IMG/VR virus record: IMGVR_UViG_3300030329_006012
Span: 1 to 64,000 of that record
Direction: 5' to 3' (one strand)
Source of the DNA: a virus
DNA: 64,000 nucleotides
Part shown: positions 1 through 64,000 of the stretch, piece after piece
How the letters are laid out: each line of letters begins with the position of its first letter
Numbering within the stretch: the stretch's first letter is position 1
Translations under genes and position numbers: made by a program
Notes under the pieces: model-generated
What the model was told of the DNA's origin: nothing
Database searches by the model: none
Seen by the model: only the letters and a program-made list of their open reading frames with translations

Positions 1-612
1 GATTTTGATCCGGAACCGTTCTTTAAGAAATGTTTTGATAATGAAGTGTCTCTCCTCAAAGAAGATGTCCAGCCAACAGATAGTCAAAAGGCCGACTTCG
101 AAGCACAGGGCGTAGGAATTATACCAGAGGTAATCCCTGCCCTCAACGAGTACTTCGGAGAATTTAGTTTGGTTTCTTCGGAAGAAGAAATCCACGAAAA
201 GTTGGACTTTAAGACAGATGACAGTTTCACATTTAAAGGATATGTTGATTGCCTGATAAAGACTCCAGACGGAAAATATCACGTCATCGATTGGAAGTCT
301 TGCAGTTGGGGTTGGGATATGCGAAAGCGCACAGATCCGATGGTAACTTATCAGCTTACATATTACAAACATTTTCTTTCTGAAAAGCGGAACATTCCAA
401 AAGAAGATATTGAAACTCACTTTGCCCTTCTCAAGAGAACGGGGAAAAAAGATAGGGTTGAATTGTTCCGTGTTACGTCGGGAGAAAAAAAGACAAATAA
501 TGCCCTTAAACTTCTTGAGCAGTCGGTTTATAATATAGATAGACAAAATTATGTTAAGAACAGACTCTCCTGTTCTCGTTGCGATTTCAAGGGGACTGTT
601 CACTGCCCATAG
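1..612 (+). CDS. PD-(D/E)XK nuclease, Cas4/RecB-like exonuclease (5'-truncated by window edge)
   Basis: Frame is open from base 1 (DFDPEPFFKK...). Motifs GYVDCLI...VIDWKS, QLTYY and C-terminal CSRC-x7-C resemble Cas4-like Fe-S nucleases. Confidence 0.8.
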   Translation, partial: DFDPEPFFKKCFDNEVSLLKEDVQPTDSQKADFEAQGVGIIPEVIPALNEYFGEFSLVSSEEEIHEKLDFKTDDSFTFKGYVDCLIKTPDGKYHVIDWKSCSWGWDMRKRTDPMVTYQLTYYKHFLSEKRNIPKEDIETHFALLKRTGKKDRVELFRVTSGEKKTNNALKLLEQSVYNIDRQNYVKNRLSCSRCDFKGTVHCP

Positions 613-620
613 GTGAACTT

Positions 621-1880
621 ATGAAGAAAAAGATTTTAACTTTATCCGACCACCCCTTCTCCCCTAGTGGTGTCGGCACACAAACAAAATACGTTATCGA
701 GGCCCTTCTCAAAACTGGAGAATATCAAATTATTTCTTTAGGCGGGGCCATAAAACATCAAAATTATCAACCCATTAAAACTGAGCAATGGGGAGAAGAT
801 TGGATTGTACACCCCGTCGACGGGTACGGAACACCAGATCTAGTCAGATCTGTTATTCGTTCTGAGAAGATCGACATGGTTTGGATAATGACCGACCCGC
901 GCTTTTGGGGTTGGCTCTGGGAGATCGACGACGAAATCCGCTCGGTGTGTCCCATAGTCTATTACCACGTGTGGGACAATTACCCATATCCCACCTACAA
1001 CAAGCAGCACTACCTTTCCAATGACGCCATCGCCACGATATCAAAGGTGACAGATGATATTGTAAAGACAGTAGCCCCATCAGTTGAGAGCAAGTATATT
1101 CCTCATGCAGTGAATGGAGACGTATTCAAGCCACTACCTGCAGAGAAAATTAAAGAATATAAAACTAGAACTCTAACTCCCACTGGCGGCGCAGACAAAT
1201 TTGTATTCTTCTGGAACAACCGAAACGCTCGCAGGAAACAAAGCGGCTCGCTGCTTTTTTGGTACAAGGACTTGCTGGATCGGATTGGCAAGGACAAGAC
1301 GTGCCTGATCATGCACACTGATATTACTGACGCTCACGGTCAAGATTTAAAAAAGATAATCGAAGAGCTGGACATGACAAATGGCGAAGTAATGTTTTCA
1401 ACAACTAAGGCGCCTGCAGAAGAGTTGGCGAATATGTATAATATGGCAGATTGTGTTATAAACGTCGCCGACGCTGAAGGCTTCGGCCTTGCAACACTAG
1501 AGGCCCTATCTTGTGAAACACCAATTATCGCAACCATGACTGGCGGACTTCAAGAACAAGTCACAGATGGTGAAAGTTTTTTCGGAATTGGAATCGAGCC
1601 GGCATCAAAGGCAATTATAGGATCTCAGGACATTCCTTGGATTTACGAAGACCGCTTAAATGGTGAAGATGTCGTCAATGCCATGCAGATGATGGTCGAA
1701 ATGCCATCAGAAGAACGCTTAGCACTTGCAGCAGCCGGCCGCCAACACGTACTCAAGAACTATAACTTTGAAGATTTTGAGAAGACGTGGGTAAGTTTTA
1801 TAAAAGAAGTTATGGACAAGAATGGTAGCTGGGAAGACAGAAAAAATTACAGCACGTGGACTTTGGAGGAGATTTCATGA
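621..1880 (+). CDS. Glycosyltransferase, GT-B fold, GT4-like (#1)
   Basis: N-terminal TLSDHPFSPSGVGTQ, NRNARRK and AEGFGLATLE (E-x7-E). ATG 621 follows AGGTGA. Confidence 0.9.
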   Translation: MKKKILTLSDHPFSPSGVGTQTKYVIEALLKTGEYQIISLGGAIKHQNYQPIKTEQWGEDWIVHPVDGYGTPDLVRSVIRSEKIDMVWIMTDPRFWGWLWEIDDEIRSVCPIVYYHVWDNYPYPTYNKQHYLSNDAIATISKVTDDIVKTVAPSVESKYIPHAVNGDVFKPLPAEKIKEYKTRTLTPTGGADKFVFFWNNRNARRKQSGSLLFWYKDLLDRIGKDKTCLIMHTDITDAHGQDLKKIIEELDMTNGEVMFSTTKAPAEELANMYNMADCVINVADAEGFGLATLEALSCETPIIATMTGGLQEQVTDGESFFGIGIEPASKAIIGSQDIPWIYEDRLNGEDVVNAMQMMVEMPSEERLALAAAGRQHVLKNYNFEDFEKTWVSFIKEVMDKNGSWEDRKNYSTWTLEEIS

Positions 1881-3127
1881 AAAAGATAATTGTAAAAGGA
1901 CCAGCATTAAGTGCCTCCGGATATGGCGAGCATGCCCGTTTCATCTTGAGAGCCCTTAGAAAAAGAGAGGATGTTTTTGATATCTATCTTCACAATCTTT
2001 CGTGGGGCAAGACAGGCTGGCTATTCGAGGATTCCGAAGAACGCCGCTGGATTGACGAAATAATCAAGAAGACGGCAGTTTATCTTTCGCAGAACAAGGG
2101 GAGAGTCTTTTTTGACTTTTCTATGCAGGTTACGATCCCCAACGAGTTTGAGAAGATGGCAGCCGTCAACATTGGCGTAACTGCCGGCATTGAGACCACC
2201 AAAGTAGATCCATCATGGCTCCAGAAAGCAAACGAGATGGATAAGCTGATTGTTGTCTCAAGTCACGCAAAGCGCGGCTTTGAAGAGACCAAATATCCCC
2301 TCCTCAACGACCAACAGCAGCACGTGATGGATCTGGAATGTAACATCCCTGTCGAGGTTGTTGGCTATCCTGTGAGAAAGTTCGAAAAGGCAGATGTAGA
2401 TTTTAAATTTGATACAAAGTTTAACTTCTTATCTGTTGCTCTCTGGGGACAGAGAAAAAACATGGTAAAGACAGTGGAGAACTTTGTTGAAGAGTTCCGA
2501 TATGACGAAGATGTCGGATTAATTCTCAAAACAGCGTTCAGAAGTGGGTGCACCTATGATAAAGAAAATATGAGACTGTCATTGCAGAACATTTTGTCCC
2601 AATATCCTGATCGCAAGTGTAAGGTCTATCTTTTACACGGAAGACTTAGTGAGAGTGAATTGGCAACTCTCTATGAGCACGATTCTGTAAAGTGTATGCT
2701 TTCTCTTGCACATGGCGAAGGCTTTGGGCTTCCCTTGTTCGAGGCAGCTTCAATTGGGCTTCCCGTTGTTGCTACCGACTGGAGTGGCCAAACAGACTTT
2801 TTATACGCTCCCCAGAAAAACAAAAAAGGTAAAGAAAAGCTAAAAGGGCTTTTTGGAAAAGTGTCTTATGACTTACATAAGGTCCAGCAGGAGTCCGTAT
2901 GGGAAGGGGTCATAACCGCAGATTCAATGTGGGCCTACCCAAAGGACAATTCTGCAAAAGAGAAAATGAGAGATGTCTATAAAAACTATGATCTGGCGCT
3001 CAGTAAAGCAAAGAAGCTGAAGGAATATGTTGTAGTTGAGTTCGACTCAGAAAAGATGTATGATAAGTTGGTTTCTCACATCCCAATTACCCCAGAGGCC
3101 TCTAAAGACGAATTCATGGTGCTATAA
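1877..3127 (+). CDS. Glycosyltransferase, GT4-like (#2)
   Basis: GPALSASGYG, RKN and GEGFGLPLFE...PVVATDWSG. ATG 1877 follows GGAGG and overlaps the upstream stop (ATGA). Confidence 0.88.
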   Translation: MKKIIVKGPALSASGYGEHARFILRALRKREDVFDIYLHNLSWGKTGWLFEDSEERRWIDEIIKKTAVYLSQNKGRVFFDFSMQVTIPNEFEKMAAVNIGVTAGIETTKVDPSWLQKANEMDKLIVVSSHAKRGFEETKYPLLNDQQQHVMDLECNIPVEVVGYPVRKFEKADVDFKFDTKFNFLSVALWGQRKNMVKTVENFVEEFRYDEDVGLILKTAFRSGCTYDKENMRLSLQNILSQYPDRKCKVYLLHGRLSESELATLYEHDSVKCMLSLAHGEGFGLPLFEAASIGLPVVATDWSGQTDFLYAPQKNKKGKEKLKGLFGKVSYDLHKVQQESVWEGVITADSMWAYPKDNSAKEKMRDVYKNYDLALSKAKKLKEYVVVEFDSEKMYDKLVSHIPITPEASKDEFMVL

Positions 3128-4338
3128 TGAAGTTTATATACATAAGTCAATTTCACGATAACTGTGGGTACGGCTCTGCGGCCCGTGGATATCTAAAAGC
3201 TCTCAGCAACCATTTTTCCCCCGACGACCTCAAGATTCACAGCGTGTCATTGGAGAGAAGAAATAGTATTCTTAAAGACTCAGATGTGGAGCTGCTGGAC
3301 AAGTATTCTTTTAAAGATCTCGCTACAGCCGAAAAGTTTGCAGAAGAGGAAGAATATGTGGTGGTGTGGCATATGCCCCCTCCAATGGTGACGTTGGCAG
3401 AGAAGTATGCGCCTTTTGATCCAACTTGGAAGTGTATCAAGATAATGATGGAAAATGGTGTTCGGAATATTAATATTTCGGCATGGGAGGCAACAGGGAT
3501 CCCAAGAGCCTGGGAAGATATATATAAAAACATGAAAACCACAGATGTCATTGTTCCGAGTACATGGAATCAGGAAGTGTACAGCAAGAAAATAAAGACC
3601 CACTATGTGCCCCATATCATGGAAACGCCCCAGTATGAAACCATTCCAATGGATATGCCAGTGGATTTTGAAAATAATTTTGTTTTATTCTCTATGTCAC
3701 AGTGGTCTCATCGTAAGGGGTTTGACTCATTAATCAGAGCGTTCTGCATGGAGTTTGGAGAACAAGAAGATGCATATCTTATCATAAAGACTTATGGCGT
3801 CATCGCAGACTCTTATCCTGTTTCGCAGGAGGAGCAGGCAAGGTCGATAACGAACGAAGCCTTAAATTACAAAAATCAAGTGCAACTAGAGTACGAGAAA
3901 TCTCCAAAGTGTAAGCTCGTGGTAATTCCAAAGGTCTTGCCAGAGGAGAAGATATCTTGGCTCTATGAGAACTCCACCGCTTTTGCTCTTTTGACAAGGG
4001 GCGAAGGCTTCGGACTTACTGTTGCCGAAGCGACAATGTTGGGCCTCCCCGTTATTGTCCCCGATTCCGGTGGCCACACAGATTATTTACAAGAGTATGA
4101 TAATAAATACCTTACGGAAGGACATTGGACGCCATACTTCGGGCTTCCTGGTTATAGCTGCGAGATTAGTTGGTATGAACCAGACATCGCTTCAGCACGT
4201 TCAGCCCTTCGCCAGTGCTACAATGATTGGAAAGACGGAAAGATTTCTAGAAAACCCAATCCTGCGGTATCTTTTACTAAGGCGGAGGTGGGCAAAAAGT
4301 TTACGACCATCTTAATGGAGGTTGCACATGGCGGTTGA
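3127..4338 (+). CDS. Glycosyltransferase, GT4-like (#3)
   Basis: CGYGSAARGY, HRKGFD and GEGFGLTVAE...GLPVIV. Confidence 0.88.
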   Translation: MKFIYISQFHDNCGYGSAARGYLKALSNHFSPDDLKIHSVSLERRNSILKDSDVELLDKYSFKDLATAEKFAEEEEYVVVWHMPPPMVTLAEKYAPFDPTWKCIKIMMENGVRNINISAWEATGIPRAWEDIYKNMKTTDVIVPSTWNQEVYSKKIKTHYVPHIMETPQYETIPMDMPVDFENNFVLFSMSQWSHRKGFDSLIRAFCMEFGEQEDAYLIIKTYGVIADSYPVSQEEQARSITNEALNYKNQVQLEYEKSPKCKLVVIPKVLPEEKISWLYENSTAFALLTRGEGFGLTVAEATMLGLPVIVPDSGGHTDYLQEYDNKYLTEGHWTPYFGLPGYSCEISWYEPDIASARSALRQCYNDWKDGKISRKPNPAVSFTKAEVGKKFTTILMEVAHGG

Positions 4339-5332
4339 TATAATTAAGGAAAAGGTTGCAGAAATAGATTTTGATACTTCTCATGGATTTAAGACTGCTA
4401 TTTGCGTGTTAGCATATAACCGGCCCGACTATTTTAAGGAAGTGGTGGAATCGATTGAGGCAAACACAGAGTCTCATGAGTTGCCCGTTTTCTTCTTTTT
4501 AGATGGGGGCCCCAACTCGACAACAAAAGAGAACATAGAAATTATAAAGTCTTGCAAAAAGATAAAAAACAAATTTGTAATCGCGAGAGAAGGAAATATC
4601 GGATGTTCGAAAAACCTAATTGACGCGAGGCGATTTGTATTTGATAAAATGGGTTTTGACTTGGCTTTTATATTTGAGGATGACCTCGTTGTATCTGAGA
4701 ATTATGTTCGTCTTCTTTTAAACGCCTATAAAGACCTCTCAGAAAAGTATGAGAATATTGGGATGTTGCAGGCTTGGAATTTGGATGAAGATGCCAATGT
4801 TGAGAACCCAGATGAAGAAAAGTTATCTTCTTTCAGGGTAATAGAGGACACTCACTTGTGGGGATACCTCATGCCACGAAAAGCGTGGGATCAAATCAAG
4901 GAGAGAATGTATGAGTATGAAAAAACATTTCATGATCCGCTCCCGAAGAATGGCATGGGCAAGATTGTTTTCGAGAGCAACTTAGGCGCTGTAAGAAAGT
5001 TCATGCATGAAAGTTGGAGTGAACCACCCTCTCAGGAAGGGAACCCCTCGATTATAGTTGACCCCTTTATTGAAAAAAAGAAGGGGAGATTCTTTGGCCC
5101 TAACGCACCCACTGGCCAAGATATTAATACGGAATTAAACTTATCTTCAAAGGGGCTTGTTCGCCTCGTTGCATGCCAGAACAGATCAAGATATATTGGC
5201 AAGATTGGCCTTCATGCGACGCAGGCCATATGGGATAAGTGGGGTTTTGGTACTATTAGGCTAGTCAATCACCGTAGCGACAAACTTGTTGAGAGGTTTT
5301 CTGTAGTGGGGGACACTGCGAGGAATGAGTAA
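4322..5332 (+). CDS. GT-A fold glycosyltransferase (GT2/GT13-like)
   Basis: ICVLAYNRPDYF, FFLDG, NIGCSKN, IFEDDLVVS (DxD-type), LWG and RSRYIGKIGLH. Confidence 0.75.
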   Translation: MHMAVDIIKEKVAEIDFDTSHGFKTAICVLAYNRPDYFKEVVESIEANTESHELPVFFFLDGGPNSTTKENIEIIKSCKKIKNKFVIAREGNIGCSKNLIDARRFVFDKMGFDLAFIFEDDLVVSENYVRLLLNAYKDLSEKYENIGMLQAWNLDEDANVENPDEEKLSSFRVIEDTHLWGYLMPRKAWDQIKERMYEYEKTFHDPLPKNGMGKIVFESNLGAVRKFMHESWSEPPSQEGNPSIIVDPFIEKKKGRFFGPNAPTGQDINTELNLSSKGLVRLVACQNRSRYIGKIGLHATQAIWDKWGFGTIRLVNHRSDKLVERFSVVGDTARNE

Positions 5333-6035
5333 GATTATTGTGTGTGGCTCGAAAAGGTACGTGAATATCAAATTTGACAAACTGGTAGACTCTTTCGATG
5401 AGATAGTTAGAACCAACTTGTTGCTTCCTGATGATGGGTATGGCCTCCGAAACCCGACGATACAGCCTATCAATTGCCATATGTGGGCAAAATATAAAAA
5501 GAAGGTGCCCTTATCGGGGTGGAAAGAGTATATAAAAAGGGGCGTGACAGAAGATTATATAAAGAGGTTTAAGAAATTTATTGATTCTGCCACTGATACG
5601 AAGTTTGTAACTTATACTCGCAATAACACGTCAAAGATGAAGAATTTTTGTAAAAAGAAGAATATTAATGCAAATATAAGGAAAGAAATACGTAATGGCC
5701 TCTCTTATGTTGCAGAGTGCCTATCTTCTGGCAAAAAACCTTTTCTTATTGGATTTTCTCTTTCAAAGGAGGACTACGAATTTAGTCAGGTCCACGGAGA
5801 TAGGAGAAGAGCAGATCGAAAAATTAATGACGCCCATCATTCTAGGGGTTCCGAAATAGAGTTGATAACAGAGCTCCACAACAAGGGATACATTGATGCC
5901 TCCTTTTGTTGTATCTGCGACGAAAAAGAGCTGCGGTTTTGCACAAAAGTCATAACTCCCACCCCCAGATCCCTTGAGTTGGCGAAGAAGCTTCTTGCTA
6001 ATGACCAGTGCGCCAACAGCGAGGATAAAGTATGA
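5325..6035 (+). CDS. GT29-like (sialyl/Kdo-transferase-like) protein
   Basis: Sialylmotif-L-like IIVCGS...VDSFDEIVRTN...GYG, S-like NGLSYVAECL...FLIGF and VS-like H-x4-E (HSRGSE..I.EL...G.I). Confidence 0.6.
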   Translation: MSKIIVCGSKRYVNIKFDKLVDSFDEIVRTNLLLPDDGYGLRNPTIQPINCHMWAKYKKKVPLSGWKEYIKRGVTEDYIKRFKKFIDSATDTKFVTYTRNNTSKMKNFCKKKNINANIRKEIRNGLSYVAECLSSGKKPFLIGFSLSKEDYEFSQVHGDRRRADRKINDAHHSRGSEIELITELHNKGYIDASFCCICDEKELRFCTKVITPTPRSLELAKKLLANDQCANSEDKV

Positions 6036-6958
6036 TGGAAAAATTTAACAACAAGCCTGTGTTTCCCGTTTCACCTTCTTACGATCCGGATGGGAGCCTA
6101 AGCACCACCGGTAGTATAAAGTATGTGAAGTATCTGGAATCTAACGGCGCTGAAGTAATCATGACCACGGCAGGCACCTCTCAGTTCAACTTGTTATCTC
6201 TGGCAGAAATCCGAGAACTGAACATTTCTGTGTGTAATAATTTTAAGAAAATTAAAATAGTGGGCATCCCGGCACTATCAAAAAGAGATCTGGTCGCTGA
6301 GATAAAGTTCTACGACAAGCATATTGAAGACAAGAAAGACGTTGTTCTGCTGCTTCTGTATCCTGAGAGGTTTTATGATAATGAAACGGTGTCTCGCTAT
6401 TTTTCCGATGTAGAGAAAATTTCTGACTTCAACCTCATGATTCACGGTAAGGAGATAAGAAAAGGTACCGGTGGAATTAAAGAATATGATGCAGATCTGT
6501 TAAATCACATATTGGCCAAAACAAGTAAAATTATAGGCATGAAGGAAGAGTGTGGAAGTTTTGAATTGGGCTACGATACCATTAGAAAGCTGCCAGAAAA
6601 CTTTATAACGATAGTTGCAGGAAAGAGCATTAGGAGATACGAATTTCTTAAAAAAGCTGGCGCAACCACCTTTCTTTCTGGTGTAGGGAGCTTTTATCCA
6701 CAGTTTGAGGTGGAATACTTTTCTTCAAAGAATAGGCAGGATTTCCTAGATATTGAAAATAACCTTTTTGACACATTTATGTCAATTGGTTGGCACAAGA
6801 GCATGAGAAATGCTATAAGGTACATGAAGGTGGGGTGTGAACACGATAGGCAACCATTTCCTACCTTCTCCCCGCAGGAGAAGAGGGAAATAGTAAGCAG
6901 ACTTAGAGAAGTCGAGGAATTTTTGAGTTCCGTCGAGGAGGCCCACGATGAAGCATGA
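6032..6958 (+). CDS. DHDPS/N-acetylneuraminate lyase family class I aldolase
   Basis: PVFPVSPSYDPDGSL, TTAGTSQFNLLS (cf. GTTGE..LS) and Schiff-base Lys motif IIGMKEE. Substrate not assignable. Confidence 0.75.
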   Translation: MMEKFNNKPVFPVSPSYDPDGSLSTTGSIKYVKYLESNGAEVIMTTAGTSQFNLLSLAEIRELNISVCNNFKKIKIVGIPALSKRDLVAEIKFYDKHIEDKKDVVLLLLYPERFYDNETVSRYFSDVEKISDFNLMIHGKEIRKGTGGIKEYDADLLNHILAKTSKIIGMKEECGSFELGYDTIRKLPENFITIVAGKSIRRYEFLKKAGATTFLSGVGSFYPQFEVEYFSSKNRQDFLDIENNLFDTFMSIGWHKSMRNAIRYMKVGCEHDRQPFPTFSPQEKREIVSRLREVEEFLSSVEEAHDEA

Positions 6959-7604
6959 TAAGTTATCCACAGTGTGGTCGAATTCGACACGCAAATGGCG
7001 CCATTTGGACTATACCGACGCCGTGTCGAAAAATTATGAATTTCTCTCTGAGTGCACGAGAGAGTTTGATAAGGACGAAATTGAAGAAGTTGTAGATTGG
7101 GGCCCCGGAGGAGGGTGGCTATCAAAGTTCTTTGTAGACTGTGATATCCACCTAGTAGATATCGTCTCCTCTAATTTGGAAGAGTCCGCCGAGAACGTCA
7201 GGGCCACAGCAAGGTCGGTAGAGGCACATCACATCAAAGACATCGAAGAGGCCAATACACTGGGTTCATTATCTCCCGATATTCTAATGGCGTTTTCAGT
7301 TATATACCATTTCCCGACAATTGAATACTGGAAGTCGGTGTCTGGCTTGTGGAATCAGATGTCTCCTCGCTATATTGTGGGACGCACTTTCCTGACCAAT
7401 GGCGATTCATGGCAACGCTCGGAGAAGAAATACGCAGTAGGGAGAAATTATCTTCGCGGAATCGTTTTAAATAAAGAGGAATTTATAAATTCTTTCCCTG
7501 ACTATAAGATAATATATGAAAAGAAGATAAGCCAAAAGTATGATAGGCACGGCGCCCCCGCCGATCAATATTCATATGTTTTTCTCTTTGAGAGGAAAGC
7601 GTGA
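6948..7604 (+). CDS. Class I SAM-dependent methyltransferase
   Basis: Motif I VVDWGPGGG, HLVDI and AFSVIYHFP. Confidence 0.8.
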   Translation: MKHDKLSTVWSNSTRKWRHLDYTDAVSKNYEFLSECTREFDKDEIEEVVDWGPGGGWLSKFFVDCDIHLVDIVSSNLEESAENVRATARSVEAHHIKDIEEANTLGSLSPDILMAFSVIYHFPTIEYWKSVSGLWNQMSPRYIVGRTFLTNGDSWQRSEKKYAVGRNYLRGIVLNKEEFINSFPDYKIIYEKKISQKYDRHGAPADQYSYVFLFERKA

Positions 7605-8293
7605 AGATAGCAGTCATACCAGCCCGTGCCGGATCTACTAGGTTGAAAAACAAAAACACACACCCGCTGAAGGGCAAGCCACTTATTAGGTGGGTGACAG
7701 AAGCAGTTATAGAGTCGCGGTGTTTTGATAAGGTGGTCATCTCAACCGACGGTGATGATATTTTTGATGCTGTGGCAGACTTGAATGTTACTCGCCACAA
7801 ACGACCAGGCTCCCACGCCACGGTCAGCGCAACGGCACTTGATGCGATGCTAGACTATATGCAAAATAACCCTCCCTTGGGGGCGGAAGCGGAAGATGCA
7901 ATTTTTGCTTATTTTCTCCCCACTTGTCCGTTTGTATCTCCTGTCGACATTAAGCGCGGTATGGAACTACTGGAGTGTAGTGGGTCTAGATGCGACACCG
8001 TAGTCAGTATGACCCAGATCCCAGAAACAATTCAGTTGGCGTGTGTCATGAAGAACGATTGGGTTCTTCCCGTTTTTGATAACCTAGAGTGTGGACTAAC
8101 TAATAGCAAATTTATTAAAAGATACTTTAAACCATCTGGGGCATTCTATATGGGACGTTGGGATAAGGTATTACAAAATAAAAACTTCTTTAAAGGAAAC
8201 GTAAAGGGTGTTATAATACCACCAGAGAGGTCAGTTGATATAAATAATATTAATGATATTAGGTTTGCAGAATCTATGCCGGAGGGAATATGA
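7601..8293 (+). CDS. Acylneuraminate/Kdo cytidylyltransferase (NeuA/KdsB family)
   Basis: IAVIPARAGSTRLKNKN...L.GKPLI, VVISTD, LPTCPF, SGAFY and SVDINNIND. Confidence 0.88.
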   Translation: MKIAVIPARAGSTRLKNKNTHPLKGKPLIRWVTEAVIESRCFDKVVISTDGDDIFDAVADLNVTRHKRPGSHATVSATALDAMLDYMQNNPPLGAEAEDAIFAYFLPTCPFVSPVDIKRGMELLECSGSRCDTVVSMTQIPETIQLACVMKNDWVLPVFDNLECGLTNSKFIKRYFKPSGAFYMGRWDKVLQNKNFFKGNVKGVIIPPERSVDINNINDIRFAESMPEGI

Positions 8294-9021
8294 AAGTTCA
8301 TAAAAAATGGCTCACAAAAAATAAAAAAGATCAAACCAAAGAAAATAAGGATAAGTTTGTTTTTACAAATAATCACGGCTGTGCATTTTTGAAAGCTGAT
8401 TTTATGTCATCCCTAGATTCGAATTCAAAACTGAAAATGATGGAGATAGGCTGTCAGGAAGGGAACGTCTCGATTAAATTGATAAAAGAATATCTTCGAC
8501 ACAGTGACAGCAGGATGTATTGTCTTGATCTGTTTCCTCCTGACAAGCTCGGCATGGAGAGAAATTTTGATCACAACATCAGCTTGTTGGGCGATGATGC
8601 AAGCAAGGTAATCAAGTGTTCGGGCCCCTCATGGAAGAGTTTAAGAAATTTAAGTACAGAAGAAAACTTTGAAAGTTTTGATCTGATCTATGTTGATGGT
8701 TGGCATGGAGCACACGGTGTGCTGGACGATGCTGTCTTGTCTTGGAAGTTATTAAAGGTGGGGGGCTTTTTAGTGTTTGATGATTATTCTTGGTCCAAGG
8801 CCGGCATGAAAGATTTCCGCAAACCTAAACTAGCTATTGATTCTTTTATAAAAATCTTTAAGATTTTCTTTAATGAAACTAAAGCAGGCAATCAAAAGTG
8901 TTTTAAAAAGACAGTTTCAAACGACATGGAAATCAGACGCTGCCAAGAGAAGGGCGGCTCTGATGAGCTTTCGTCAAAATACTTTGTAGATTTAAAAGAG
9001 GGGGATAGTTATGAGCAATAA
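8290..9021 (+). CDS. Class I SAM-dependent methyltransferase (Methyltransf_24-like)
   Basis: MEIGCQEG, YCLD and FDLIYVDGWH...DAVLSWKLLKVGGFLVFDDY. Confidence 0.85.
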   Translation: MKVHKKWLTKNKKDQTKENKDKFVFTNNHGCAFLKADFMSSLDSNSKLKMMEIGCQEGNVSIKLIKEYLRHSDSRMYCLDLFPPDKLGMERNFDHNISLLGDDASKVIKCSGPSWKSLRNLSTEENFESFDLIYVDGWHGAHGVLDDAVLSWKLLKVGGFLVFDDYSWSKAGMKDFRKPKLAIDSFIKIFKIFFNETKAGNQKCFKKTVSNDMEIRRCQEKGGSDELSSKYFVDLKEGDSYEQ

Positions 9022-9808
9022 AGTTTGGATACTAGGGCCCTGTTCAATCGAGAATGAGGAATTATATTTTTCAACATACGAAAAACTAGCCTCCTTCATG
9101 GGAGATAGGGACTGGTACTATAAGGCATCATTTGATAAGGCAAATAGAACATCTCTCACCGGCGGCCGAGGACCAGGACTAGAAAAGAGTATAGAAATCT
9201 TTGAGGATCTAAAAGATAAACACCCAGAAGCAAAGCTTCTCACGGATGTTCACGAAACATGGCAAGTTGAAAAACTTGCACACGTCATCGACTGCGTTCA
9301 AATCCCGGCATTTCTCTGTAGGCAAACAGACTTGATTGTTGAGTGCGCGAAAAGTTTCAGCAAGGTGAATATTAAAAAAGGGCAATGGATAGGCCCAAAC
9401 AATCTAATAAAATCGGTTGACAAGGTAAAAAATGTTAACCCTGAATGTGAGGCGTGGATCTGTGATCGTGGAACAAACTTTGGATATAATGACTTGTTTG
9501 TTAATTTTGGCATTGTCGATGAACTCAAAAAGCATTATGATAAGGTCTTAATAGATTGCACACACTCAATACAGAGATCGAGAGCTATATATGGCACACA
9601 GGGAGACCGCCGACTGGCAGAGAGGTACCTTCTCTCTTCTGATGTCTTTGGATACGATGGTGTTTTTGCAGAGGTCCACCCAGACCCACCATCAGCCGTC
9701 TCTGACGGAGACTGCCAGATCTACTTAGACAAAATCGAAGGCTTGATAAGAAGGTCGGAAACCATTTCGCGTGTAGTTGCCGAGAAAGATCGCGCCCGTG
9801 AGGAATAA
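9011..9808 (+). CDS. kdsA: 3-deoxy-D-manno-octulosonate 8-phosphate synthase
   Basis: GPCSIE, KASFDKANRTS, LTDVHE, QIPAFLCRQT, NIKKGQW, DRGTNFGY, DCTHS and EVHPDP..A.SDG. The Cys/His/Glu/Asp set suggests the metal-dependent class. Confidence 0.92.
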   Translation: MSNKVWILGPCSIENEELYFSTYEKLASFMGDRDWYYKASFDKANRTSLTGGRGPGLEKSIEIFEDLKDKHPEAKLLTDVHETWQVEKLAHVIDCVQIPAFLCRQTDLIVECAKSFSKVNIKKGQWIGPNNLIKSVDKVKNVNPECEAWICDRGTNFGYNDLFVNFGIVDELKKHYDKVLIDCTHSIQRSRAIYGTQGDRRLAERYLLSSDVFGYDGVFAEVHPDPPSAVSDGDCQIYLDKIEGLIRRSETISRVVAEKDRAREE

Positions 9809-10367
9809 GATTCATATCGGATACCACAAGTGTGGGTCGACTTTTTTGCAGAAGCTGATTTTTCCTTGTGTGCCGACCTACGAGGGTAGACTTTATGGAA
9901 AAGGTCATGCTAGGTGCAATTTCAGGAAGTTTTACAAAAAAGGCTTCAAAGAAACTTGCCGAGCGATAGAGAAGCACTACTCCAATAGGGAGGGCGTGTT
10001 TATATCTCATGAGGGATTTTCTAGCCTAAGACACCAGCATTTGTTTGAGATTTTAGGTGATGACTGGGATGTTTTGGTGGTGAAAAGAAATTTGCACGAT
10101 CTCATACAAAGCCGTCTCCGCCACAAACCGCACGACTTTTTTCTCTATGACAAAATTAAGCGCGGCACCATCGATGCGGAGGTGAAGCGTTTTTACGATC
10201 CGGAAAGTCTAAAGAAAGGGTTCAGCCACCTTACGGTATTATCCTTCGAAAAGCTTTTTTCAGGGGAAAAGGAAGAGCTTGATAGGTTATCTAAATATCT
10301 GGGCCACGACATAGGGCCCATTTTCCGAGAAAATATTAGTCGAAGAAAGAACTCAAGAAAGAAATAA
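9798..10367 (+). CDS. Sulfotransferase-like P-loop protein
   Basis: IHIGYHKCGSTFLQ (5'-PSB-like loop), SHEG, VVKRN...SR and LSFEKL. GTG start at 9798 overlaps the kdsA end. Confidence 0.65.
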   Translation: MRNKIHIGYHKCGSTFLQKLIFPCVPTYEGRLYGKGHARCNFRKFYKKGFKETCRAIEKHYSNREGVFISHEGFSSLRHQHLFEILGDDWDVLVVKRNLHDLIQSRLRHKPHDFFLYDKIKRGTIDAEVKRFYDPESLKKGFSHLTVLSFEKLFSGEKEELDRLSKYLGHDIGPIFRENISRRKNSRKK

Positions 10368-10373
10368 ACCATT

Positions 10374-11042
10374 ATGAGGGCTGAAGATATAAGTGAAAAA
10401 TTACAAGAAGATGGGTATGTGGTACTCCCCGACTATCTGAAGGGTAATCCCATGAAAGAACTTTTTTTTGAAGAGGTGGGGGACATTTTATCTAATTCAT
10501 CTGCCGACAAAGGATATAAGTTTGGAAAAGCAGAAAGAATTGGGTCTTTGAATAAGAATTCCAAGAATAGAATAGGAATGTCACATTGTTTTACAACCCC
10601 CCTTCTCGAAGAAGTTCGGAGGGGAAAATTTAAGGCAGATTGCAAATTCACTGAGATTTTTGTGACTCATGAGTTTACTGACGAGAATGGGCTGGAGAGG
10701 AACGGGTATTTACACTTTGATCGTATTTGGACTTTTAAGTATTTTTACTACATAACAGATACGAGAAGTCAGGCTGATGGGCCACTAACTGTTGTCCCCG
10801 GCTCCCATGTTTTGGGAAAGAAGCTGAGAAAGGCTCAGCTCGCCACTGGTGCCCCCTATAAAGAACAAAAAAATAGAATAGAAATTGATTTCCCACTTGT
10901 ATATGAAGAAATTAAATCAAAGAAGACACCGCTTTACGGGCCTGCAGGCACTCTTGTCATATTTGATACCGATGTTTTTCATATGGGCGGGACAGTAACT
11001 GCCGGCCACGAGAGGAAAGTGTGCCGACTGCACATGAGGTAG
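10374..11042 (+). CDS. 2OG-Fe(II) dioxygenase, phytanoyl-CoA dioxygenase-like
   Basis: DGYVVL, H-x-D (LHFD), GPLTVVPGSH, GPAGTLVIFD..FH.GG and a terminal Arg. Confidence 0.85.
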   Translation: MRAEDISEKLQEDGYVVLPDYLKGNPMKELFFEEVGDILSNSSADKGYKFGKAERIGSLNKNSKNRIGMSHCFTTPLLEEVRRGKFKADCKFTEIFVTHEFTDENGLERNGYLHFDRIWTFKYFYYITDTRSQADGPLTVVPGSHVLGKKLRKAQLATGAPYKEQKNRIEIDFPLVYEEIKSKKTPLYGPAGTLVIFDTDVFHMGGTVTAGHERKVCRLHMR

Positions 11043-11084
11043 AGGAGAATAATTATGAAATTATCAGATCAAGCAGTGGGATCA
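11043..11084 (+). repeat. Direct repeat copy 1 (42 bp): RBS and first 10 codons of the 11445 gene
   Basis: AGGAGAATAATTATGAAATTATCAGATCAAGCAGTGGGATCA; 40/42 identical to 11433-11474. Encodes a truncated MKLSDQAVGSQICPL*. Confidence 0.95.
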
Positions 11085-11139
11085 CAGATATGTCCCCTCT
11101 AATGTGGCAAAAAAAACTACAGAGAAGACTTGGGGAGTA

Positions 11140-11442
11140 ATGATCATATACGTTGACATCGATGAGACAATTTGTTTTTCTCCGGAAAGTAGAGATTATT
11201 CTATGGCTACCCCCATAGAAAAAAACATTAACAAAATAAACAAAATGTATGATAATGGAGATACAATAGTCTACTGGACAGCTCGTGGGACTCTCACTGG
11301 CAAAGATTGGAGAGGGGTGACAGAAGGGCAGTTTAAGAGGTGGGGTGTAAAATATCACGAACTGAAATTCGGAAAGCCGGCCTATGACCTGTTTATAGAT
11401 GACAAGAATATAAGTTCAGAAGAATTTTTTAAAGGAGAATAA
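11140..11442 (+). CDS. HAD-superfamily phosphatase (capsule-biosynthesis type)
   Basis: IYVDIDETI (DxD), YWTARG, GKP and LFIDDK. ATG 11140 follows GGGGAG. Confidence 0.85.
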   Translation: MIIYVDIDETICFSPESRDYSMATPIEKNINKINKMYDNGDTIVYWTARGTLTGKDWRGVTEGQFKRWGVKYHELKFGKPAYDLFIDDKNISSEEFFKGE

Positions 11443-11474
11443 TAATGAAATTATCAGATCAAGCAATGGGATCA
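11433..11474 (+). repeat. Direct repeat copy 2 (42 bp)
   Basis: AGGAGAATAATAATGAAATTATCAGATCAAGCAATGGGATCA; start of the intact 65-aa gene. Confidence 0.95.
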
Positions 11475-11642
11475 TTAATGATGGTCTTGCAAAAATGTTT
11501 AATGGAACAAAGCGATATCGTTCCAATGTTAAAGGAACTAGAATTTGTTCAGGACGGAGATGAACTCTCGGTCAAGAACCCGCCAACACTTCACTTTGAC
11601 GAAGAAAAATTGGACAAAAACACACTGGAAAACAATGCCTAA
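11445..11642 (+). CDS. Small hypothetical protein
   Basis: 65-aa ORF with a strong AGGAG RBS. Confidence 0.75.
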   Translation: MKLSDQAMGSLMMVLQKCLMEQSDIVPMLKELEFVQDGDELSVKNPPTLHFDEEKLDKNTLENNA

Positions 11643-11892
11643 ATATGTTTATGAATGCACTGAGTGCGGTTTCGTCAAGGAGGTCGTCCACTCTATGAAA
11701 GAAAAGCTTAAAGATTGTGAAGAATGTGATACAATAGAGGTACTTAGGAGAGTTCCTTCGTTCACCCTATCTATTGGACCTGGTGTTTCTACATCTAGTG
11801 GGACAAGAGTAAAGGATTTTATTGAAGAAACTCGTTCTGAACTTAAGAAAGAGAAAAAGGAATTGCAGAGAAAAGAGTATTCTAATGATTGA
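11635..11892 (+). CDS. FmdB-type zinc-ribbon protein
   Basis: MPKYVYECTECG...H.M...CEEC. Confidence 0.8.
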   Translation: MPKYVYECTECGFVKEVVHSMKEKLKDCEECDTIEVLRRVPSFTLSIGPGVSTSSGTRVKDFIEETRSELKKEKKELQRKEYSND

Positions 11893-12220
11893 AATTATTT
11901 TAGTAGCTTCGGTTATTTTTAATTTAGCACTTATGTGGTATGGTTATCTTCTTTTGAGGAAAGTAATATACGTCTCAGGTAATACGTCGGAGATAATTGG
12001 TGCTGTTGATAAATACCGAGACCACCTCAACGGTGTTTTCGAATTAGAGATGTTTTATGGAGATGAAACACTCCAATCTCTATTGGAGCACACCAGTGAC
12101 CTGTCCACTTTCTTAGGAGAATGCGAACAAGCATATGGAATGACTGAAAGTGAGTATGGGAATTATGTCGAAAGTGTCCAAGAAGAAGAAGCGGCGCCGG
12201 ATGAGCAGGGGCGGGGGTAA
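11885..12220 (+). CDS. Hypothetical membrane-anchored protein
   Basis: N-terminal hydrophobic helix (IILVASVIFNLALMWYGYLLL) and an acidic C-terminus. Confidence 0.65.
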   Translation: MIEIILVASVIFNLALMWYGYLLLRKVIYVSGNTSEIIGAVDKYRDHLNGVFELEMFYGDETLQSLLEHTSDLSTFLGECEQAYGMTESEYGNYVESVQEEEAAPDEQGRG

Positions 12221-12881
12221 AGCCTATTTCACGAAGGTGCATGAAGATGCAATCGTAAAATATGCCTTATCTAACTCTAGAGAAGAAAAAACAAAGTTAT
12301 ATGTAGATTTAATTAATCCGGCCTTCAACGAGATGGTCGATAAGATAGTATATACATACAAGTTCACAAACCTACCAAACATTGACGACCTAAAAGCCGA
12401 GTGCAAAGTCTGGCTTACAACCATTCTGGACAAATTCGATCCAGCAAAAGGCTCAAAGGCTTTTTCCTACTTCTCGGTTATAACGAAGAACTGGTTCATT
12501 CATAAGGTCAAACGTACAGCCCTCCAAAACAAGAGAGAGGTCTACTATGATGAAATTCCAAAAGACATGGAACAACATCATTTGTCTACCACAAACATGT
12601 ATTTTGAAATCAGAGAGGCCAACGAGTTTTGGAAATATCTCTGGGGAGAAATAGAAGAGTGGGAAAAACATGCCACTAAGCCGAATGAGAAGAAGGTTCT
12701 TGATGCTATAAGAATTCTCCTTGCAGACCCCGACGCTATCGAAATTTTTAATAAGAAAGCTATTTATTTCTACATAAGAGAAATTACTGGACTCAACACA
12801 AAACAGGTTGTTAGTAGTTTGAATAAGGTTCGGACAAGATATCGAACTTTTAAGTCCAAGTGGAATGAGGGAAAAATTTGA
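12150..12881 (+). CDS. Phage late sigma factor, T4 gp55-like (start uncertain, 12150-12165)
   Basis: Sigma region-2-like DDLKAECKVWL...KFDPAKGSKAFSYFSVITKNWF and a C-terminal helix-turn-helix-like IREITGLNTKQV. Confidence 0.75.
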   Translation: MSMGIMSKVSKKKKRRRMSRGGGKAYFTKVHEDAIVKYALSNSREEKTKLYVDLINPAFNEMVDKIVYTYKFTNLPNIDDLKAECKVWLTTILDKFDPAKGSKAFSYFSVITKNWFIHKVKRTALQNKREVYYDEIPKDMEQHHLSTTNMYFEIREANEFWKYLWGEIEEWEKHATKPNEKKVLDAIRILLADPDAIEIFNKKAIYFYIREITGLNTKQVVSSLNKVRTRYRTFKSKWNEGKI

Positions 12882-13177
12882 CCATGAGAAGCGATTTAGA
12901 GGAACAACTAGAAAAGGCACTCGACAATGTGAACGAGGACAGGGACGTAACGAAGAGGCTACTCAATGATCTTATTGATTATATCTCAGTATCTAACGAG
13001 CGCCATGTCGAGGCCGGAGCAATTGCAGCAAAGTACGTAGAAACACTTCAGCGTTCAAACGAGCAGGTTGTTAAGGTTGCCGGAATAATCCAGAGAGCCA
13101 CAGCGAACAAAGGCTCAGAAGGGCTAAGCAAAGAGGAAAAGGACGACCTTTTCGAACTCATCAGCGGGGACGGCTAA
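12878..13177 (+). CDS. Hypothetical helical protein
   Basis: 99-aa ORF overlapping the sigma gene stop (ATGA); coiled-coil-like. Confidence 0.65.
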   Translation: MTMRSDLEEQLEKALDNVNEDRDVTKRLLNDLIDYISVSNERHVEAGAIAAKYVETLQRSNEQVVKVAGIIQRATANKGSEGLSKEEKDDLFELISGDG

Positions 13178-13178
13178 A

Positions 13179-14339
13179 GTGGGTGTAAAAAGAAATTCCT
13201 TGCAGGGACTTGACGCTCTCATAAATATTGCCTCTGGTACACCTACCGGCGGCAGCACAGACGATTTAGGCGAAGGACAGGTTTATGTTGCAAAGATAAT
13301 TAAAGAAGTCCCTCCTACCGATCCGAATAACCCCCACCTGATTCAACGCATTGGTTCCCTATCGCCTGCACCAGCCAAGTTATATAAAATAAAAATTCAA
13401 GAAGAGCTCGGAAACTCCATCACTGGTACCGAGCTTTTGCTCACAGAACCAGAAGAACTAAAAGATGTCACCTCACAGGGCCTTTCTACCGTCGATGTGG
13501 GGAATTTTGTACTTAACATGCTCCCAGAGGGGATCTATATGGTGGAGTCCGAACAGCAAGAGCCACCTGGCATTGGCGATGAGGTATATGCCACTGCTGA
13601 TGGCGGTATCGAAGGCCGCTACTTGTTGGCAAATAAAGAGGGGAAGCAAAAGACAGATCAGGGCGGCTACGGGGTCTACGATCCAAAGACGGGAACTTGG
13701 TCCTCCCCAAGCCAATCATTCACTGACGAGAACGGAAACCCAATAGCGGCAGAAGATAGGAAGAACAACCTTCTGAGCTTCGTTAAAGAAGTTATGGTTC
13801 CATCCGCAATCAGGATAACATCAGACTACGCTAAAAGAACGCACCCTGTTACTGGTGATCCTGCAAAGCATCATTATGGTGTTGATGTTGGCGTTGGCGG
13901 AGCTACCGGTGTTAAGCTTTACGCCCCGCGCAAAGGAAAAATTACAGTTGCGAAATTTCAAGACGAGGCGGGCTCCTATTGGGCAAATGGCAATTATATA
14001 AAATTAAGACATGATGATGGCAACGAATCAGTGTTCCTCCATCTCCAGACAATATCCGACAAGATTAGGCCAATTGACGGCACACCGGAAGTTATCACCA
14101 GCCCAGAGCAGATACCGCTTAACCAGAAGTCAGCGGCGCCATTTTCTCAAAGAGCCGGCGAGCAACGAAGTGGCGGCCGCCCAAAGCTCGGAGTGGTCAC
14201 TGTAGAAAAAGGAGATCTTTTGGGAACAATAGGCACCTCTGGCCGAAGCACAGGAATTCACCTCCACTGGCAATTTTCTTCTCAGGCCGATCCATATGCT
14301 ATCGTATTCGGCCAATGGAAGACGGAACCCTCCGTATAG
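13179..14339 (+). CDS. Baseplate-associated protein with C-terminal M23 metallopeptidase
   Basis: HYGVD (HxxxD), GNYIKLRH...FLHL, KGDLLGTIGTSGRSTGIHLH (HxH). Located at the head of the baseplate cluster. Confidence 0.8.
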   Translation: MGVKRNSLQGLDALINIASGTPTGGSTDDLGEGQVYVAKIIKEVPPTDPNNPHLIQRIGSLSPAPAKLYKIKIQEELGNSITGTELLLTEPEELKDVTSQGLSTVDVGNFVLNMLPEGIYMVESEQQEPPGIGDEVYATADGGIEGRYLLANKEGKQKTDQGGYGVYDPKTGTWSSPSQSFTDENGNPIAAEDRKNNLLSFVKEVMVPSAIRITSDYAKRTHPVTGDPAKHHYGVDVGVGGATGVKLYAPRKGKITVAKFQDEAGSYWANGNYIKLRHDDGNESVFLHLQTISDKIRPIDGTPEVITSPEQIPLNQKSAAPFSQRAGEQRSGGRPKLGVVTVEKGDLLGTIGTSGRSTGIHLHWQFSSQADPYAIVFGQWKTEPSV

Positions 14340-14348
14340 GTACAAAAC

Positions 14349-15278
14349 ATGGCAAACACAAACTACAAATTACCCCACGAGGCCGAGAGGCGAAAAGATA
14401 TCCTCACCGGCAACAAAGATCTTGACGACGAGCGCATCCATATTAATAAAAACAGGCACGAGAACCAGCCAAGAGTTGCAAGAACTGAAAACGACTACAT
14501 TATTGAAAATAGACACAATGCGAGCATTGTTCTTGGTAGAGACTATGAATATGATGATTTAAATGACACCTCCATTGGGATGGTGGACATATCTGCAGGC
14601 CGCACAGGGAATATGGATGATGGAGAGAGGTCTGGAGGAAGTCTGATTTCGGATGCAGCAAAAATTTATATCAGCCAAAAGACGGACATAGACAGGCTTT
14701 ACGGCTTTACCCCCAAGAAGTCCTCCACAAGCCGCTCCGCCATCGGCATTAAGGCAGATGCTGTTCGTGTTATATCCAGAGACCCATCTGCCGGCATAAA
14801 GCTGATTGTCCAGCCAGACTCCTTTGGGTCAACAGCAGGCAAAAACTCTCAAGGAGGTTCGGCGACTGGCGTCCAAGGCGGCGTTGAGATCTTGGGTCCA
14901 GGCAAGGAGATTTCCCAACCGATGGTAAAATCAGATGACCTTGCGAAGTCTCTAGCCAAGCTCGTCAATTATATCGAGCAGATAGAGATTATGGTTTGGG
15001 ATTTCGTCAGCTATCAAAAGAAATTCAACAGCGCCGTATCACAGGCGACTGACATCGAGGCGTTTTATGCACAGAAGGGAATTCCAGACCCACTGTTACT
15101 TAAAGCAAAGGCACGAAATTCACTAGATTTATTCTCATATGTAGAATCCAGCGGGAGATCCATAAGATCTAAACTAGAGAAATACAAGACCAACGATTTG
15201 GGCGTAGACGCAGACGGAGAGAAAGCAGTAAAAACGAGTAAAGCCGTATTCTCTAGTAAGTACCACAAACTGAACTAG
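14349..15278 (+). CDS. Putative baseplate spike/hub-associated protein
   Basis: Position between the M23 gene and wedge genes. Beta-rich IGIKADAVRVIS segment. Weak call. Confidence 0.4.
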   Translation: MANTNYKLPHEAERRKDILTGNKDLDDERIHINKNRHENQPRVARTENDYIIENRHNASIVLGRDYEYDDLNDTSIGMVDISAGRTGNMDDGERSGGSLISDAAKIYISQKTDIDRLYGFTPKKSSTSRSAIGIKADAVRVISRDPSAGIKLIVQPDSFGSTAGKNSQGGSATGVQGGVEILGPGKEISQPMVKSDDLAKSLAKLVNYIEQIEIMVWDFVSYQKKFNSAVSQATDIEAFYAQKGIPDPLLLKAKARNSLDLFSYVESSGRSIRSKLEKYKTNDLGVDADGEKAVKTSKAVFSSKYHKLN

Positions 15279-15293
15279 AGAGTATTTATATAT

Positions 15294-18200
15294 ATGGCCC
15301 AGCAAGACCCAAACAAAAACACCAATTTAGAACAACAGTTTGAAGACTCCTCAGACGTAGGATCCGAGCAAAGATCCGAAGACTTTGCCGCTCAAGCGAA
15401 GTACGCCTCCGGCACAAGAGAGCTCGTGCTCCAAACTCATGGCGATGTTCTGGGTGCATATGATCAAATTGGAGAGGGGACAGCTTATCCTCCCGATCAT
15501 CTATTCTTGATAAACCTTAATCCGATTTTTAAAGAAGAAAAGTTAAACAACGACTTCTTGATGAGTAAGAAAGAGTATTTCTACGAAGATATGCTCGCCA
15601 CCGCAGAGACGACTTCATTTGATAGGTTCTACTCTAAAAAGACGGAACATATTAAGAAACTGTTTAGGTTTTTCCAAAGAAGACTTGATGATGATTTAAG
15701 TTCTAAAAAGAGAAACATTAAGACTAACGGCATCGATTTCGAAAAACACATGTCAATGATAGAGTCGGTTCCGAACGAGATCAAGAGAGCAGCCCTAAAG
15801 GCAAACCCTCTACTGGGAGACCTTATGAGGGAGTCTGAAAACAAGTACCAGACCTCAATCGTAATGACAGCCCCCGTGGGAACGTACAGCACCTTTATGG
15901 GTGTTTATTTGTTTTTCCCAAATGCAGATTTGAGGGAGCTCCTGTCTGACGTTGGCCTCGATGAAGGCGCCGACAAGATCAGCAGCATTTCTGCGGACTA
16001 TGTGAGATTCTTTATTCCAGGCAGCTTCTTTCAGAACGATTCCCCCTTCAAGAGCCTGTTTTTCCAATTCAACGGATACATGCAGAAACTAGATCTTCTT
16101 GCTGATCTTGGGAGGGAAGACTTAACAAGAGCAGAGAATCACATGAACTGTGGGTTCACACCCGGCGCCGCAGATTATCCGCCACTACTTGATTATTTCT
16201 CCTTTTCCCATTCTTTTCACCAGCCAACTCCGATAACGGTAGAGGAAAACCCGGTGGAGAACAGCAAATGGAGAGAGAACGCTGCACAGGCAGTAGATGC
16301 ATTCACAGGGGCAATGGACGATGCAACCAAATCGCTTACGAGGTCACTGTCTCAGTTTATTTCCGATCCATACACTGTCGTCGATGGCGACAAAATGACC
16401 TTGACCACCAAGAATTATACCGCTGGCTCTGTCTTCGGAGCCAAGCTCTCCTATGATGGTGACAAAAAATCACCACTCATGGAGCTCTCAAGGGGCTGGC
16501 TGGATCAGGCAGAGCTCAGCGCCGCCGCAGACCGGACGTCCTTAATTACGTTTCAAAGCCGCTCAGGACCCGAAGTCAATGCAGATGCTGTAATTGAAAT
16601 AAATCGAGAAGACGAGGCCCTGAAAAAGAAGCTCGTTGCTAATTTTAAAAAGACTGGCAACGCGCTCGAAGAAGGAATGGTCATCCAGATACCAAAGCAG
16701 TCTGGTACAAAAAACAAGTGGAAAAATCTCCTCAATTCCGTAGAGATGGAGGAGATGGATCCAGAGCGCCTCAAGGAAATTTGGAACGAAGCTTTTCTAG
16801 ATCCTTTCCTTGCAAGAATATGTCCGGCCACCCTTCCAAAAAGGGTTCTTGAGTGTTTACTTCCGGGCAACTGCCGCGATCTCATGAAATACATTGGCCT
16901 ATGGCGTACCCGCGATTTCTTAGAAGAGTTTATTGCTTTTGACCTATTTTCTGATACCAAAAGTCTGGTCACTGCACTGACGAAGTGGGATGAGCTCGTT
17001 CAAGAGCAGTACAGCTTTAAAGCAGTACAGTTTAATGGCAACGGTTTTCTGAAGTCGGGAACTACCGACTCTAAGGAGGTTTTCCCAAACGGTGCAGATA
17101 GCGTTTCCGTATCTCTGCAGGTGAAAGTAAAGCCGGAGAACAAGAAAACAAACGACAAGAAGGTAAAGTCGATATTCTCCCAGAAGGGAGTGTTCGAGAT
17201 AAAGAAGGGGATATTGGGAGATATAAAAGTTGTTCTCTATTCTCAGGACGGAAAGAAAGTAACTTATACAAACTTTGGAGAATCCACAATTGATTTTGAT
17301 GACGATTACTGGCACCAGCTTGGTTTTTCCTGGGCCGGTAATACTGGAAACTTCACGCTATATTTCGATGGCAGAGAGGTGAAGACCAAGAAGGACAGTG
17401 GCGACACATTCACAGGCCCATTGGCATCCCCCGATAGTACGCGGTTTCTTGTTGCTTCCGAGTCCCACGAAGAGAGCAGGAAGGGCTTTGCAGGACAACT
17501 TGATGAAATTTGTGTATTTGATAAGACCCTCTCAGCGGCTCAGTGGAAATCGCTTGGTAAGATTGATAGCGATGTAAATTTAAACACAGCAAGGCTCAAA
17601 TTGAATGTCAAGGCTTGGTGGCGCATGGGAGATGCCGTTGATGATCGCACTCCTGCTTCTGGCGTCACCGGAAAGATCGTTGACCTCGCTGGAGGTAAAG
17701 ATCTCTCTTTCGGAAACCCCAGCGAAGGATCCACCAAAATAATTGTTGCTCACCTGTTTAAAGAGAAGGACGAAAACCGCTTTATCGATATAATAAATCG
17801 AGAAACAGATGTTGAGAAGGTTTGCGATACAATCATGGAATACATAATGGAGCTTGTGGAGGTCTCCTTTGATCCGGAAAAAATAAAGAAAGATATACTG
17901 GACCAGATAAACATACCTAATTTCTCTGGGGATCCCCACAAACAAGTGAAGCTCATAATCAAAAAGACAATTGTAGAGCAGTTGCTGAAAATGGTAGCCA
18001 CCTTTCTAATGAAGATGATTGCCGAGCTGCTAAACTGCGATAGTTGGCGTGGAATGGTCAAGGCTCTTGTGAAAGGAACAGTTAATTTTGATGCCAACAC
18101 TTTTGGGTCCGCATTTGTGGAAAACAACCCGGTTGCAGAGTTCATCAATGCAACTCAAGATCCGGAAGAGTGGTCAAAGATATTAAAAGACACGGAGAGC

Positions 18201-21200
18201 TACTTCCTAAAGGGTGTTTCCACATCCCTCTCGACAGGATTTCAGATGCACGAATCTGGCTCCAACGGCCAACACAAATATACCACTCTTGGTATCGGCC
18301 AAGTTCAGTTTGCCGAGGAACACAACATAGGCGCACAAGTGTTTGATACCATCAACGGCACAACCGTATCGATAGAGAACTCCGAGGGAACAAATTCCCA
18401 AGACGTTGTAGTAAATCTCGTTAAGAAAGCATCAAGAGATACACCCCCAGAGTCTGTCCTCGCGCTTCTCGCATCGGGAGCAGATCCAACAGCCGTAGCT
18501 AACATGACAGAGATTCTTAACTCTTCATCAGACGAGACAGGGATCACATTCAGCAACGATGACACGGAGATGTTCTTCGGCACGATAGGTTCTCAGCTAG
18601 GTTTCCAAAATGTTATTGATCAGTTGAGATATGCCGCTCAAGTAGTCGATCAGGCCGTTGCAGATCCAGAATTCTGCATACCATCTCAGACAACCTCTCA
18701 ATCACTTGGTCTTCAAAAGACCCCAGCTCAGACCGCATCTGATAAGGCAACAGTGCAGGATATTTTAAAAAGAGCGGAACAGTTAAATTCGTCAGATACC
18801 GGCAACGGCTGCTCAACTCCGGTACCTCTTTCGGGCCCTGAAGAGGAATCTCTAAAGAGGACGATTAATGATGTGTTCTCCCCAATCACCTCTGCCTATG
18901 ATAGTGATCTCTTGCTTTATAAGCTCGGACTAACATCTATAGACACAAAAACTAGAAAAATACCAAAGGTTTTGTGGAAGGGAGATAAGCCAAAAGTAAA
19001 GGTTGCCGACGAGAACGGCAACATCAAAATAGAAGAGTATGAGATCAAAGAAACACAAATCAACCCTGAGTTTGAGGGCATGCTTGAGCAGGGATTCATA
19101 CCAACACTAAAAAATGGAAAACCATGCGGAACCAGAGCCGGCGGCGTAGTCAAGACTCAGTGGAACCCGTTCACTGCTACGGACGAAAACCCGTGGCTGA
19201 AAGAACGCAGGCCACCAGAAAGTCTCATGCCAAAGCCGCCAGAAAACGAAGACGACGAAGTTCAGCAGCCAGACTTAGAGATTGGGGATCTCATTAAGAG
19301 CCTTGGGCCTTACACTGATTACCCAAAAGGGTATGAAGATGCGAATGTTCCATACAACAAGGTCACTCTTGGCGGAAACGCCGGCAATGCCCTTTCTGCC
19401 AACGTAAAGGGGTTTATTCTTGATCCAAACCGAGGTCTTAATGAGGCTAGATATTTTGAGAACCGAACCAAGGCGTCGAGAAGGGGTATAGAAAATATAA
19501 GAACCAAGAGCAGAACAACCCTCATACCCCCTTCCAATGCCAATAATCCACCACCCGCGAACGACTCCTATTCGACAGTAACTCACGAGGTAAGTTGGGG
19601 AAGATCATTAAGCGGCGTCAAGCTGGTTTCTCTCCGGAAGACTGGTGCAGAGAATCTTGTTTTGGATCCGGTAGAAGTTCCCTTCAACCTGTCGTCTGAG
19701 ACGCTGGAGGCCATCAACTCAATGGGGTATGACGCTGGCCCTGCAGAATGTGAAGATGTTCTTGCCACAGGCGGGGCAGCAGGTGGAGACAAATCCGCCG
19801 GCGGCAATCACACCCCGCAAGAAAATGTGTTTGCAGATGTGCTCGCCAGCAATAAAAATACAGCCAGAATATCAAACTCGAAAATTAAGACAGATGTTTA
19901 TGACTCTCTATATAAGGAAGTGTTAACTGCGGCCATGTTTTATATCGCGGACTCACCACTCTTAAAGACCATTCCAGACATTGTTGACAGCGACGGTTCG
20001 CCGATGCTGGCCATCAACTTTTTGAACCTGAATACAACTCCAAGATTAATAGACATGCCATCTTTGGCATCACAGGTCTCGGAAGATTACACAAACCTCA
20101 TGGCTTGCCCCGATGAGTTGGTGGAGCCACCTCTCTACACAGCCCTCAAGACAGCTGCCCCTCGCATCTTGGCCCGTATGTATATTACAGATATTATGCT
20201 GAGAGCAATTGTCCCGTTTTCTCAATTGTTTTTTAGTTCCAAGGATCCATTGATTCACGGACTTATAATAAACAGGATAGAGGCTGATCTGAATTTGTTT
20301 GCCAACAAGTTTGTTGCCGGCAAAGCAGCCGGAGTTAAAGCGAAAATTGTTGAGCAATATAACTCCCTTGCCAAGACGGGACAAATAGATGCACCAATGG
20401 CCTCCGAGGAGCCCGGCTCCAATGCCGGCTTTAAAACAGCGATGGGTTACTTTATTGAAGACGAGTTTGATTTTGTGGTAGATCGACTTAAGGAAACGGT
20501 TCACGGAGATTGTATCCCCAAGTCAGGTGACGATAAAGCCTCGGTTACTCAAGAGATGTACAATATAATAATGAAATATGCCGACTTGGGGGATAGGAAT
20601 CTAAAGGTTGAGACTTATGCAATAACAAAAGAGACCGAAACTGAAGAGCCAAAAGTTCTAAAGGACTTCTCAATACCAGAGCAGCTTGACGAGATTGATG
20701 TAATCGGAACTTCCTTGTCTTACTTCTACAACGATTTAGAGGTCCTACTATCCAAGGTGGAGCATTCCGCAGAGGATCTAATTAAAGAACTTGGCATCAA
20801 CTTAGATGATATTGAATGTGACAACAATTCCATCTATGACCCCAAAGGATTCACGACGCCGACGGAGGATCACTATCACTCGTATGATACATTTGCCGGA
20901 TCTGACGGTAACGGAAACACTACCAAAACTTTTGATCTCGACGGAAACGAAATATTTGATGAGAGACATCACAATCACTCGATCTATCAGTTTGCCGTTG
21001 TGCCAAAGTTTAACTCGGCCGATCAAGTAGAGCACGTACACTCTCTTGTGACCACTAAAAGTAGAAAGCAATCAGAGGCCGCAAAAGTTATGGATCAGGT
21101 TCAGAGCGCCATGCGAGAGAAGTTGACTCAAACTGATAGCTTTAAAGTTTTGTTTGATTTCTGTTTCGACCTGAACGACGCTGGCTCACTGGCGATGATG

Positions 21201-22040
21201 TATTGCTTGCAATCATCAGACGATCAGATTATGTCAAGAGTGTTCAATAGTACCAAAAAATCAATCATCACTATGTTTGGTTGGCTTTGGGAACAAGACC
21301 AATCTTCGGATTCTTGCTCAAGCGCAGAAGCTGAATCGATGTCTCTTGACTTTGAGGACATGTTTCCTGATTTGGCCGCTGCTGCCTTAAATCCAGAGCT
21401 CCTGCTTATGCTGCTTGTGGCGCCTCTTACAACATACAAAGGCTGGGCAAAAACCGCAGACCCCCACGTTTTCATAACGTCTACTATAATTGACTTGATT
21501 GGTATGCCAATACTTCCAAAGAATTCGAAGGAGTGGGTAACACTTCCGTTTAGCGACACGCCAGAATGCAGAAACTGGCCAGACTTTAGTCAGGCAGTTA
21601 GCCCCTTGGACACCCTTTTCGCCGGCGGCGAAAACCTTTTTAATCCAGCTGGTCCACCGTTTGATCTTCCACCACTTTATCTTCCTGCACCATTAATTGA
21701 GGGCCTTGTTGCCCTTGGCGTAACGTGGGCCCCTTGCCTAGTAGGAATGCCCCCGTTTCCACCAACACCGTTTGGGATGATATATTACTTTGCTGTTTCT
21801 CCGCTTATTTGGCTCATGAGGGACTTGCCTAGACTGATAGAGATGATGCAGGGAAGCGAAGCAGGAAGAAAATCGCTCGCAGCAGCAGGTCTTGCTGTTG
21901 AGGGAGAAATCAGTTGCGAAGACCAAACACCGCAGGAAACGGTAGACTCCGGCACCGCAGAAGTTGTGGAAGAGGGTTGTCCACCATTAAAAACATTTGA
22001 AGAAACAGTCATTGACGCAGGAACACAGAAAGACTGTTAA
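15294..22040 (+). CDS. Very large virion protein with a LamG/concanavalin-like domain (2248 aa)
   Basis: VQFNGNG, DDYWHQLGFSW...FTLYFDG, FAGQLDEICVFDKTLS and AWWRMGD. Also has a His-rich segment and a hydrophobic Pro-rich C-terminus. Confidence 0.65.
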   Translation: MAQQDPNKNTNLEQQFEDSSDVGSEQRSEDFAAQAKYASGTRELVLQTHGDVLGAYDQIGEGTAYPPDHLFLINLNPIFKEEKLNNDFLMSKKEYFYEDMLATAETTSFDRFYSKKTEHIKKLFRFFQRRLDDDLSSKKRNIKTNGIDFEKHMSMIESVPNEIKRAALKANPLLGDLMRESENKYQTSIVMTAPVGTYSTFMGVYLFFPNADLRELLSDVGLDEGADKISSISADYVRFFIPGSFFQNDSPFKSLFFQFNGYMQKLDLLADLGREDLTRAENHMNCGFTPGAADYPPLLDYFSFSHSFHQPTPITVEENPVENSKWRENAAQAVDAFTGAMDDATKSLTRSLSQFISDPYTVVDGDKMTLTTKNYTAGSVFGAKLSYDGDKKSPLMELSRGWLDQAELSAAADRTSLITFQSRSGPEVNADAVIEINREDEALKKKLVANFKKTGNALEEGMVIQIPKQSGTKNKWKNLLNSVEMEEMDPERLKEIWNEAFLDPFLARICPATLPKRVLECLLPGNCRDLMKYIGLWRTRDFLEEFIAFDLFSDTKSLVTALTKWDELVQEQYSFKAVQFNGNGFLKSGTTDSKEVFPNGADSVSVSLQVKVKPENKKTNDKKVKSIFSQKGVFEIKKGILGDIKVVLYSQDGKKVTYTNFGESTIDFDDDYWHQLGFSWAGNTGNFTLYFDGREVKTKKDSGDTFTGPLASPDSTRFLVASESHEESRKGFAGQLDEICVFDKTLSAAQWKSLGKIDSDVNLNTARLKLNVKAWWRMGDAVDDRTPASGVTGKIVDLAGGKDLSFGNPSEGSTKIIVAHLFKEKDENRFIDIINRETDVEKVCDTIMEYIMELVEVSFDPEKIKKDILDQINIPNFSGDPHKQVKLIIKKTIVEQLLKMVATFLMKMIAELLNCDSWRGMVKALVKGTVNFDANTFGSAFVENNPVAEFINATQDPEEWSKILKDTESYFLKGVSTSLSTGFQMHESGSNGQHKYTTLGIGQVQFAEEHNIGAQVFDTINGTTVSIENSEGTNSQDVVVNLVKKASRDTPPESVLALLASGADPTAVANMTEILNSSSDETGITFSNDDTEMFFGTIGSQLGFQNVIDQLRYAAQVVDQAVADPEFCIPSQTTSQSLGLQKTPAQTASDKATVQDILKRAEQLNSSDTGNGCSTPVPLSGPEEESLKRTINDVFSPITSAYDSDLLLYKLGLTSIDTKTRKIPKVLWKGDKPKVKVADENGNIKIEEYEIKETQINPEFEGMLEQGFIPTLKNGKPCGTRAGGVVKTQWNPFTATDENPWLKERRPPESLMPKPPENEDDEVQQPDLEIGDLIKSLGPYTDYPKGYEDANVPYNKVTLGGNAGNALSANVKGFILDPNRGLNEARYFENRTKASRRGIENIRTKSRTTLIPPSNANNPPPANDSYSTVTHEVSWGRSLSGVKLVSLRKTGAENLVLDPVEVPFNLSSETLEAINSMGYDAGPAECEDVLATGGAAGGDKSAGGNHTPQENVFADVLASNKNTARISNSKIKTDVYDSLYKEVLTAAMFYIADSPLLKTIPDIVDSDGSPMLAINFLNLNTTPRLIDMPSLASQVSEDYTNLMACPDELVEPPLYTALKTAAPRILARMYITDIMLRAIVPFSQLFFSSKDPLIHGLIINRIEADLNLFANKFVAGKAAGVKAKIVEQYNSLAKTGQIDAPMASEEPGSNAGFKTAMGYFIEDEFDFVVDRLKETVHGDCIPKSGDDKASVTQEMYNIIMKYADLGDRNLKVETYAITKETETEEPKVLKDFSIPEQLDEIDVIGTSLSYFYNDLEVLLSKVEHSAEDLIKELGINLDDIECDNNSIYDPKGFTTPTEDHYHSYDTFAGSDGNGNTTKTFDLDGNEIFDERHHNHSIYQFAVVPKFNSADQVEHVHSLVTTKSRKQSEAAKVMDQVQSAMREKLTQTDSFKVLFDFCFDLNDAGSLAMMYCLQSSDDQIMSRVFNSTKKSIITMFGWLWEQDQSSDSCSSAEAESMSLDFEDMFPDLAAAALNPELLLMLLVAPLTTYKGWAKTADPHVFITSTIIDLIGMPILPKNSKEWVTLPFSDTPECRNWPDFSQAVSPLDTLFAGGENLFNPAGPPFDLPPLYLPAPLIEGLVALGVTWAPCLVGMPPFPPTPFGMIYYFAVSPLIWLMRDLPRLIEMMQGSEAGRKSLAAAGLAVEGEISCEDQTPQETVDSGTAEVVEEGCPPLKTFEETVIDAGTQKDC

Positions 22041-22052
22041 GAGGAACAAAAA

Positions 22053-22460
22053 ATGGCAAATAATAATAGCAAGAACTTTCTAACACCGCAACTCCCACTG
22101 GTTGAAAGCGGAGAGCTGGATTACGAGCATATTGGCGACTATCGAACTCTCATAAAGCAGAATTTTAAAAACCTTATCTTAACAATTCCGGGAGAAAGAG
22201 TTATGGATCCCGACTTTGGTGTCGGCATACAAAGATTTCTTTTTGAGGCAGCACCAGTCTTCGCCTCATCAGACATCCAATCAGAACTTGCCCTGAAGAC
22301 GCAAAAGTATTTGCCATTTGTCAATATAGACAATGTTCTGGTTGAACAAACTGAAGAAGACCACACACTTGTTGTAAGGATTTTTTATTCTGTCCCATCG
22401 TTGGCCATTCAAGAGTATGTGGATTTATCATTCTCGGATGATGGCACTCTCATAAGTTAA
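22053..22460 (+). CDS. Baseplate wedge protein, gp25/GPW-like
   Basis: IKQNFKNLILTIPGERVMDPDFGVGIQRFLFE...YLPFVNI. Confidence 0.9.
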   Translation: MANNNSKNFLTPQLPLVESGELDYEHIGDYRTLIKQNFKNLILTIPGERVMDPDFGVGIQRFLFEAAPVFASSDIQSELALKTQKYLPFVNIDNVLVEQTEEDHTLVVRIFYSVPSLAIQEYVDLSFSDDGTLIS

Positions 22461-22480
22461 GTGTAAACTTTTGTATTTAA

Positions 22481-22487
22481 CTATTTA
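22481..22487 (+). promoter_or_regulatory. Putative late-promoter motif CTAWTTA
   Basis: CTATTTA in the short intergenic gap before the wedge gene. Recurs upstream of several late genes (see findings). Confidence 0.5.
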
Positions 22488-22506
22488 GGAGAGTAGGAGT
22501 AAACTG

Positions 22507-24297
22507 ATGACAAAAAACAGAAACCCACCCATAAACTATACGAGCAGGGACTTTGCAACAATCAAGCAAGATTTGGTTGACCACGCAAAAAGATATTACC
22601 CCGACACATTTCAAGATTTTAACGAAGCCGGCTTCGGCTCCTTGATGATGGATTCTGTGGCCTATATTGGAGATATTTTATCTTTTTATGTAGATTATCA
22701 GGCTAATGAGTCCTTTGTCGATACCGCATCTGAGTTTGAGAGCCTAGTAAACCTCGGCAACCAGACGGGGTTTAAGTTACAGCAGAACCCATCATCCCAC
22801 GGGATTGTGACCTTATTTGTAATGGTTCCCGCCAACTCTTCCGCCACTGGCCCAGATTCTAGATATATACCTATTTTAAAAAAGACAACACCACTGGTTT
22901 CCACATCGGGAGCGCGATTTACCTTGGATGAGGATGTCAACTTTGCAGACGGAACAACTGTTGTTGCAAGGACAAATCCCACAACAGGCGCCCCAACTCA
23001 CTATGCGATTAAGAATTACGGGGCAGTCTCTTCTGGAGAACTCACGTCCCAAGTGATTTCTATTGGAACCTATGAAAAGTTTAGAGAAGAAGAAATTTCA
23101 GATTCCTTTATCACAAACGTCGTTTCCATCCACGACTCCGATGGCCACGAATATTATGAAGTGGATTATTTGACACAAAATATTGTGATGCGCTCAATCG
23201 CCAATCGAGACACCTCAACTCAATCATCTGTCAGGGAGATTCTGAAGCCGCTTGTTGTTCCGAGAAGATTTACGACACAAAGATCCGCCGCCGGAATGAA
23301 AATTCAATTCGGCGCAGGAAAAGAAGAAGACTCCAACGAGAGAGTTCTAGACCCGTCTAGTGTCTCGATGAAGATGTACGGAAAGGAATACATCTCAGAT
23401 GTTGAACTTGATCCTTCAAAGCTATTATCTTCGGACTCTATGGGCGTATCCCCTGTCAACACAAAACTTACCGTCGTTTATCGAAGAAATACAAAGACGG
23501 ACACAAATATTAGCACAAATACTTTAACTAAAGTTGATTCTCCTTTTCTTGAGTTTATCGATATTGCAAATCTAGATCCAGCGGTGGTGCAGAACGTGAA
23601 ATCAAGCGTTGAGTCCACCAACGAGTCGCCAATTGTCGGCTCTATCGAAAGCAACAATGTCGAGGTATTAAGGAAGAGAGTAATGAACTCTTTTGCAAAC
23701 CAGCGACGAGCAGTTACTTTAAAAGATTATGAAACTATGGCATATGCAATGCCTTATAAGTTTGGCGCCCTATCCCGCGCTAAGGCCATCAAAAACCCAA
23801 ACCCACGAAGAGGGAATTTAAATATTTCTACCATTGCAGTTGACTCTTCTGGCCACTTGTCTGCGCCCAATTCGGTATTGAAAGATAACCTAAAGGTATG
23901 GCTCGACAAGGGGCGAATGGTCAACGATGTCGTAGAGATTTCAGACGCCAAAGTTATAAATTTAGGGGTCAATTTTACCGCCATCGGAGATTTAAACAAG
24001 GACAGCAGCGTAATCCTGCAGACCTGCATCACTGAACTAACTAATTTATTTTCCTCCCCGCCGGATATTGGCGAGGCTTTCTATATCACAGACATATACA
24101 AGGCACTGAAAGATGTCGACGGCATCATCGATGTGGTCGATGTCAATGTTGTTGTGAAGAACGGCGCAAACTATAGCTCCACTTCTTTCAATATTGGCGA
24201 GAACCTATCCGCAGACGGCCGCGCAGTGATTATTCCTCGTAATGCAATTTATGAAGTGAAGTACCCCAACGTGGACATCAAAGGAGCGATTAGATAA
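22507..24297 (+). CDS. Baseplate wedge protein, T4 gp6/baseplate J-like
   Basis: INYTSRDFATIKQDL...YYPDTFQDFNEAGFG, YQANESF, IQFG and RAVTLKDYE. Confidence 0.88.
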   Translation: MTKNRNPPINYTSRDFATIKQDLVDHAKRYYPDTFQDFNEAGFGSLMMDSVAYIGDILSFYVDYQANESFVDTASEFESLVNLGNQTGFKLQQNPSSHGIVTLFVMVPANSSATGPDSRYIPILKKTTPLVSTSGARFTLDEDVNFADGTTVVARTNPTTGAPTHYAIKNYGAVSSGELTSQVISIGTYEKFREEEISDSFITNVVSIHDSDGHEYYEVDYLTQNIVMRSIANRDTSTQSSVREILKPLVVPRRFTTQRSAAGMKIQFGAGKEEDSNERVLDPSSVSMKMYGKEYISDVELDPSKLLSSDSMGVSPVNTKLTVVYRRNTKTDTNISTNTLTKVDSPFLEFIDIANLDPAVVQNVKSSVESTNESPIVGSIESNNVEVLRKRVMNSFANQRRAVTLKDYETMAYAMPYKFGALSRAKAIKNPNPRRGNLNISTIAVDSSGHLSAPNSVLKDNLKVWLDKGRMVNDVVEISDAKVINLGVNFTAIGDLNKDSSVILQTCITELTNLFSSPPDIGEAFYITDIYKALKDVDGIIDVVDVNVVVKNGANYSSTSFNIGENLSADGRAVIIPRNAIYEVKYPNVDIKGAIR

Positions 24298-25745
24298 TGG
24301 CAATCAAAAGATATACAGCAAACGCCGACAATACCATAACTAATGCGTTCAAAGAAAACCTGCAAACTCGTGCAACAGACGCAAATATGGGAGAGTCAGA
24401 TATTATAGAAACATTCACAATATATGGGCAGGCCAACACATCCTCAACCGAACAGGCGAGGATATTAATGAACTTCCCAGTTAATGAGATCAAGGCAGAC
24501 AGAGCCTCAGGGGTGATTCCATCGAAGGACAATGTAAGCTTCTTCTTGAGGGTACACAACGCGCCGCATGGACAAACTTTACCATCTGATTATGCTTTAA
24601 GTATATTGCCCGTCTCGCGTTCATGGTCTGAGGGCTATGGCCTTGACATGGAAACCTACACCGATGTTGGCTTTTCAAACTGGATATCAGCTTCCGCTTC
24701 TTCCTCCGTAGGTGATGGTGCATGGGTTTCCGAAGGCGGTGACTACCATCAGGAGCCCGCCTACAGCCAATATATATCAACAGGCCCCCAGGATATTGAG
24801 GTCGATATCACCACTCTCGTGGAGCAGTGGATCGCCGATGAAAAAGAGCCAGATGGCATCGGCATTGCCATTTCCTCTAGTTACGCCGCGCTGGATCGTT
24901 CTTTCTATGTGAAAAAGTTCTTTGCCAGAGGATCAGAACATTTTTATCTGAGGCCAAAAATCGAAGCTCGCTGGGGAGCTACAATGAAGGATAGGAGAAA
25001 CTCCTTTTACGCATCGAGCCCTCTAGTTCCAGCCGAAGACAATACAAACACTCTTTATATTTACAATCAAGTCAGAGGACAACTTCAAAACATTCCAGCC
25101 ATCGGAGAGGGAGAACTCTCCATGAGCCTGTATTATGGCGCAGCAACTGCTCCAGCAGGAACTCCATACACTATAACCGGATCAGATTCAGTCATCGGAA
25201 CTTCTGTTGTCGCAGGATGGGTCTCAACGGGAATTTATTCAGCCTCAGTCACCATCGACACGTCCGCATCTTATTTATATGATGTGTGGCATGATGGCAC
25301 AACTCAATTTGTGACAGGAAGTCAAATTTCAGTTCGCAGCTTCTCAACCAATACAGCGGTTGATACAGGCGAGTATGTATCCAACATCGTTAATTTGAAA
25401 GAGAAATATTCAACTACAGAGAAACCAAGATTGAGAATGTTTGTCAGGGACAAAAACTGGAGTCCGACGATTTATACTGTGGCCACAACAAATATAGAAA
25501 CAAAGGTGATCGAAGACGCCTATTATAGAGTTTTTAGGGTTGCTGATGATTTTGATGTTATATCTTACGGTACTGGATCGGGAAATCAAGGATATACACA
25601 AATGTCCTATGATAAAGATGGAAATTATTTTGATATTGATATGTCCTTGTTCGAGACTGGATATTCTTATGGTGTGAAGGTTTCATATAAGGTAAACACT
25701 CGGTACGAGGAGCAACCAGAACTTTTTAAATTTAGGGTTGAATAA
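24297..25745 (+). CDS. Virion structural protein (DNRLRE-like domain plus Ig-like C-terminus)
   Basis: ADNTI...MG.SD, RILMNF, DITTLVEQWI..E...GI, F.ARGSE...RPKIEARW. Confidence 0.55.
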   Translation: MAIKRYTANADNTITNAFKENLQTRATDANMGESDIIETFTIYGQANTSSTEQARILMNFPVNEIKADRASGVIPSKDNVSFFLRVHNAPHGQTLPSDYALSILPVSRSWSEGYGLDMETYTDVGFSNWISASASSSVGDGAWVSEGGDYHQEPAYSQYISTGPQDIEVDITTLVEQWIADEKEPDGIGIAISSSYAALDRSFYVKKFFARGSEHFYLRPKIEARWGATMKDRRNSFYASSPLVPAEDNTNTLYIYNQVRGQLQNIPAIGEGELSMSLYYGAATAPAGTPYTITGSDSVIGTSVVAGWVSTGIYSASVTIDTSASYLYDVWHDGTTQFVTGSQISVRSFSTNTAVDTGEYVSNIVNLKEKYSTTEKPRLRMFVRDKNWSPTIYTVATTNIETKVIEDAYYRVFRVADDFDVISYGTGSGNQGYTQMSYDKDGNYFDIDMSLFETGYSYGVKVSYKVNTRYEEQPELFKFRVE

Positions 25746-28700
25746 TGGGAAGACAGCCAAATAGAAGAGCCACTACTGCAGTGAGCAGAGAAGAGCTCCA
25801 ACAAAAAAATATAGAATCATATAAAGTTGTAGAGTCGGCTGGTAATTTAGATAATAAAAACAACCCAAGAGTCAACTATTCTTCGCCAGAAAACTTTGTT
25901 ACTTACGGTTCCGCGAAGGAATATTATGTTTCGTCTATAGAAGGCATCTATGGCCAATATCCGTATGACGGTTCAAAAAACGAAAAGAACGAATGGACTT
26001 TCAATGCATCTGGCCTAGATCGATATATGTTCGACAACGAGTATCCGAGGGTAAATGGTAATGTTGCCATTTCATCCAATGGCTGGGGCCCCACCGAGGC
26101 ATTTCATGATGGTGGAAAATACGCCCTCCCCGAAAATAAAGAATACATTACGATTTTTGGTGGCCCGAACACAGACAAGGCAGCCTCCAACTTGGCATCT
26201 CTATTCCCCTCAGTAGGCGGCACAGCAAACATTGTAGATGCCAGCGAAAATAGAGAGTCAAACTTGACAATCTGCGAAGATGAGGGAAACACTGTTGAAT
26301 TTTGGATGAAAAAAGATGCTTTTCATGCGTATGGCCAACAAGAGGTCATTTTCGATATGTGGGCATCCGGATCGACTTATGGTACAGATTATGCGAGGTT
26401 TGCAATTTTTCTAAACAACGATTCTTTACTAGATCCATCTTGCATGGGCATTTCCTATGTTTCTGGTAGTGACGAGATTGTTGGAACCTTCGAGAACACC
26501 ACCACCAGCTCAATTGCTGATTCAAAATGGCATCACTATGCGATTACGGTCTCACCACGCGAAGGCTCGGCAACTCTCTTTGTAGATGGAAAAAAGTCAG
26601 AAACTATTTCAGGAGACCAGATCACGGGAACCTCAACCAGTGGGCCCTTGGTGGCCACGATAGGGGCATACTATGCAACACGCCCAGCCGATACTATAGG
26701 TGGCGTATCCGGCTCATCAGCCGGCTACTTCGCGTCAACGGATTCAGAAATAGAAGAGCTCGCTTCACCGGCCGGAGCCGATACTGTGTGGGAACTAGAT
26801 GTTTCCGGAGCCTTGATGCCACAAACCTCCCCTCTTGGAAATCCAATTTGGGATATAGATACGAGTGGAGATATCATGCCAGAAGGAGACACTGACTCAA
26901 CACCGTTCCCAGTAGCGGTTCCTGGTTGGTGCAAACTTTCTGCATCTCTTGATGAATTTAGGTTTTGGAAGACGGTGAGAACAGAGACTGAGCTCGGCCT
27001 AAACTGGAAGACTCAAGTTTACGGAGGCACAAACACAGATGACGCCAACACAACTCTTGGGGTTTATTATAAGTTTAACGAAGGCATTACTGGCAAGGCA
27101 AATCTTGACTCAAATGTCCTAGACTATTCAGGACGTATATCAAACGGCTCATGGGTAGGATATTCTTCAGGTGCAAGAAGCTTAACTTCGGCAATGGTCG
27201 AGTCTGGCAACGCCGCGAAGGAATTTAAAGACCCAATTATTTATGAGCAGCATCCGGAGGTCGTTTCCTTAAAAAGTACCAAATCCGCCGAGGGCCTCAT
27301 GTACGATCAGCAGAACAACGCTTCTTTATATAACTCTATGCCAATGTGGATTAGGGAAGAAGATCAGGGCCAGCAAAGCATCTTAAAGTTAACACAGATT
27401 ATGTCCTCATATTTGGACAGTCTTCAGACAAGCGTCTCTCAGGTTAACGAGATAAAAAATCTTGGATACCCTTCAGGATCTGAGTCTCCGAATATTTTTG
27501 CTAAACGAAATGCACAAAATCTTGGATTTGATACAGGAGAGTTCTTTGTAGACGCTACGGTTTTGGAAAAATTTATGGACAGGAATGATTCTGGGGATCT
27601 GGAATACAAACTTGAGGATGTTAAAAATCTTATTTATCAAAACATCTATAACAACTTAACATTTATTATGTCGTCAAAAGGGACAGAGAAATCTTTTAGG
27701 AATCTGTCTCGCTGCTTCGGGATCCCTGATGATTTCTTGAAGCTCAACATATATAGCAACAATGAAGAATATACGATTGAAGATAAGTATGCCAACGTCG
27801 CAATTCGCAAGAACACAATAGACTTCAACGACCCCACCAGATTCCAAGCAACCATGTTTCAAACAAGCAGCACTAGCTCGCCAACAAGAGATTTTATTAC
27901 AGAATCGTTGGCAGAGGAGATCCGCGATTTGGCTGGCCTCACTTTGGAAGGAGATTTTATTTTCCCCAAAAAGCCCCCATCTTATTCTCCTCACTATTTT
28001 GATACACCATTCACCAAATCATCTGTTTTTGGACTTAGATATACTAACGGAATAGACTTAACCACACCAGATGGCCCCGATCTTTCGGTGAACGTGATCC
28101 GCGAAGAGCGAAACGGCCAAAGCGCATATTTTCAACTCACCTCCTCATACATGGGTTTAAACATGACTTCGAGTGTTTTTGGCGACGTTTATGACAACAC
28201 CCGTTGGAACTTGGCAGTTAAGCTTAAAAACACCTCCCACAATTCCGTTGTCTCTGGAGATTATGTGATGGAATTTCAAGGAGTCAACTCTGATGGCAGC
28301 CGTGTAGACAACTCCTTTTCCGTGAGTCACGATTTTCCGCCCGGCTGGCCTGCAACGGCCTTTACCTTATTGGCATCCAACAAGCGCGTTTATGCAGGTG
28401 CGATGAGGACAGACACTGTTGGGGCAGTTGTTAATAGTTCTGACGTTTTAGTTTCGAACATCAGATATTGGCAAAAATACTTATCAGATGACACGATTAG
28501 AAACCATGCCGTCGATGCGACAAGTTGTGGTGTAAAAGATCCCAACATGCCCTTGTTTGTTGCGGATACCCTAGTTCCAACTCCAACTGCGATTGAAACC
28601 CTAACCCTTGATTGGGACTTTCAAACAGTCTCGTCTGCTGACGCCTCTGGAGAATTTTTCGTACCAGACATATCGTCAGGGTCAGCTCAACTAGAGGAGC

Positions 28701-29299
28701 TTTACGGGGATTTAGGCAGTTTCCATCCGGGCAAAGGATACGGCTTCCCAGCAGAAAGTACAGTTGTAAACAAGGAATATATAAACACGCTTAAAAGAAT
28801 CAACCCTGAAAACTCCAACGGCGCCGACATGGTTAAGGTTTTAACACCGGCCGAAGAAATACAGCAGGAGCTGTCCAACCCAACAAATCTGGTATTCTCT
28901 ATAGAAAAGAGCCTATACCAGACAATCTCCGACGAGATGTTGAAATTCTTCTCTACTTCTGCAGACTTGGCCTCCCTATATATGCGGCCATCTGACAAAT
29001 ACAATACCCAAAACAGAGACTTAGAACTAATGAGGAATTATTTCTTCGAAAAGATGGACAACAATCCAGATGTAAATAAGTTTTATGAATATTTTAAATG
29101 GATTGATGACATCGTTGTACAGATGCTCAGACAACAATTGCCGGCAGGTGCAGAGGTGATTGATGGCTCTGTGAACATAATTGAGAGTCACATTTTAGAG
29201 AGAAACAAAATAAAGCACAAACCACCAACTTATGCGACATCCAAATCACCGATCTACGAAGGATCATTGAGGACGCCCAACACAGAGAGGACCGACTAA
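25745..29299 (+). CDS. Baseplate-type structural protein with LamG domain(s)
   Basis: TVEFWMK, KWHHYAIT...LFVDG, LDEFRFWKT and YYKFNEG. Central KGT..SF..L.RCFG segment resembles wedge (gp7-like) proteins. Confidence 0.6.
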   Translation: MGRQPNRRATTAVSREELQQKNIESYKVVESAGNLDNKNNPRVNYSSPENFVTYGSAKEYYVSSIEGIYGQYPYDGSKNEKNEWTFNASGLDRYMFDNEYPRVNGNVAISSNGWGPTEAFHDGGKYALPENKEYITIFGGPNTDKAASNLASLFPSVGGTANIVDASENRESNLTICEDEGNTVEFWMKKDAFHAYGQQEVIFDMWASGSTYGTDYARFAIFLNNDSLLDPSCMGISYVSGSDEIVGTFENTTTSSIADSKWHHYAITVSPREGSATLFVDGKKSETISGDQITGTSTSGPLVATIGAYYATRPADTIGGVSGSSAGYFASTDSEIEELASPAGADTVWELDVSGALMPQTSPLGNPIWDIDTSGDIMPEGDTDSTPFPVAVPGWCKLSASLDEFRFWKTVRTETELGLNWKTQVYGGTNTDDANTTLGVYYKFNEGITGKANLDSNVLDYSGRISNGSWVGYSSGARSLTSAMVESGNAAKEFKDPIIYEQHPEVVSLKSTKSAEGLMYDQQNNASLYNSMPMWIREEDQGQQSILKLTQIMSSYLDSLQTSVSQVNEIKNLGYPSGSESPNIFAKRNAQNLGFDTGEFFVDATVLEKFMDRNDSGDLEYKLEDVKNLIYQNIYNNLTFIMSSKGTEKSFRNLSRCFGIPDDFLKLNIYSNNEEYTIEDKYANVAIRKNTIDFNDPTRFQATMFQTSSTSSPTRDFITESLAEEIRDLAGLTLEGDFIFPKKPPSYSPHYFDTPFTKSSVFGLRYTNGIDLTTPDGPDLSVNVIREERNGQSAYFQLTSSYMGLNMTSSVFGDVYDNTRWNLAVKLKNTSHNSVVSGDYVMEFQGVNSDGSRVDNSFSVSHDFPPGWPATAFTLLASNKRVYAGAMRTDTVGAVVNSSDVLVSNIRYWQKYLSDDTIRNHAVDATSCGVKDPNMPLFVADTLVPTPTAIETLTLDWDFQTVSSADASGEFFVPDISSGSAQLEELYGDLGSFHPGKGYGFPAESTVVNKEYINTLKRINPENSNGADMVKVLTPAEEIQQELSNPTNLVFSIEKSLYQTISDEMLKFFSTSADLASLYMRPSDKYNTQNRDLELMRNYFFEKMDNNPDVNKFYEYFKWIDDIVVQMLRQQLPAGAEVIDGSVNIIESHILERNKIKHKPPTYATSKSPIYEGSLRTPNTERTD

Positions 29300-29517
29300 T
29301 GGCAGACGAAGTAATGGAAGAGGTAAAGACCCTTAGAGCAGTTATTAAAAGTACGGAGCCTAAGTTTGTTACATATTCGGCATCCGAGAGGACATCTCTT
29401 TTATATAATCGAAACACTGGCATCATCAACGCTATTGAAATGACTGTAAACTCAGACAGTCTGCAGACTTTTAAAGTTGGCGAAAACAAAGTTAAACTTC
29501 TATTTAAAGTAGAGTAG
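29299..29517 (+). CDS. Small hypothetical protein
   Basis: 72-aa ORF coupled to the upstream stop (TAATG). Confidence 0.6.
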   Translation: MADEVMEEVKTLRAVIKSTEPKFVTYSASERTSLLYNRNTGIINAIEMTVNSDSLQTFKVGENKVKLLFKVE

Positions 29518-29532
29518 TCCGGAGGAATTTAG

Positions 29533-32367
29533 ATGACAAAGAATATTGTACCAAGATTAGACGGCACTGGCGAGATCGGAACATCTGCAAAGAAGTGGAA
29601 TAAAGTAAACGCACAAGAGGTTTCTTCCTCAGCTTTTATTGGCGACGGAACTCTCGTCACTAACGTGGATGCAGACACTGTTGACGGCAAACATGCAACA
29701 GATTTTGATTTAGATTATGTTACGGACAATGGAAATGCCACAGCAAACAGTATTGAGGTAACAAGCCTCACAGCGTCTGCTAACGTTGTTGCCTCCGCCT
29801 TCTATGGCGACGGCTCTGGCATCACTGGCGTAACTGGAGATTGGGACGGACAGCATTCAGGATCTGCCGCAATTACGGGATCATTAACTGTCTCTGGTTC
29901 AGGTGCAATTTTCGAGTATGTTGGCCCTGCAGTTCAACTTGGCAATCCAGCAGTCAACCCCACTATTTCAATTTACGGCGAATTCCACAGTAATTTGATA
30001 CCCAACTCTGGACAGTCCATTGGAAACACTTCGAACCGATGGGGGGATCTTTGGGCCGGTGATGCAACACTAGAAACACTGGACGTCTCAGGCTCTTCAC
30101 GCTTCGGAAACCTCTTAACCGACACACACGTTTTCACAGGATCCTTTCACCAGACTGGCTCCGGTGCAACATCAGTCTTTAAAGATCACATTAATGTTGA
30201 AGGGCAACTCTCTGCCTCCTCTTACGTTGGCGACGGCTCTGGTATCACTGGCGTAACTGGCGATTGGGACGGTCAGCACGACGGCGATGCAGCAATCACA
30301 GGATCGCTCACGGTGAGTCAGCTGACGGCCTCTGCAATTGCAGCACCTGGAGTCAACGGAGAGCTCCTTTATAATTTAAACGGAACTATAGCTGAGATCG
30401 ACGACGGCGCCGTCAGTTGGGATCCCATCACTGGGATGCTTACGTTGGCAAATGGCATAAACTATGACAACGACGGCAATGTTGAGGCAGCAGGCTTCTA
30501 TTCAATCACATCCGGCGATGAAATCTCCCTAAAGGCAGACGGAACTGGCGCCTATGTTGAGCTCTCAGGTACCCACTCAGATAAAGGTGTCTGGGTAAGA
30601 TCATCTATGCTGTGTGACACAAACATCACAGCTTCTGGCCACGTCTCTGCCTCCGTCTTCTACGGCGATGGCTCGCAACTTGAGGGAGTCACAGGTGGAT
30701 GGGACGGACAACATACTGGCGATGCAGCAATTACTGGAACTCTTTCGGCTTCCTTTTTGGTTGGCGACGGAACAGGAATCACAGGTCTATCGGCCAGCGC
30801 ATTTACAAATCTGGGAGTCATAAACCCAAATCAGACTTCATTTTTCCATCCAGCGAGAGTAGACTATCTAGACACATATTCAGAACACTACACTTCTTAT
30901 CCCTATGTTGAGAGTTATCTCAAGATACCAACAGTTGATAACGACGGCGCTTATGCATATATGTGGAAATGGGAACAAGCAATTGCCTCTGGTCCTACAG
31001 ACCCAACATCCGATACCACTATCATAAATCACTTGAGCGCATCAAGGACTTTAGAAATTGTAAAAGTAAACCTTGCAACGCAAGCGACGTCGAGCTTATA
31101 TAAAACCTATTATTCTGGAGCTTACGGGGAAACCCCTGTAACTGTCGGAGGAGGGGTGCTGACATCTTCTTACTTTACTCCAAACGCCGACGATGGCGGC
31201 TATGGCGACTTAAAATACCACTCAGCATCTTACGGAGAGTATTTATATTTTACTCCCTCTTTGACATCACTTGAGATCTACAGGCTGAGGGCAGATGGGG
31301 CAAGCAGCGCAATTGAACTGGCTGTTACTTCAACATTGGCTCCTGGCAGTCAATTCGGTTATTATAGACCCATGAGGCTCGCCATCCACGACGACAATCT
31401 TTATTGGTCACAATGGGCAATCTCCGCAGGTGAGACAAACATAACAGCATCGCTGATGAAGGCAGTTATCGCTCCCGGTGGCACATTGGCCACTTCCAGC
31501 TTGTATCTCACTACAAGTCTGGCCGGTAATCCAAACTTTGTGATCCCCTACTACTCAGGACTAGCAGCAGACTCAACACACATATACTGGTCGGGCCCAT
31601 ATCTTGGTCTGGGCGATGATGACAATTCTGGTATTATGAGAGCCAGCCTTACTCCGAACGACACTGGCTCTTTTGAAATGCTGTACCGGCCAATGTCACA
31701 CGGAGATTATGACCCAACGTCTGTTGGCCTGCCGGGCAACCTAATGGTTGATTCATCTCAAAACAAACTGTATTATGTGGATCAGGGCGGAAAAACAAGC
31801 ACTGATATTCTGTACAACCCCTCCATCCGTATAGCGGATATTGAAACTCCAAATCCTGCTACGATAATAAAGTTGACAGACTCATTCTCAGCAAGCTTAA
31901 CGCCACCAACTTGTGAATACCCTGTGACACCAAGGGTTTCTTTCGCCATCGATTCAAATTCTTCGATGTTGTACTATTGTGAAACGGATCAGAGCTCCTC
32001 AACTTGCCCCGATTTGGGCAATGCAACGATCTTCCATGAAGGCAGCTTCCACTCTATTGGAACTGATCTTAGGACAAGCTTGGTAGGCTCCAGTATATAT
32101 ATAACGGCTTCAGGCGGCTCTATTATCATGAGTGGTTCCAACCCAACACAAATAGGAGATACCGAAATAGACGGAACACTGCTACTTGGCACAGAGACGG
32201 CAACGCCATCACAGCCCCAATCAGGATCCAGTGGGACGGACGGAAGAATCTATGTGAAGGGCGGAAACCTTATCGTCCAATACAATGTCACAGGAAGTAC
32301 TTATTATAAATACCTCGACTTAACTGGAGAGGGTGTCAACTGGAACTTCAGCTCTTCAGAGCCGTAG
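29533..32367 (+). CDS. Tail fibre-like protein with internal repeats and a propeller-like C-terminal region
   Basis: Fibre-type motifs IVP..DGTGEIGTSAKKW and LIP...IGNTSNRWGDLW, three GDGS..GVTG.WDGQH.G.AAITG repeats, and LYWS/IYWS/LYYV segments. Confidence 0.7.
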   Translation: MTKNIVPRLDGTGEIGTSAKKWNKVNAQEVSSSAFIGDGTLVTNVDADTVDGKHATDFDLDYVTDNGNATANSIEVTSLTASANVVASAFYGDGSGITGVTGDWDGQHSGSAAITGSLTVSGSGAIFEYVGPAVQLGNPAVNPTISIYGEFHSNLIPNSGQSIGNTSNRWGDLWAGDATLETLDVSGSSRFGNLLTDTHVFTGSFHQTGSGATSVFKDHINVEGQLSASSYVGDGSGITGVTGDWDGQHDGDAAITGSLTVSQLTASAIAAPGVNGELLYNLNGTIAEIDDGAVSWDPITGMLTLANGINYDNDGNVEAAGFYSITSGDEISLKADGTGAYVELSGTHSDKGVWVRSSMLCDTNITASGHVSASVFYGDGSQLEGVTGGWDGQHTGDAAITGTLSASFLVGDGTGITGLSASAFTNLGVINPNQTSFFHPARVDYLDTYSEHYTSYPYVESYLKIPTVDNDGAYAYMWKWEQAIASGPTDPTSDTTIINHLSASRTLEIVKVNLATQATSSLYKTYYSGAYGETPVTVGGGVLTSSYFTPNADDGGYGDLKYHSASYGEYLYFTPSLTSLEIYRLRADGASSAIELAVTSTLAPGSQFGYYRPMRLAIHDDNLYWSQWAISAGETNITASLMKAVIAPGGTLATSSLYLTTSLAGNPNFVIPYYSGLAADSTHIYWSGPYLGLGDDDNSGIMRASLTPNDTGSFEMLYRPMSHGDYDPTSVGLPGNLMVDSSQNKLYYVDQGGKTSTDILYNPSIRIADIETPNPATIIKLTDSFSASLTPPTCEYPVTPRVSFAIDSNSSMLYYCETDQSSSTCPDLGNATIFHEGSFHSIGTDLRTSLVGSSIYITASGGSIIMSGSNPTQIGDTEIDGTLLLGTETATPSQPQSGSSGTDGRIYVKGGNLIVQYNVTGSTYYKYLDLTGEGVNWNFSSSEP
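29806..30744 (+). repeat. Three ~81-bp intragenic repeats (29806-29886, 30229-30309, 30664-30744)
   Basis: Encode GDGSGITGVTGDWDGQHSGSAAITGSL, GDGSGITGVTGDWDGQHDGDAAITGSL and GDGSQLEGVTGGWDGQHTGDAAITGTL. Partial copies at 29641 and 30763. Confidence 0.9.
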
Positions 32368-32444
32368 AAAGAAAAGCCAATCACTTTTATAACATCTAAA
32401 TAATTACTACTGAAGAATAAAGGCTTATAGAAGCCCGATATTGA

Positions 32445-32453
32445 TGTTATAAT
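32445..32453 (+). promoter_or_regulatory. Extended -10 promoter element (TGnTATAAT)
   Basis: TGTTATAAT ends 10 nt before ATG 32463. A small GGCTT-ATAG-AAGCC hairpin lies just upstream. Confidence 0.5.
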
Positions 32454-32462
32454 AAGGTACTC

Positions 32463-35400
32463 ATGAGCAACCCCGGAAACAAATCAACAAAAAGAGCCCC
32501 GTTTACAATGTTCAGTTCCTCTGCCGAAGGGGGATATTTAACAGAGTTCCATGAAAATTTCAAAGAAGGCGTCCAGATTGCAAACATGCATACGGACACT
32601 TATGGCGATTTCCGCAACCCGCCAATGCAAGGTCCATTTACGGAACAATTCGTTGGCGGTGCCTTTTTCCGACATCAACCTCTTACTAACGACGACAACG
32701 GCTTCGAGTGCCCACCGGGTGAAATTCCGGGCTGCGATGACCCCACCGCAAGCAACTACAATCCGTGCGCCACTATGAATGATGGGAGCTGTCTATACGG
32801 CCCCATCTCTTTTTCCACCGACGCTGAGAGATTAGAGGGCTTTAATATTGATGCAGCTGCAGGCTCGCTGACAATTTCCCGCCCCCAGCGCGGCTTTCTT
32901 TATCGCGATGCCTTCGCAAAGCGACCCGTCAACATCAGAAACATCAAAAAGCGCAGCCCAGGAAACTATAGCCAAGAATATGAAGTCATACAAATCGCAG
33001 GAAGAACATTAAATCCTCGACACTACGCAGAATACCCAGAACAATACACTACAGATTATCCTCTTCATATGGGGACAGAAGGAAGAGTTTTAAACACTCT
33101 CAACGCAGCCGGCCAACCTGCAACCGGAACACTGCCCGACTATACACTGCCCGACAATACGGGCTCTCTTAATGAATTCATTTTCGTAAACAAGTTCTCA
33201 GCTCCCGGCGACAGATACACAATGTCTCGCGGCTTTTTAAATCCAAAGGGAGAAGAACTCTCAGGATATAATGCAAGCCCATTCAGAAACCTGAATGTCA
33301 AGAAGGAGTTGTCAGCAGATTTGGCAACACATACGCCAAAGGCAACAGACATCCCGCCAGCATCTGGTACACTTTACCATACGACGAATAGGAATACGAG
33401 GTACTACAAACAGGTGAGTGATGCCGTGGCCAGTAGTGTCACGCCAGCAGGAAACTGCCATCAGATAGCTATAGATACTGCAACGCAGAAAATTTATTGG
33501 ACGGACTACACTGCCGGTACGATTAGTCGTTCCAATGTCGACGGGGCAGCAGTCGAAGAGTTGGTGTCTGGCATTTCCGGCCCCTATGGTATATCCCTTG
33601 ACACCTCCGCCGGAAAGCTATACTGGGCCGAGTATAGTGGCGGAAATATTAATAGAACAGACATAGAAATCCCAGCCGGAGAGACTCCGGCGACAAGAAC
33701 AATAGACAACATCGTGACAGGACAAGCCGTAATCTACGCAATCATGGTGGCTCCCCATCTTCAAAAAGTGTATTGGTCTAGCCAAGCCGGACTCGAAATC
33801 AGGGCAAAAAACTCTGACGGTTCAGGGGACGTTACAGCCATAACCGATTCTGAAAGAACAGAAGGTATGCAGTATGATCCTGTTACGGATAGAATATTTT
33901 TCACCAAACAGGATTACCCGTCGGTGAGTGGTAATATATTCTCAACTCTTGCCGATGGAAGTGGTAGGATAGAAATCCTGAATTTCCCTACATCCATCCC
34001 CGCTGGACTCTCGGTAGATGGAAATCTTGGACAGATATACTGGACAGACAAGATCAATGGCGAAATTTCGAGAGCAAACCTCGATGGAAGCGGATTAGAA
34101 GAGCTTCTTGATGCCAATAACGACCCACGCGGTACCGCCTTGGACATCAATAGGGGAATTTTATATTGGGCATCCAACGATGATCAAACTCTAAAAAGGA
34201 TCACACTCCCATACCGTCCAGTCTACGACGACGGCTACGTCACCCACGCAATCCCACAAAGCAGCTTACAATATAGCTGGATCAAAGACTCTGCCACAAC
34301 AACCAGAGCAGAATTCCAAGGCTTCGCAACAGGCAGTGACATTACCTTTTACCCTTCAACCTATGACTTTATGTCTATGGGAACCATCAGGGTTTCAGAT
34401 CTTGGCCCAACACAAGCGGTTGTTGGAGAATATTTCTCCTATACATTCGACGGCTTCACGTTATCCGGAGGAGCCACATCATGGGCTCCACCCGACGTAA
34501 CCTTCACAGACGGGGAGCAGCCGTCTTGGATGTTTTACAGCTATGAACTATCTCCCGCCTCTGTTACTATATGGGGGACACCACCAACTCCAGCTTTTAT
34601 ACGGGACATCCCTATGATTGTTCAGTTCACCGATGACATGGGCGGCTCTGATGCGAAATCTGAAACCATCGAAGTTATCGCTTCACACCCATACACTACT
34701 GTGCCCGGTCTCGTGCCGCATGTCATGAATGATGTATATATCGACGAAGCTGCAGCTGTGCAGGACTTTGATTTCACAGGCTCTGTTTACACTTATAACT
34801 CATGGAAAGAGATTCGAGGAGGAGAGCTGGCCCTATCGAGATATTACAGGAATCATAACATCCTCCCAGTGGCCAATATGACAGACAAAGTAAAGCAATA
34901 TATAGAGCCGCCAGTCGTGGCAAACAACCAACCTTTGGATTACATTTTGGCCATCGACAACACTGGAACACCATACAATATCCGAAGCGCCTATGGCAGC
35001 AAGCTGCAGAGGTATTCGAACACCGAGATAAACAAACTGGCCAATGTAACAATTTCCGATGCTGGAACGGAGTATAGTAAAATAAAGCCGCTTTACTTGG
35101 AAAGGTCCACGAGCGACACCAATAACCCCGTCAAAGCTTTCTATTCCTTGACATACGGACAAGCAGTTTACCCGCAGAGCAAGAATGCATTTATGAAGAA
35201 GGTGCGAATTCGAGGGAAATACACTGAGGTTCCCGGCACAGGCGAAAACGGGTATGATCGGCTATACGGAACACAACGCACCTTCTATAGTGCCACCGAG
35301 CAAAGAAGTGAGGGCGCCCTAAACTCGCAAGGATGTGCACCAACAGAATTCTCCACGCAAGAGGTTTATGCAGAAGATTTTGGTCCCGGAACTGAATGGG

Positions 35401-38400
35401 CGAACTATTCGCCGATGATTTCTAGAGACAATACCTCTGGAATTGCTTACGATAATACCAGTGGCAGCTATTGTTTTATCTTTGGCGGACAGCAGAATGC
35501 CAAAACAGAGACAAGATACATCTCTCTAAAACAGCCCGTGATCGGCGCGTTTACAGCCTCCTTCAAGGCAGTGTCTCACCCATACTCACCACTCAACCTT
35601 ACACCATCTACACTCGGCGTAGACAGCCGACTTGTGGTTGTAGAGAAAGATGCCGTCGTTAGACCAACTTCAGATATACGGAGAACCACATACTGTGCGA
35701 ATAAAGATTCGGGCTGGACAGCAGATCTCACCGGCCCAGGCTGGACATCTTTTTCGTATGAGAATTATTATTATTCACCCACCAATATTATAATCATGCA
35801 GCCCTCCCCTCAATTTGTGGACTACTCTGAGGCAACAGTCGCCCTAAAGGATCTGGAAATCTCATATACTCCAGCCACAGACCTTATTGCCTCAGACGCC
35901 TTTGCCCCAATGGGAACATCAGGAGATAAATCCTTTTATGCCTCTGGAACCTTCGATGAAAACATTGGAGAATTGAATTCAGATACCGATATAACAACTC
36001 CATATAAAAAGGTACAGACCTCCATTGCTTACAGTGAAGAGGTCAATAACGTTATAAACCACATTTTCCCTGGCCAAGAGTTGCCATCTACAAACTCAAT
36101 CACCGAAGCTGATTTGGCCGGAGAGCAAATTTCTTTTGGATACACAGAAAGACTAACAGAGGAAATCTCTGGCCTTACACCTGCATATTCTTCGTATGAA
36201 GACTACGCGGAAAACGAAAAGCATGCCATAAAAGAGGCATCAATCCTGCCAGAATTTAGAATCTCTGAGCAAATGCCCTTCTATGTTGAGCAGAATGGCG
36301 GAAATTTTCGAAAAGAAAATAAGAAATTTTTAACTCTGCTCGGAGCAGAATACAGCGCCTCTGCAGATAGTGCAGCTTCGGTCGCATTTGACCCAGACTT
36401 TGCCCAAGCTCATTTGTTGTCAGAGGGTGTCCCAAATTTAAAGAAGATTAGGGAAGACCACATCGGCCACTCAAAGCCTCGAAGAATATCACTTACAGCG
36501 AAGGGAGTCAAAAAACTTCTCCCATACAACGGATTTTACCCTGACACTAGAACTGTCCAACTCGCTAACACCTTGAGCTCCTCGCTCGCCGCTGGTATTA
36601 AGTCTTATGTTTATGATTCCCTCACAGCCGCCGACTCTCTAGAGACGGAACGAAATGATGCAACCGGCTGGTTTGGGTTTCTGAAGACAATGATGTCGCC
36701 TGGCATTCTGCACAATAGTTTGAAGGGAGGCATCGCTGTCGACTATCCAGTTTTTGGTTCTCCCGTCAACGTTGAGGGAAGAAAGCACGACTCCGCGTTT
36801 GGAGATGTAAAGCTACTGGATGCCCCAGATACAAGAATCTCATTTGATTCTCTCTACAACTTGAAAAAGAATCTCCCCGTCGACACACCCATTTACACTC
36901 TAGCGACTTCGGATAAACTGCAGGATAAAAAGGACACCTATCCTTTTTATTTTAAATGGGACGGCACCAAGAAGCCATCGTTCGAGCTTGGCATGCATAA
37001 TTTTTTGGCAGAGAGTGTAAAATTCTTTCTTAAGGGTTCCGAACTAAACTCCTTCTTATCTTCCCCTACTTCTGATTTTGGAGCAGTGGTGCCGTATAAA
37101 AAATATTATATGGATGTTGTCTTAGACGACGCAACGCAAAGAAACAAATTCCTGAACGTCAAAGGTCAAGCAAATCAGTTTGCTAATTTTCTTTCTACGA
37201 CACCGAAAGACGATCAGTTGCCCTTTTCGACCTTCTATGGTCATGCAACCGATATCTGCCCCGATGGTTACGGCGGATATTATGCAATGGTGGGGGCGCC
37301 CTGGTATTATTCATTCCCAATCGCCCCCCCCGACCTTTGGGGCATGGCAATATTGTACCATGTTGATTCGTCGAACCAGAGAACAGAGGTATGGAGATCG
37401 ACTGCAGCCGATGCCAACAATAGCGAATCTTGGCTAGGAACTTCGGTGGCTGTAATTTCAGGATCAGATGGTGTTTTCTTCGGCGCCGGCGCAACACGAT
37501 ATAATGATGGCACTTACACCAACGGCTATGCAAAGTTTTGGAAATATGATGGAAACACGGTTTCGGCAATTTCTCCGGGCGGCTTCGGATTACCGTGGAC
37601 CACCGTACAAAATGCCACAAAGTTTGGCGTTGCAATGAAGGGCTATTATGACGAGACAGTAAATATTCCATATTTTGCTGTAGCGGACTTGGGGACGTCT
37701 GTAGGCGGAACGGACGCTTCAGGATTAAACCTTTTCGCCATCGATGATCCCGGCGGGACACCAGAAGTGCACTGGAAGATGTGGCAGAACTTTGATTACA
37801 CGGAAAACAATATTTCGGTTGAACTCAATTATGGCATGACTGATCTTGCGATTCAGAAAGTAGAGTTTTCATCAAGTCCTTCCGACAATCGCCTCATTAT
37901 TTTACATTCAGCCACCGCATACAGGGACAATGCTACTCACCCTAATTACAGTGGTTCGGTACAGGCTGTCTTGTGGGACGAGACCACCAGTGCCGGCACC
38001 GCCCTTGGGCCCTACGTAGATCCGATAGGTCCAATCGTGTCTGGCCCAATGTTTGGTTCTAATGTCTCCGTTGTAGAGACATATAACAACGGTTCAACCG
38101 CCAAGGGAATCGTTTCGGTAAGTCGTGGCAGCGATTCAAGTTTATTTAATAGTACAGGCTCACAAGCTCTTTTCTGTGTAGATTTTGCTCCGGCAAACTT
38201 TAGCCTCGACCCAGCCGATGCGGATACGCGGATGATGAATGTGGCAGCCTTCCCTCAATACACCAACCCCTATGGTTATGGCGGCACCCTGTGGGGAGTC
38301 TCAGCTGACTTGCAAAAAGATCCAGACAATGGTGACATTATATTGGTTTCAGGAGATCCCTATTATTACTCTACTGGTAGTTGGGGCGGATATAATCTCG

Positions 38401-40022
38401 CCGGCGCCGTAGAACTACAGAGGTTCCCTGTTAAGTTTTTCGACGAAGACGGTGTTCCTTACTACTTTCCTACTGGCTCACTTGCTGACCTGACTACGTT
38501 GCAGGACTTTATGGATGTCTCTACTCAAAACCCGAAACTCGGCTATCCAGTGGCGACTACAATGATCGACGATAAACTTCATGTCCACGCAGGCGCTGTA
38601 CAGTACAGTGGCTCACTGTCTGCCGGCGGCATGGCCTGCGTTTTATATGAGGAGAGCAGAGAGCAAGACTACAGGCAAGATGGGAAGCTATTTGGATTTC
38701 CATTGGACGGATATTATGATCCGGCCTACTGCACATATACACCCCCTGGTTTTTATGGTGAGTCCATTGCGAGACTGTCTTTTTCTTCCGCCACCGGTGG
38801 TGATGTTGACTTAGAAGAGATTTTAGAAAACATGCAGGTCGAGCACCTGCATACGCTGGCCGGGAACAGGATACAGACTATCACAGGTTCACACCCAGTT
38901 TATACAACGACTCAAGACGAAGCTCAAACAACGGTGTCATCCTCTGTGGATCTTTTTGGCAAAGTCACAAATCCAGGCATGGAATTTTCCGTATCAGAAG
39001 ATGGCGCCCTAACCCGCGCCGACCGAGCAACTCCAGCAACAGCCGGATCGGCAAGGTGGGCGATCTCAACGAAGTTTGAATGCCCAGTAGTAAACGTATC
39101 TTCCAGCTTGTATCGCGAGAACTATTCGACCTTTAACAATCAGATCTCCTCCTCCGTCGCGCTGTCCTCCAGTACAGTTTCCTATGATCCACCTCAAAGT
39201 ACGTGGACGAGCTATACCGAAAATCCACCCACCGAGAACTACACTTTCTCTTTAAGGGATTCTTTTGACTTATCTACTGTATCTTCCAACACAGGATCTT
39301 TAATCGACTTGTGTGGTTTCACGCCCGGCGACAAGCAGGTGGGCTCACTCGCAGACCAGAAGACAATCAGCGAAGCAATTATGGTAATCCCCTATACTAG
39401 CCGGCCAATTCGAAACAAAACGATAAAGCTTGAAGATGGCATGTATTTTTTCAAAGTCGGAAAGAGAGAGCTAAAGCGCCAAAGGAAATCTATGGAAGAC
39501 AACGGATACGCTATCAGCGAAGAAGTTCCAGTCACATCCATATCTGAAGCAATCGACGCTATGAAGAATTATGTTATACCGCCTCAATACAACTTTGTAA
39601 AGTATGACGACCTCTCTCCCTTTGTTGCATATTTTCTGAAGTTTGAACACTCTCTTAATCAGGATGATTTGAAGAAGGTTTGGCAGGGAATCTCGCCATC
39701 AATTGCCGTAACTCCAGAGACCGACGAGGTAGACATCTCTCACGACATCGATAAACACAACTTTTTTTACGACATCAATATCCCAAATGATATTAAGTTT
39801 ATGATATTTAAAGTAAAGCAAAAGGCAGAATGGAATTACTACAACGTAACTACAGACTCCACGGACGATGATCGTTTCAGGTTCGATTTCCAAGGCAACG
39901 GACAGGTAGAAGTTGTGCCAGACTATAGTTATAATTGGCCTTATGATTACTTCTCCCTCGTGGAGAGGGCCAAGGTTAGCGTTAACTTTACGCTCAAGAA
40001 GGATGAGGAAGACACAGAATGA
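32463..40022 (+). CDS. Giant modular virion/adhesin-like protein (2519 aa)
   Basis: One GCDDPTASNYNP..NDGSC motif, a YWTD (LDL-receptor class B) propeller (IYWTD, LYWAE, VYWSS, IYWTD, LYWAS), a putative Ig segment and FG-GAP-like repeats. Confidence 0.7.
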   Translation: MSNPGNKSTKRAPFTMFSSSAEGGYLTEFHENFKEGVQIANMHTDTYGDFRNPPMQGPFTEQFVGGAFFRHQPLTNDDNGFECPPGEIPGCDDPTASNYNPCATMNDGSCLYGPISFSTDAERLEGFNIDAAAGSLTISRPQRGFLYRDAFAKRPVNIRNIKKRSPGNYSQEYEVIQIAGRTLNPRHYAEYPEQYTTDYPLHMGTEGRVLNTLNAAGQPATGTLPDYTLPDNTGSLNEFIFVNKFSAPGDRYTMSRGFLNPKGEELSGYNASPFRNLNVKKELSADLATHTPKATDIPPASGTLYHTTNRNTRYYKQVSDAVASSVTPAGNCHQIAIDTATQKIYWTDYTAGTISRSNVDGAAVEELVSGISGPYGISLDTSAGKLYWAEYSGGNINRTDIEIPAGETPATRTIDNIVTGQAVIYAIMVAPHLQKVYWSSQAGLEIRAKNSDGSGDVTAITDSERTEGMQYDPVTDRIFFTKQDYPSVSGNIFSTLADGSGRIEILNFPTSIPAGLSVDGNLGQIYWTDKINGEISRANLDGSGLEELLDANNDPRGTALDINRGILYWASNDDQTLKRITLPYRPVYDDGYVTHAIPQSSLQYSWIKDSATTTRAEFQGFATGSDITFYPSTYDFMSMGTIRVSDLGPTQAVVGEYFSYTFDGFTLSGGATSWAPPDVTFTDGEQPSWMFYSYELSPASVTIWGTPPTPAFIRDIPMIVQFTDDMGGSDAKSETIEVIASHPYTTVPGLVPHVMNDVYIDEAAAVQDFDFTGSVYTYNSWKEIRGGELALSRYYRNHNILPVANMTDKVKQYIEPPVVANNQPLDYILAIDNTGTPYNIRSAYGSKLQRYSNTEINKLANVTISDAGTEYSKIKPLYLERSTSDTNNPVKAFYSLTYGQAVYPQSKNAFMKKVRIRGKYTEVPGTGENGYDRLYGTQRTFYSATEQRSEGALNSQGCAPTEFSTQEVYAEDFGPGTEWANYSPMISRDNTSGIAYDNTSGSYCFIFGGQQNAKTETRYISLKQPVIGAFTASFKAVSHPYSPLNLTPSTLGVDSRLVVVEKDAVVRPTSDIRRTTYCANKDSGWTADLTGPGWTSFSYENYYYSPTNIIIMQPSPQFVDYSEATVALKDLEISYTPATDLIASDAFAPMGTSGDKSFYASGTFDENIGELNSDTDITTPYKKVQTSIAYSEEVNNVINHIFPGQELPSTNSITEADLAGEQISFGYTERLTEEISGLTPAYSSYEDYAENEKHAIKEASILPEFRISEQMPFYVEQNGGNFRKENKKFLTLLGAEYSASADSAASVAFDPDFAQAHLLSEGVPNLKKIREDHIGHSKPRRISLTAKGVKKLLPYNGFYPDTRTVQLANTLSSSLAAGIKSYVYDSLTAADSLETERNDATGWFGFLKTMMSPGILHNSLKGGIAVDYPVFGSPVNVEGRKHDSAFGDVKLLDAPDTRISFDSLYNLKKNLPVDTPIYTLATSDKLQDKKDTYPFYFKWDGTKKPSFELGMHNFLAESVKFFLKGSELNSFLSSPTSDFGAVVPYKKYYMDVVLDDATQRNKFLNVKGQANQFANFLSTTPKDDQLPFSTFYGHATDICPDGYGGYYAMVGAPWYYSFPIAPPDLWGMAILYHVDSSNQRTEVWRSTAADANNSESWLGTSVAVISGSDGVFFGAGATRYNDGTYTNGYAKFWKYDGNTVSAISPGGFGLPWTTVQNATKFGVAMKGYYDETVNIPYFAVADLGTSVGGTDASGLNLFAIDDPGGTPEVHWKMWQNFDYTENNISVELNYGMTDLAIQKVEFSSSPSDNRLIILHSATAYRDNATHPNYSGSVQAVLWDETTSAGTALGPYVDPIGPIVSGPMFGSNVSVVETYNNGSTAKGIVSVSRGSDSSLFNSTGSQALFCVDFAPANFSLDPADADTRMMNVAAFPQYTNPYGYGGTLWGVSADLQKDPDNGDIILVSGDPYYYSTGSWGGYNLAGAVELQRFPVKFFDEDGVPYYFPTGSLADLTTLQDFMDVSTQNPKLGYPVATTMIDDKLHVHAGAVQYSGSLSAGGMACVLYEESREQDYRQDGKLFGFPLDGYYDPAYCTYTPPGFYGESIARLSFSSATGGDVDLEEILENMQVEHLHTLAGNRIQTITGSHPVYTTTQDEAQTTVSSSVDLFGKVTNPGMEFSVSEDGALTRADRATPATAGSARWAISTKFECPVVNVSSSLYRENYSTFNNQISSSVALSSSTVSYDPPQSTWTSYTENPPTENYTFSLRDSFDLSTVSSNTGSLIDLCGFTPGDKQVGSLADQKTISEAIMVIPYTSRPIRNKTIKLEDGMYFFKVGKRELKRQRKSMEDNGYAISEEVPVTSISEAIDAMKNYVIPPQYNFVKYDDLSPFVAYFLKFEHSLNQDDLKKVWQGISPSIAVTPETDEVDISHDIDKHNFFYDINIPNDIKFMIFKVKQKAEWNYYNVTTDSTDDDRFRFDFQGNGQVEVVPDYSYNWPYDYFSLVERAKVSVNFTLKKDEEDTE

Positions 40023-41101
40023 CCTTTTATAACAAAAAAGAGGAAGTTATCGAGGTAGAACTGACGTCATTTGGCAAGACCATGCTGGCTAAGGGGAAGC
40101 TGAAGCCGTCATATTATGCATTCTTTGATGAGGATATTATATATGATCCTGAGTATGGGGCATCTTCATCCGAGACAGCAGACGAAAGAATTCGAAATCA
40201 AACCCCTCGAAGCAGAGTACAATACAACTACTCTAGCGTCGAGGATGTAAAGTCAATGAGGGAAGAAATAATCCCCACCACCGACGGAGAGTCAGTAAGG
40301 CAAGTGCTGGTTCAGGAACAACGACGCCGAAACGTCTTTCCACCAATTGGCACATCTGCCAACAGCACCGCTTATCATCCTTCTTGGAAGGCGTATATGT
40401 TGCAAGGAGAGCTGGATTCTTCCTCTCCTGACATCACTATGGACGATTCTACAATAAACATCCCTCAGATGGAGTTGGCCACAAGAACTTTCACTTCTAA
40501 GGCAATTAGGGGCTCCGATTTCAACTCATCTTTGTACGGATACACTTTTCCCGATGGGAGCAGCGTCACATTAAAAGAGGACGAAAACTCCGAGTTTCTC
40601 CTGTTCTTACTGGAGGAAAATGCCTCTTCTGATTCCGAGAATTTTTCAATTGAATTTTATGAAGTTGAGGAGCAGAGTGGCAAAGAGTTTTTAACTCCAC
40701 TTTCCTTTCCTAAAAAATTTGAGAAAGACAGAATTGTTGACGGCATAATGTTGGACAATGAATATATACCTGAACTCGACCCATCGGAAGATCCTACACT
40801 TGTTGGCTATTATTTCGATGTCGAGGTTGATTCTGAAATTGATCCCGCCATTTTGACCAAAGCCATGCAGTCTGGCCGGTTTGCCGATATCCGAGATTTG
40901 GAGTCATTTGCAAACAGTGCCAGATTTAAAGATGGCGATCTAGAAAGACTTACAGCAGGAAACTCAGCAACTGACATTTATGGACTTAGCCTTTCTGATA
41001 TCGCAGGAATGAATGAAGAGGCACTAAGAAGCGCGGAAGAGAGAGCTCAGTCACAAGAGAATCTCTACGACGAAGAGGATAACACCAATGGCTGCGATTG
41101 A
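40019..41101 (+). CDS. Virion structural protein (N-terminus paralogous to 46359 gene)
   Basis: MTF...IEVELTSFGKTMLAKG...YAFFDEDIIYD; acidic C-terminus. Confidence 0.55.
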   Translation: MTFYNKKEEVIEVELTSFGKTMLAKGKLKPSYYAFFDEDIIYDPEYGASSSETADERIRNQTPRSRVQYNYSSVEDVKSMREEIIPTTDGESVRQVLVQEQRRRNVFPPIGTSANSTAYHPSWKAYMLQGELDSSSPDITMDDSTINIPQMELATRTFTSKAIRGSDFNSSLYGYTFPDGSSVTLKEDENSEFLLFLLEENASSDSENFSIEFYEVEEQSGKEFLTPLSFPKKFEKDRIVDGIMLDNEYIPELDPSEDPTLVGYYFDVEVDSEIDPAILTKAMQSGRFADIRDLESFANSARFKDGDLERLTAGNSATDIYGLSLSDIAGMNEEALRSAEERAQSQENLYDEEDNTNGCD

Positions 41102-44063
41102 TCTTATAGGAAGAACAGTTCCAAATGTTATATTGGATACAGTTATTTTAAGGAGCGAAACCGGCTCCGATCCTACTGCCCTGAGAAAAATAGAGCTTAG
41201 GATGCATATTCCAGAATATATCTATGAAGACGGCACAGGGACTTGGTATACAAATGGAGATTACAAGACCAAGTTGAAAATAAGAATTCGAGTTGAGACA
41301 GAAAACGGCTCGGAAGAAATAACAAAGTCGTTTGAACAGATGTCTGGGCTGGATATTACGCTGTTACAGTCCGAGCAGAAATTTAAAAACATATACTTTT
41401 CCGAAGAAATCGTTGCCGCCGAGCTACCTGGTTTATTGACGGCCACCAGTCCGGAGATGTTGAAGGTGTCCGTGGAAACCATCATTCCCGCCTACAACTT
41501 ATCCCCTCCGATTAACTTTGGGAATATCGGGTTCACGGAGCTCAAGGGAAAAACCTCTTCTGTAGATGTTATCGCCAACGGAAACGTCTTGTCGAGAACA
41601 GTTGGCTACTTCTTGGAAGGAACATTTTACAACGGCCCAAAGACACAACTTACAAACGGAAGGTGGGTTACTGGAGACGCCCAGAATGAGGCATCGCAGT
41701 TTCTAATAGAAAGAGAAGTTCCAAATATAAAAGTCATGGATCTCAGAGATACTGGTCTGTATCAAGATGTCCGTTACGGCAGATGGGATTCCGGCGTAGA
41801 TATCACTAAAAAAGGAGCCTACTTTTCTCCGATGAGTACAACCAGGGACACCAATGGAGTTGCAAGGTTTTTGTTTACCCTTGATTATAAGAGAGCATAT
41901 GCAGAGAATTCTCTCTGGGACTTCATGTTCGAGAGACTTTCGGAAAACCTTCAAGACCGTGTGCTGCTGTGGTCTTCCTTGAGAAAGTTGGCCTTGAAAA
42001 GAGTGCGCGTTGGTGCAGCATTCGTAAATGATGTTCCTCAAACCATTGTTTCGAGTGGCGAGTTGTCGGGAGACAGATTTGTAGATTACTCAGACTCCAC
42101 TGCCTCGATCAAGGAAGAGGAATTTAATTTTCAGAAGGGGACTTTATTTTTAAGATCTTTTTCTGGAGCCGATAAATCCTTTAAAGACATTTCGTTTGGA
42201 GAGTATGCATATATTGCAGAAGCAGAAATTAGAGACGGGATGTATCAATTTGTGAGTTTCCAACTTGAAGACCTCAAAAAATCATACCAGCTTTTAAGAC
42301 AATATATAAATAGGATGCAACAGGCCGGCCACATGACGTCGGATCAGCGACCAACAGCAGCATTTAACAATAAAATAAATGCAGAAACAGATTTTTTAAA
42401 CAGACCCTATATAAGAGCCCTTGTTTCAATGTCAGAAGGAATATATTTCTATGAAGGCAGAAGCGTGAGCGAAGAGGCAAAGATATTGAGAACACTTAGG
42501 GCAAAGTTGAGTCCGGTCACTTCCACACTTGGCACGTTGCTTGAGGTGCTTGGCGACATGGAATCAGTAATAACGATTACTCAAAAGAAGCTGGACGCTA
42601 TCAGCGACAAAGCCGCCACTGCCACTACACAGGGCGCCCCGTTTGGGAACATGGTATATTCCGTTGAAGAAACATTTACCAACCTCTTTGATGCAACGAA
42701 AAGTTTTAAAACCGGCCTAAGTTTCCTTTCCGCTACGGAGATACTGGAATCCTCCGACGCCACGGGCCTCAAGGTCGTATCTTCTGAAAAGTTCGAAAAG
42801 AGAGTCGAAGCCGAGGGGATTAACTTCTTTAATTCAAAGGAACCCACGTTTACCATACAGGGATCGCAAGATACCCTCTCTGAAACAGGTAGAACCACTT
42901 CGTTCACTTACTTAACACCAACATCCGCGAGAGTGGGAAATATCGTGTATGCGGTTGGCCCAACAACGGGCTTAACCTCGACAGAGGGCATCGATGTCAC
43001 ATCCCTTTCTCTTGGAGATTCTAAGGGAAAATATAAGACCGTGTTATCTGACTTAAGATATTCTAGAGTTACCGACAGCGGCGTCGGCGCAGAGCCACTT
43101 ACTATTACTCCGGTTTCCGATCCTGATTTCGAATCAATCGCACCCGAAGGTGAGCCAAATCCGAACAATTCCGCCGTTGACACAATTTACAGCTTCGGGT
43201 CTTCAATCGCTGCTGAAAGTTATAACAGCCCGTTTGAGTTCTTGAGGGTTGATAAGATCGAGGGAGACAGTGTTTTTATTACTGGCATTACGGGCCAAAT
43301 GGCAACCCTAACAAAAGAAAAATTCAGCCTGCTCCCAAATTACTTTAAATCAATATTGGCAAACTCTCAGGTATTTGGCAATAGTTATTCAAAAATTTAT
43401 GATAGTGCGTCCAATGGCGACGTCGATCCCTATAGCTTGATTATAGGCTCGGTTGCAAAGATCGAGGTTCTTACGGGGTACAAAAAAGAAAACATTGAGT
43501 ATGCCATGCATACAACCCGCCGACCAGAATACATGGTCCGAGAACCCATCTGGGAGCCTCTCACTTATGAGCTTTACAGAAGAAACTCAGGTACGAACCT
43601 TTTGTGCCGCCTGTCAAAGTATGATAACAATGCCATCGGTTTTCATAGGAGCAATGATGCCGCAATATACAACCACTACTTTGTGCTCGACGCACCAGTC
43701 GTCTCTACGATTTACGGAAACGACGGAAGCAATAATTTGCAACTAGATTTAAACGGAGCGAGATCAATCAATGATCTTGCAAATATATTCAGTAACTATG
43801 GGATTGATTATAATCCAGGTTCCGGTACCGGTGCTGACGATGATATTGATTTCGGCGCCGATGCTTGCGCTGCTCTATTGGATGAGCAGTTGGCAGAACA
43901 GATGAGTGGTGCAGACGTAACTGCAGCCATCGATGCCTTAAAGTTGCAGCCGATGAGAGAGGGCGACATCGCCCCATTTGCCGGCGTCCTTATTGATTCT
44001 GAGTCGGCCGAAGAAATAAGCGATGTACTTAGCGATATAGATTCTACAGGGGGAAGTGAGTAA
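41088..44063 (+). CDS. Large hypothetical protein, probably structural (991 aa)
   Basis: Long ORF coupled to neighbours within the tail cluster; no motif recognised. Confidence 0.6.
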   Translation: MAAIDLIGRTVPNVILDTVILRSETGSDPTALRKIELRMHIPEYIYEDGTGTWYTNGDYKTKLKIRIRVETENGSEEITKSFEQMSGLDITLLQSEQKFKNIYFSEEIVAAELPGLLTATSPEMLKVSVETIIPAYNLSPPINFGNIGFTELKGKTSSVDVIANGNVLSRTVGYFLEGTFYNGPKTQLTNGRWVTGDAQNEASQFLIEREVPNIKVMDLRDTGLYQDVRYGRWDSGVDITKKGAYFSPMSTTRDTNGVARFLFTLDYKRAYAENSLWDFMFERLSENLQDRVLLWSSLRKLALKRVRVGAAFVNDVPQTIVSSGELSGDRFVDYSDSTASIKEEEFNFQKGTLFLRSFSGADKSFKDISFGEYAYIAEAEIRDGMYQFVSFQLEDLKKSYQLLRQYINRMQQAGHMTSDQRPTAAFNNKINAETDFLNRPYIRALVSMSEGIYFYEGRSVSEEAKILRTLRAKLSPVTSTLGTLLEVLGDMESVITITQKKLDAISDKAATATTQGAPFGNMVYSVEETFTNLFDATKSFKTGLSFLSATEILESSDATGLKVVSSEKFEKRVEAEGINFFNSKEPTFTIQGSQDTLSETGRTTSFTYLTPTSARVGNIVYAVGPTTGLTSTEGIDVTSLSLGDSKGKYKTVLSDLRYSRVTDSGVGAEPLTITPVSDPDFESIAPEGEPNPNNSAVDTIYSFGSSIAAESYNSPFEFLRVDKIEGDSVFITGITGQMATLTKEKFSLLPNYFKSILANSQVFGNSYSKIYDSASNGDVDPYSLIIGSVAKIEVLTGYKKENIEYAMHTTRRPEYMVREPIWEPLTYELYRRNSGTNLLCRLSKYDNNAIGFHRSNDAAIYNHYFVLDAPVVSTIYGNDGSNNLQLDLNGARSINDLANIFSNYGIDYNPGSGTGADDDIDFGADACAALLDEQLAEQMSGADVTAAIDALKLQPMREGDIAPFAGVLIDSESAEEISDVLSDIDSTGGSE

Positions 44064-46297
44064 TGCCAGAGAATAACGATTTTGTTGAGCCAGTCAAGCC
44101 TGTGGTCACACCACCTCTTGATACGGCGCAAGAAGCACTAGATCAAGAAGTTGTTCGAACCAATCTACCACTTCAGTTGCCGCCACATGCAATGCCTTCC
44201 ATAGACGGGAAAGGCTCAATGGAGGATATCTTTTGTGTAGCTAAATCTACGATTAATCGAGACCCCTTCCTGCTAACTCTTGGTGGCTCCTATATTATCG
44301 ATGGTGATTCGATCACCACCCAAAACAATGCGTCCGTCCCATTTGAAGCCGTCTACTACATCACTGATTTTACTGGTTCCGCAGATCCACTCGGCGGCAC
44401 TACCACTTTTGCCAAGATTATACCAACGAAGACTGGAACTAAAATGCCAGCGTCACCCACTAACACTTATTTTCACGACGCATTTGATGTTCCTGTGCGC
44501 CCCATTTCCACGGCCAAAACAGTATACGGAACCTACATTAGTGATTATGAGGACTATATTGCAGAGCAGACGCAAGATCCTGAGTTGACAATGATGGATG
44601 TATATGGCACCGTCTTATCACTTGGCAACGACTCAGAATTAAATAACGCAGCGAGGAGAGTGTACCCTAATGGCACACCCCTAACGACAGACTGGCAAAT
44701 TCAAGATGGCAATCAGTGGGCCGATCTCGATGCTGAATCACGGATAATCACATATTTTAGAGATTTCGGAGCTAATAGTGTTCAGCCTGCACTAAACTAT
44801 AAAAACGTAATCTACCCCCACAACGCCGTTGTTTCAGCAAACAGTGCGTTTGCACTAGCAAAAGATTCTTTTCCATTCTATGTGAACTTCAACATTAATA
44901 TGGCCCCCTCTGGTGATATGTGCAAGAGTCTCATAGATACGAAGTATGCAGATAAATTCACCGCCAATATCGGAGCCACAATCTCAAATGGAGATGTGTT
45001 CACGAGAGAGGATCTTGTCCAGCAAACCCGCGACGGCATAAAGAATTATAGGTCAAGAGTTTACGACGCAAACTTGCTGGCCACATATGATGCCTCATCC
45101 TTTATATCAAATTCGGTTGTACTGGGAACAGAGGAAGATCTCAAAGAAGCGTTTCCGAGCTTGCAGCCAACATTCAATGACGTCATCGAGGCCCTGAAGT
45201 ATCTCATTGATTTAAGAAACTTGCTGACAACAAACGCTCTCAACTTTATTGACATTGCTTCAGGGAAGAAATGCTACTCAGAGGTGATTGTCTATAGAAT
45301 AGCTAAGTTCTCCGAAGAAGATCCGCTGGCCCCAATTCAGAACTTTTATTTCTTCAATAGCCCTGACGCATCTACTTTCAACTTTATGGACTCACAAGTG
45401 GTTCCTGGCAAGATGTACAATTACAAAATCTATGCTTATTCGTTTGTTGCTGCAACCGCTTACGAATATGACAACATTACAGATGAGGAAGTTTTCGGCA
45501 TCGCAAAGGTCAACGCATTCTCAAAGGCACAAATCGCAGAAACACTAATCTCAGAGACTAGGGCGTTTGTCACGAGTCTGCCACCGACAAGCCCAGAGGT
45601 GGAGTTTAGATCCTTTCTCGGAGAAGAGAAACAAATCCAGCTCCTCTTTCAAGATAGTATCCAACGGATTGTAGAGCAGCCAGTCATTTTGAATCAGGAA
45701 GAGAGGCTTCTTGCCAACCGTCTCAGGGTTTCGCAAGGTGTCACACACGAAGCCCCGCTAACTTTCTTTAATGATGACGAGACTAAAGTCTATGAGATAT
45801 ATAGAAGCACCGTTGCTCCTGACCGGGTTGATGATTTTGCCGACAAGCTTTCCCGCCGTGTCACTGGCAAAGTAGTTCTTGAGGGCCTAAGATCAGATCA
45901 GACTTACTACTATATGTTTAGGACTGTAGACAGCCACGGAAATATATCTAACCCATCTGTACCATTTGAAGTGACGCTCATCGGCGGCCTCTCGCCATAT
46001 CTTTTGGTAAATGAATATTTATATCCTTTTGTCGCTCAGGAGAAAAAACAAAAGCAGAAGCCTTTTAAGAGGTTCATGAGAGTAAGGCCGGCCCTTCAGC
46101 AACTCATGCTTAATACTTCATCCGGGATACAAGATAAGAAGTCTTCTCTTGACGTGAATAATGTGACTCTTGGAGTTGCCACCGACGGAAAAGTTTGGGG
46201 AAAGAAATATAAAATTCGAGTTATCTCGAAGGAAACAGGAAAGAAAATAGACTTTAATTTTAAATATGATTATAATTTTGATTATAGAGAACAATAA
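44063..46297 (+). CDS. Probable structural protein with fibronectin-III-like segments
   Basis: FMDSQVVPGKMYNYKIYA and YEIYRS...YYYMFRTVDSHGNISNPS. Confidence 0.55.
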   Translation: MPENNDFVEPVKPVVTPPLDTAQEALDQEVVRTNLPLQLPPHAMPSIDGKGSMEDIFCVAKSTINRDPFLLTLGGSYIIDGDSITTQNNASVPFEAVYYITDFTGSADPLGGTTTFAKIIPTKTGTKMPASPTNTYFHDAFDVPVRPISTAKTVYGTYISDYEDYIAEQTQDPELTMMDVYGTVLSLGNDSELNNAARRVYPNGTPLTTDWQIQDGNQWADLDAESRIITYFRDFGANSVQPALNYKNVIYPHNAVVSANSAFALAKDSFPFYVNFNINMAPSGDMCKSLIDTKYADKFTANIGATISNGDVFTREDLVQQTRDGIKNYRSRVYDANLLATYDASSFISNSVVLGTEEDLKEAFPSLQPTFNDVIEALKYLIDLRNLLTTNALNFIDIASGKKCYSEVIVYRIAKFSEEDPLAPIQNFYFFNSPDASTFNFMDSQVVPGKMYNYKIYAYSFVAATAYEYDNITDEEVFGIAKVNAFSKAQIAETLISETRAFVTSLPPTSPEVEFRSFLGEEKQIQLLFQDSIQRIVEQPVILNQEERLLANRLRVSQGVTHEAPLTFFNDDETKVYEIYRSTVAPDRVDDFADKLSRRVTGKVVLEGLRSDQTYYYMFRTVDSHGNISNPSVPFEVTLIGGLSPYLLVNEYLYPFVAQEKKQKQKPFKRFMRVRPALQQLMLNTSSGIQDKKSSLDVNNVTLGVATDGKVWGKKYKIRVISKETGKKIDFNFKYDYNFDYREQ

Positions 46298-46313
46298 TAT
46301 TTAAAAAACCCGT

Positions 46314-46337
46314 CTATTTAGTGTAGAATACTATTTA
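46314..46337 (+). promoter_or_regulatory. Two tandem CTATTTA motifs (putative late promoters)
   Basis: CTATTTA at 46314 and 46331 in the intergenic gap before ATG 46359. Confidence 0.55.
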
Positions 46338-46358
46338 TCGTTACAGGAGAATGTAAAA

Positions 46359-47249
46359 ATGGCTTTTTTAGATAACAGTGGAGACATCATTATTGATGCA
46401 GTTTTGACAGATACGGGCAGATATAGACTTGCCCAAGGCGATGGATCTTTTAAGATTTCTAAGTTTGCTCTTGGCGACGACGAGATTGATTACGCTCTTT
46501 ACGATGCCGACGCATCCGACGCCACGGCCGATTTGCAAATTATGCAGACTCCGATCTTGGAGGCATTTACAAACAACGCATCTTCGATGAAGAGTAAGTT
46601 GGTCTCTCTATCGAGGAACAACATTCTTTACATGCCTGTCTTGAGGGAAAATAATTACAACCCAAATGTTTTAAACGAAGAATTTCAAATGTATGTTGTA
46701 GCTGCAGATGAGACCACCGAGAATAACACAAACCAGACTGATGCCAATTGGCTCTTTGGGGAAAACTTTCAAAATGCCGGACAAATTAGGATCGATCAGG
46801 GTATCGACAGTGATGCTATTTCACCAAAGTTTTCCATTGAGTCAGACTTGGAAGAGTCCCAATATATAATCGAGATAGATAATCGCTTGGGAACCATTGT
46901 GTCGGACACTGGCCCAGCTGCCAAGATTGCGTTTATTGATGATGATAATATCGCAACTTATATTCTTGCACAGAACACCGACCCTTCGTATGTAACAAAG
47001 AACGCAAGTACTTCCCAAGCAGGCGAAGTCATCAAGGGCCCAAGGGGCACAACAATAAAATTTTCAATTCAATCTTCAATCGAAGTTAACACGAGTACTT
47101 ATCTTTTTGATACGCTCGGCTCCACCGGCGCTGCTCCCATGACGGGTCTGACCGGCGGATTTAAATATATCGACACAACTGTTAGAATCCAAGGCGCTAC
47201 TACGGGAGCGCAGATCGATCTGCCAGTCAGATTTGTCAAATCATCGTAG
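46359..47249 (+). CDS. Virion structural protein (putative baseplate component)
   Basis: MAFLDNSGDIIIDAVLTDTGRYRLAQG...FALGDDEIDY; AGGAG RBS. Confidence 0.6.
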   Translation: MAFLDNSGDIIIDAVLTDTGRYRLAQGDGSFKISKFALGDDEIDYALYDADASDATADLQIMQTPILEAFTNNASSMKSKLVSLSRNNILYMPVLRENNYNPNVLNEEFQMYVVAADETTENNTNQTDANWLFGENFQNAGQIRIDQGIDSDAISPKFSIESDLEESQYIIEIDNRLGTIVSDTGPAAKIAFIDDDNIATYILAQNTDPSYVTKNASTSQAGEVIKGPRGTTIKFSIQSSIEVNTSTYLFDTLGSTGAAPMTGLTGGFKYIDTTVRIQGATTGAQIDLPVRFVKSS

Positions 47250-47265
47250 AACAGGGGTATAAGAA

Positions 47266-48294
47266 ATGGCAACAATTTTTAAGAATTTATCAAGCGACAA
47301 CATCACGTCTACGAGAACGCTTTTACATGAATCAGTTCCAGTGACGGGAACAATCGTTTCCGGCAGTGCATATGATGATTCGAACATCAAAAACTACTCT
47401 CACGGCATGTTTCAATCAGTATATGATTACCCCATTCTGAGCTCCTCTGCCAATCATCTTTTTGATTTAACCTGTGGCTATGCAACAGGATCGCACTTGA
47501 ATGTTTCTACCAACTCAGAGAACTCCAAGAAGGTAAACATTTATGGCCAAATGGCGCAAGTGCTCGTTGGGCACGATTCTTCTGGAAACATTTTGGAATT
47601 TGATAATGACGGCAACTTTGCCACTACTGGTGACAAAATTACAGAAGCCTATTTTATTAATCTTTCTCGGCTCCTAACCAAAGACGAAATCAAGAAGGGA
47701 ACCTTTTCTCTTGAGATTGGTGACGGTACAGCTTATGACACCCCATTTTCTTCAACAGAAATAATTTCCGACGCAGGAGCAGACACTAACTATAGAACAA
47801 ACTCTCCAGCCGGCGAATACGGTGTTTTATACACAGGTTCGGCTCCGTTTACGGAAGGTACAGGCGTTGGACTTATTTACTATCAAGCCGGAGTTGCTGT
47901 CTTGACAGCCTCTGTCTTTGGTTCGGCAATTATGAATACTGCAGATGACGAAGTAGAGGCAGCTCTCACCGGGACCACTATTCAGGATAATGCAGATGAT
48001 CTCCGCCACCGTTATGAGAATATGTCTTTCAACAATACAATTGAGTTGAACTCTACCATTTACTTCTGTAACGCCAATCACAATGAGTTTAACTACAGCT
48101 CGAATCCAACATACTTGAGCAGTAGCCAAATCAGAGTTAAGGATGGAAATGCCCAGAAATCTCCATCTTCATATATCACTTCTGTGGGCCTTTACTCAGC
48201 TGACAATGAGCTTTTGGCAACAGCGAAATTATCTGAACCACTTAAAAAGGATCCCTCATCCACGCTCACGCTTAGGGTGAGGCTAGATTATTAG
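47266..48294 (+). CDS. Virion structural protein, fibre/baseplate attachment-like (paralog of 48321)
   Basis: C-terminal YITSVGLY...ELLATAKLSEPLKK...TLRVRLDY. Confidence 0.6.
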   Translation: MATIFKNLSSDNITSTRTLLHESVPVTGTIVSGSAYDDSNIKNYSHGMFQSVYDYPILSSSANHLFDLTCGYATGSHLNVSTNSENSKKVNIYGQMAQVLVGHDSSGNILEFDNDGNFATTGDKITEAYFINLSRLLTKDEIKKGTFSLEIGDGTAYDTPFSSTEIISDAGADTNYRTNSPAGEYGVLYTGSAPFTEGTGVGLIYYQAGVAVLTASVFGSAIMNTADDEVEAALTGTTIQDNADDLRHRYENMSFNNTIELNSTIYFCNANHNEFNYSSNPTYLSSSQIRVKDGNAQKSPSSYITSVGLYSADNELLATAKLSEPLKKDPSSTLTLRVRLDY

Positions 48295-48320
48295 ACCCCT
48301 TTTCCGAAGAGGAGGAGTGA

Positions 48321-49430
48321 ATGTCCTTTTACAAGTTTGATAAGAAAGATATTTTACTAAACAAGATTAGATCCTATCCTGAAGTCAAGATTTATGTTGA
48401 CTCTGGTAATGTTTACTATAACAATTCTTACGTGCCAGGCATAAAGCCTGTCAATCATATTTCTGGAAGTGAACTTCGGGTTGCACAAAATTCATGGAAC
48501 TGCCGACCAGTGTTTGTTCCGTCTTCCTCCTATGACTCCCCAACCGTTCTTCCTGACACGATATGGACAAAAGACTATTTCTTAAGCTCAAGTGCCAACA
48601 TTTCATCTGACTACTTAATTGGCGCACCCGTTGTTTATCCCGATAGCCCTCCCGATCCAAAACTGTCGGCACTGAAGAATACTTTAAATTATTATTCTAA
48701 AAACAGTATCAACTACTCCTTCTCTTCGAGCATCGGAGGGAACTCTTGGTACAAGCCAGAGCAAGACATGATGCTCATTAGCATACCCTCTATCTTATAT
48801 GGCTCTCAGATCCAACCCGGCAGTATTAAGTTGAGCTTTTATGTAACGGGAACACTCGCGGCCGAACTAACTGACTCCACTAAGCGAGGAGATCTCACCG
48901 ACGATAGCGGCAGAACTGCAGGAGTGGCTCTCTATAATGAGGGGTTCTTTCTGCTGACTGGCTCTTGGGCGCTAGGAGTAAGCACAGATATGAACTATCC
49001 GGTTCCTGACGACAACCCCCGATGGAAGTATTTCGGATATCAGAACCCTGCATTGACAGACTCTACATTCAATATAAGTTTCAATGGCACGACTTATACT
49101 CCGTCGATGACGATGTTTGCCCACGCAAACAAGGGAGAACTAAATAGTTCGAATAATCCAACTTTTATTAAGCACTCGTCATCTTTGGACGCCAACCAAA
49201 AGCTTCTTGTAACGAGCTCTCATATGTACGTGGAGAACAGCATGCGCGAGGTTGAGAATGTTACCTCGTCCTCTTTCGCTTCTTCTGGGTCTTTCGAAAA
49301 AACGTCGTACCTATCCTCTATTGGGGTTTATGATGATGATCACAATTTAGTTGGCATTGCCAAGCTCGCCACTCCCGTTAGAAAGAGGGAAAAAGATAGC
49401 TACACGTTTAAAATAAAGATGGATCTGTGA
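48321..49430 (+). CDS. Virion structural protein (paralog of 47266)
   Basis: C-terminal YLSSIGVY...NLVGIAKLATPVRK...TFKIKMDL. Confidence 0.6.
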   Translation: MSFYKFDKKDILLNKIRSYPEVKIYVDSGNVYYNNSYVPGIKPVNHISGSELRVAQNSWNCRPVFVPSSSYDSPTVLPDTIWTKDYFLSSSANISSDYLIGAPVVYPDSPPDPKLSALKNTLNYYSKNSINYSFSSSIGGNSWYKPEQDMMLISIPSILYGSQIQPGSIKLSFYVTGTLAAELTDSTKRGDLTDDSGRTAGVALYNEGFFLLTGSWALGVSTDMNYPVPDDNPRWKYFGYQNPALTDSTFNISFNGTTYTPSMTMFAHANKGELNSSNNPTFIKHSSSLDANQKLLVTSSHMYVENSMREVENVTSSSFASSGSFEKTSYLSSIGVYDDDHNLVGIAKLATPVRKREKDSYTFKIKMDL

Positions 49431-49436
49431 TATAAT
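49428..49436 (+). promoter_or_regulatory. Extended -10 promoter (TGATATAAT), probably giving a leaderless mRNA
   Basis: Perfect TGnTATAAT ends 6 nt before ATG 49443, with no SD in between. Sits at the boundary between the structural and replication modules. Confidence 0.6.
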
Positions 49437-49442
49437 ATCTAT

Positions 49443-49964
49443 ATGATCTGTGGCCTTGATATTAGCACTAGCATTACTGGTGTTACATTACTTGACAATT
49501 CTGGAAAAATAGTGTATAATGAAGCTTGGGATACGAGAAAATTCAAGGATTTTTTCGCAAAAGCGGAGTTTATTAGAAGAAAAATAACATTCCTTACGGA
49601 GAGTTACGACATTGATGAGATATATATAGAGCAATCTCTGCAGTCTTTTCGCAGCGGATTCTCTTCTGCAAAGACACTTTCGTCATTAAGTCGATTCAAC
49701 GGAGTCGTTTCTTGGCTCATGTTTCAGCACACAAAGGTAAAACCAGAATACTTATCGGCAACTTCTGCCCGAAAGTCTTGCGGAATTAAAGTTCCGAGAG
49801 GCTCAAAGGCCAAACAGGTTGTTGTTGACTTTTTGCTTGACAATGAGCCACAATTTATGGTAGAATATACAAGATTCGGAAATGTTAAACCTGAATGCTT
49901 TGATAAGGCAGACAGCATAATTATAGCAAAAGCGGGATATAATTGTCGGCAGGACAGAAGTTAA
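49443..49964 (+). CDS. RuvC-like Holliday junction resolvase
   Basis: ICGLDISTSITG, IYIEQ and DKADSIIIA (RNase H-fold acidic residues). Confidence 0.85.
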   Translation: MICGLDISTSITGVTLLDNSGKIVYNEAWDTRKFKDFFAKAEFIRRKITFLTESYDIDEIYIEQSLQSFRSGFSSAKTLSSLSRFNGVVSWLMFQHTKVKPEYLSATSARKSCGIKVPRGSKAKQVVVDFLLDNEPQFMVEYTRFGNVKPECFDKADSIIIAKAGYNCRQDRS

Positions 49965-50911
49965 AAATTCTAAGATCTTTTCTCGGACATTCACAGAAGG
50001 TCGGAGCAGAACATCTTTTTACATGCCCTAAGTGTAGGCACCACAAGAAAAAGCTTTCCATAAATATAGGAAAGGACAGCTTTAAGTGTTGGATCTGCGA
50101 CTACAAATCTCCATCTATCGCCAGACTCGTTCGGAGATATGGCGGGTTCAACCAGAAGGTTGAATGGGAGAGGATTTCAGGAAGAATCGATCTTTCATCG
50201 CCGGAGTCTGACCTTGTTTCGATGATAAACACAATCGGGGAAACAGCGCAGGAGTCGCTAGAAGAGGTAATTTCTTTACCGACAGAGTTTAAAACCCTAA
50301 CTGGAACGCCTACCCACATTTCCGCAGTTAAGGCGATGAGATATTTGAACTCTCGTGCCGTAGACAAGAAGGACATCTTAAAGTGGAAGATTGGGTATTG
50401 CTCAACAGGCGAATATGAAGACCGAATTGTGATCCCCTCATTCAACACCGATGGCAGGGTCAACTATTTTATAGCCAGATCGTATGGCGACTCTTGGATG
50501 AAGTATAAAAATCCACCGGCCCATAAAGATATAGTTTTTAACGAACTGTACGTTGATTGGGATAGCGATCTTATATTGGTCGAGGGTGTCTTCGACGCCC
50601 TTGTAGCCGGAAATGCTATTCCACTCTTAGGGTCCTCCCTGCGTGAAGACAGCAGGCTGTTCTCGAAGATTGTGCGACACGACACACCACTTTACATTGC
50701 ACTGGATCATGACGCTGAGTCCAAGGCAATAAGGCTAATTAATAGCCTCTTAAAATATGATATGGAAATATATAAAATTGACGTATCAGGCTTCAGCGAT
50801 GTTGGTAGTATGCCAAAGGAAATATTTAGACAAAGAAAGAATTCGGCCATCCCCATGACTGGCTCTCTTTCTTGTCTTGAGTATGCATTGAATGGACTCG
50901 ATGCACAATAG
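49943..50911 (+). CDS. DNA primase (Zn finger plus TOPRIM)
   Basis: CPKC.H...CWIC, RIVIP...FIAR, LVEGVFDAL and IALDHD. Confidence 0.9.
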   Translation: MSAGQKLKILRSFLGHSQKVGAEHLFTCPKCRHHKKKLSINIGKDSFKCWICDYKSPSIARLVRRYGGFNQKVEWERISGRIDLSSPESDLVSMINTIGETAQESLEEVISLPTEFKTLTGTPTHISAVKAMRYLNSRAVDKKDILKWKIGYCSTGEYEDRIVIPSFNTDGRVNYFIARSYGDSWMKYKNPPAHKDIVFNELYVDWDSDLILVEGVFDALVAGNAIPLLGSSLREDSRLFSKIVRHDTPLYIALDHDAESKAIRLINSLLKYDMEIYKIDVSGFSDVGSMPKEIFRQRKNSAIPMTGSLSCLEYALNGLDAQ

Positions 50912-50923
50912 GAGAAAACAAAT

Positions 50924-53900
50924 ATGGTAAGAATCGCTCACATTAGTGATACGCATATACGTAATTTAAAATTTCACAAACAATATAGGGCAGCTTTCGA
51001 AGATATGTATGACAAACTTCGAGAGCTTAAGCCGGATTACATCATTCATTGCGGAGACATTGCACACCGCAAGACAGACATATCGCCGGAACTTGTGGAC
51101 ATGACCACTGACTTCATCAGGGGAATGGCAGACATCGCTCCTACCCATATTATTTTAGGAAACCATGATGGCAACTTGAGGAACGACAGTCGGCAAGATG
51201 CCATCTCCCCGATCATTGCGGCAATGGACAATTCCAATGTGCATCTATATAAAAAATCAGGAGAGTTCGACATTGGAGATGACATTGTACTGAATGTGCT
51301 ATCTGTGTTTGACAAGGACAACTGGATTACCGAGCCGACCAATCTGGATAAGATTAATGTCGCCCTCTATCACGGCCCAGTCGCTGGCTGTAAAACAGAG
51401 ACTGGCTTCATGCTGGAACATGGCGTCAACATTTCTGTCTTGCAGAATTTTGATTATGGCTTGTTGGGCGATATTCACAAGACAAACCAGAAGCTAGACC
51501 ATGAAGGCAGGGTCAGGTATTGTGGATCCACCATTCAGCAAAATCATGGCGAAACAAACGACAAGGGATTTTTGATCTGGGATATCGAAGATGGGGATAA
51601 TTTTTCTGTCACCCACCACCAGATCTTGAATATAAATCCGTTTGTTACGGTGATCTTGACTCCAAAAGGAAAGGTGCCAAAGGGACTGGATATTCCCGAA
51701 GGCTCCCGCGTTCGTATTCGCTCCATGAACCAGATTTCAGTCGGTGCGATGAGAAAAGCACAGGCAGTTATTCAGTCGAAATTTAATCCGGAATCAACGA
51801 CAACTCAAAACAATGTTAGTGGTGTTGTCGGCAGCGTAGAAGATGCAGTGAGGGAAGCTCTAGAAGAGGATCTCCGAGATGAGAAGATACAGGAAAAGCT
51901 AATCACGAACTATCTTAGCGATTTTGAATTGTCTGACGAGATGTTGTCGGAGGTTTTACAGATAAACCGTCGCATGAATACGCTGGCCTCCGCAGAAAAA
52001 GACGAGGTTTCCAGAAACATCCACTGGAAACTGAAGAACCTTGAGTGGGACAACTTGTTTAATTATGGAGAAGGTAACAAGGTGGACTTCCAAAAGCTGT
52101 CTGGCGTTATTGGCATCTTTGGGGAGAACTATTCTGGCAAGAGTAGCACTATTGATTCCCTGTGTTATGCTCTCTTTAATAATACAACAAAGAGCGTTCG
52201 CAAAGCATACAATATAATAAATCAAAACAAAAGCCGGTGTAGAGCCAAGGCAGTTATTGATATTGCTGGCCAAGATTATGTTGTCGAACGCCGCAGCGAG
52301 AAGTATGTCAAGCGTCTCAAGGGCGAAGTTACCAATGAGGCGAAAACAGACGTTGACTTTCTCCTCCTTGATTCATCTGGTGATGCTAGGGAATTAAACG
52401 GAACAACGAGATCGGCAACAGATAAGCAAATTGCAAGGTATTTCGGAAATATAGATGACTTTCTGTTGACCTCTATGTCTTCACAGACAGATTCTTTGAC
52501 CTTTCTTAAAGAAGGCTGCACCAAGAGGAAAGAGATTCTTGCCAAGTTTCTTGATTTGGTTCTTTTTGAGGAGAAGTTTGCACTAGCAAAGACTGAGGCT
52601 TCCGATCTTAAGGGACTCATCAAGGCCCTTGAGGGAAGGGATTATGACCGCGAAATTTTTGATACTGCAGCTGACCTCTACAGAAATGAGGAGTCCCTTG
52701 CAGAACAGAAATCTGACTGTGAGAGGTACAAAGAAGACCTGAAGATAACAAACGATGAGATAGAGACAATCTCTCAGCAGATCGATTCAATACCCTCTGA
52801 CATAATCGATTCAGAGAAGACAAAAAAAATGGTAAAATCCCTCAATAAAGAGTTGGTCGGAATAAAGGATGCCGTCATTTCGACAGAGAAGGATAGGGTA
52901 AAAAATACCCAAGGGCTTGAAAAGATAAACGAATTCTTGTCTACTTTCGATATTGACTTATATAGAAAGACCAGAGAAGAGATTACATCACTGGAGAGGA
53001 AGATCGCCGATCTCTCTGCCGAGGAGGACTCGCTATCAAATACGTTTGCGGTAGCGAAGAAGAAATCCACGCTTCTACGTGAGGTTCCTTGTGGAGACAT
53101 GTTTCTTGGCTGCAAGTTTCTTTCCGATGCATCTGAGGCGAGGGAGAGTCTTCCTGAGTTGGAGGGCAAACTATACTCAATTACCTCAAGAAAGGATGAG
53201 GCTTCTGAGTCTCTGCGCTTGCTTGATACCACCTCTGTGGATTCGAGGATTGATAATTATGAAAAACTTCTCGACAAGAAGGTCGAAAAAGAGAGAGCTA
53301 TCGCAGAGGCATCACTTTTATCAGAAAAACTCATGCTAGAGGCAAAAGAGAAAGAGAGACACATCTCAGATCTTGAGTCAGACATCCAGATTTATGAAGA
53401 TAATATTGAAGCAATTGAAAACCTGGAAACAATGCTGAAGACCAAAGCAACGCTTGAGAAAGAGGCGACGGGCATCATGGAGAACCTTGGGGCCTGCGAG
53501 GAGCAAGTTCTTGAGCTGTATAAGGTGAACGGTTCTCTGGAAGAGAAGCTTGCAGCCCTTGAGAGGGATAAGGAGACCCTAAGCCACAAGAGAGAGGAAT
53601 ATGCTGCGTATGATTATTTTCTTCGATGTATGCATGCACATGGGATTTCCTCTGACATCGTAAAGAGGAGACTTCCTGTTATTAATGCGGAGATTTCCAA
53701 GGTGTTGTCTAATGTGGTTGAGTTCGAGATATTTCTTGAGACAGATGGCCGCAAGCTGGATATCTTAATTAAACATCCCAAGTTTGATCCGAGGCCGATT
53801 GAGCTTGGCTCAGGCGCCGAAAAAACACTCGCCGCCATAGCGATTAGACTAGCCCTTCTCAGTGTTAGTACTCTGCCTCGCGGAGATGTATTCATTCTTG

Positions 53901-54079
53901 ATGAGCCAGGTACAGCACTTGATGAAAACAACATGGAAGGTTTTTCTAGGATTGTTGACATGATCAAGACGCAATTCAACAAGGTTATTTTAATCTCTCA
54001 CCTCGATAGCCTTAAAGACACTGCAGATGTCACAATTGACATAGATAGGAAAGATGGTTTTGCTCATATTGATCAGTAA
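50924..54079 (+). CDS. Fused SbcD(Mre11/gp47)-SbcC(Rad50/gp46) nuclease-ATPase
   Basis: Metallophosphoesterase motifs SDTH, CGD, GNHD, YHG and GDIH, then Walker A GENYSGKSS, coiled coil, Cys pair, signature GSGAE, ILDEP and ISH in one 1051-aa ORF. Confidence 0.92.
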   Translation: MVRIAHISDTHIRNLKFHKQYRAAFEDMYDKLRELKPDYIIHCGDIAHRKTDISPELVDMTTDFIRGMADIAPTHIILGNHDGNLRNDSRQDAISPIIAAMDNSNVHLYKKSGEFDIGDDIVLNVLSVFDKDNWITEPTNLDKINVALYHGPVAGCKTETGFMLEHGVNISVLQNFDYGLLGDIHKTNQKLDHEGRVRYCGSTIQQNHGETNDKGFLIWDIEDGDNFSVTHHQILNINPFVTVILTPKGKVPKGLDIPEGSRVRIRSMNQISVGAMRKAQAVIQSKFNPESTTTQNNVSGVVGSVEDAVREALEEDLRDEKIQEKLITNYLSDFELSDEMLSEVLQINRRMNTLASAEKDEVSRNIHWKLKNLEWDNLFNYGEGNKVDFQKLSGVIGIFGENYSGKSSTIDSLCYALFNNTTKSVRKAYNIINQNKSRCRAKAVIDIAGQDYVVERRSEKYVKRLKGEVTNEAKTDVDFLLLDSSGDARELNGTTRSATDKQIARYFGNIDDFLLTSMSSQTDSLTFLKEGCTKRKEILAKFLDLVLFEEKFALAKTEASDLKGLIKALEGRDYDREIFDTAADLYRNEESLAEQKSDCERYKEDLKITNDEIETISQQIDSIPSDIIDSEKTKKMVKSLNKELVGIKDAVISTEKDRVKNTQGLEKINEFLSTFDIDLYRKTREEITSLERKIADLSAEEDSLSNTFAVAKKKSTLLREVPCGDMFLGCKFLSDASEARESLPELEGKLYSITSRKDEASESLRLLDTTSVDSRIDNYEKLLDKKVEKERAIAEASLLSEKLMLEAKEKERHISDLESDIQIYEDNIEAIENLETMLKTKATLEKEATGIMENLGACEEQVLELYKVNGSLEEKLAALERDKETLSHKREEYAAYDYFLRCMHAHGISSDIVKRRLPVINAEISKVLSNVVEFEIFLETDGRKLDILIKHPKFDPRPIELGSGAEKTLAAIAIRLALLSVSTLPRGDVFILDEPGTALDENNMEGFSRIVDMIKTQFNKVILISHLDSLKDTADVTIDIDRKDGFAHIDQ

Positions 54080-54082
54080 TGA

Positions 54083-54089
54083 CTATTTA
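54083..54089 (+). promoter_or_regulatory. Putative late-promoter motif CTATTTA
   Basis: Directly after the SbcCD stop and before the GGAGGTG RBS of the holin-like gene. Confidence 0.5.
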
Positions 54090-54112
54090 CTTCTATAGTG
54101 GAGGTGACTATT

Positions 54113-54367
54113 ATGAGCACTGATGAAAAAATTAAATTAGATACAATCGAGGAGAAGATTGACCAAATGACGTCTAAGTCCGGAGTACTGGACAGACTGT
54201 TCAGCAAAGTGGCTTCTCGCAAGTTAATGGTCTGGATGACAGCAACAGCCCTTATGTCTGTTGCGGCACTGGAGTCCGAGCATTGGGTTTGGATTAGTAT
54301 CGTATATCTAGGTGGGCAATCTGCTATTGACATCTTTGAAAGGATCAAGGGGTATAAAAAGCAGTGA
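54113..54367 (+). CDS. Holin-like small membrane protein
   Basis: SRKL followed by two short hydrophobic helices and a basic C-terminus (KGYKKQ); GGAGGTG RBS. Confidence 0.5.
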   Translation: MSTDEKIKLDTIEEKIDQMTSKSGVLDRLFSKVASRKLMVWMTATALMSVAALESEHWVWISIVYLGGQSAIDIFERIKGYKKQ

Positions 54368-54996
54368 AGGTTACAGTAACCATATCCAGAAAAAAGGTTC
54401 TGACCAATAAGAGGGGGAAGTCGCTGGTGATGGTTTCTGGTGGACTAGATAGCGTGGCAGCACTTGTGTGGCTTCTTGAAAACACCGATGACCTTATTCA
54501 CGTGCACCATGTAAGGTTGTTTAATTATGAAGACAGATCTACCCCTGAGTACGAGGCATATAAGAATTGTATGAAATATATAGAAGAAAATTATAGACCC
54601 CTGCATTTGGTTACAGAATCGGTCGTCTCTTGGCCAGAGCCGTTTTGCCCGTGGGACATGTACTCTTATATGTTCCAAGGCGCCCTTCTGATAAACTGCT
54701 ATAATCCCGGCTTCAACCCTACGAGGATTGTCACTGGGAGCATCGACGAGGAAGACCCGAACACTAATGTGCACGTTCGACGAGGTGTTTCGTGGGAGAT
54801 GTTTAAGCTTTTGTGCGAACATGCTGTTGAGTGGTATAAGCCGCTGCTTCATATGAAAAAGCCAGAGGTCGCTGCCATTTTGCCAGATGAGCTTCGAAGA
54901 ATGACCTTTTCGTGCCGCTCCCCCATTGTTGAGGACGGCATTTATCGAAGCTGTGGCGAATGCCGTCCCTGCTGGGCCAGAAGGAAAGAGGACTAA
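54364..54996 (+). CDS. QueC-like (7-cyano-7-deazaguanine synthase family) PP-loop protein
   Basis: VMVSGGLDS PP-loop, PLLHMKK and Zn-site SC...CGECRPC. Confidence 0.7.
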   Translation: MKVTVTISRKKVLTNKRGKSLVMVSGGLDSVAALVWLLENTDDLIHVHHVRLFNYEDRSTPEYEAYKNCMKYIEENYRPLHLVTESVVSWPEPFCPWDMYSYMFQGALLINCYNPGFNPTRIVTGSIDEEDPNTNVHVRRGVSWEMFKLLCEHAVEWYKPLLHMKKPEVAAILPDELRRMTFSCRSPIVEDGIYRSCGECRPCWARRKED

Positions 54997-55367
54997 TGAT
55001 AAAATTTAAAAAGGCTGTCTTGTTTTTGAAACACTATTGGTATTTCCCTGTCTTGTTCATTGTAGCTGCAGTGGCATTTATTGTCCACAGGAAAAAGGTG
55101 GAGATGCTGATCGACATCTTGGTCGGGTCAATGGAGAGCCACAAGAGAGAGATCGAAGTTTTGAACGAGGCCGAGAGGAAGAAGTCAGAGAGGCTCGAAA
55201 GTGCCGCCCTAGATCATTCGAAAGAATTGCAAGAAATATTTTCAGATGAGGCATTGGCACTTGAAGATGCCGGAAAACAAAAAGAGAAAAGAGAAAAATC
55301 ACTTCAGGAGCTGGAAATGGAGATGCTTGCTGACGAGATGAAGAAGGCTTTTAAGAAAGAGAGTTAA
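54996..55367 (+). CDS. Membrane-anchored coiled-coil protein (spanin-like?)
   Basis: N-terminal TM (WYFPVLFIVAAVAFIV) then a charged helical region. Confidence 0.5.
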   Translation: MIKFKKAVLFLKHYWYFPVLFIVAAVAFIVHRKKVEMLIDILVGSMESHKREIEVLNEAERKKSERLESAALDHSKELQEIFSDEALALEDAGKQKEKREKSLQELEMEMLADEMKKAFKKES

Positions 55368-55368
55368 T

Positions 55369-55809
55369 ATGAAGAGGTTAGTTGTGTGTATTCTGTTGTT
55401 TAGTTTCCCGACTTTTGCAACAGATTTGGTGGTAGAGGGAATACGAAAAGGCCAGCCATCCCCTTTTGACGGCGTTGTTATGGATGCAGACACGGCTGCA
55501 AAAGTAATTGCTGAGCGAGAGTATGAGATCAAGAAGTGCGATATTAAGATTGAGCACGAGAAAAAGAAGAAAGATTCTCTTTGCGACTTAAAGACCGAGA
55601 TACTTGATGCTAAACTAAAAGCAGAGGAAGAAAAGAACAATGCCATTACAAAAATCAAAACAGAAGAAATCGAAAGACTTACGAAGGCTCTTGAAAACTC
55701 CTCAACCGACTACAGCGAGTGGTGGTTTGTTGGTGGCTTTTTCGCAGGAATTGTGGCTTCTATCGGGGTGTTTTACGCCGCCGTAAAAACTTCTCAAGGT
55801 GATGTGTGA
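55369..55809 (+). CDS. Exported protein with signal peptide, coiled coil and C-terminal TM
   Basis: MKRLVVCILLFSFPTFA signal and C-terminal WWFVGGFFAGIVASIGVFY. Confidence 0.6.
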   Translation: MKRLVVCILLFSFPTFATDLVVEGIRKGQPSPFDGVVMDADTAAKVIAEREYEIKKCDIKIEHEKKKKDSLCDLKTEILDAKLKAEEEKNNAITKIKTEEIERLTKALENSSTDYSEWWFVGGFFAGIVASIGVFYAAVKTSQGDV

Positions 55810-56204
55810 AGAAAGATTTAAATGAGATAGCTTCATTGGAAAAAGCCATTTCCCAGAAATACGGAGCAGACACAGTGGTTAATCCAAAATCCACTTGGGA
55901 TGCCGAGAGGGAAGAGGATTATATAGAACAGTTGAAAAAAGTAGCAAAATCAGAAGCTGCGACCTCTAAAAGCCATTCTCAAGTCGAATTAAACGGTTTT
56001 TTGTTATCTCGAAAACTAATTAATAAACGAAGTGAAAGGGTTTGTCCTGTTTGCGACACATATTCTTTCAGCAAAAGAGATGATTTATATATGAATCGTT
56101 TCGAGTGTTGTTTGAAGTGTTACATTAACTTCGTAGAAGACAGAGAAGAAAGATGGGCTACCGGATGGCGGCCCGAAAAATTGGAGAAGAATAGAGATGA
56201 TTAA
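55806..56204 (+). CDS. Hypothetical protein with Zn-finger-like CPVC...CCLKC
   Basis: Cys pattern; GTG start overlaps the upstream stop. Confidence 0.6.
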   Translation: MKKDLNEIASLEKAISQKYGADTVVNPKSTWDAEREEDYIEQLKKVAKSEAATSKSHSQVELNGFLLSRKLINKRSERVCPVCDTYSFSKRDDLYMNRFECCLKCYINFVEDREERWATGWRPEKLEKNRDD

Positions 56205-56385
56205 AGAAAAATTACAAGAGATTATTGATGTGCTGTCTGCTGCAGATAGAGATACGCAAAAGTTTGATCGCGGAAATGCTACAGCGGGAACCAGAGTTAG
56301 GAAGAACGCAATGGAAGCTATAAAACTACTCAAAGATATGAGAGCCGAAATTATCGACATTCGCAACGAAAGAAAAAACCACTAA
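56197..56385 (+). CDS. Histone H1-like Hc1-family small protein
   Basis: D..KFDRGNATAGTRVRK...E..KL.K..R matches the Hc1/HctA N-terminal pattern (K..KGNKAA..R.R....LEK..K..R). Confidence 0.7.
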   Translation: MIKEKLQEIIDVLSAADRDTQKFDRGNATAGTRVRKNAMEAIKLLKDMRAEIIDIRNERKNH

Positions 56386-56401
56386 TTAGGAGAAAAGTAA
56401 A

Positions 56402-56941
56402 ATGTCAAATATTGGAGATATTGTAAAAGGAATTAATCAAGCTGCAGCTAACGCTCACGACGGCGCGGTGGACGAAGAGGGTGAGCCCTTGGATATTGGA
56501 TTGCACCGCGATAAGCCGACTCCAATAACTGACCGCCGCGTCATGGACGGCTTCGGCGTGTCCATTAATGGTACCACGATGCGTGTAAATTACCACCGCG
56601 AAGTTGCAACCAACGAGGTTATGGACAACCGACTGAAGACGGATATTGAAACATCCATTGAAGAGGTGGCGTCCTTTCTGAAGAAGGAATACAAGAAGAT
56701 AACTGGCGAAGCCTTAAAGCTCAAGAAGTTGCCAGGTGACGTGATTGGAAACGTCCAGTCAACTTCTCGTGTCCGCTCTTGGGTGCAAGCACACTGTGAC
56801 TATGAAATTCAGGGCGCAGACGGCCACAACGTAAAAGACAAAGACGGAATTGATGCCTCTATTAGAACCTTCTTGGAGTTAGGAAAATCCCCCAAGAAGC
56901 CCCAGAACGTATCAATCAGTGCTGCCGCTAACGAAAAATAG
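56402..56941 (+). CDS. Hypothetical protein
   Basis: 179-aa ORF with AGGAG RBS, preceded by CTAATTA at 56382. Confidence 0.65.
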   Translation: MSNIGDIVKGINQAAANAHDGAVDEEGEPLDIGLHRDKPTPITDRRVMDGFGVSINGTTMRVNYHREVATNEVMDNRLKTDIETSIEEVASFLKKEYKKITGEALKLKKLPGDVIGNVQSTSRVRSWVQAHCDYEIQGADGHNVKDKDGIDASIRTFLELGKSPKKPQNVSISAAANEK

Positions 56942-56950
56942 GTGACAGCC

Positions 56951-58549
56951 ATGACTGGCTACCAGCTCACAAAAAAGCAGATTATCAAAGAGATCGTTAA
57001 ATGTGGCAAGGATCCGGTCTATTTCACCAACACATACGCAAGGATCTCCCACCCACAACTGGGACAGATCCCTTTCAACACATATGATTTCCAGACCCAA
57101 CTGTTAAGAGACTTCACAGATTATCGATTTAATGTGATCTTGAAAGCGAGGCAGCTGGGCATTTCTACGATCTCTGCAGCCTATATCGCGTGGCTGATGA
57201 TGTTTCACAAAGAGAAGAATGTCCTTGTTGTTGCAACGAAGTTTGGCACCGCATCCAATCTTGTTAAAAAAGTGAAGCAGATTATAAAGAATCTACCAGA
57301 TTGGATGGCAACCGCCAACATTACTATAGATAACAGATCCTCGTTTGAGCTATCGAACGGGTCTCAGATCAAGGCATCTTCGACCTCTGGTGACGCCGGC
57401 CGCTCGGAAGCCCTCTCTCTTTTGGTGGTTGACGAGGCGGCTCACGTCGAAGGTTTGGACGAGTTGTGGATGGGCTTGTATCCTACTCTTTCGACGGGTG
57501 GAACGTGTATTGCCCTCTCAACGCCCAATGGCGTTGGGAACTGGTTCCACAAGACGTTTTCCGACGCAGACGAAAACAGAAACGATTTTCACTCCACCAC
57601 TCTAACTTGGGATGTGCACCCAGACAGAGACAAAGAGTGGTTTGAAAGAGAGACACGGAATATGTCTAGGCGCGACATCGCGCAGGAACTTGAGTGCTCT
57701 TTCCTCGCCTCTGGAGAGTCGGTGATCCACCCTGATGACATAACGAGGCTGGAGGGGTTGGTTGTTGAACCGAAGTACAAGACCGCTTTTGATAGAAATT
57801 TGTGGATCTGGGAGGAGTTCAAGCCGGAGAACTCTTACATTTTAGTTGCCGATGTTGCTCGCGGAGACGGTAAGGACTTTTCGGTATTTAACGTTATCAA
57901 ACTAGAGACGATGGAGGTCGTGGCCGAATATCAGGGGAAACCAAATCTCGAAGCCTTTGCTGGACTACTCAACACTTCCGGCCGCGAATATGGCGACTGC
58001 ATGCTCGTGGTGGAAAATAACAATATTGGCTTCAATATATTGGAAAAACTTGTGGATGTGCAGTACCCAAACCTGTACTATTCAAGCAAGGGATCTCACG
58101 AGTATGTAGACCCCCTTGTTGCTGAAACCAAGTCGTCCGCCATTCCTGGATTCACCACCTCCATGAAGACACGTCCCCTAATCATCGCAAAATTGGAAGA
58201 ATATATTCGTAATAAACTACTTAAAGTGTATTCTATACGCCTAATCAGTGAAATGAGAACGTTTGTATGGAATCATGGACGACCCGAAGCCATGCGTGGC
58301 TACAATGATGATCTTATGATGTCGTTGGCGATTGCATGCTGGGTCCGAGATACGGCAATACTTACTAATAGTAGGTCCGTAGAGTACAGCAAGGCTTGTT
58401 TGGACGCGATGATTGTAACAAATACTAAAATAAACACTAAAATTCCTGGACAAATGGGTTATAATAGTTCATTAGACGCAGATAGATCAAGAAAAAGAGA
58501 AGAAACTATTAAAGAATACCAAGATTACATGTGGCTTTACAAAGGATAG
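56951..58549 (+). CDS. Terminase large subunit (T4 gp17-like)
   Basis: LKARQLGIST (Walker A region), LLVVDEAAH, STPNG, QELECSF, ADVARGDGKDFS, VENNNIG and DDLMMSLAI. Confidence 0.95.
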   Translation: MTGYQLTKKQIIKEIVKCGKDPVYFTNTYARISHPQLGQIPFNTYDFQTQLLRDFTDYRFNVILKARQLGISTISAAYIAWLMMFHKEKNVLVVATKFGTASNLVKKVKQIIKNLPDWMATANITIDNRSSFELSNGSQIKASSTSGDAGRSEALSLLVVDEAAHVEGLDELWMGLYPTLSTGGTCIALSTPNGVGNWFHKTFSDADENRNDFHSTTLTWDVHPDRDKEWFERETRNMSRRDIAQELECSFLASGESVIHPDDITRLEGLVVEPKYKTAFDRNLWIWEEFKPENSYILVADVARGDGKDFSVFNVIKLETMEVVAEYQGKPNLEAFAGLLNTSGREYGDCMLVVENNNIGFNILEKLVDVQYPNLYYSSKGSHEYVDPLVAETKSSAIPGFTTSMKTRPLIIAKLEEYIRNKLLKVYSIRLISEMRTFVWNHGRPEAMRGYNDDLMMSLAIACWVRDTAILTNSRSVEYSKACLDAMIVTNTKINTKIPGQMGYNSSLDADRSRKREETIKEYQDYMWLYKG

Positions 58550-58552
58550 AAT

Positions 58553-60502
58553 ATGGCAGACAATACAAGAAACCCCAGAAACCCCCAGTCGGGATTATTC
58601 AATAGGCTCACCAGACTTTTTTCGGGCCCCATTGTCAACCGCCGGACACAAACTTATCGACAGCAACGCCGCCGCCAGCTAAACAAGTATAAGAAGCAGT
58701 TCTACTCCACAAGCGGCCTCCAGTTTAAGAAATCGACGTACAACCCGTTTGACGTTATGCAAACAAATCAAATATCCAACCAAAACCGCGCAGAGCGGTA
58801 TATGGATTTTGACCAGATGGAGTACACTCCAGAAATCGCCTCGTCACTGGACATTTACGCAGATGAGATGACAACATATTCACAAATACAGGACATGTTA
58901 AAGATAAATTGTTCCAATGACGAGATCAAAACTATCCTATCATCATTATATAGCAATGTCTTGAACCTGCAATTCAATCTATTCGGCTGGTGTCGCACAA
59001 TGTGCAAATATGGCGACTTCTTCCTGTATCTCGACATCGACGAAGAAGAGGGAGTCAAGACAGTTATCGGCTTGCCACCGCAAGAAGTTGAAAGGATGGA
59101 GGGCGAAGACCCAACAAATCCGAATTACATACAATTTCAGTGGAATTCAGGCGGCCTGACTTTTGAAAACTGGCAAGTCGCCCATTTCAGAATTCTTGGT
59201 AATGACAAATACAGTCCATATGGCACTTCCGTACTGGAACCAGCCAGAAGAATCTGGAGACAACTCACTTTGCTGGAGGATGCCATGATGTCCTATCGCA
59301 TTGTACGATCCCCAGAAAGACGTGTGTTCTATATTGACGTTGGCAACATTGCTCCACAAGATGTCGAGCAATACATGCAGCGCATTATGACTCAAATGAA
59401 ACGAAATCAAGTTGTTGATGCTCAAACCGGACGAGTGGATTTAAGATATAATCCTCTGTCGGTAGAGGAGGACTATTTCATGCCCGTGCGTGGTGATTCC
59501 TCTTCAAAGATCGAATCGCTGCCTGGCGGAACATTCACCGGCGACATCGACGACGTTAAATATTTAAGAGACAAGCTATTCTCAGCACTCAAGGTGCCGC
59601 AGTCCTATTTGTCTCGCGGCGAAGGCGCAGATGAAGACAAGTCTACTTTGGCGCAGAAGGATATCCGCTTCGCTAGAACGATCCAGAGACTTCAACGCAG
59701 TGTTCTGTCGGAAATAGAGAAGATAGGCACTGTTCACCTCTATACTCTTGGTTTCCGAGGAGATGACTTAGTAAACTTCTCCTTGAGCCTGAACAATCCA
59801 TCTAAAATTGCGGAACTTCAAGAGCTGGAACACTGGAGAACGAAGTTTGATGTCGCAGCCGGAGCTACTGAAGGATTCTTTAGTAAGCGATGGCTGGCCA
59901 CGAACCTCTTCGGACTTTCAGACGATGAGATTATCAGAATGCAGCGAGAAATGTTCTTTGATAGAAAGTTCGATGCTCAGCTTAACGCAGTCGGAGAAGC
60001 AGTGGAATCAGAAGGTGGAATGGGTGGCGACTTCGGCGGAGATGATATCGGCGGAGATGATTTCGACGACGATTTAGGCGGAGACGATCTTGGCGGAGAC
60101 GATCTTGGCGGAGACGATTTGGGTGATGACGAAGATGAAACCCTTCTCGTAGCACCCCCTGGAAGGCGAAGCGATAAAGCTGCAATTGGAGAATTTACCA
60201 CAACCCCGAAGTCAAAGGGGAAGAGATACAAGAAGCGAGGACAGGGTGGCCACAAAGCGGCTGCACGGAACTATAGCATGGACGCCCACGCAGGTGGTCA
60301 CAAGAGATCCACCACGACGGGAAACACTGTTCCGGGCCTCGATGGCCTTAAAACTCTCGCAAATGGAATATTTGAAGAGAAGGGCACTAATTATAAAAAG
60401 GACGAAAAGAAAATCCTATTGGCCAGCCACGAGCTTAGGCGTTTTGCGGAATCTTTAGTCAGTTCGGAAAAACCGGAGAAGGATGAAAATGGCAAAGCAT
60501 AA
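58553..60502 (+). CDS. Portal protein (T4 gp20-like)
   Basis: PEIASSLDIYADE, KYGDFF, YRIVRSPERRVFYIDVGN, EDYFMP, LPGG and DDVKYLRDKLFSALKVP. Confidence 0.95.
   Translation: MADNTRNPRNPQSGLFNRLTRLFSGPIVNRRTQTYRQQRRRQLNKYKKQFYSTSGLQFKKSTYNPFDVMQTNQISNQNRAERYMDFDQMEYTPEIASSLDIYADEMTTYSQIQDMLKINCSNDEIKTILSSLYSNVLNLQFNLFGWCRTMCKYGDFFLYLDIDEEEGVKTVIGLPPQEVERMEGEDPTNPNYIQFQWNSGGLTFENWQVAHFRILGNDKYSPYGTSVLEPARRIWRQLTLLEDAMMSYRIVRSPERRVFYIDVGNIAPQDVEQYMQRIMTQMKRNQVVDAQTGRVDLRYNPLSVEEDYFMPVRGDSSSKIESLPGGTFTGDIDDVKYLRDKLFSALKVPQSYLSRGEGADEDKSTLAQKDIRFARTIQRLQRSVLSEIEKIGTVHLYTLGFRGDDLVNFSLSLNNPSKIAELQELEHWRTKFDVAAGATEGFFSKRWLATNLFGLSDDEIIRMQREMFFDRKFDAQLNAVGEAVESEGGMGGDFGGDDIGGDDFDDDLGGDDLGGDDLGGDDLGDDEDETLLVAPPGRRSDKAAIGEFTTTPKSKGKRYKKRGQGGHKAAARNYSMDAHAGGHKRSTTTGNTVPGLDGLKTLANGIFEEKGTNYKKDEKKILLASHELRRFAESLVSSEKPEKDENGKA
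60035..60121 (+). repeat. 15-bp tandem repeat (GGCGGAGAYGATNTN) encoding GGDD[ILF] in the portal tail
   Basis: About five copies giving GGDDIGGDDFDDDLGGDDLGGDDLGGDDL. Confidence 0.9.
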
Positions 60503-61298
60503 TAAAAAAAGAAACACTGCGTTCATTTTCGAAGCACTCAGTCACGAGATGACTCAGGCGATTGTATCGAAAGATGACGTCAGGCGACAAAAGATTGTAA
60601 AGATAGTGAGGCACCACTTTAAAAAAGGAACAGAACTCAGGAAAGAGCTGGATCTCTTCCAGGCACTCTCCGAGAACTATGGCACCAAGGACGAAGCTTC
60701 GAAAATTCTGCAGGAAGCCAAATCGAGACACTCCAAGGTCAATAGAGAGAAGCTGTTCTCTGAGCAGACAAAGCTCATCAATCGCATCAACAAAGAGTTA
60801 TCAAAGGGCGTCTTCTCAAACTTTGTTGGAAACTACAAAGATTTGGCAACTATCTACAAGGTATTCAATGATGACACTCCCATCAAGGAGAAGATTTTAT
60901 TGGAGGAGGTTGTAGTTTCTTCTATGGTCTCAGACTCAGATTCTGAAAAGATGAAGCCAGTAGATGGTGTTGTGTACAGCACATTTGTCAAGAAGTTTAA
61001 CGAGGAGTATTCAAGGAAACTCCCAACTGAACAGAAGGAATTACTCAACAGATATGTGAGCTCTGTATCCGACAATGGCTTAGAATTCAAATTCTATCTT
61101 AACGAAGAAATCGGGCGCCTAAAGAAGAGGGTTCAAGAGTCGCTAGAGGTCGAGGAAATAAAGGCAGACCTACAGATGACAGACTCAACCAAGAGGGTTT
61201 TTAAAATTCTTGAGGATCTTTCTGAAGAGCCCCTTGGCGAAGAAGTGGTTAAGAAGGTAATGAGTGTGCAGAACTTTATATTGGAGGTAGATTCATAA
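60483..61298 (+). CDS. Hypothetical head-module protein (start 60483 or 60489)
   Basis: KHNKKRNTAFIFEAL; helical; lies between portal and protease genes. Confidence 0.7.
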   Translation: MKMAKHNKKRNTAFIFEALSHEMTQAIVSKDDVRRQKIVKIVRHHFKKGTELRKELDLFQALSENYGTKDEASKILQEAKSRHSKVNREKLFSEQTKLINRINKELSKGVFSNFVGNYKDLATIYKVFNDDTPIKEKILLEEVVVSSMVSDSDSEKMKPVDGVVYSTFVKKFNEEYSRKLPTEQKELLNRYVSSVSDNGLEFKFYLNEEIGRLKKRVQESLEVEEIKADLQMTDSTKRVFKILEDLSEEPLGEEVVKKVMSVQNFILEVDS

Positions 61299-61834
61299 TG
61301 GCTATTGAAATAAAGGTGGATGCTGAAGCCACGCCATCCAAAAAAGAAGCCACAAATGAAAGGCCCCTAAGCTTCTCGCTCAACGCCCGTCGAAGCATCG
61401 ACGGGAATATTATGATTTTCGATCATATTGACATCGATATAGTTTATGCACCTGGTGTACGCAAGGTCATGACCTTTGCAAAAGATATGCTAAGTGATAG
61501 TGTTTATGCCGCCCAAAACAGAATGTTCGAATACCTCTCAAAGCACGGAGTCGTAACGAGAGACACTGTTCAGGGAGGGAATGTTTACGGCTCAATGGAA
61601 GGAGCCGTTCCTGAGCCAGTTGGCGATCTTGATGCGACCAAAGTGTTCATGATGTCTATCGGCAAGTTCTTGGAAGAAGAAAAGCCCTATTTCATGTATG
61701 AAAAAGCGTACAAGGAGCAAGAACTGGAGGATCTGGTCGATCCAGACGCTCAGGACTCTACAGAGCTTGGAGAAGTCCCACAGGCTGCCAAGAAAGGCTC
61801 CATCGGAAAATTGAGAGGATACTGGAACGTCTAA
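61298..61834 (+). CDS. Hypothetical protein
   Basis: 178-aa ORF with GGAGG RBS, coupled by TAATG. Confidence 0.7.
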   Translation: MAIEIKVDAEATPSKKEATNERPLSFSLNARRSIDGNIMIFDHIDIDIVYAPGVRKVMTFAKDMLSDSVYAAQNRMFEYLSKHGVVTRDTVQGGNVYGSMEGAVPEPVGDLDATKVFMMSIGKFLEEEKPYFMYEKAYKEQELEDLVDPDAQDSTELGEVPQAAKKGSIGKLRGYWNV

Positions 61835-62175
61835 TGAACCTCTTGATGTTTGTTTTGTGTGCCTTTGGCCTAACACAAATAATAGTTTATGGTACAATTT
61901 TTGATAAAATGCGCCCCACAGAGGGGTGGCTTGGGTGTCTTTTTAATTGTTCTATGTGCGTTGGTTTTTGGTCTGGGGTATTTCTTTGGGGAATAAACGA
62001 TTTTACAACACTATTTATCTTTGATAATAGCATCCTAACAGGGTTTTTGCTGGGATGCTTGTCTTCAGGTACTAGCTATATATTATGCCAGGTGGTTGGA
62101 GATGAGGGAGTAAAGTATGAACGGCTGGACAAAAAAGTGGATGCTTCAACCAGTAAGACGTTGTTGCAAGGGTAA
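61834..62175 (+). CDS. Small membrane protein with C-x2-C..FW motif (DUF1360-like)
   Basis: Three hydrophobic segments and LFNCSMCVGFW. Confidence 0.6.
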   Translation: MNLLMFVLCAFGLTQIIVYGTIFDKMRPTEGWLGCLFNCSMCVGFWSGVFLWGINDFTTLFIFDNSILTGFLLGCLSSGTSYILCQVVGDEGVKYERLDKKVDASTSKTLLQG

Positions 62176-62179
62176 CTGA
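62117..62179 (+). CDS. Putative 20-aa overlapping peptide MNGWTKKWMLQPVRRCCKGN
   Basis: GAGGGAG RBS, CTATTTA about 100 nt upstream and a terminator-like hairpin directly downstream. Too short for the ORF track. Confidence 0.4.
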   Translation: MNGWTKKWMLQPVRRCCKGN

Positions 62180-62183
62180 CTCG

Positions 62184-62204
62184 GACGGGTAATGCCCGTC
62201 TTTT
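62184..62204 (+). terminator. Putative intrinsic terminator
   Basis: GACGGG-TAATG-CCCGTC stem-loop followed by TTTT. Confidence 0.55.
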
Positions 62205-62219
62205 GATTTGGAGAAATTG

Positions 62220-62834
62220 ATGTCAAAGTATTTATTAACCGAGTATTACGAGCTTTGCCCAAATGGGACATGCGAAGACCTGCTTACTGAGGCAGAGAAG
62301 CAATTGGTCAAGAACGGAGCAATGTTTTTGACTGGAGTTATGCAACGAGCTAACGCCAAAAACGGCAACGGCCGTCGCTATCCAAGGCCCGTGCTTGAGC
62401 GCGAGATGGAAAACTACAAGAAGCTCGTCCGAGATAGACGCGCCGTCGGCGAACTCGACCACCCGGACTCTGATGTTGTTAATTTAAAAAACGCATCTCA
62501 TATTGTTACAGAGGTTTGGTGGGACGGTGACGATGTTAAGGGGAAGGTTCAATTACTAGACACTCCTTCCGGACAGATTTTGAGATCACTGGTGAATGGT
62601 GGCGTTAAGTTGGGAATCTCTTCTCGTGGACTTGGCTCTGTTGCCCAGTCCGGCAACGACACCATTGTTCAGGAGGATTTTCAGCTGATATGTTTTGACT
62701 TTGTTTCAGAGCCCAGCACCACCGGTGCCTTTATGGTAAAGGAAAGTAAGAGTCGAGCCAACAATATCACCACAAAGGCAGATAGAATAAACAGAGCTTT
62801 GAACAACATTTTAAAGCCGTGGGAGAACAAATAA
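62220..62834 (+). CDS. Prohead core protease (T4 gp21-like)
   Basis: GVMQRANAKNGNGRRYP, GELDHP, ASH, LGISSRGLGS and FDFVSEPS. Confidence 0.93.
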   Translation: MSKYLLTEYYELCPNGTCEDLLTEAEKQLVKNGAMFLTGVMQRANAKNGNGRRYPRPVLEREMENYKKLVRDRRAVGELDHPDSDVVNLKNASHIVTEVWWDGDDVKGKVQLLDTPSGQILRSLVNGGVKLGISSRGLGSVAQSGNDTIVQEDFQLICFDFVSEPSTTGAFMVKESKSRANNITTKADRINRALNNILKPWENK

Positions 62835-63685
62835 TGAAAATCCGCAAATCACTATTAAAAAAGATCATACAGGAAGAAGTTACTAACGCTAAGTTCATTA
62901 ATGTCCGAGAAGATTCTGAAGAGCCAAGCATCATCGCCCCCGGCTTGGGAGACTTCGGCCAAGACGCCATCGCTGTATTAAAACAAACCAGAGAGTTTAT
63001 CGACAAAATGATCGAGGAAGATCAGGTTTATGGCAATCTAGTGGACAGTTCCATTGCAAGGCTGCAAGGAATTGCCAAGTTTCACAAAGAACTGCAAACT
63101 CGCATGAATGAGGATAACTTTTTTGACACCTCTACGGAGACTGCTGAGGCTGCCGAGCAAGAGGCCGAGGACGACACTGCGCCAGTAGACGAGTCAAGCC
63201 GTCTTCTCGACGAAATCATCGTTCAGGAGATTATTAAAATATTGGGCGAAGGACCACTTAGCCACACTCATCAAGCCAGAGCACTGCAGAAAAAGGCCAA
63301 GGAGCAAGGTGCACTCGGTCATAACGATGCCGCAGCCCTGAAATATCATTTGGCTCAGTCTGAAAAAGAAAAAGCCGCATTGGGAGAAAAAGCCAATTGG
63401 GGCGGAAACAAGGGCGATCAAAACCGATCCGCAAAGCGAGGAGAAAAGTCCCTTGACGGCGCCGAAGATTTCGAGCCAGTTTTTGAAGAAAAAGACGACG
63501 ACTGGATGGGCGATGTTAAATCGACTGGCGAGTGGACAGATTATACCGTAGCTGAATTAGAGAAAAAGAAGGCGACTCTCATGAAAAAAGAAAAGAGAAC
63601 TGCTGACGAAGTAAAGACAGTGCGTCAATTGAATTTTGCCATCAGAGCAAAGAAGGGTGAGTTGAGTGAAGAAGAGCGAACTTAA
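62834..63685 (+). CDS. Acidic, charged head protein (scaffold/core-like)
   Basis: Repeated (K/E)IIQEE / IIVQEII motifs and low complexity; directly after the protease. Confidence 0.5.
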   Translation: MKIRKSLLKKIIQEEVTNAKFINVREDSEEPSIIAPGLGDFGQDAIAVLKQTREFIDKMIEEDQVYGNLVDSSIARLQGIAKFHKELQTRMNEDNFFDTSTETAEAAEQEAEDDTAPVDESSRLLDEIIVQEIIKILGEGPLSHTHQARALQKKAKEQGALGHNDAAALKYHLAQSEKEKAALGEKANWGGNKGDQNRSAKRGEKSLDGAEDFEPVFEEKDDDWMGDVKSTGEWTDYTVAELEKKKATLMKKEKRTADEVKTVRQLNFAIRAKKGELSEEERT

Positions 63686-64000
63686 AAAGATATTAAAACC
63701 CATCATTAAAGAATGTATTAAAGAATCTCTCTACGAAGAGGGTTTGCTTAAAAATATTGTCTCTCAAGTAGTTGAGGGCTATTCGGCTGGTACCCCAAAG
63801 ATCGTGGAAGAAAAGGTCGTAAGTCGCATCGATAGCGATGAACAAGATAAGCATGCCGCGAAGATAAAGGGAAAGCTTGAAGAGACTAAAAAGAAGATGT
63901 TGAATGCAATTGGTTCATCGGCTTACGGCGGCGTAAATGTATTCGAGGGAACCACTCCAGCGCCCAGTGAGGGCGTTGCACACGCTAATCCGATGGAAGG
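63666..64000 (+). CDS. Hypothetical head-module protein, 3'-truncated
   Basis: GTG 63666 opens MKKSELKKILKPIIKECIKESLYEEG... with no stop before the window end; absent from the supplied track. Confidence 0.7.
   Translation, partial: MKKSELKKILKPIIKECIKESLYEEGLLKNIVSQVVEGYSAGTPKIVEEKVVSRIDSDEQDKHAAKIKGKLEETKKKMLNAIGSSAYGGVNVFEGTTPAPSEGVAHANPME

What the first reader, a model, noticed from the sequence alone, without database searches (positions are those of the whole stretch)
621..11442. Phage-encoded pathway to make, activate, transfer and decorate a Kdo-like ulosonic acid
Seen: 13 contiguous, mostly overlapping genes inside an otherwise T4-like phage. They comprise KdsA, a HAD phosphatase, a NeuA/KdsB-family cytidylyltransferase, a GT29-like transferase, a DHDPS/NAL aldolase, three GT4s, one GT-A, two methyltransferases, a sulfotransferase-like protein and a 2OG dioxygenase. 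Established: KdsA, then a Kdo8P phosphatase, then KdsB yields CMP-Kdo, and GT29 enzymes use CMP-activated ulosonic acids. Inference: this is a nearly self-contained virus glycosylation system that builds a methylated, sulfated or hydroxylated Kdo-capped glycan on virion proteins or the infected-cell surface. No arabinose-5-phosphate isomerase (KdsD) is in the window, so that substrate would come from the host or elsewhere in the genome.
Basis: partly seen in the sequence, partly recalled or inferred. Interest (0 to 1): 0.88.

Follow-up and report, generated by a model that had tools for sequence, protein, structure and literature searches.

The report
Phage Kdo-type sugar and glycan operon
A complete 190-kb marine T4-like phage carries a 13-gene operon of soluble enzymes that most likely makes a modified Kdo-type acid sugar, activates it with CMP and builds it into a tailored glycan; the core of this gene set recurs in many uncultured phages and a few bacteria but has not been studied experimentally.

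Summary
Thirteen co-directional genes fill 621-11442, and 10 of 12 junctions overlap. All 13 family calls hold: seven at curated cut-offs, six weak but corroborated.

The block is genuine phage DNA. The contig closes into a circle, its composition is typical of the genome, and a relative has the same PhoH-nuclease-GT4-GT4 flank.

- **Core.** It comprises a DHDPS/NAL-like Schiff-base enzyme, a distinct KdsA subfamily, a NeuA/PseF-type (not KdsB-type) cytidylyltransferase, a soluble mini-GT29-like transferase, a PhyH dioxygenase and a phosphatase.
- **Spread.** The DHDPS-like gene recurs in 27 non-redundant viral groups, and in 24 of the 26 others KdsA overlaps its end. The module also sits in Bacteroidota polysaccharide loci that keep housekeeping KdsA/KdsB elsewhere.
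- **New links.** Some metagenomic proteins fuse the GT29-like domain to PhyH. The phosphatase step is filled by at least three different enzyme types.
- **Product.** Probably a tailored Kdo derivative, not plain Kdo.
- **Acceptor.** Unresolved. No membrane machinery is present. Virion proteins are slightly favoured over host LPS or capsule precursors. DNA glycosylation is unlikely.
- **Precursor.** No KdsD exists anywhere in the genome.

This scan found the same module earlier on other phage DNA. Published mentions I found are passing only. I class it as a new variant of a known kind.

The parts
1..612 (+). Upstream flank: PD-(D/E)XK nuclease. Its 5' part lies at the other end of the circular contig.
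   Evidence: PF12705 at 40 bits. The terminal 97-nt overlap closes the circle. The same PhoH...nuclease flank occurs in relative L013.
621..1880 (+). GT4 glycosyltransferase a
   Evidence: PF00534 at 51.5 bits. 58% identical to the syntenic gene in L013. Weak PDB hits include chlorovirus GT B736L.
1856..3127 (+). GT4 glycosyltransferase b
   Evidence: PF00534 at 36.2 bits. 53% identical to the L013 gene.
3127..4338 (+). GT4 glycosyltransferase c
   Evidence: PF00534 at 51.4 bits.
4322..5332 (+). GT-A fold glycosyltransferase (GT2/GNT-I-like; family not assigned)
   Evidence: PF13641 at 24.0 bits and PF00535 at 23.2 bits, both just below cut-off. ESM Atlas neighbours are GNT-I/GT2/MGAT2 clusters at TM 0.8, some of them from tailed phages.
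5325..6035 (+). Soluble mini GT29-like (sialyltransferase-fold) transferase; the presumed CMP-ulosonate transferase
   Evidence: hhalign 92.9% to a PF00777-positive (91 bits) protein at the same position in L013. AF2 model pLDDT 82.9. Foldseek top hits are all sialyltransferases. VIA Z 9.0-9.9 to ST6GalNAc2, ST8SiaIII and ST3Gal-I. 9 of 60 family members hit PF00777 and no other glycosyltransferase family. No hydrophobic segment.
6032..6958 (+). DHDPS/NAL-superfamily Schiff-base enzyme; step unknown; invariant partner of the cassette KdsA
   Evidence: Weak PF00701 and KdgD hits. The family has 118 clusters with invariant K171, GTSQ, H138, R113 and R202. About equally distant from all solved family members, at most 49 bits. 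Followed directly by KdsA in 24 of the 26 other non-redundant viral groups.
6948..7604 (+). SAM-dependent methyltransferase 1; frequent cassette member
   Evidence: Weak UbiG and class-I methyltransferase hits. Homologues in 16 of 35 viral loci and a methyltransferase in the bacterial cassette.
7601..8293 (+). NeuA/PseF-type cytidylyltransferase (CMP-ulosonate synthetase)
   Evidence: PF02348 at 83 bits. The best full-length NCBIfam match is PseF at 107 bits; KdsB models match only the first 60-85 residues. The best PDB matches are NeuA enzymes.
8290..9021 (+). Methyltransferase 2 (Methyltransf_24, O-methyltransferase-like)
   Evidence: PF13578 at 47 bits.
9011..9808 (+). Metal-dependent Kdo8P synthase of the cassette subfamily
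   Evidence: NF003543 at 251.5 bits against a cut-off of 242. 188 bits to Aquifex KDO8PS, with GPC, KANRT, CRQ, THS, E.HP and SD motifs kept. It falls in a 100/100-supported clade apart from housekeeping KdsA.
9777..10367 (+). Sulfotransferase-like protein
   Evidence: PF00685 at E 0.009. 5'-PSB HKCGSTFL and 3'-PB RN..S motifs present. 55% homologue follows the cytidylyltransferase in L014. Sulfotransfer_1 occupies the same position in the bacterial cassette. The phage has an APS kinase at genome position 128075-128533.
10374..11042 (+). PhyH-type Fe(II)/2-oxoglutarate dioxygenase
   Evidence: PF05721 at 33.7 bits. HxD...H motif present. Present in 24 of 35 viral loci. Fused to the GT29-like domain in 5 of 10 long family members. 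The C-terminal half of fusion protein P0186 is 27% identical, E 2e-13.
11104..11442 (+). Capless mini-HAD phosphatase (presumed ulosonate-phosphate phosphatase)
   Evidence: TIGR01689 at 26 bits and phrog_1238 at E 8e-27. DIDET, T, K and DD motifs present. Homologues in 20 of 35 viral loci.
11040..11084 (+). Left copy of a 45-nt direct repeat that brackets the HAD gene
   Evidence: the repeat finder: 2 copies, 93% identical, 390 nt apart.
11430..11474 (+). Right copy of the 45-nt direct repeat. It holds the stop codon, the ribosome-binding site and the first 10 codons of the next ORF.

Best explanation
The block is one operon of 13 soluble enzymes that builds a tailored glycan carrying a Kdo-type ulosonic acid. 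It uses no lipid-carrier export machinery of its own.

Proposed steps, each marked as shown or inferred:
1. The cassette KdsA condenses PEP with host arabinose-5-phosphate. The family and catalytic motifs are shown; the substrate is inferred.
2. A phosphatase, here the mini-HAD, removes the terminal phosphate. This is inferred, but supported because different phosphatase types fill this slot in other loci.
3. The DHDPS-like enzyme binds the 2-keto-3-deoxy acid through its invariant lysine and alters it, for example by C4 epimerisation or dehydration. The linkage is shown; the chemistry is unknown.
4. Methyltransferases O-methylate the sugar (inferred).
5. The NeuA-type enzyme makes the CMP-sugar. 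The family is shown; the substrate is inferred.
6. The soluble mini-GT29 transfers the sugar, and the PhyH dioxygenase hydroxylates it at or after transfer, much as KdoO makes Ko. This is inferred from the GT29-PhyH fusions.
7. Three GT4 enzymes and a GT-A enzyme build the underlying oligosaccharide. The sulfotransferase-like protein uses PAPS, aided by the phage APS kinase.

Acceptor (inferred): phage virion proteins or fibres about 45%, host LPS or capsule precursors at the inner membrane about 35%, something else about 20%.
For: - Gene families and motifs.
- GT29-like assignment.
- Conserved linkage: the DHDPS-like gene occurs in 27 non-redundant viral groups, and in 24 of the 26 others KdsA overlaps its end. 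In 35 viral loci that carry the DHDPS-like gene, KdsA is present in 34, the cytidylyltransferase in 28, GT29-like in 24, PhyH in 24 and the mini-HAD in 20.
- The same HAD(KdsC-type)-DHDPS-KdsA-methyltransferase-cytidylyltransferase-sulfotransferase row sits in a bacterial Wzx locus. The Haliscomenobacter MAG that carries the cassette keeps a housekeeping KdsA and KdsB elsewhere.
- Cassette KdsAs form a separate clade with 100/100 support.
- The phosphatase slot is filled by a mini-HAD, a KdsC-type HAD or a His_Phos_1 enzyme, and a PAP2 phosphatase lies next to the pair in one group.
- GT29-like and PhyH occur as fusion proteins.
- None of the 13 proteins has a hydrophobic segment.
- The genome is circular, composition is typical, and the flanks are syntenic.
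- Plant GT29 RCKT1 is a putative CMP-beta-Kdo transferase (PMC11288761).
Against: - No enzyme activity was tested, and no isolate of this phage exists.
- The cytidylyltransferase resembles the nonulosonate enzymes (NeuA, PseF), not KdsB. I know of no NeuA-type enzyme that accepts Kdo; that statement rests on my own knowledge.
- The role of the DHDPS-like enzyme is unexplained.
- The loop that caps arabinose-5-phosphate in KdsA (L7) differs from the housekeeping form, so the sugar phosphate could be a different one.
- The sulfotransferase, methyltransferase 1 and GT-A calls are weak.
- Nothing found identifies the acceptor: there are no Ser/Thr-rich tracts in structural proteins and promoter scans were uninformative.
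Confidence: 0.68

Rival explanations
1. An ordinary auxiliary-metabolism reading. The genes only boost or alter the host's own LPS or capsule synthesis. Plain CMP-Kdo and extra glycosyltransferases act on lipid A-core or undecaprenyl-linked intermediates, changing the infected cell's surface, for example to block superinfection.
For: The bacterial counterpart of the cassette sits in a Wzx-type surface-polysaccharide locus. LPS-core glycosyltransferases are also soluble or peripheral. A GT25 'LPS biosynthesis' gene and two sulfotransferases lie 7 kb upstream. One phage group has a PAP2 phosphatase beside the pair. This is how the literature reads phage kdsA/neuA genes (PMC5332604 and PMC12801897).
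Against: The phage has no flippase, polymerase, ligase or priming transferase. The GT29-like transferase occurs in the phage versions (24 of 35 loci) but in none of the bacterial loci, which suggests a phage-specific acceptor. Bacteria with the cassette keep housekeeping KdsA and KdsB, so the cassette is not a simple CMP-Kdo booster.
Confidence: 0.35
2. The product is not an octulosonic acid. Either the divergent KdsA uses a longer sugar phosphate to make a nonulosonate such as Kdn-9-P, or the NAL-like aldolase itself makes the acid sugar that the NeuA-type enzyme and the GT29-like transferase then handle.
For: Three of the four core enzymes are 'sialic-acid-type' (NAL-like, NeuA/PseF-like, GT29-like). 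The KdsA L7 loop differs from the housekeeping form and the clade sits on a long branch. The bacterial cassette HAD scores almost equally as KdsC (109.9 bits) and as Kdn-9-P phosphatase (108 bits).
Against: The KANR(T/S) motif and all metal and PEP ligands of KDO8PS are kept, and NF003543 is passed. Plant GT29 RCKT1 is linked genetically to Kdo. No NeuB exists in the genome.
Confidence: 0.2
3. DNA hypermodification: the glycosyltransferases and the acid sugar decorate modified bases in phage DNA. Phage MT-TET-GT clusters have been reported to do this, including a tentatively assigned Kdo adduct on 5hmC.
For: Pyle et al. report Kdo-like and multi-sugar adducts on 5hmC made by phage glycosyltransferases. 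In this and other phages the cluster lies beside DNA-metabolism genes such as PhoH, a nuclease, RecA and a polymerase. It contains methyltransferases and a dioxygenase.
Against: The genome has no C5-cytosine methyltransferase (PF00145) and no thymidylate-synthase/hydroxymethylase family member. There was no Tet_JBP hit either, although the control genomes were silent for that family. The dioxygenase is PhyH-type and occurs fused to GT29-like domains. The same cassette sits in a bacterial polysaccharide locus.
Confidence: 0.07
4. Artefact: the block is cellular DNA wrongly joined to a phage contig.
For: The block lies at the very start of the contig, and its G+C is slightly low (0.422 against 0.446).
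Against: The first 97 nt repeat at 190126-190222, so the contig closes into a circle and the nuclease gene spans the junction. G+C is at the 12th percentile and tetranucleotide distance at the 76th percentile of same-size genome windows. An independent relative has the same PhoH-nuclease-GT4a-GT4b...cassette order at 51-78% identity.
Confidence: 0.02

Closest known systems
Canonical bacterial Kdo pathway (KdsD, KdsA, KdsC, KdsB, then WaaA GT30 or KpsC/KpsS)
   Same: A KDO8PS-family synthase with all catalytic motifs, followed by a phosphatase step, CMP activation and transfer.
   Different: There is no KdsD. KdsA belongs to a separate clade. The activator is NeuA/PseF-type, not KdsB. The transferase is GT29-like, not GT30, GT99 or GT107. 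A DHDPS-like enzyme is an obligatory partner.
Sialic and nonulosonic acid systems (NeuB, NeuA, GT29/GT42 sialyltransferases, NAL lyase)
   Same: A NeuA-type cytidylyltransferase, a sialyltransferase-fold transferase and a NAL-superfamily enzyme.
   Different: There is no NeuB. The condensing enzyme is KdsA-type. The GT29-like protein is about 230 aa, soluble and falls below the Pfam threshold.
Plant RG-II Kdo transfer by GT29 RCKT1/MGP2 (PMC11288761)
   Same: A GT29-type enzyme linked to a Kdo pathway rather than to sialic acid.
   Different: The plant enzyme is a Golgi membrane protein that uses KdsB-made CMP-Kdo. Neither its activity nor that of the phage protein has been shown in vitro.
KdoO, the Fe(II)/2-oxoglutarate Kdo 3-hydroxylase that makes Ko after Kdo transfer (from my own knowledge)
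   Same: A 2-oxoglutarate dioxygenase functionally tied to a ulosonate transferase. Here the tie is shown by GT29-PhyH fusion proteins.
   Different: The phage enzyme is PhyH family, not the KdoO family. Its substrate and regiochemistry are unknown.
Virus-encoded glycan machineries: chlorovirus and mimivirus clusters (my own knowledge), mycobacteriophage virion glycosylation (Freeman 2023, cited in PMC12619734), cyanophage S-SCSM2R KdsA/KdsB (PMC12801897), TARA viral genome with NeuA+KdsA (PMC5332604)
   Same: Cytoplasmic, virus-encoded sugar synthesis combined with glycosyltransferases. Phage kdsA and neuA genes have been noted before.
   Different: The S-SCSM2R KdsA is a different clade paired with KdsB. 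I found no report of the DHDPS-KdsA-NeuA-GT29(-PhyH) cassette in the open literature searched.
Phage DNA glycosylation clusters (MT, TET-like 5mYOX, GT; Pyle et al.)
   Same: Phage glycosyltransferases using LPS-type sugars, including a tentatively assigned Kdo adduct.
   Different: The defining C5-methyltransferase and hydroxymethyl-pyrimidine route were not found here.

Membership tests
KDO8P synthase (KdsA) | Score above a curated equivalog cut-off | tested here: met
   NF003543 scores 251.5 bits against a cut-off of 242. A second model, TIGR01362, scores 242 bits against its cut-off of 314 and is not passed.
KDO8P synthase (KdsA) | Catalytic motifs: metal ligands Cys/His/Glu/Asp, the KANRS sugar-phosphate motif and the CRQ arginine | tested here: met
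   GPCSIEN, KANRT, FLCRQTDL, DCTHS, AEVHPDP and SDGD align with Aquifex KDO8PS.
KDO8P synthase (KdsA) | Groups with housekeeping KdsA in a tree | tested here: not met
   The cassette clade is separate with 100/100 support and a branch length of 1.91. The L7 loop also differs.
KDO8P synthase (KdsA) | Condenses arabinose-5-phosphate with PEP | not testable with these tools
   Needs an enzyme assay.
CMP-Kdo synthetase (KdsB) | Full-length match to KdsB equivalog models | tested here: not met
   KdsB models match only residues 3-60 to 3-86, at 34-53 bits against cut-offs of 155-281. The best full-length match is PseF at 107 bits against a cut-off of 205.7. PDB: NeuA at 85 bits full length.
CTP_transf_3 cytidylyltransferases (NeuA/KdsB superfamily) | Pfam PF02348 above the gathering score | tested here: met
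   83.4 bits against a cut-off of 22.6.
GT29 sialyltransferase family | Pfam PF00777 hit on the protein itself | tested here: not met
   No hit even at E <= 10. Nine of 60 family members do hit PF00777, best E 7e-6.
GT29 sialyltransferase family | Sialyltransferase (GT-A variant) fold and profile-level homology | tested here: met
   hhalign 92.9% to a protein that scores 91 bits on PF00777. VIA Z 9.0-9.9 to ST6GalNAc2, ST8SiaIII and ST3Gal-I; the ten best entries are all GT29.
GT29 sialyltransferase family | Sialylmotifs L, S and VS with the catalytic His | tested here: inconclusive
   By eye, L-like (CGS...D.F..IVR.N), S-like (G...P.LIGFS) and H....E motifs are conserved, with invariant R29, G125, H172 and H185. 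No structure-based residue mapping was done.
DHDPS/NAL class I aldolase superfamily | Schiff-base lysine on strand 6 | tested here: met
   K171 is invariant in 23 family members and aligns with the lysine of solved members.
DHDPS/NAL class I aldolase superfamily | Catalytic Tyr and GTTGE motif | tested here: not met
   An invariant His138 replaces the Tyr, and the motif reads GTSQ. The protein's own Pfam score is 18 bits against a cut-off of 22.1.
HAD phosphatases / KdsC | HAD motifs I-IV | tested here: met
   DIDET, T, K and DD motifs are present.
HAD phosphatases / KdsC | KdsC (YrbI) subfamily membership | tested here: not met
   The only NCBIfam match is TIGR01689 at 26 bits. The bacterial cassette HAD does pass TIGR01670, at 109.9 bits against 106.95.
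PAPS-dependent sulfotransferases | Family profile and PAPS-binding motifs | tested here: inconclusive
   PF00685 scores 15.9 bits against a cut-off of 22. The 5'-PSB and 3'-PB motifs are present by eye.
Wzx/Wzy- or ABC-dependent surface polysaccharide locus | Priming transferase, flippase or transporter, polymerase or ligase (membrane proteins) | tested here: not met
   The highest 19-residue hydropathy in any of the 13 proteins is at most 1.45. The bacterial counterpart does have a Wzx gene.
Phage DNA glycosylation cluster | C5-cytosine methyltransferase or dCMP/dUMP hydroxymethylase | tested here: not met
   PF00145 and PF00303 are absent from the whole genome.
Phage DNA glycosylation cluster | TET/JBP-type 5-methylpyrimidine dioxygenase | tested here: inconclusive
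   PF12851 gave no hit, but the family did not ring in any control genome either.

The most novel reading that the evidence does not exclude
The cassette makes an undescribed acid sugar: a Kdo derivative reshaped by a Schiff-base (DHDPS-like) enzyme, then methylated and hydroxylated. Large marine phages attach this sugar with soluble mini-GT29 enzymes to their own virion fibres or capsid. That would be the first Kdo-type virion glycosylation in a phage. It would also be evidence that Kdo-type transfer, not sialylation, is an old function of the GT29 fold.
Probability: 0.3. Interest if true: 0.85.

Novelty: new variant of a known kind. Interest (0 to 1): 0.68.

Why it matters
Virus-encoded glycosylation is well studied in giant viruses and has recently been found in mycobacteriophages. 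In marine phages, glycan genes are usually dismissed as 'LPS auxiliary genes'.

Here a defined, portable six-enzyme core recurs in at least 27 distinct phage groups. It comprises a DHDPS-like enzyme, a cassette KdsA, a phosphatase, a NeuA-type activator, a mini-GT29 and a PhyH dioxygenase. The module offers:
- a probable new acid sugar;
- small soluble GT29-type transferases, which could be useful tools and inform how the sialyltransferase fold arose;
- a testable hypothesis for an unassigned branch of the DHDPS/NAL superfamily.

It could also affect how phage particles or infected cells are recognised in the ocean.

Tried and rejected
- **Nucleotide searches.** Megablast of the cluster and of 22 kb of structural genes against isolate phages found nothing.
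- **PDB sequence searches.** The GT29-like and GT-A proteins gave no match.
- **Promoter and terminator scans.** Counts were no better than shuffled sequence. T4 late (TATAAATA) and TANTTA-N5-ATG motifs do not precede the cluster, so expression timing is unknown.
- **Acceptor search.** No mucin-like Ser/Thr-rich tract was found in any phage ORF.
- **Fusion-protein contexts.** The contigs carrying the GT29-PhyH fusions were too short to show neighbours.
- **Cellular genomes.** The genome-contig scan found only one genome with the module, a Haliscomenobacter MAG.
- **PDB profile search for the DHDPS-like family.** It did not single out any characterised subfamily, so the chemistry of that step could not be assigned.
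- **Genome-wide family searches.** NeuB, KdsD, GDP-mannose dehydratase and isocitrate lyase are all absent. This phage therefore lacks the aceBA and GDP-sugar genes reported for the 179-kb TARA genome.
- **Tet_JBP search.** Uninformative, because no control genome matched.
- **One context look-up.** It failed for lack of capacity and was repeated successfully.

Full report
**What is there.** The window is the first 64 kb of a 190,225-bp IMG/VR virus record. Its first 97 nt recur at 190126-190222, so the contig closes into a circle of about 190.1 kb, and the 5'-open nuclease gene at 1-612 continues from the other end. The phage is T4-like: it has a Gp23 capsid protein (204 bits), a T4-type portal (271 bits) and a baseplate wedge. 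It is far from any isolate. Megablast found nothing, and the closest baseplate proteins are about 30% identical, in Microcystis phage Mel-JY01 and the Flavobacterium 'immuto' phages.

**The observation.** Thirteen + strand genes run from 621 to 11442. Ten of the 12 junctions overlap by 1-32 nt. The family calls fall into two groups.
- *At or above curated cut-offs:* three GT4 enzymes, a CTP_transf_3 cytidylyltransferase, a Methyltransf_24 enzyme, KdsA (NF003543, 251.5 bits against 242) and a PhyH dioxygenase.
- *Weak on their own but corroborated:*
  - GT-A enzyme: the ESM Atlas places it with GNT-I/GT2-like clusters at TM about 0.8.
  - Methyltransferase 1: only weak class-I methyltransferase hits.
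  - Sulfotransferase-like protein: PAPS-binding motifs are present.
  - Capless HAD: all four HAD motifs are present, and phrog_1238 matches at E 8e-27.
  - DHDPS-like enzyme and the 236-aa protein at 5325-6035: treated below.

No protein in the block has a membrane-spanning segment. No KdsD/SIS domain and no NeuB exist anywhere in the genome.

**The 236-aa protein is GT29-like.** It has no Pfam or PDB sequence match of its own. Four lines of evidence support the assignment.
- A syntenic relative (L013) has, at the same position, a 211-aa protein that scores 91 bits on PF00777. The profile of the 236-aa family aligns to it at 92.9% probability.
- An AlphaFold model (pLDDT 82.9) hits only sialyltransferases at the top of Foldseek.
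- That model gives VIA Z 9.0-9.9 to ST6GalNAc2, ST8SiaIII and ST3Gal-I, and about 7.5 to CstII.
- An exhaustive profile search found 266 representatives. Of 60 sampled, 9 hit PF00777 and none hit another glycosyltransferase family.

**It is phage DNA, not a chimera.** The cluster's G+C (0.422) is at the 12th percentile of same-size windows of this genome, and its tetranucleotide distance is at the 76th percentile. Across the circular junction the upstream genes are PIN-PhoH, a metallopeptidase-like gene and the nuclease. An independent 20-kb metagenomic contig (L013) has the same order: PhoH...nuclease-GT4a-GT4b, then the cassette. Identities are 51-78%.

**A conserved core with a variable periphery.** Searches with KdsA and with a DHDPS-like profile recovered 35 viral loci that carry the DHDPS-like gene, forming 27 groups at 90% identity including this phage.
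- KdsA is present in 34 of the 35 loci; the exception is cut off at its contig end.
- In 24 of the 26 other groups the KdsA start overlaps the DHDPS-like stop by 1-44 nt.
- A cytidylyltransferase is present in 28 of 35 loci, a GT29-like gene in 24, PhyH in 24, the mini-HAD in 20 and methyltransferase 1 in 16.
- The GT4, GT-A, methyltransferase 2 and sulfotransferase genes are sporadic.
- Host contigs range from 12 to 459 kb and mostly share no other genes with this phage.
- In this genome the order is rearranged: methyltransferase 1, the cytidylyltransferase and methyltransferase 2 lie between the DHDPS-like gene and KdsA.
- The HAD gene is bracketed by 45-nt direct repeats, which looks like an insertion scar.

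**Bacterial counterpart.** A bacterial contig family, found on contigs of up to 3.4 Mb and with a SusC-like neighbour, carries this row: KdsC-type HAD, DHDPS-like, KdsA, methyltransferase, PseF-like cytidylyltransferase, Sulfotransfer_1, Wzx flippase. A Haliscomenobacter MAG has the module too. That MAG also holds a housekeeping KdsA (380 bits on NF003543) and a KdsB (194 bits) elsewhere, so the cassette is a dedicated second pathway. In a maximum-likelihood tree the cassette KdsAs form one 100/100-supported clade on a long branch. They sit apart from 11 housekeeping Bacteroidota KdsAs and from the KdsA of cyanophage S-SCSM2R, which pairs with KdsB. All catalytic motifs are kept; only the substrate-capping L7 loop differs.

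**Two further links.**
- *The phosphatase slot.* It is filled by a mini-HAD, a KdsC-type HAD or a His_Phos_1 enzyme, and one phage group has a PAP2 phosphatase beside the pair. This argues that dephosphorylation of a KdsA product is a required step.
- *GT29-PhyH fusions.* Five of ten long members of the GT29-like family are fusions to a PhyH domain. One of these domains is 27% identical (E 2e-13) to the stand-alone PhyH here. This ties the dioxygenase to the transferred sugar. The known parallel is KdoO, which hydroxylates Kdo after transfer; I cite that from my own knowledge.

**The unexplained enzyme.** The DHDPS-like family has 118 clusters, and its nearest ESM Atlas clusters are largely from tailed phages. 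It keeps the Schiff-base lysine but has His in place of the catalytic Tyr, GTSQ in place of GTTGE, and several invariant arginines. It is about equally distant from DHDPS, NAL, KDG aldolase and KdgD. I infer that it acts on the 2-keto-3-deoxy acid made by KdsA, possibly on its phosphate, but the reaction is unknown. Together with the NeuA/PseF-type rather than KdsB-type activator, this makes a modified Kdo more likely than plain Kdo. A non-octulosonate product is not excluded.

**Sulfation.** The genome also holds an APS kinase. Two Sulfotransfer_2 genes and a GT25 gene lie about 7 kb upstream across the junction, so sulfated glycans are plausible.

**Acceptor.** The phage has no membrane machinery, and the GT29-like gene occurs only in the phage versions of the cassette. 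Both points favour a phage-specific, cytoplasmic acceptor such as virion proteins. The bacterial context and the usual literature reading favour host LPS or capsule instead. DNA glycosylation has a precedent, including a tentative Kdo adduct. However, the genome lacks a C5-methyltransferase and a hydroxymethylase. Nothing I tried identified the acceptor.

**Prior knowledge.**
- Phage kdsA and neuA genes have been mentioned in passing for a 179-kb TARA viral genome (PMC5332604).
- kdsA has been listed among viral auxiliary genes in a virome survey (PMC11018836).
- KdsA/KdsB were reported as 'first in a cyanophage' for S-SCSM2R (PMC12801897).
- Plant GT29 RCKT1 is a putative CMP-beta-Kdo transferase (PMC11288761).
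- I found no description of this cassette in the library.
- Earlier notes of this scan describe the same module on other phage genomes and reach the same reading. I reached my conclusions before reading them.

**Verdict.** This is a new variant of a known kind.

Noticed in passing
window 11040-11084 and 11430-11474: A 45-nt direct repeat (93% identical, 390 nt apart) brackets the HAD gene. It duplicates the stop codon, ribosome-binding site and first 10 codons of the next ORF, leaving a 15-codon remnant ORF at about 11054. It looks like a single-gene insertion scar. In relatives the HAD gene sits upstream of the DHDPS-like gene instead.
   Followed up: partly
genome 1-97 and 190126-190222: The contig ends overlap by 97 nt, so the record classed as 'linear' is a closed circular (or circularly permuted) genome of about 190.1 kb.
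   Followed up: yes
L002 10829-12854 (genome 181128-183153); genome 128075-128533: A second glycan block has two Sulfotransfer_2 genes and a GT25 gene, and an APS kinase lies elsewhere in the genome. Together with the studied operon, the phage devotes at least 13 kb to glycan genes.
   Followed up: partly
L002 7541-10075 and 13949-15352 (genome 177840-180374 and 184248-185651): An 844-aa protein carries a QueC-like domain, and a 467-aa protein resembles radical-SAM lysine aminomutases. These may point to 7-deazaguanine or another base or cofactor pathway.
   Followed up: no
proteins P0161, P0184, P0186, P0215, P0218 (metagenomic): These are natural fusions of the mini GT29-like domain with a PhyH dioxygenase domain. 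Other long family members (P0240, P0241, P0256) have unassigned extensions, and P0248 has N-terminal TPR repeats.
   Followed up: partly
L013 6123-9059: The syntenic relative replaces this phage's GT4c and GT-A genes with glycosyltransferase families typical of plants and eukaryotes: Nucleotid_trans (PF03407), Exostosin GT47 with RXYLT1_C, and a Sulfotransfer_2 and Methyltransf_21 pair. These sit next to a bona fide PF00777 GT29.
   Followed up: no
L066-L070 (e.g. L068 9228-13490): One phage group has PAP2 phosphatase, DHDPS-like, KdsA, PhyH and a sugar C-methyltransferase (Methyltransf_14), but no detectable cytidylyltransferase or GT29-like gene within 10 kb.
   Followed up: partly
window 11822-12220: Just downstream of the operon is a 132-aa ORF with one strongly hydrophobic segment (hydropathy 2.55), followed by a zinc-ribbon protein and an M23 peptidase. 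Their roles are unknown.
   Followed up: no
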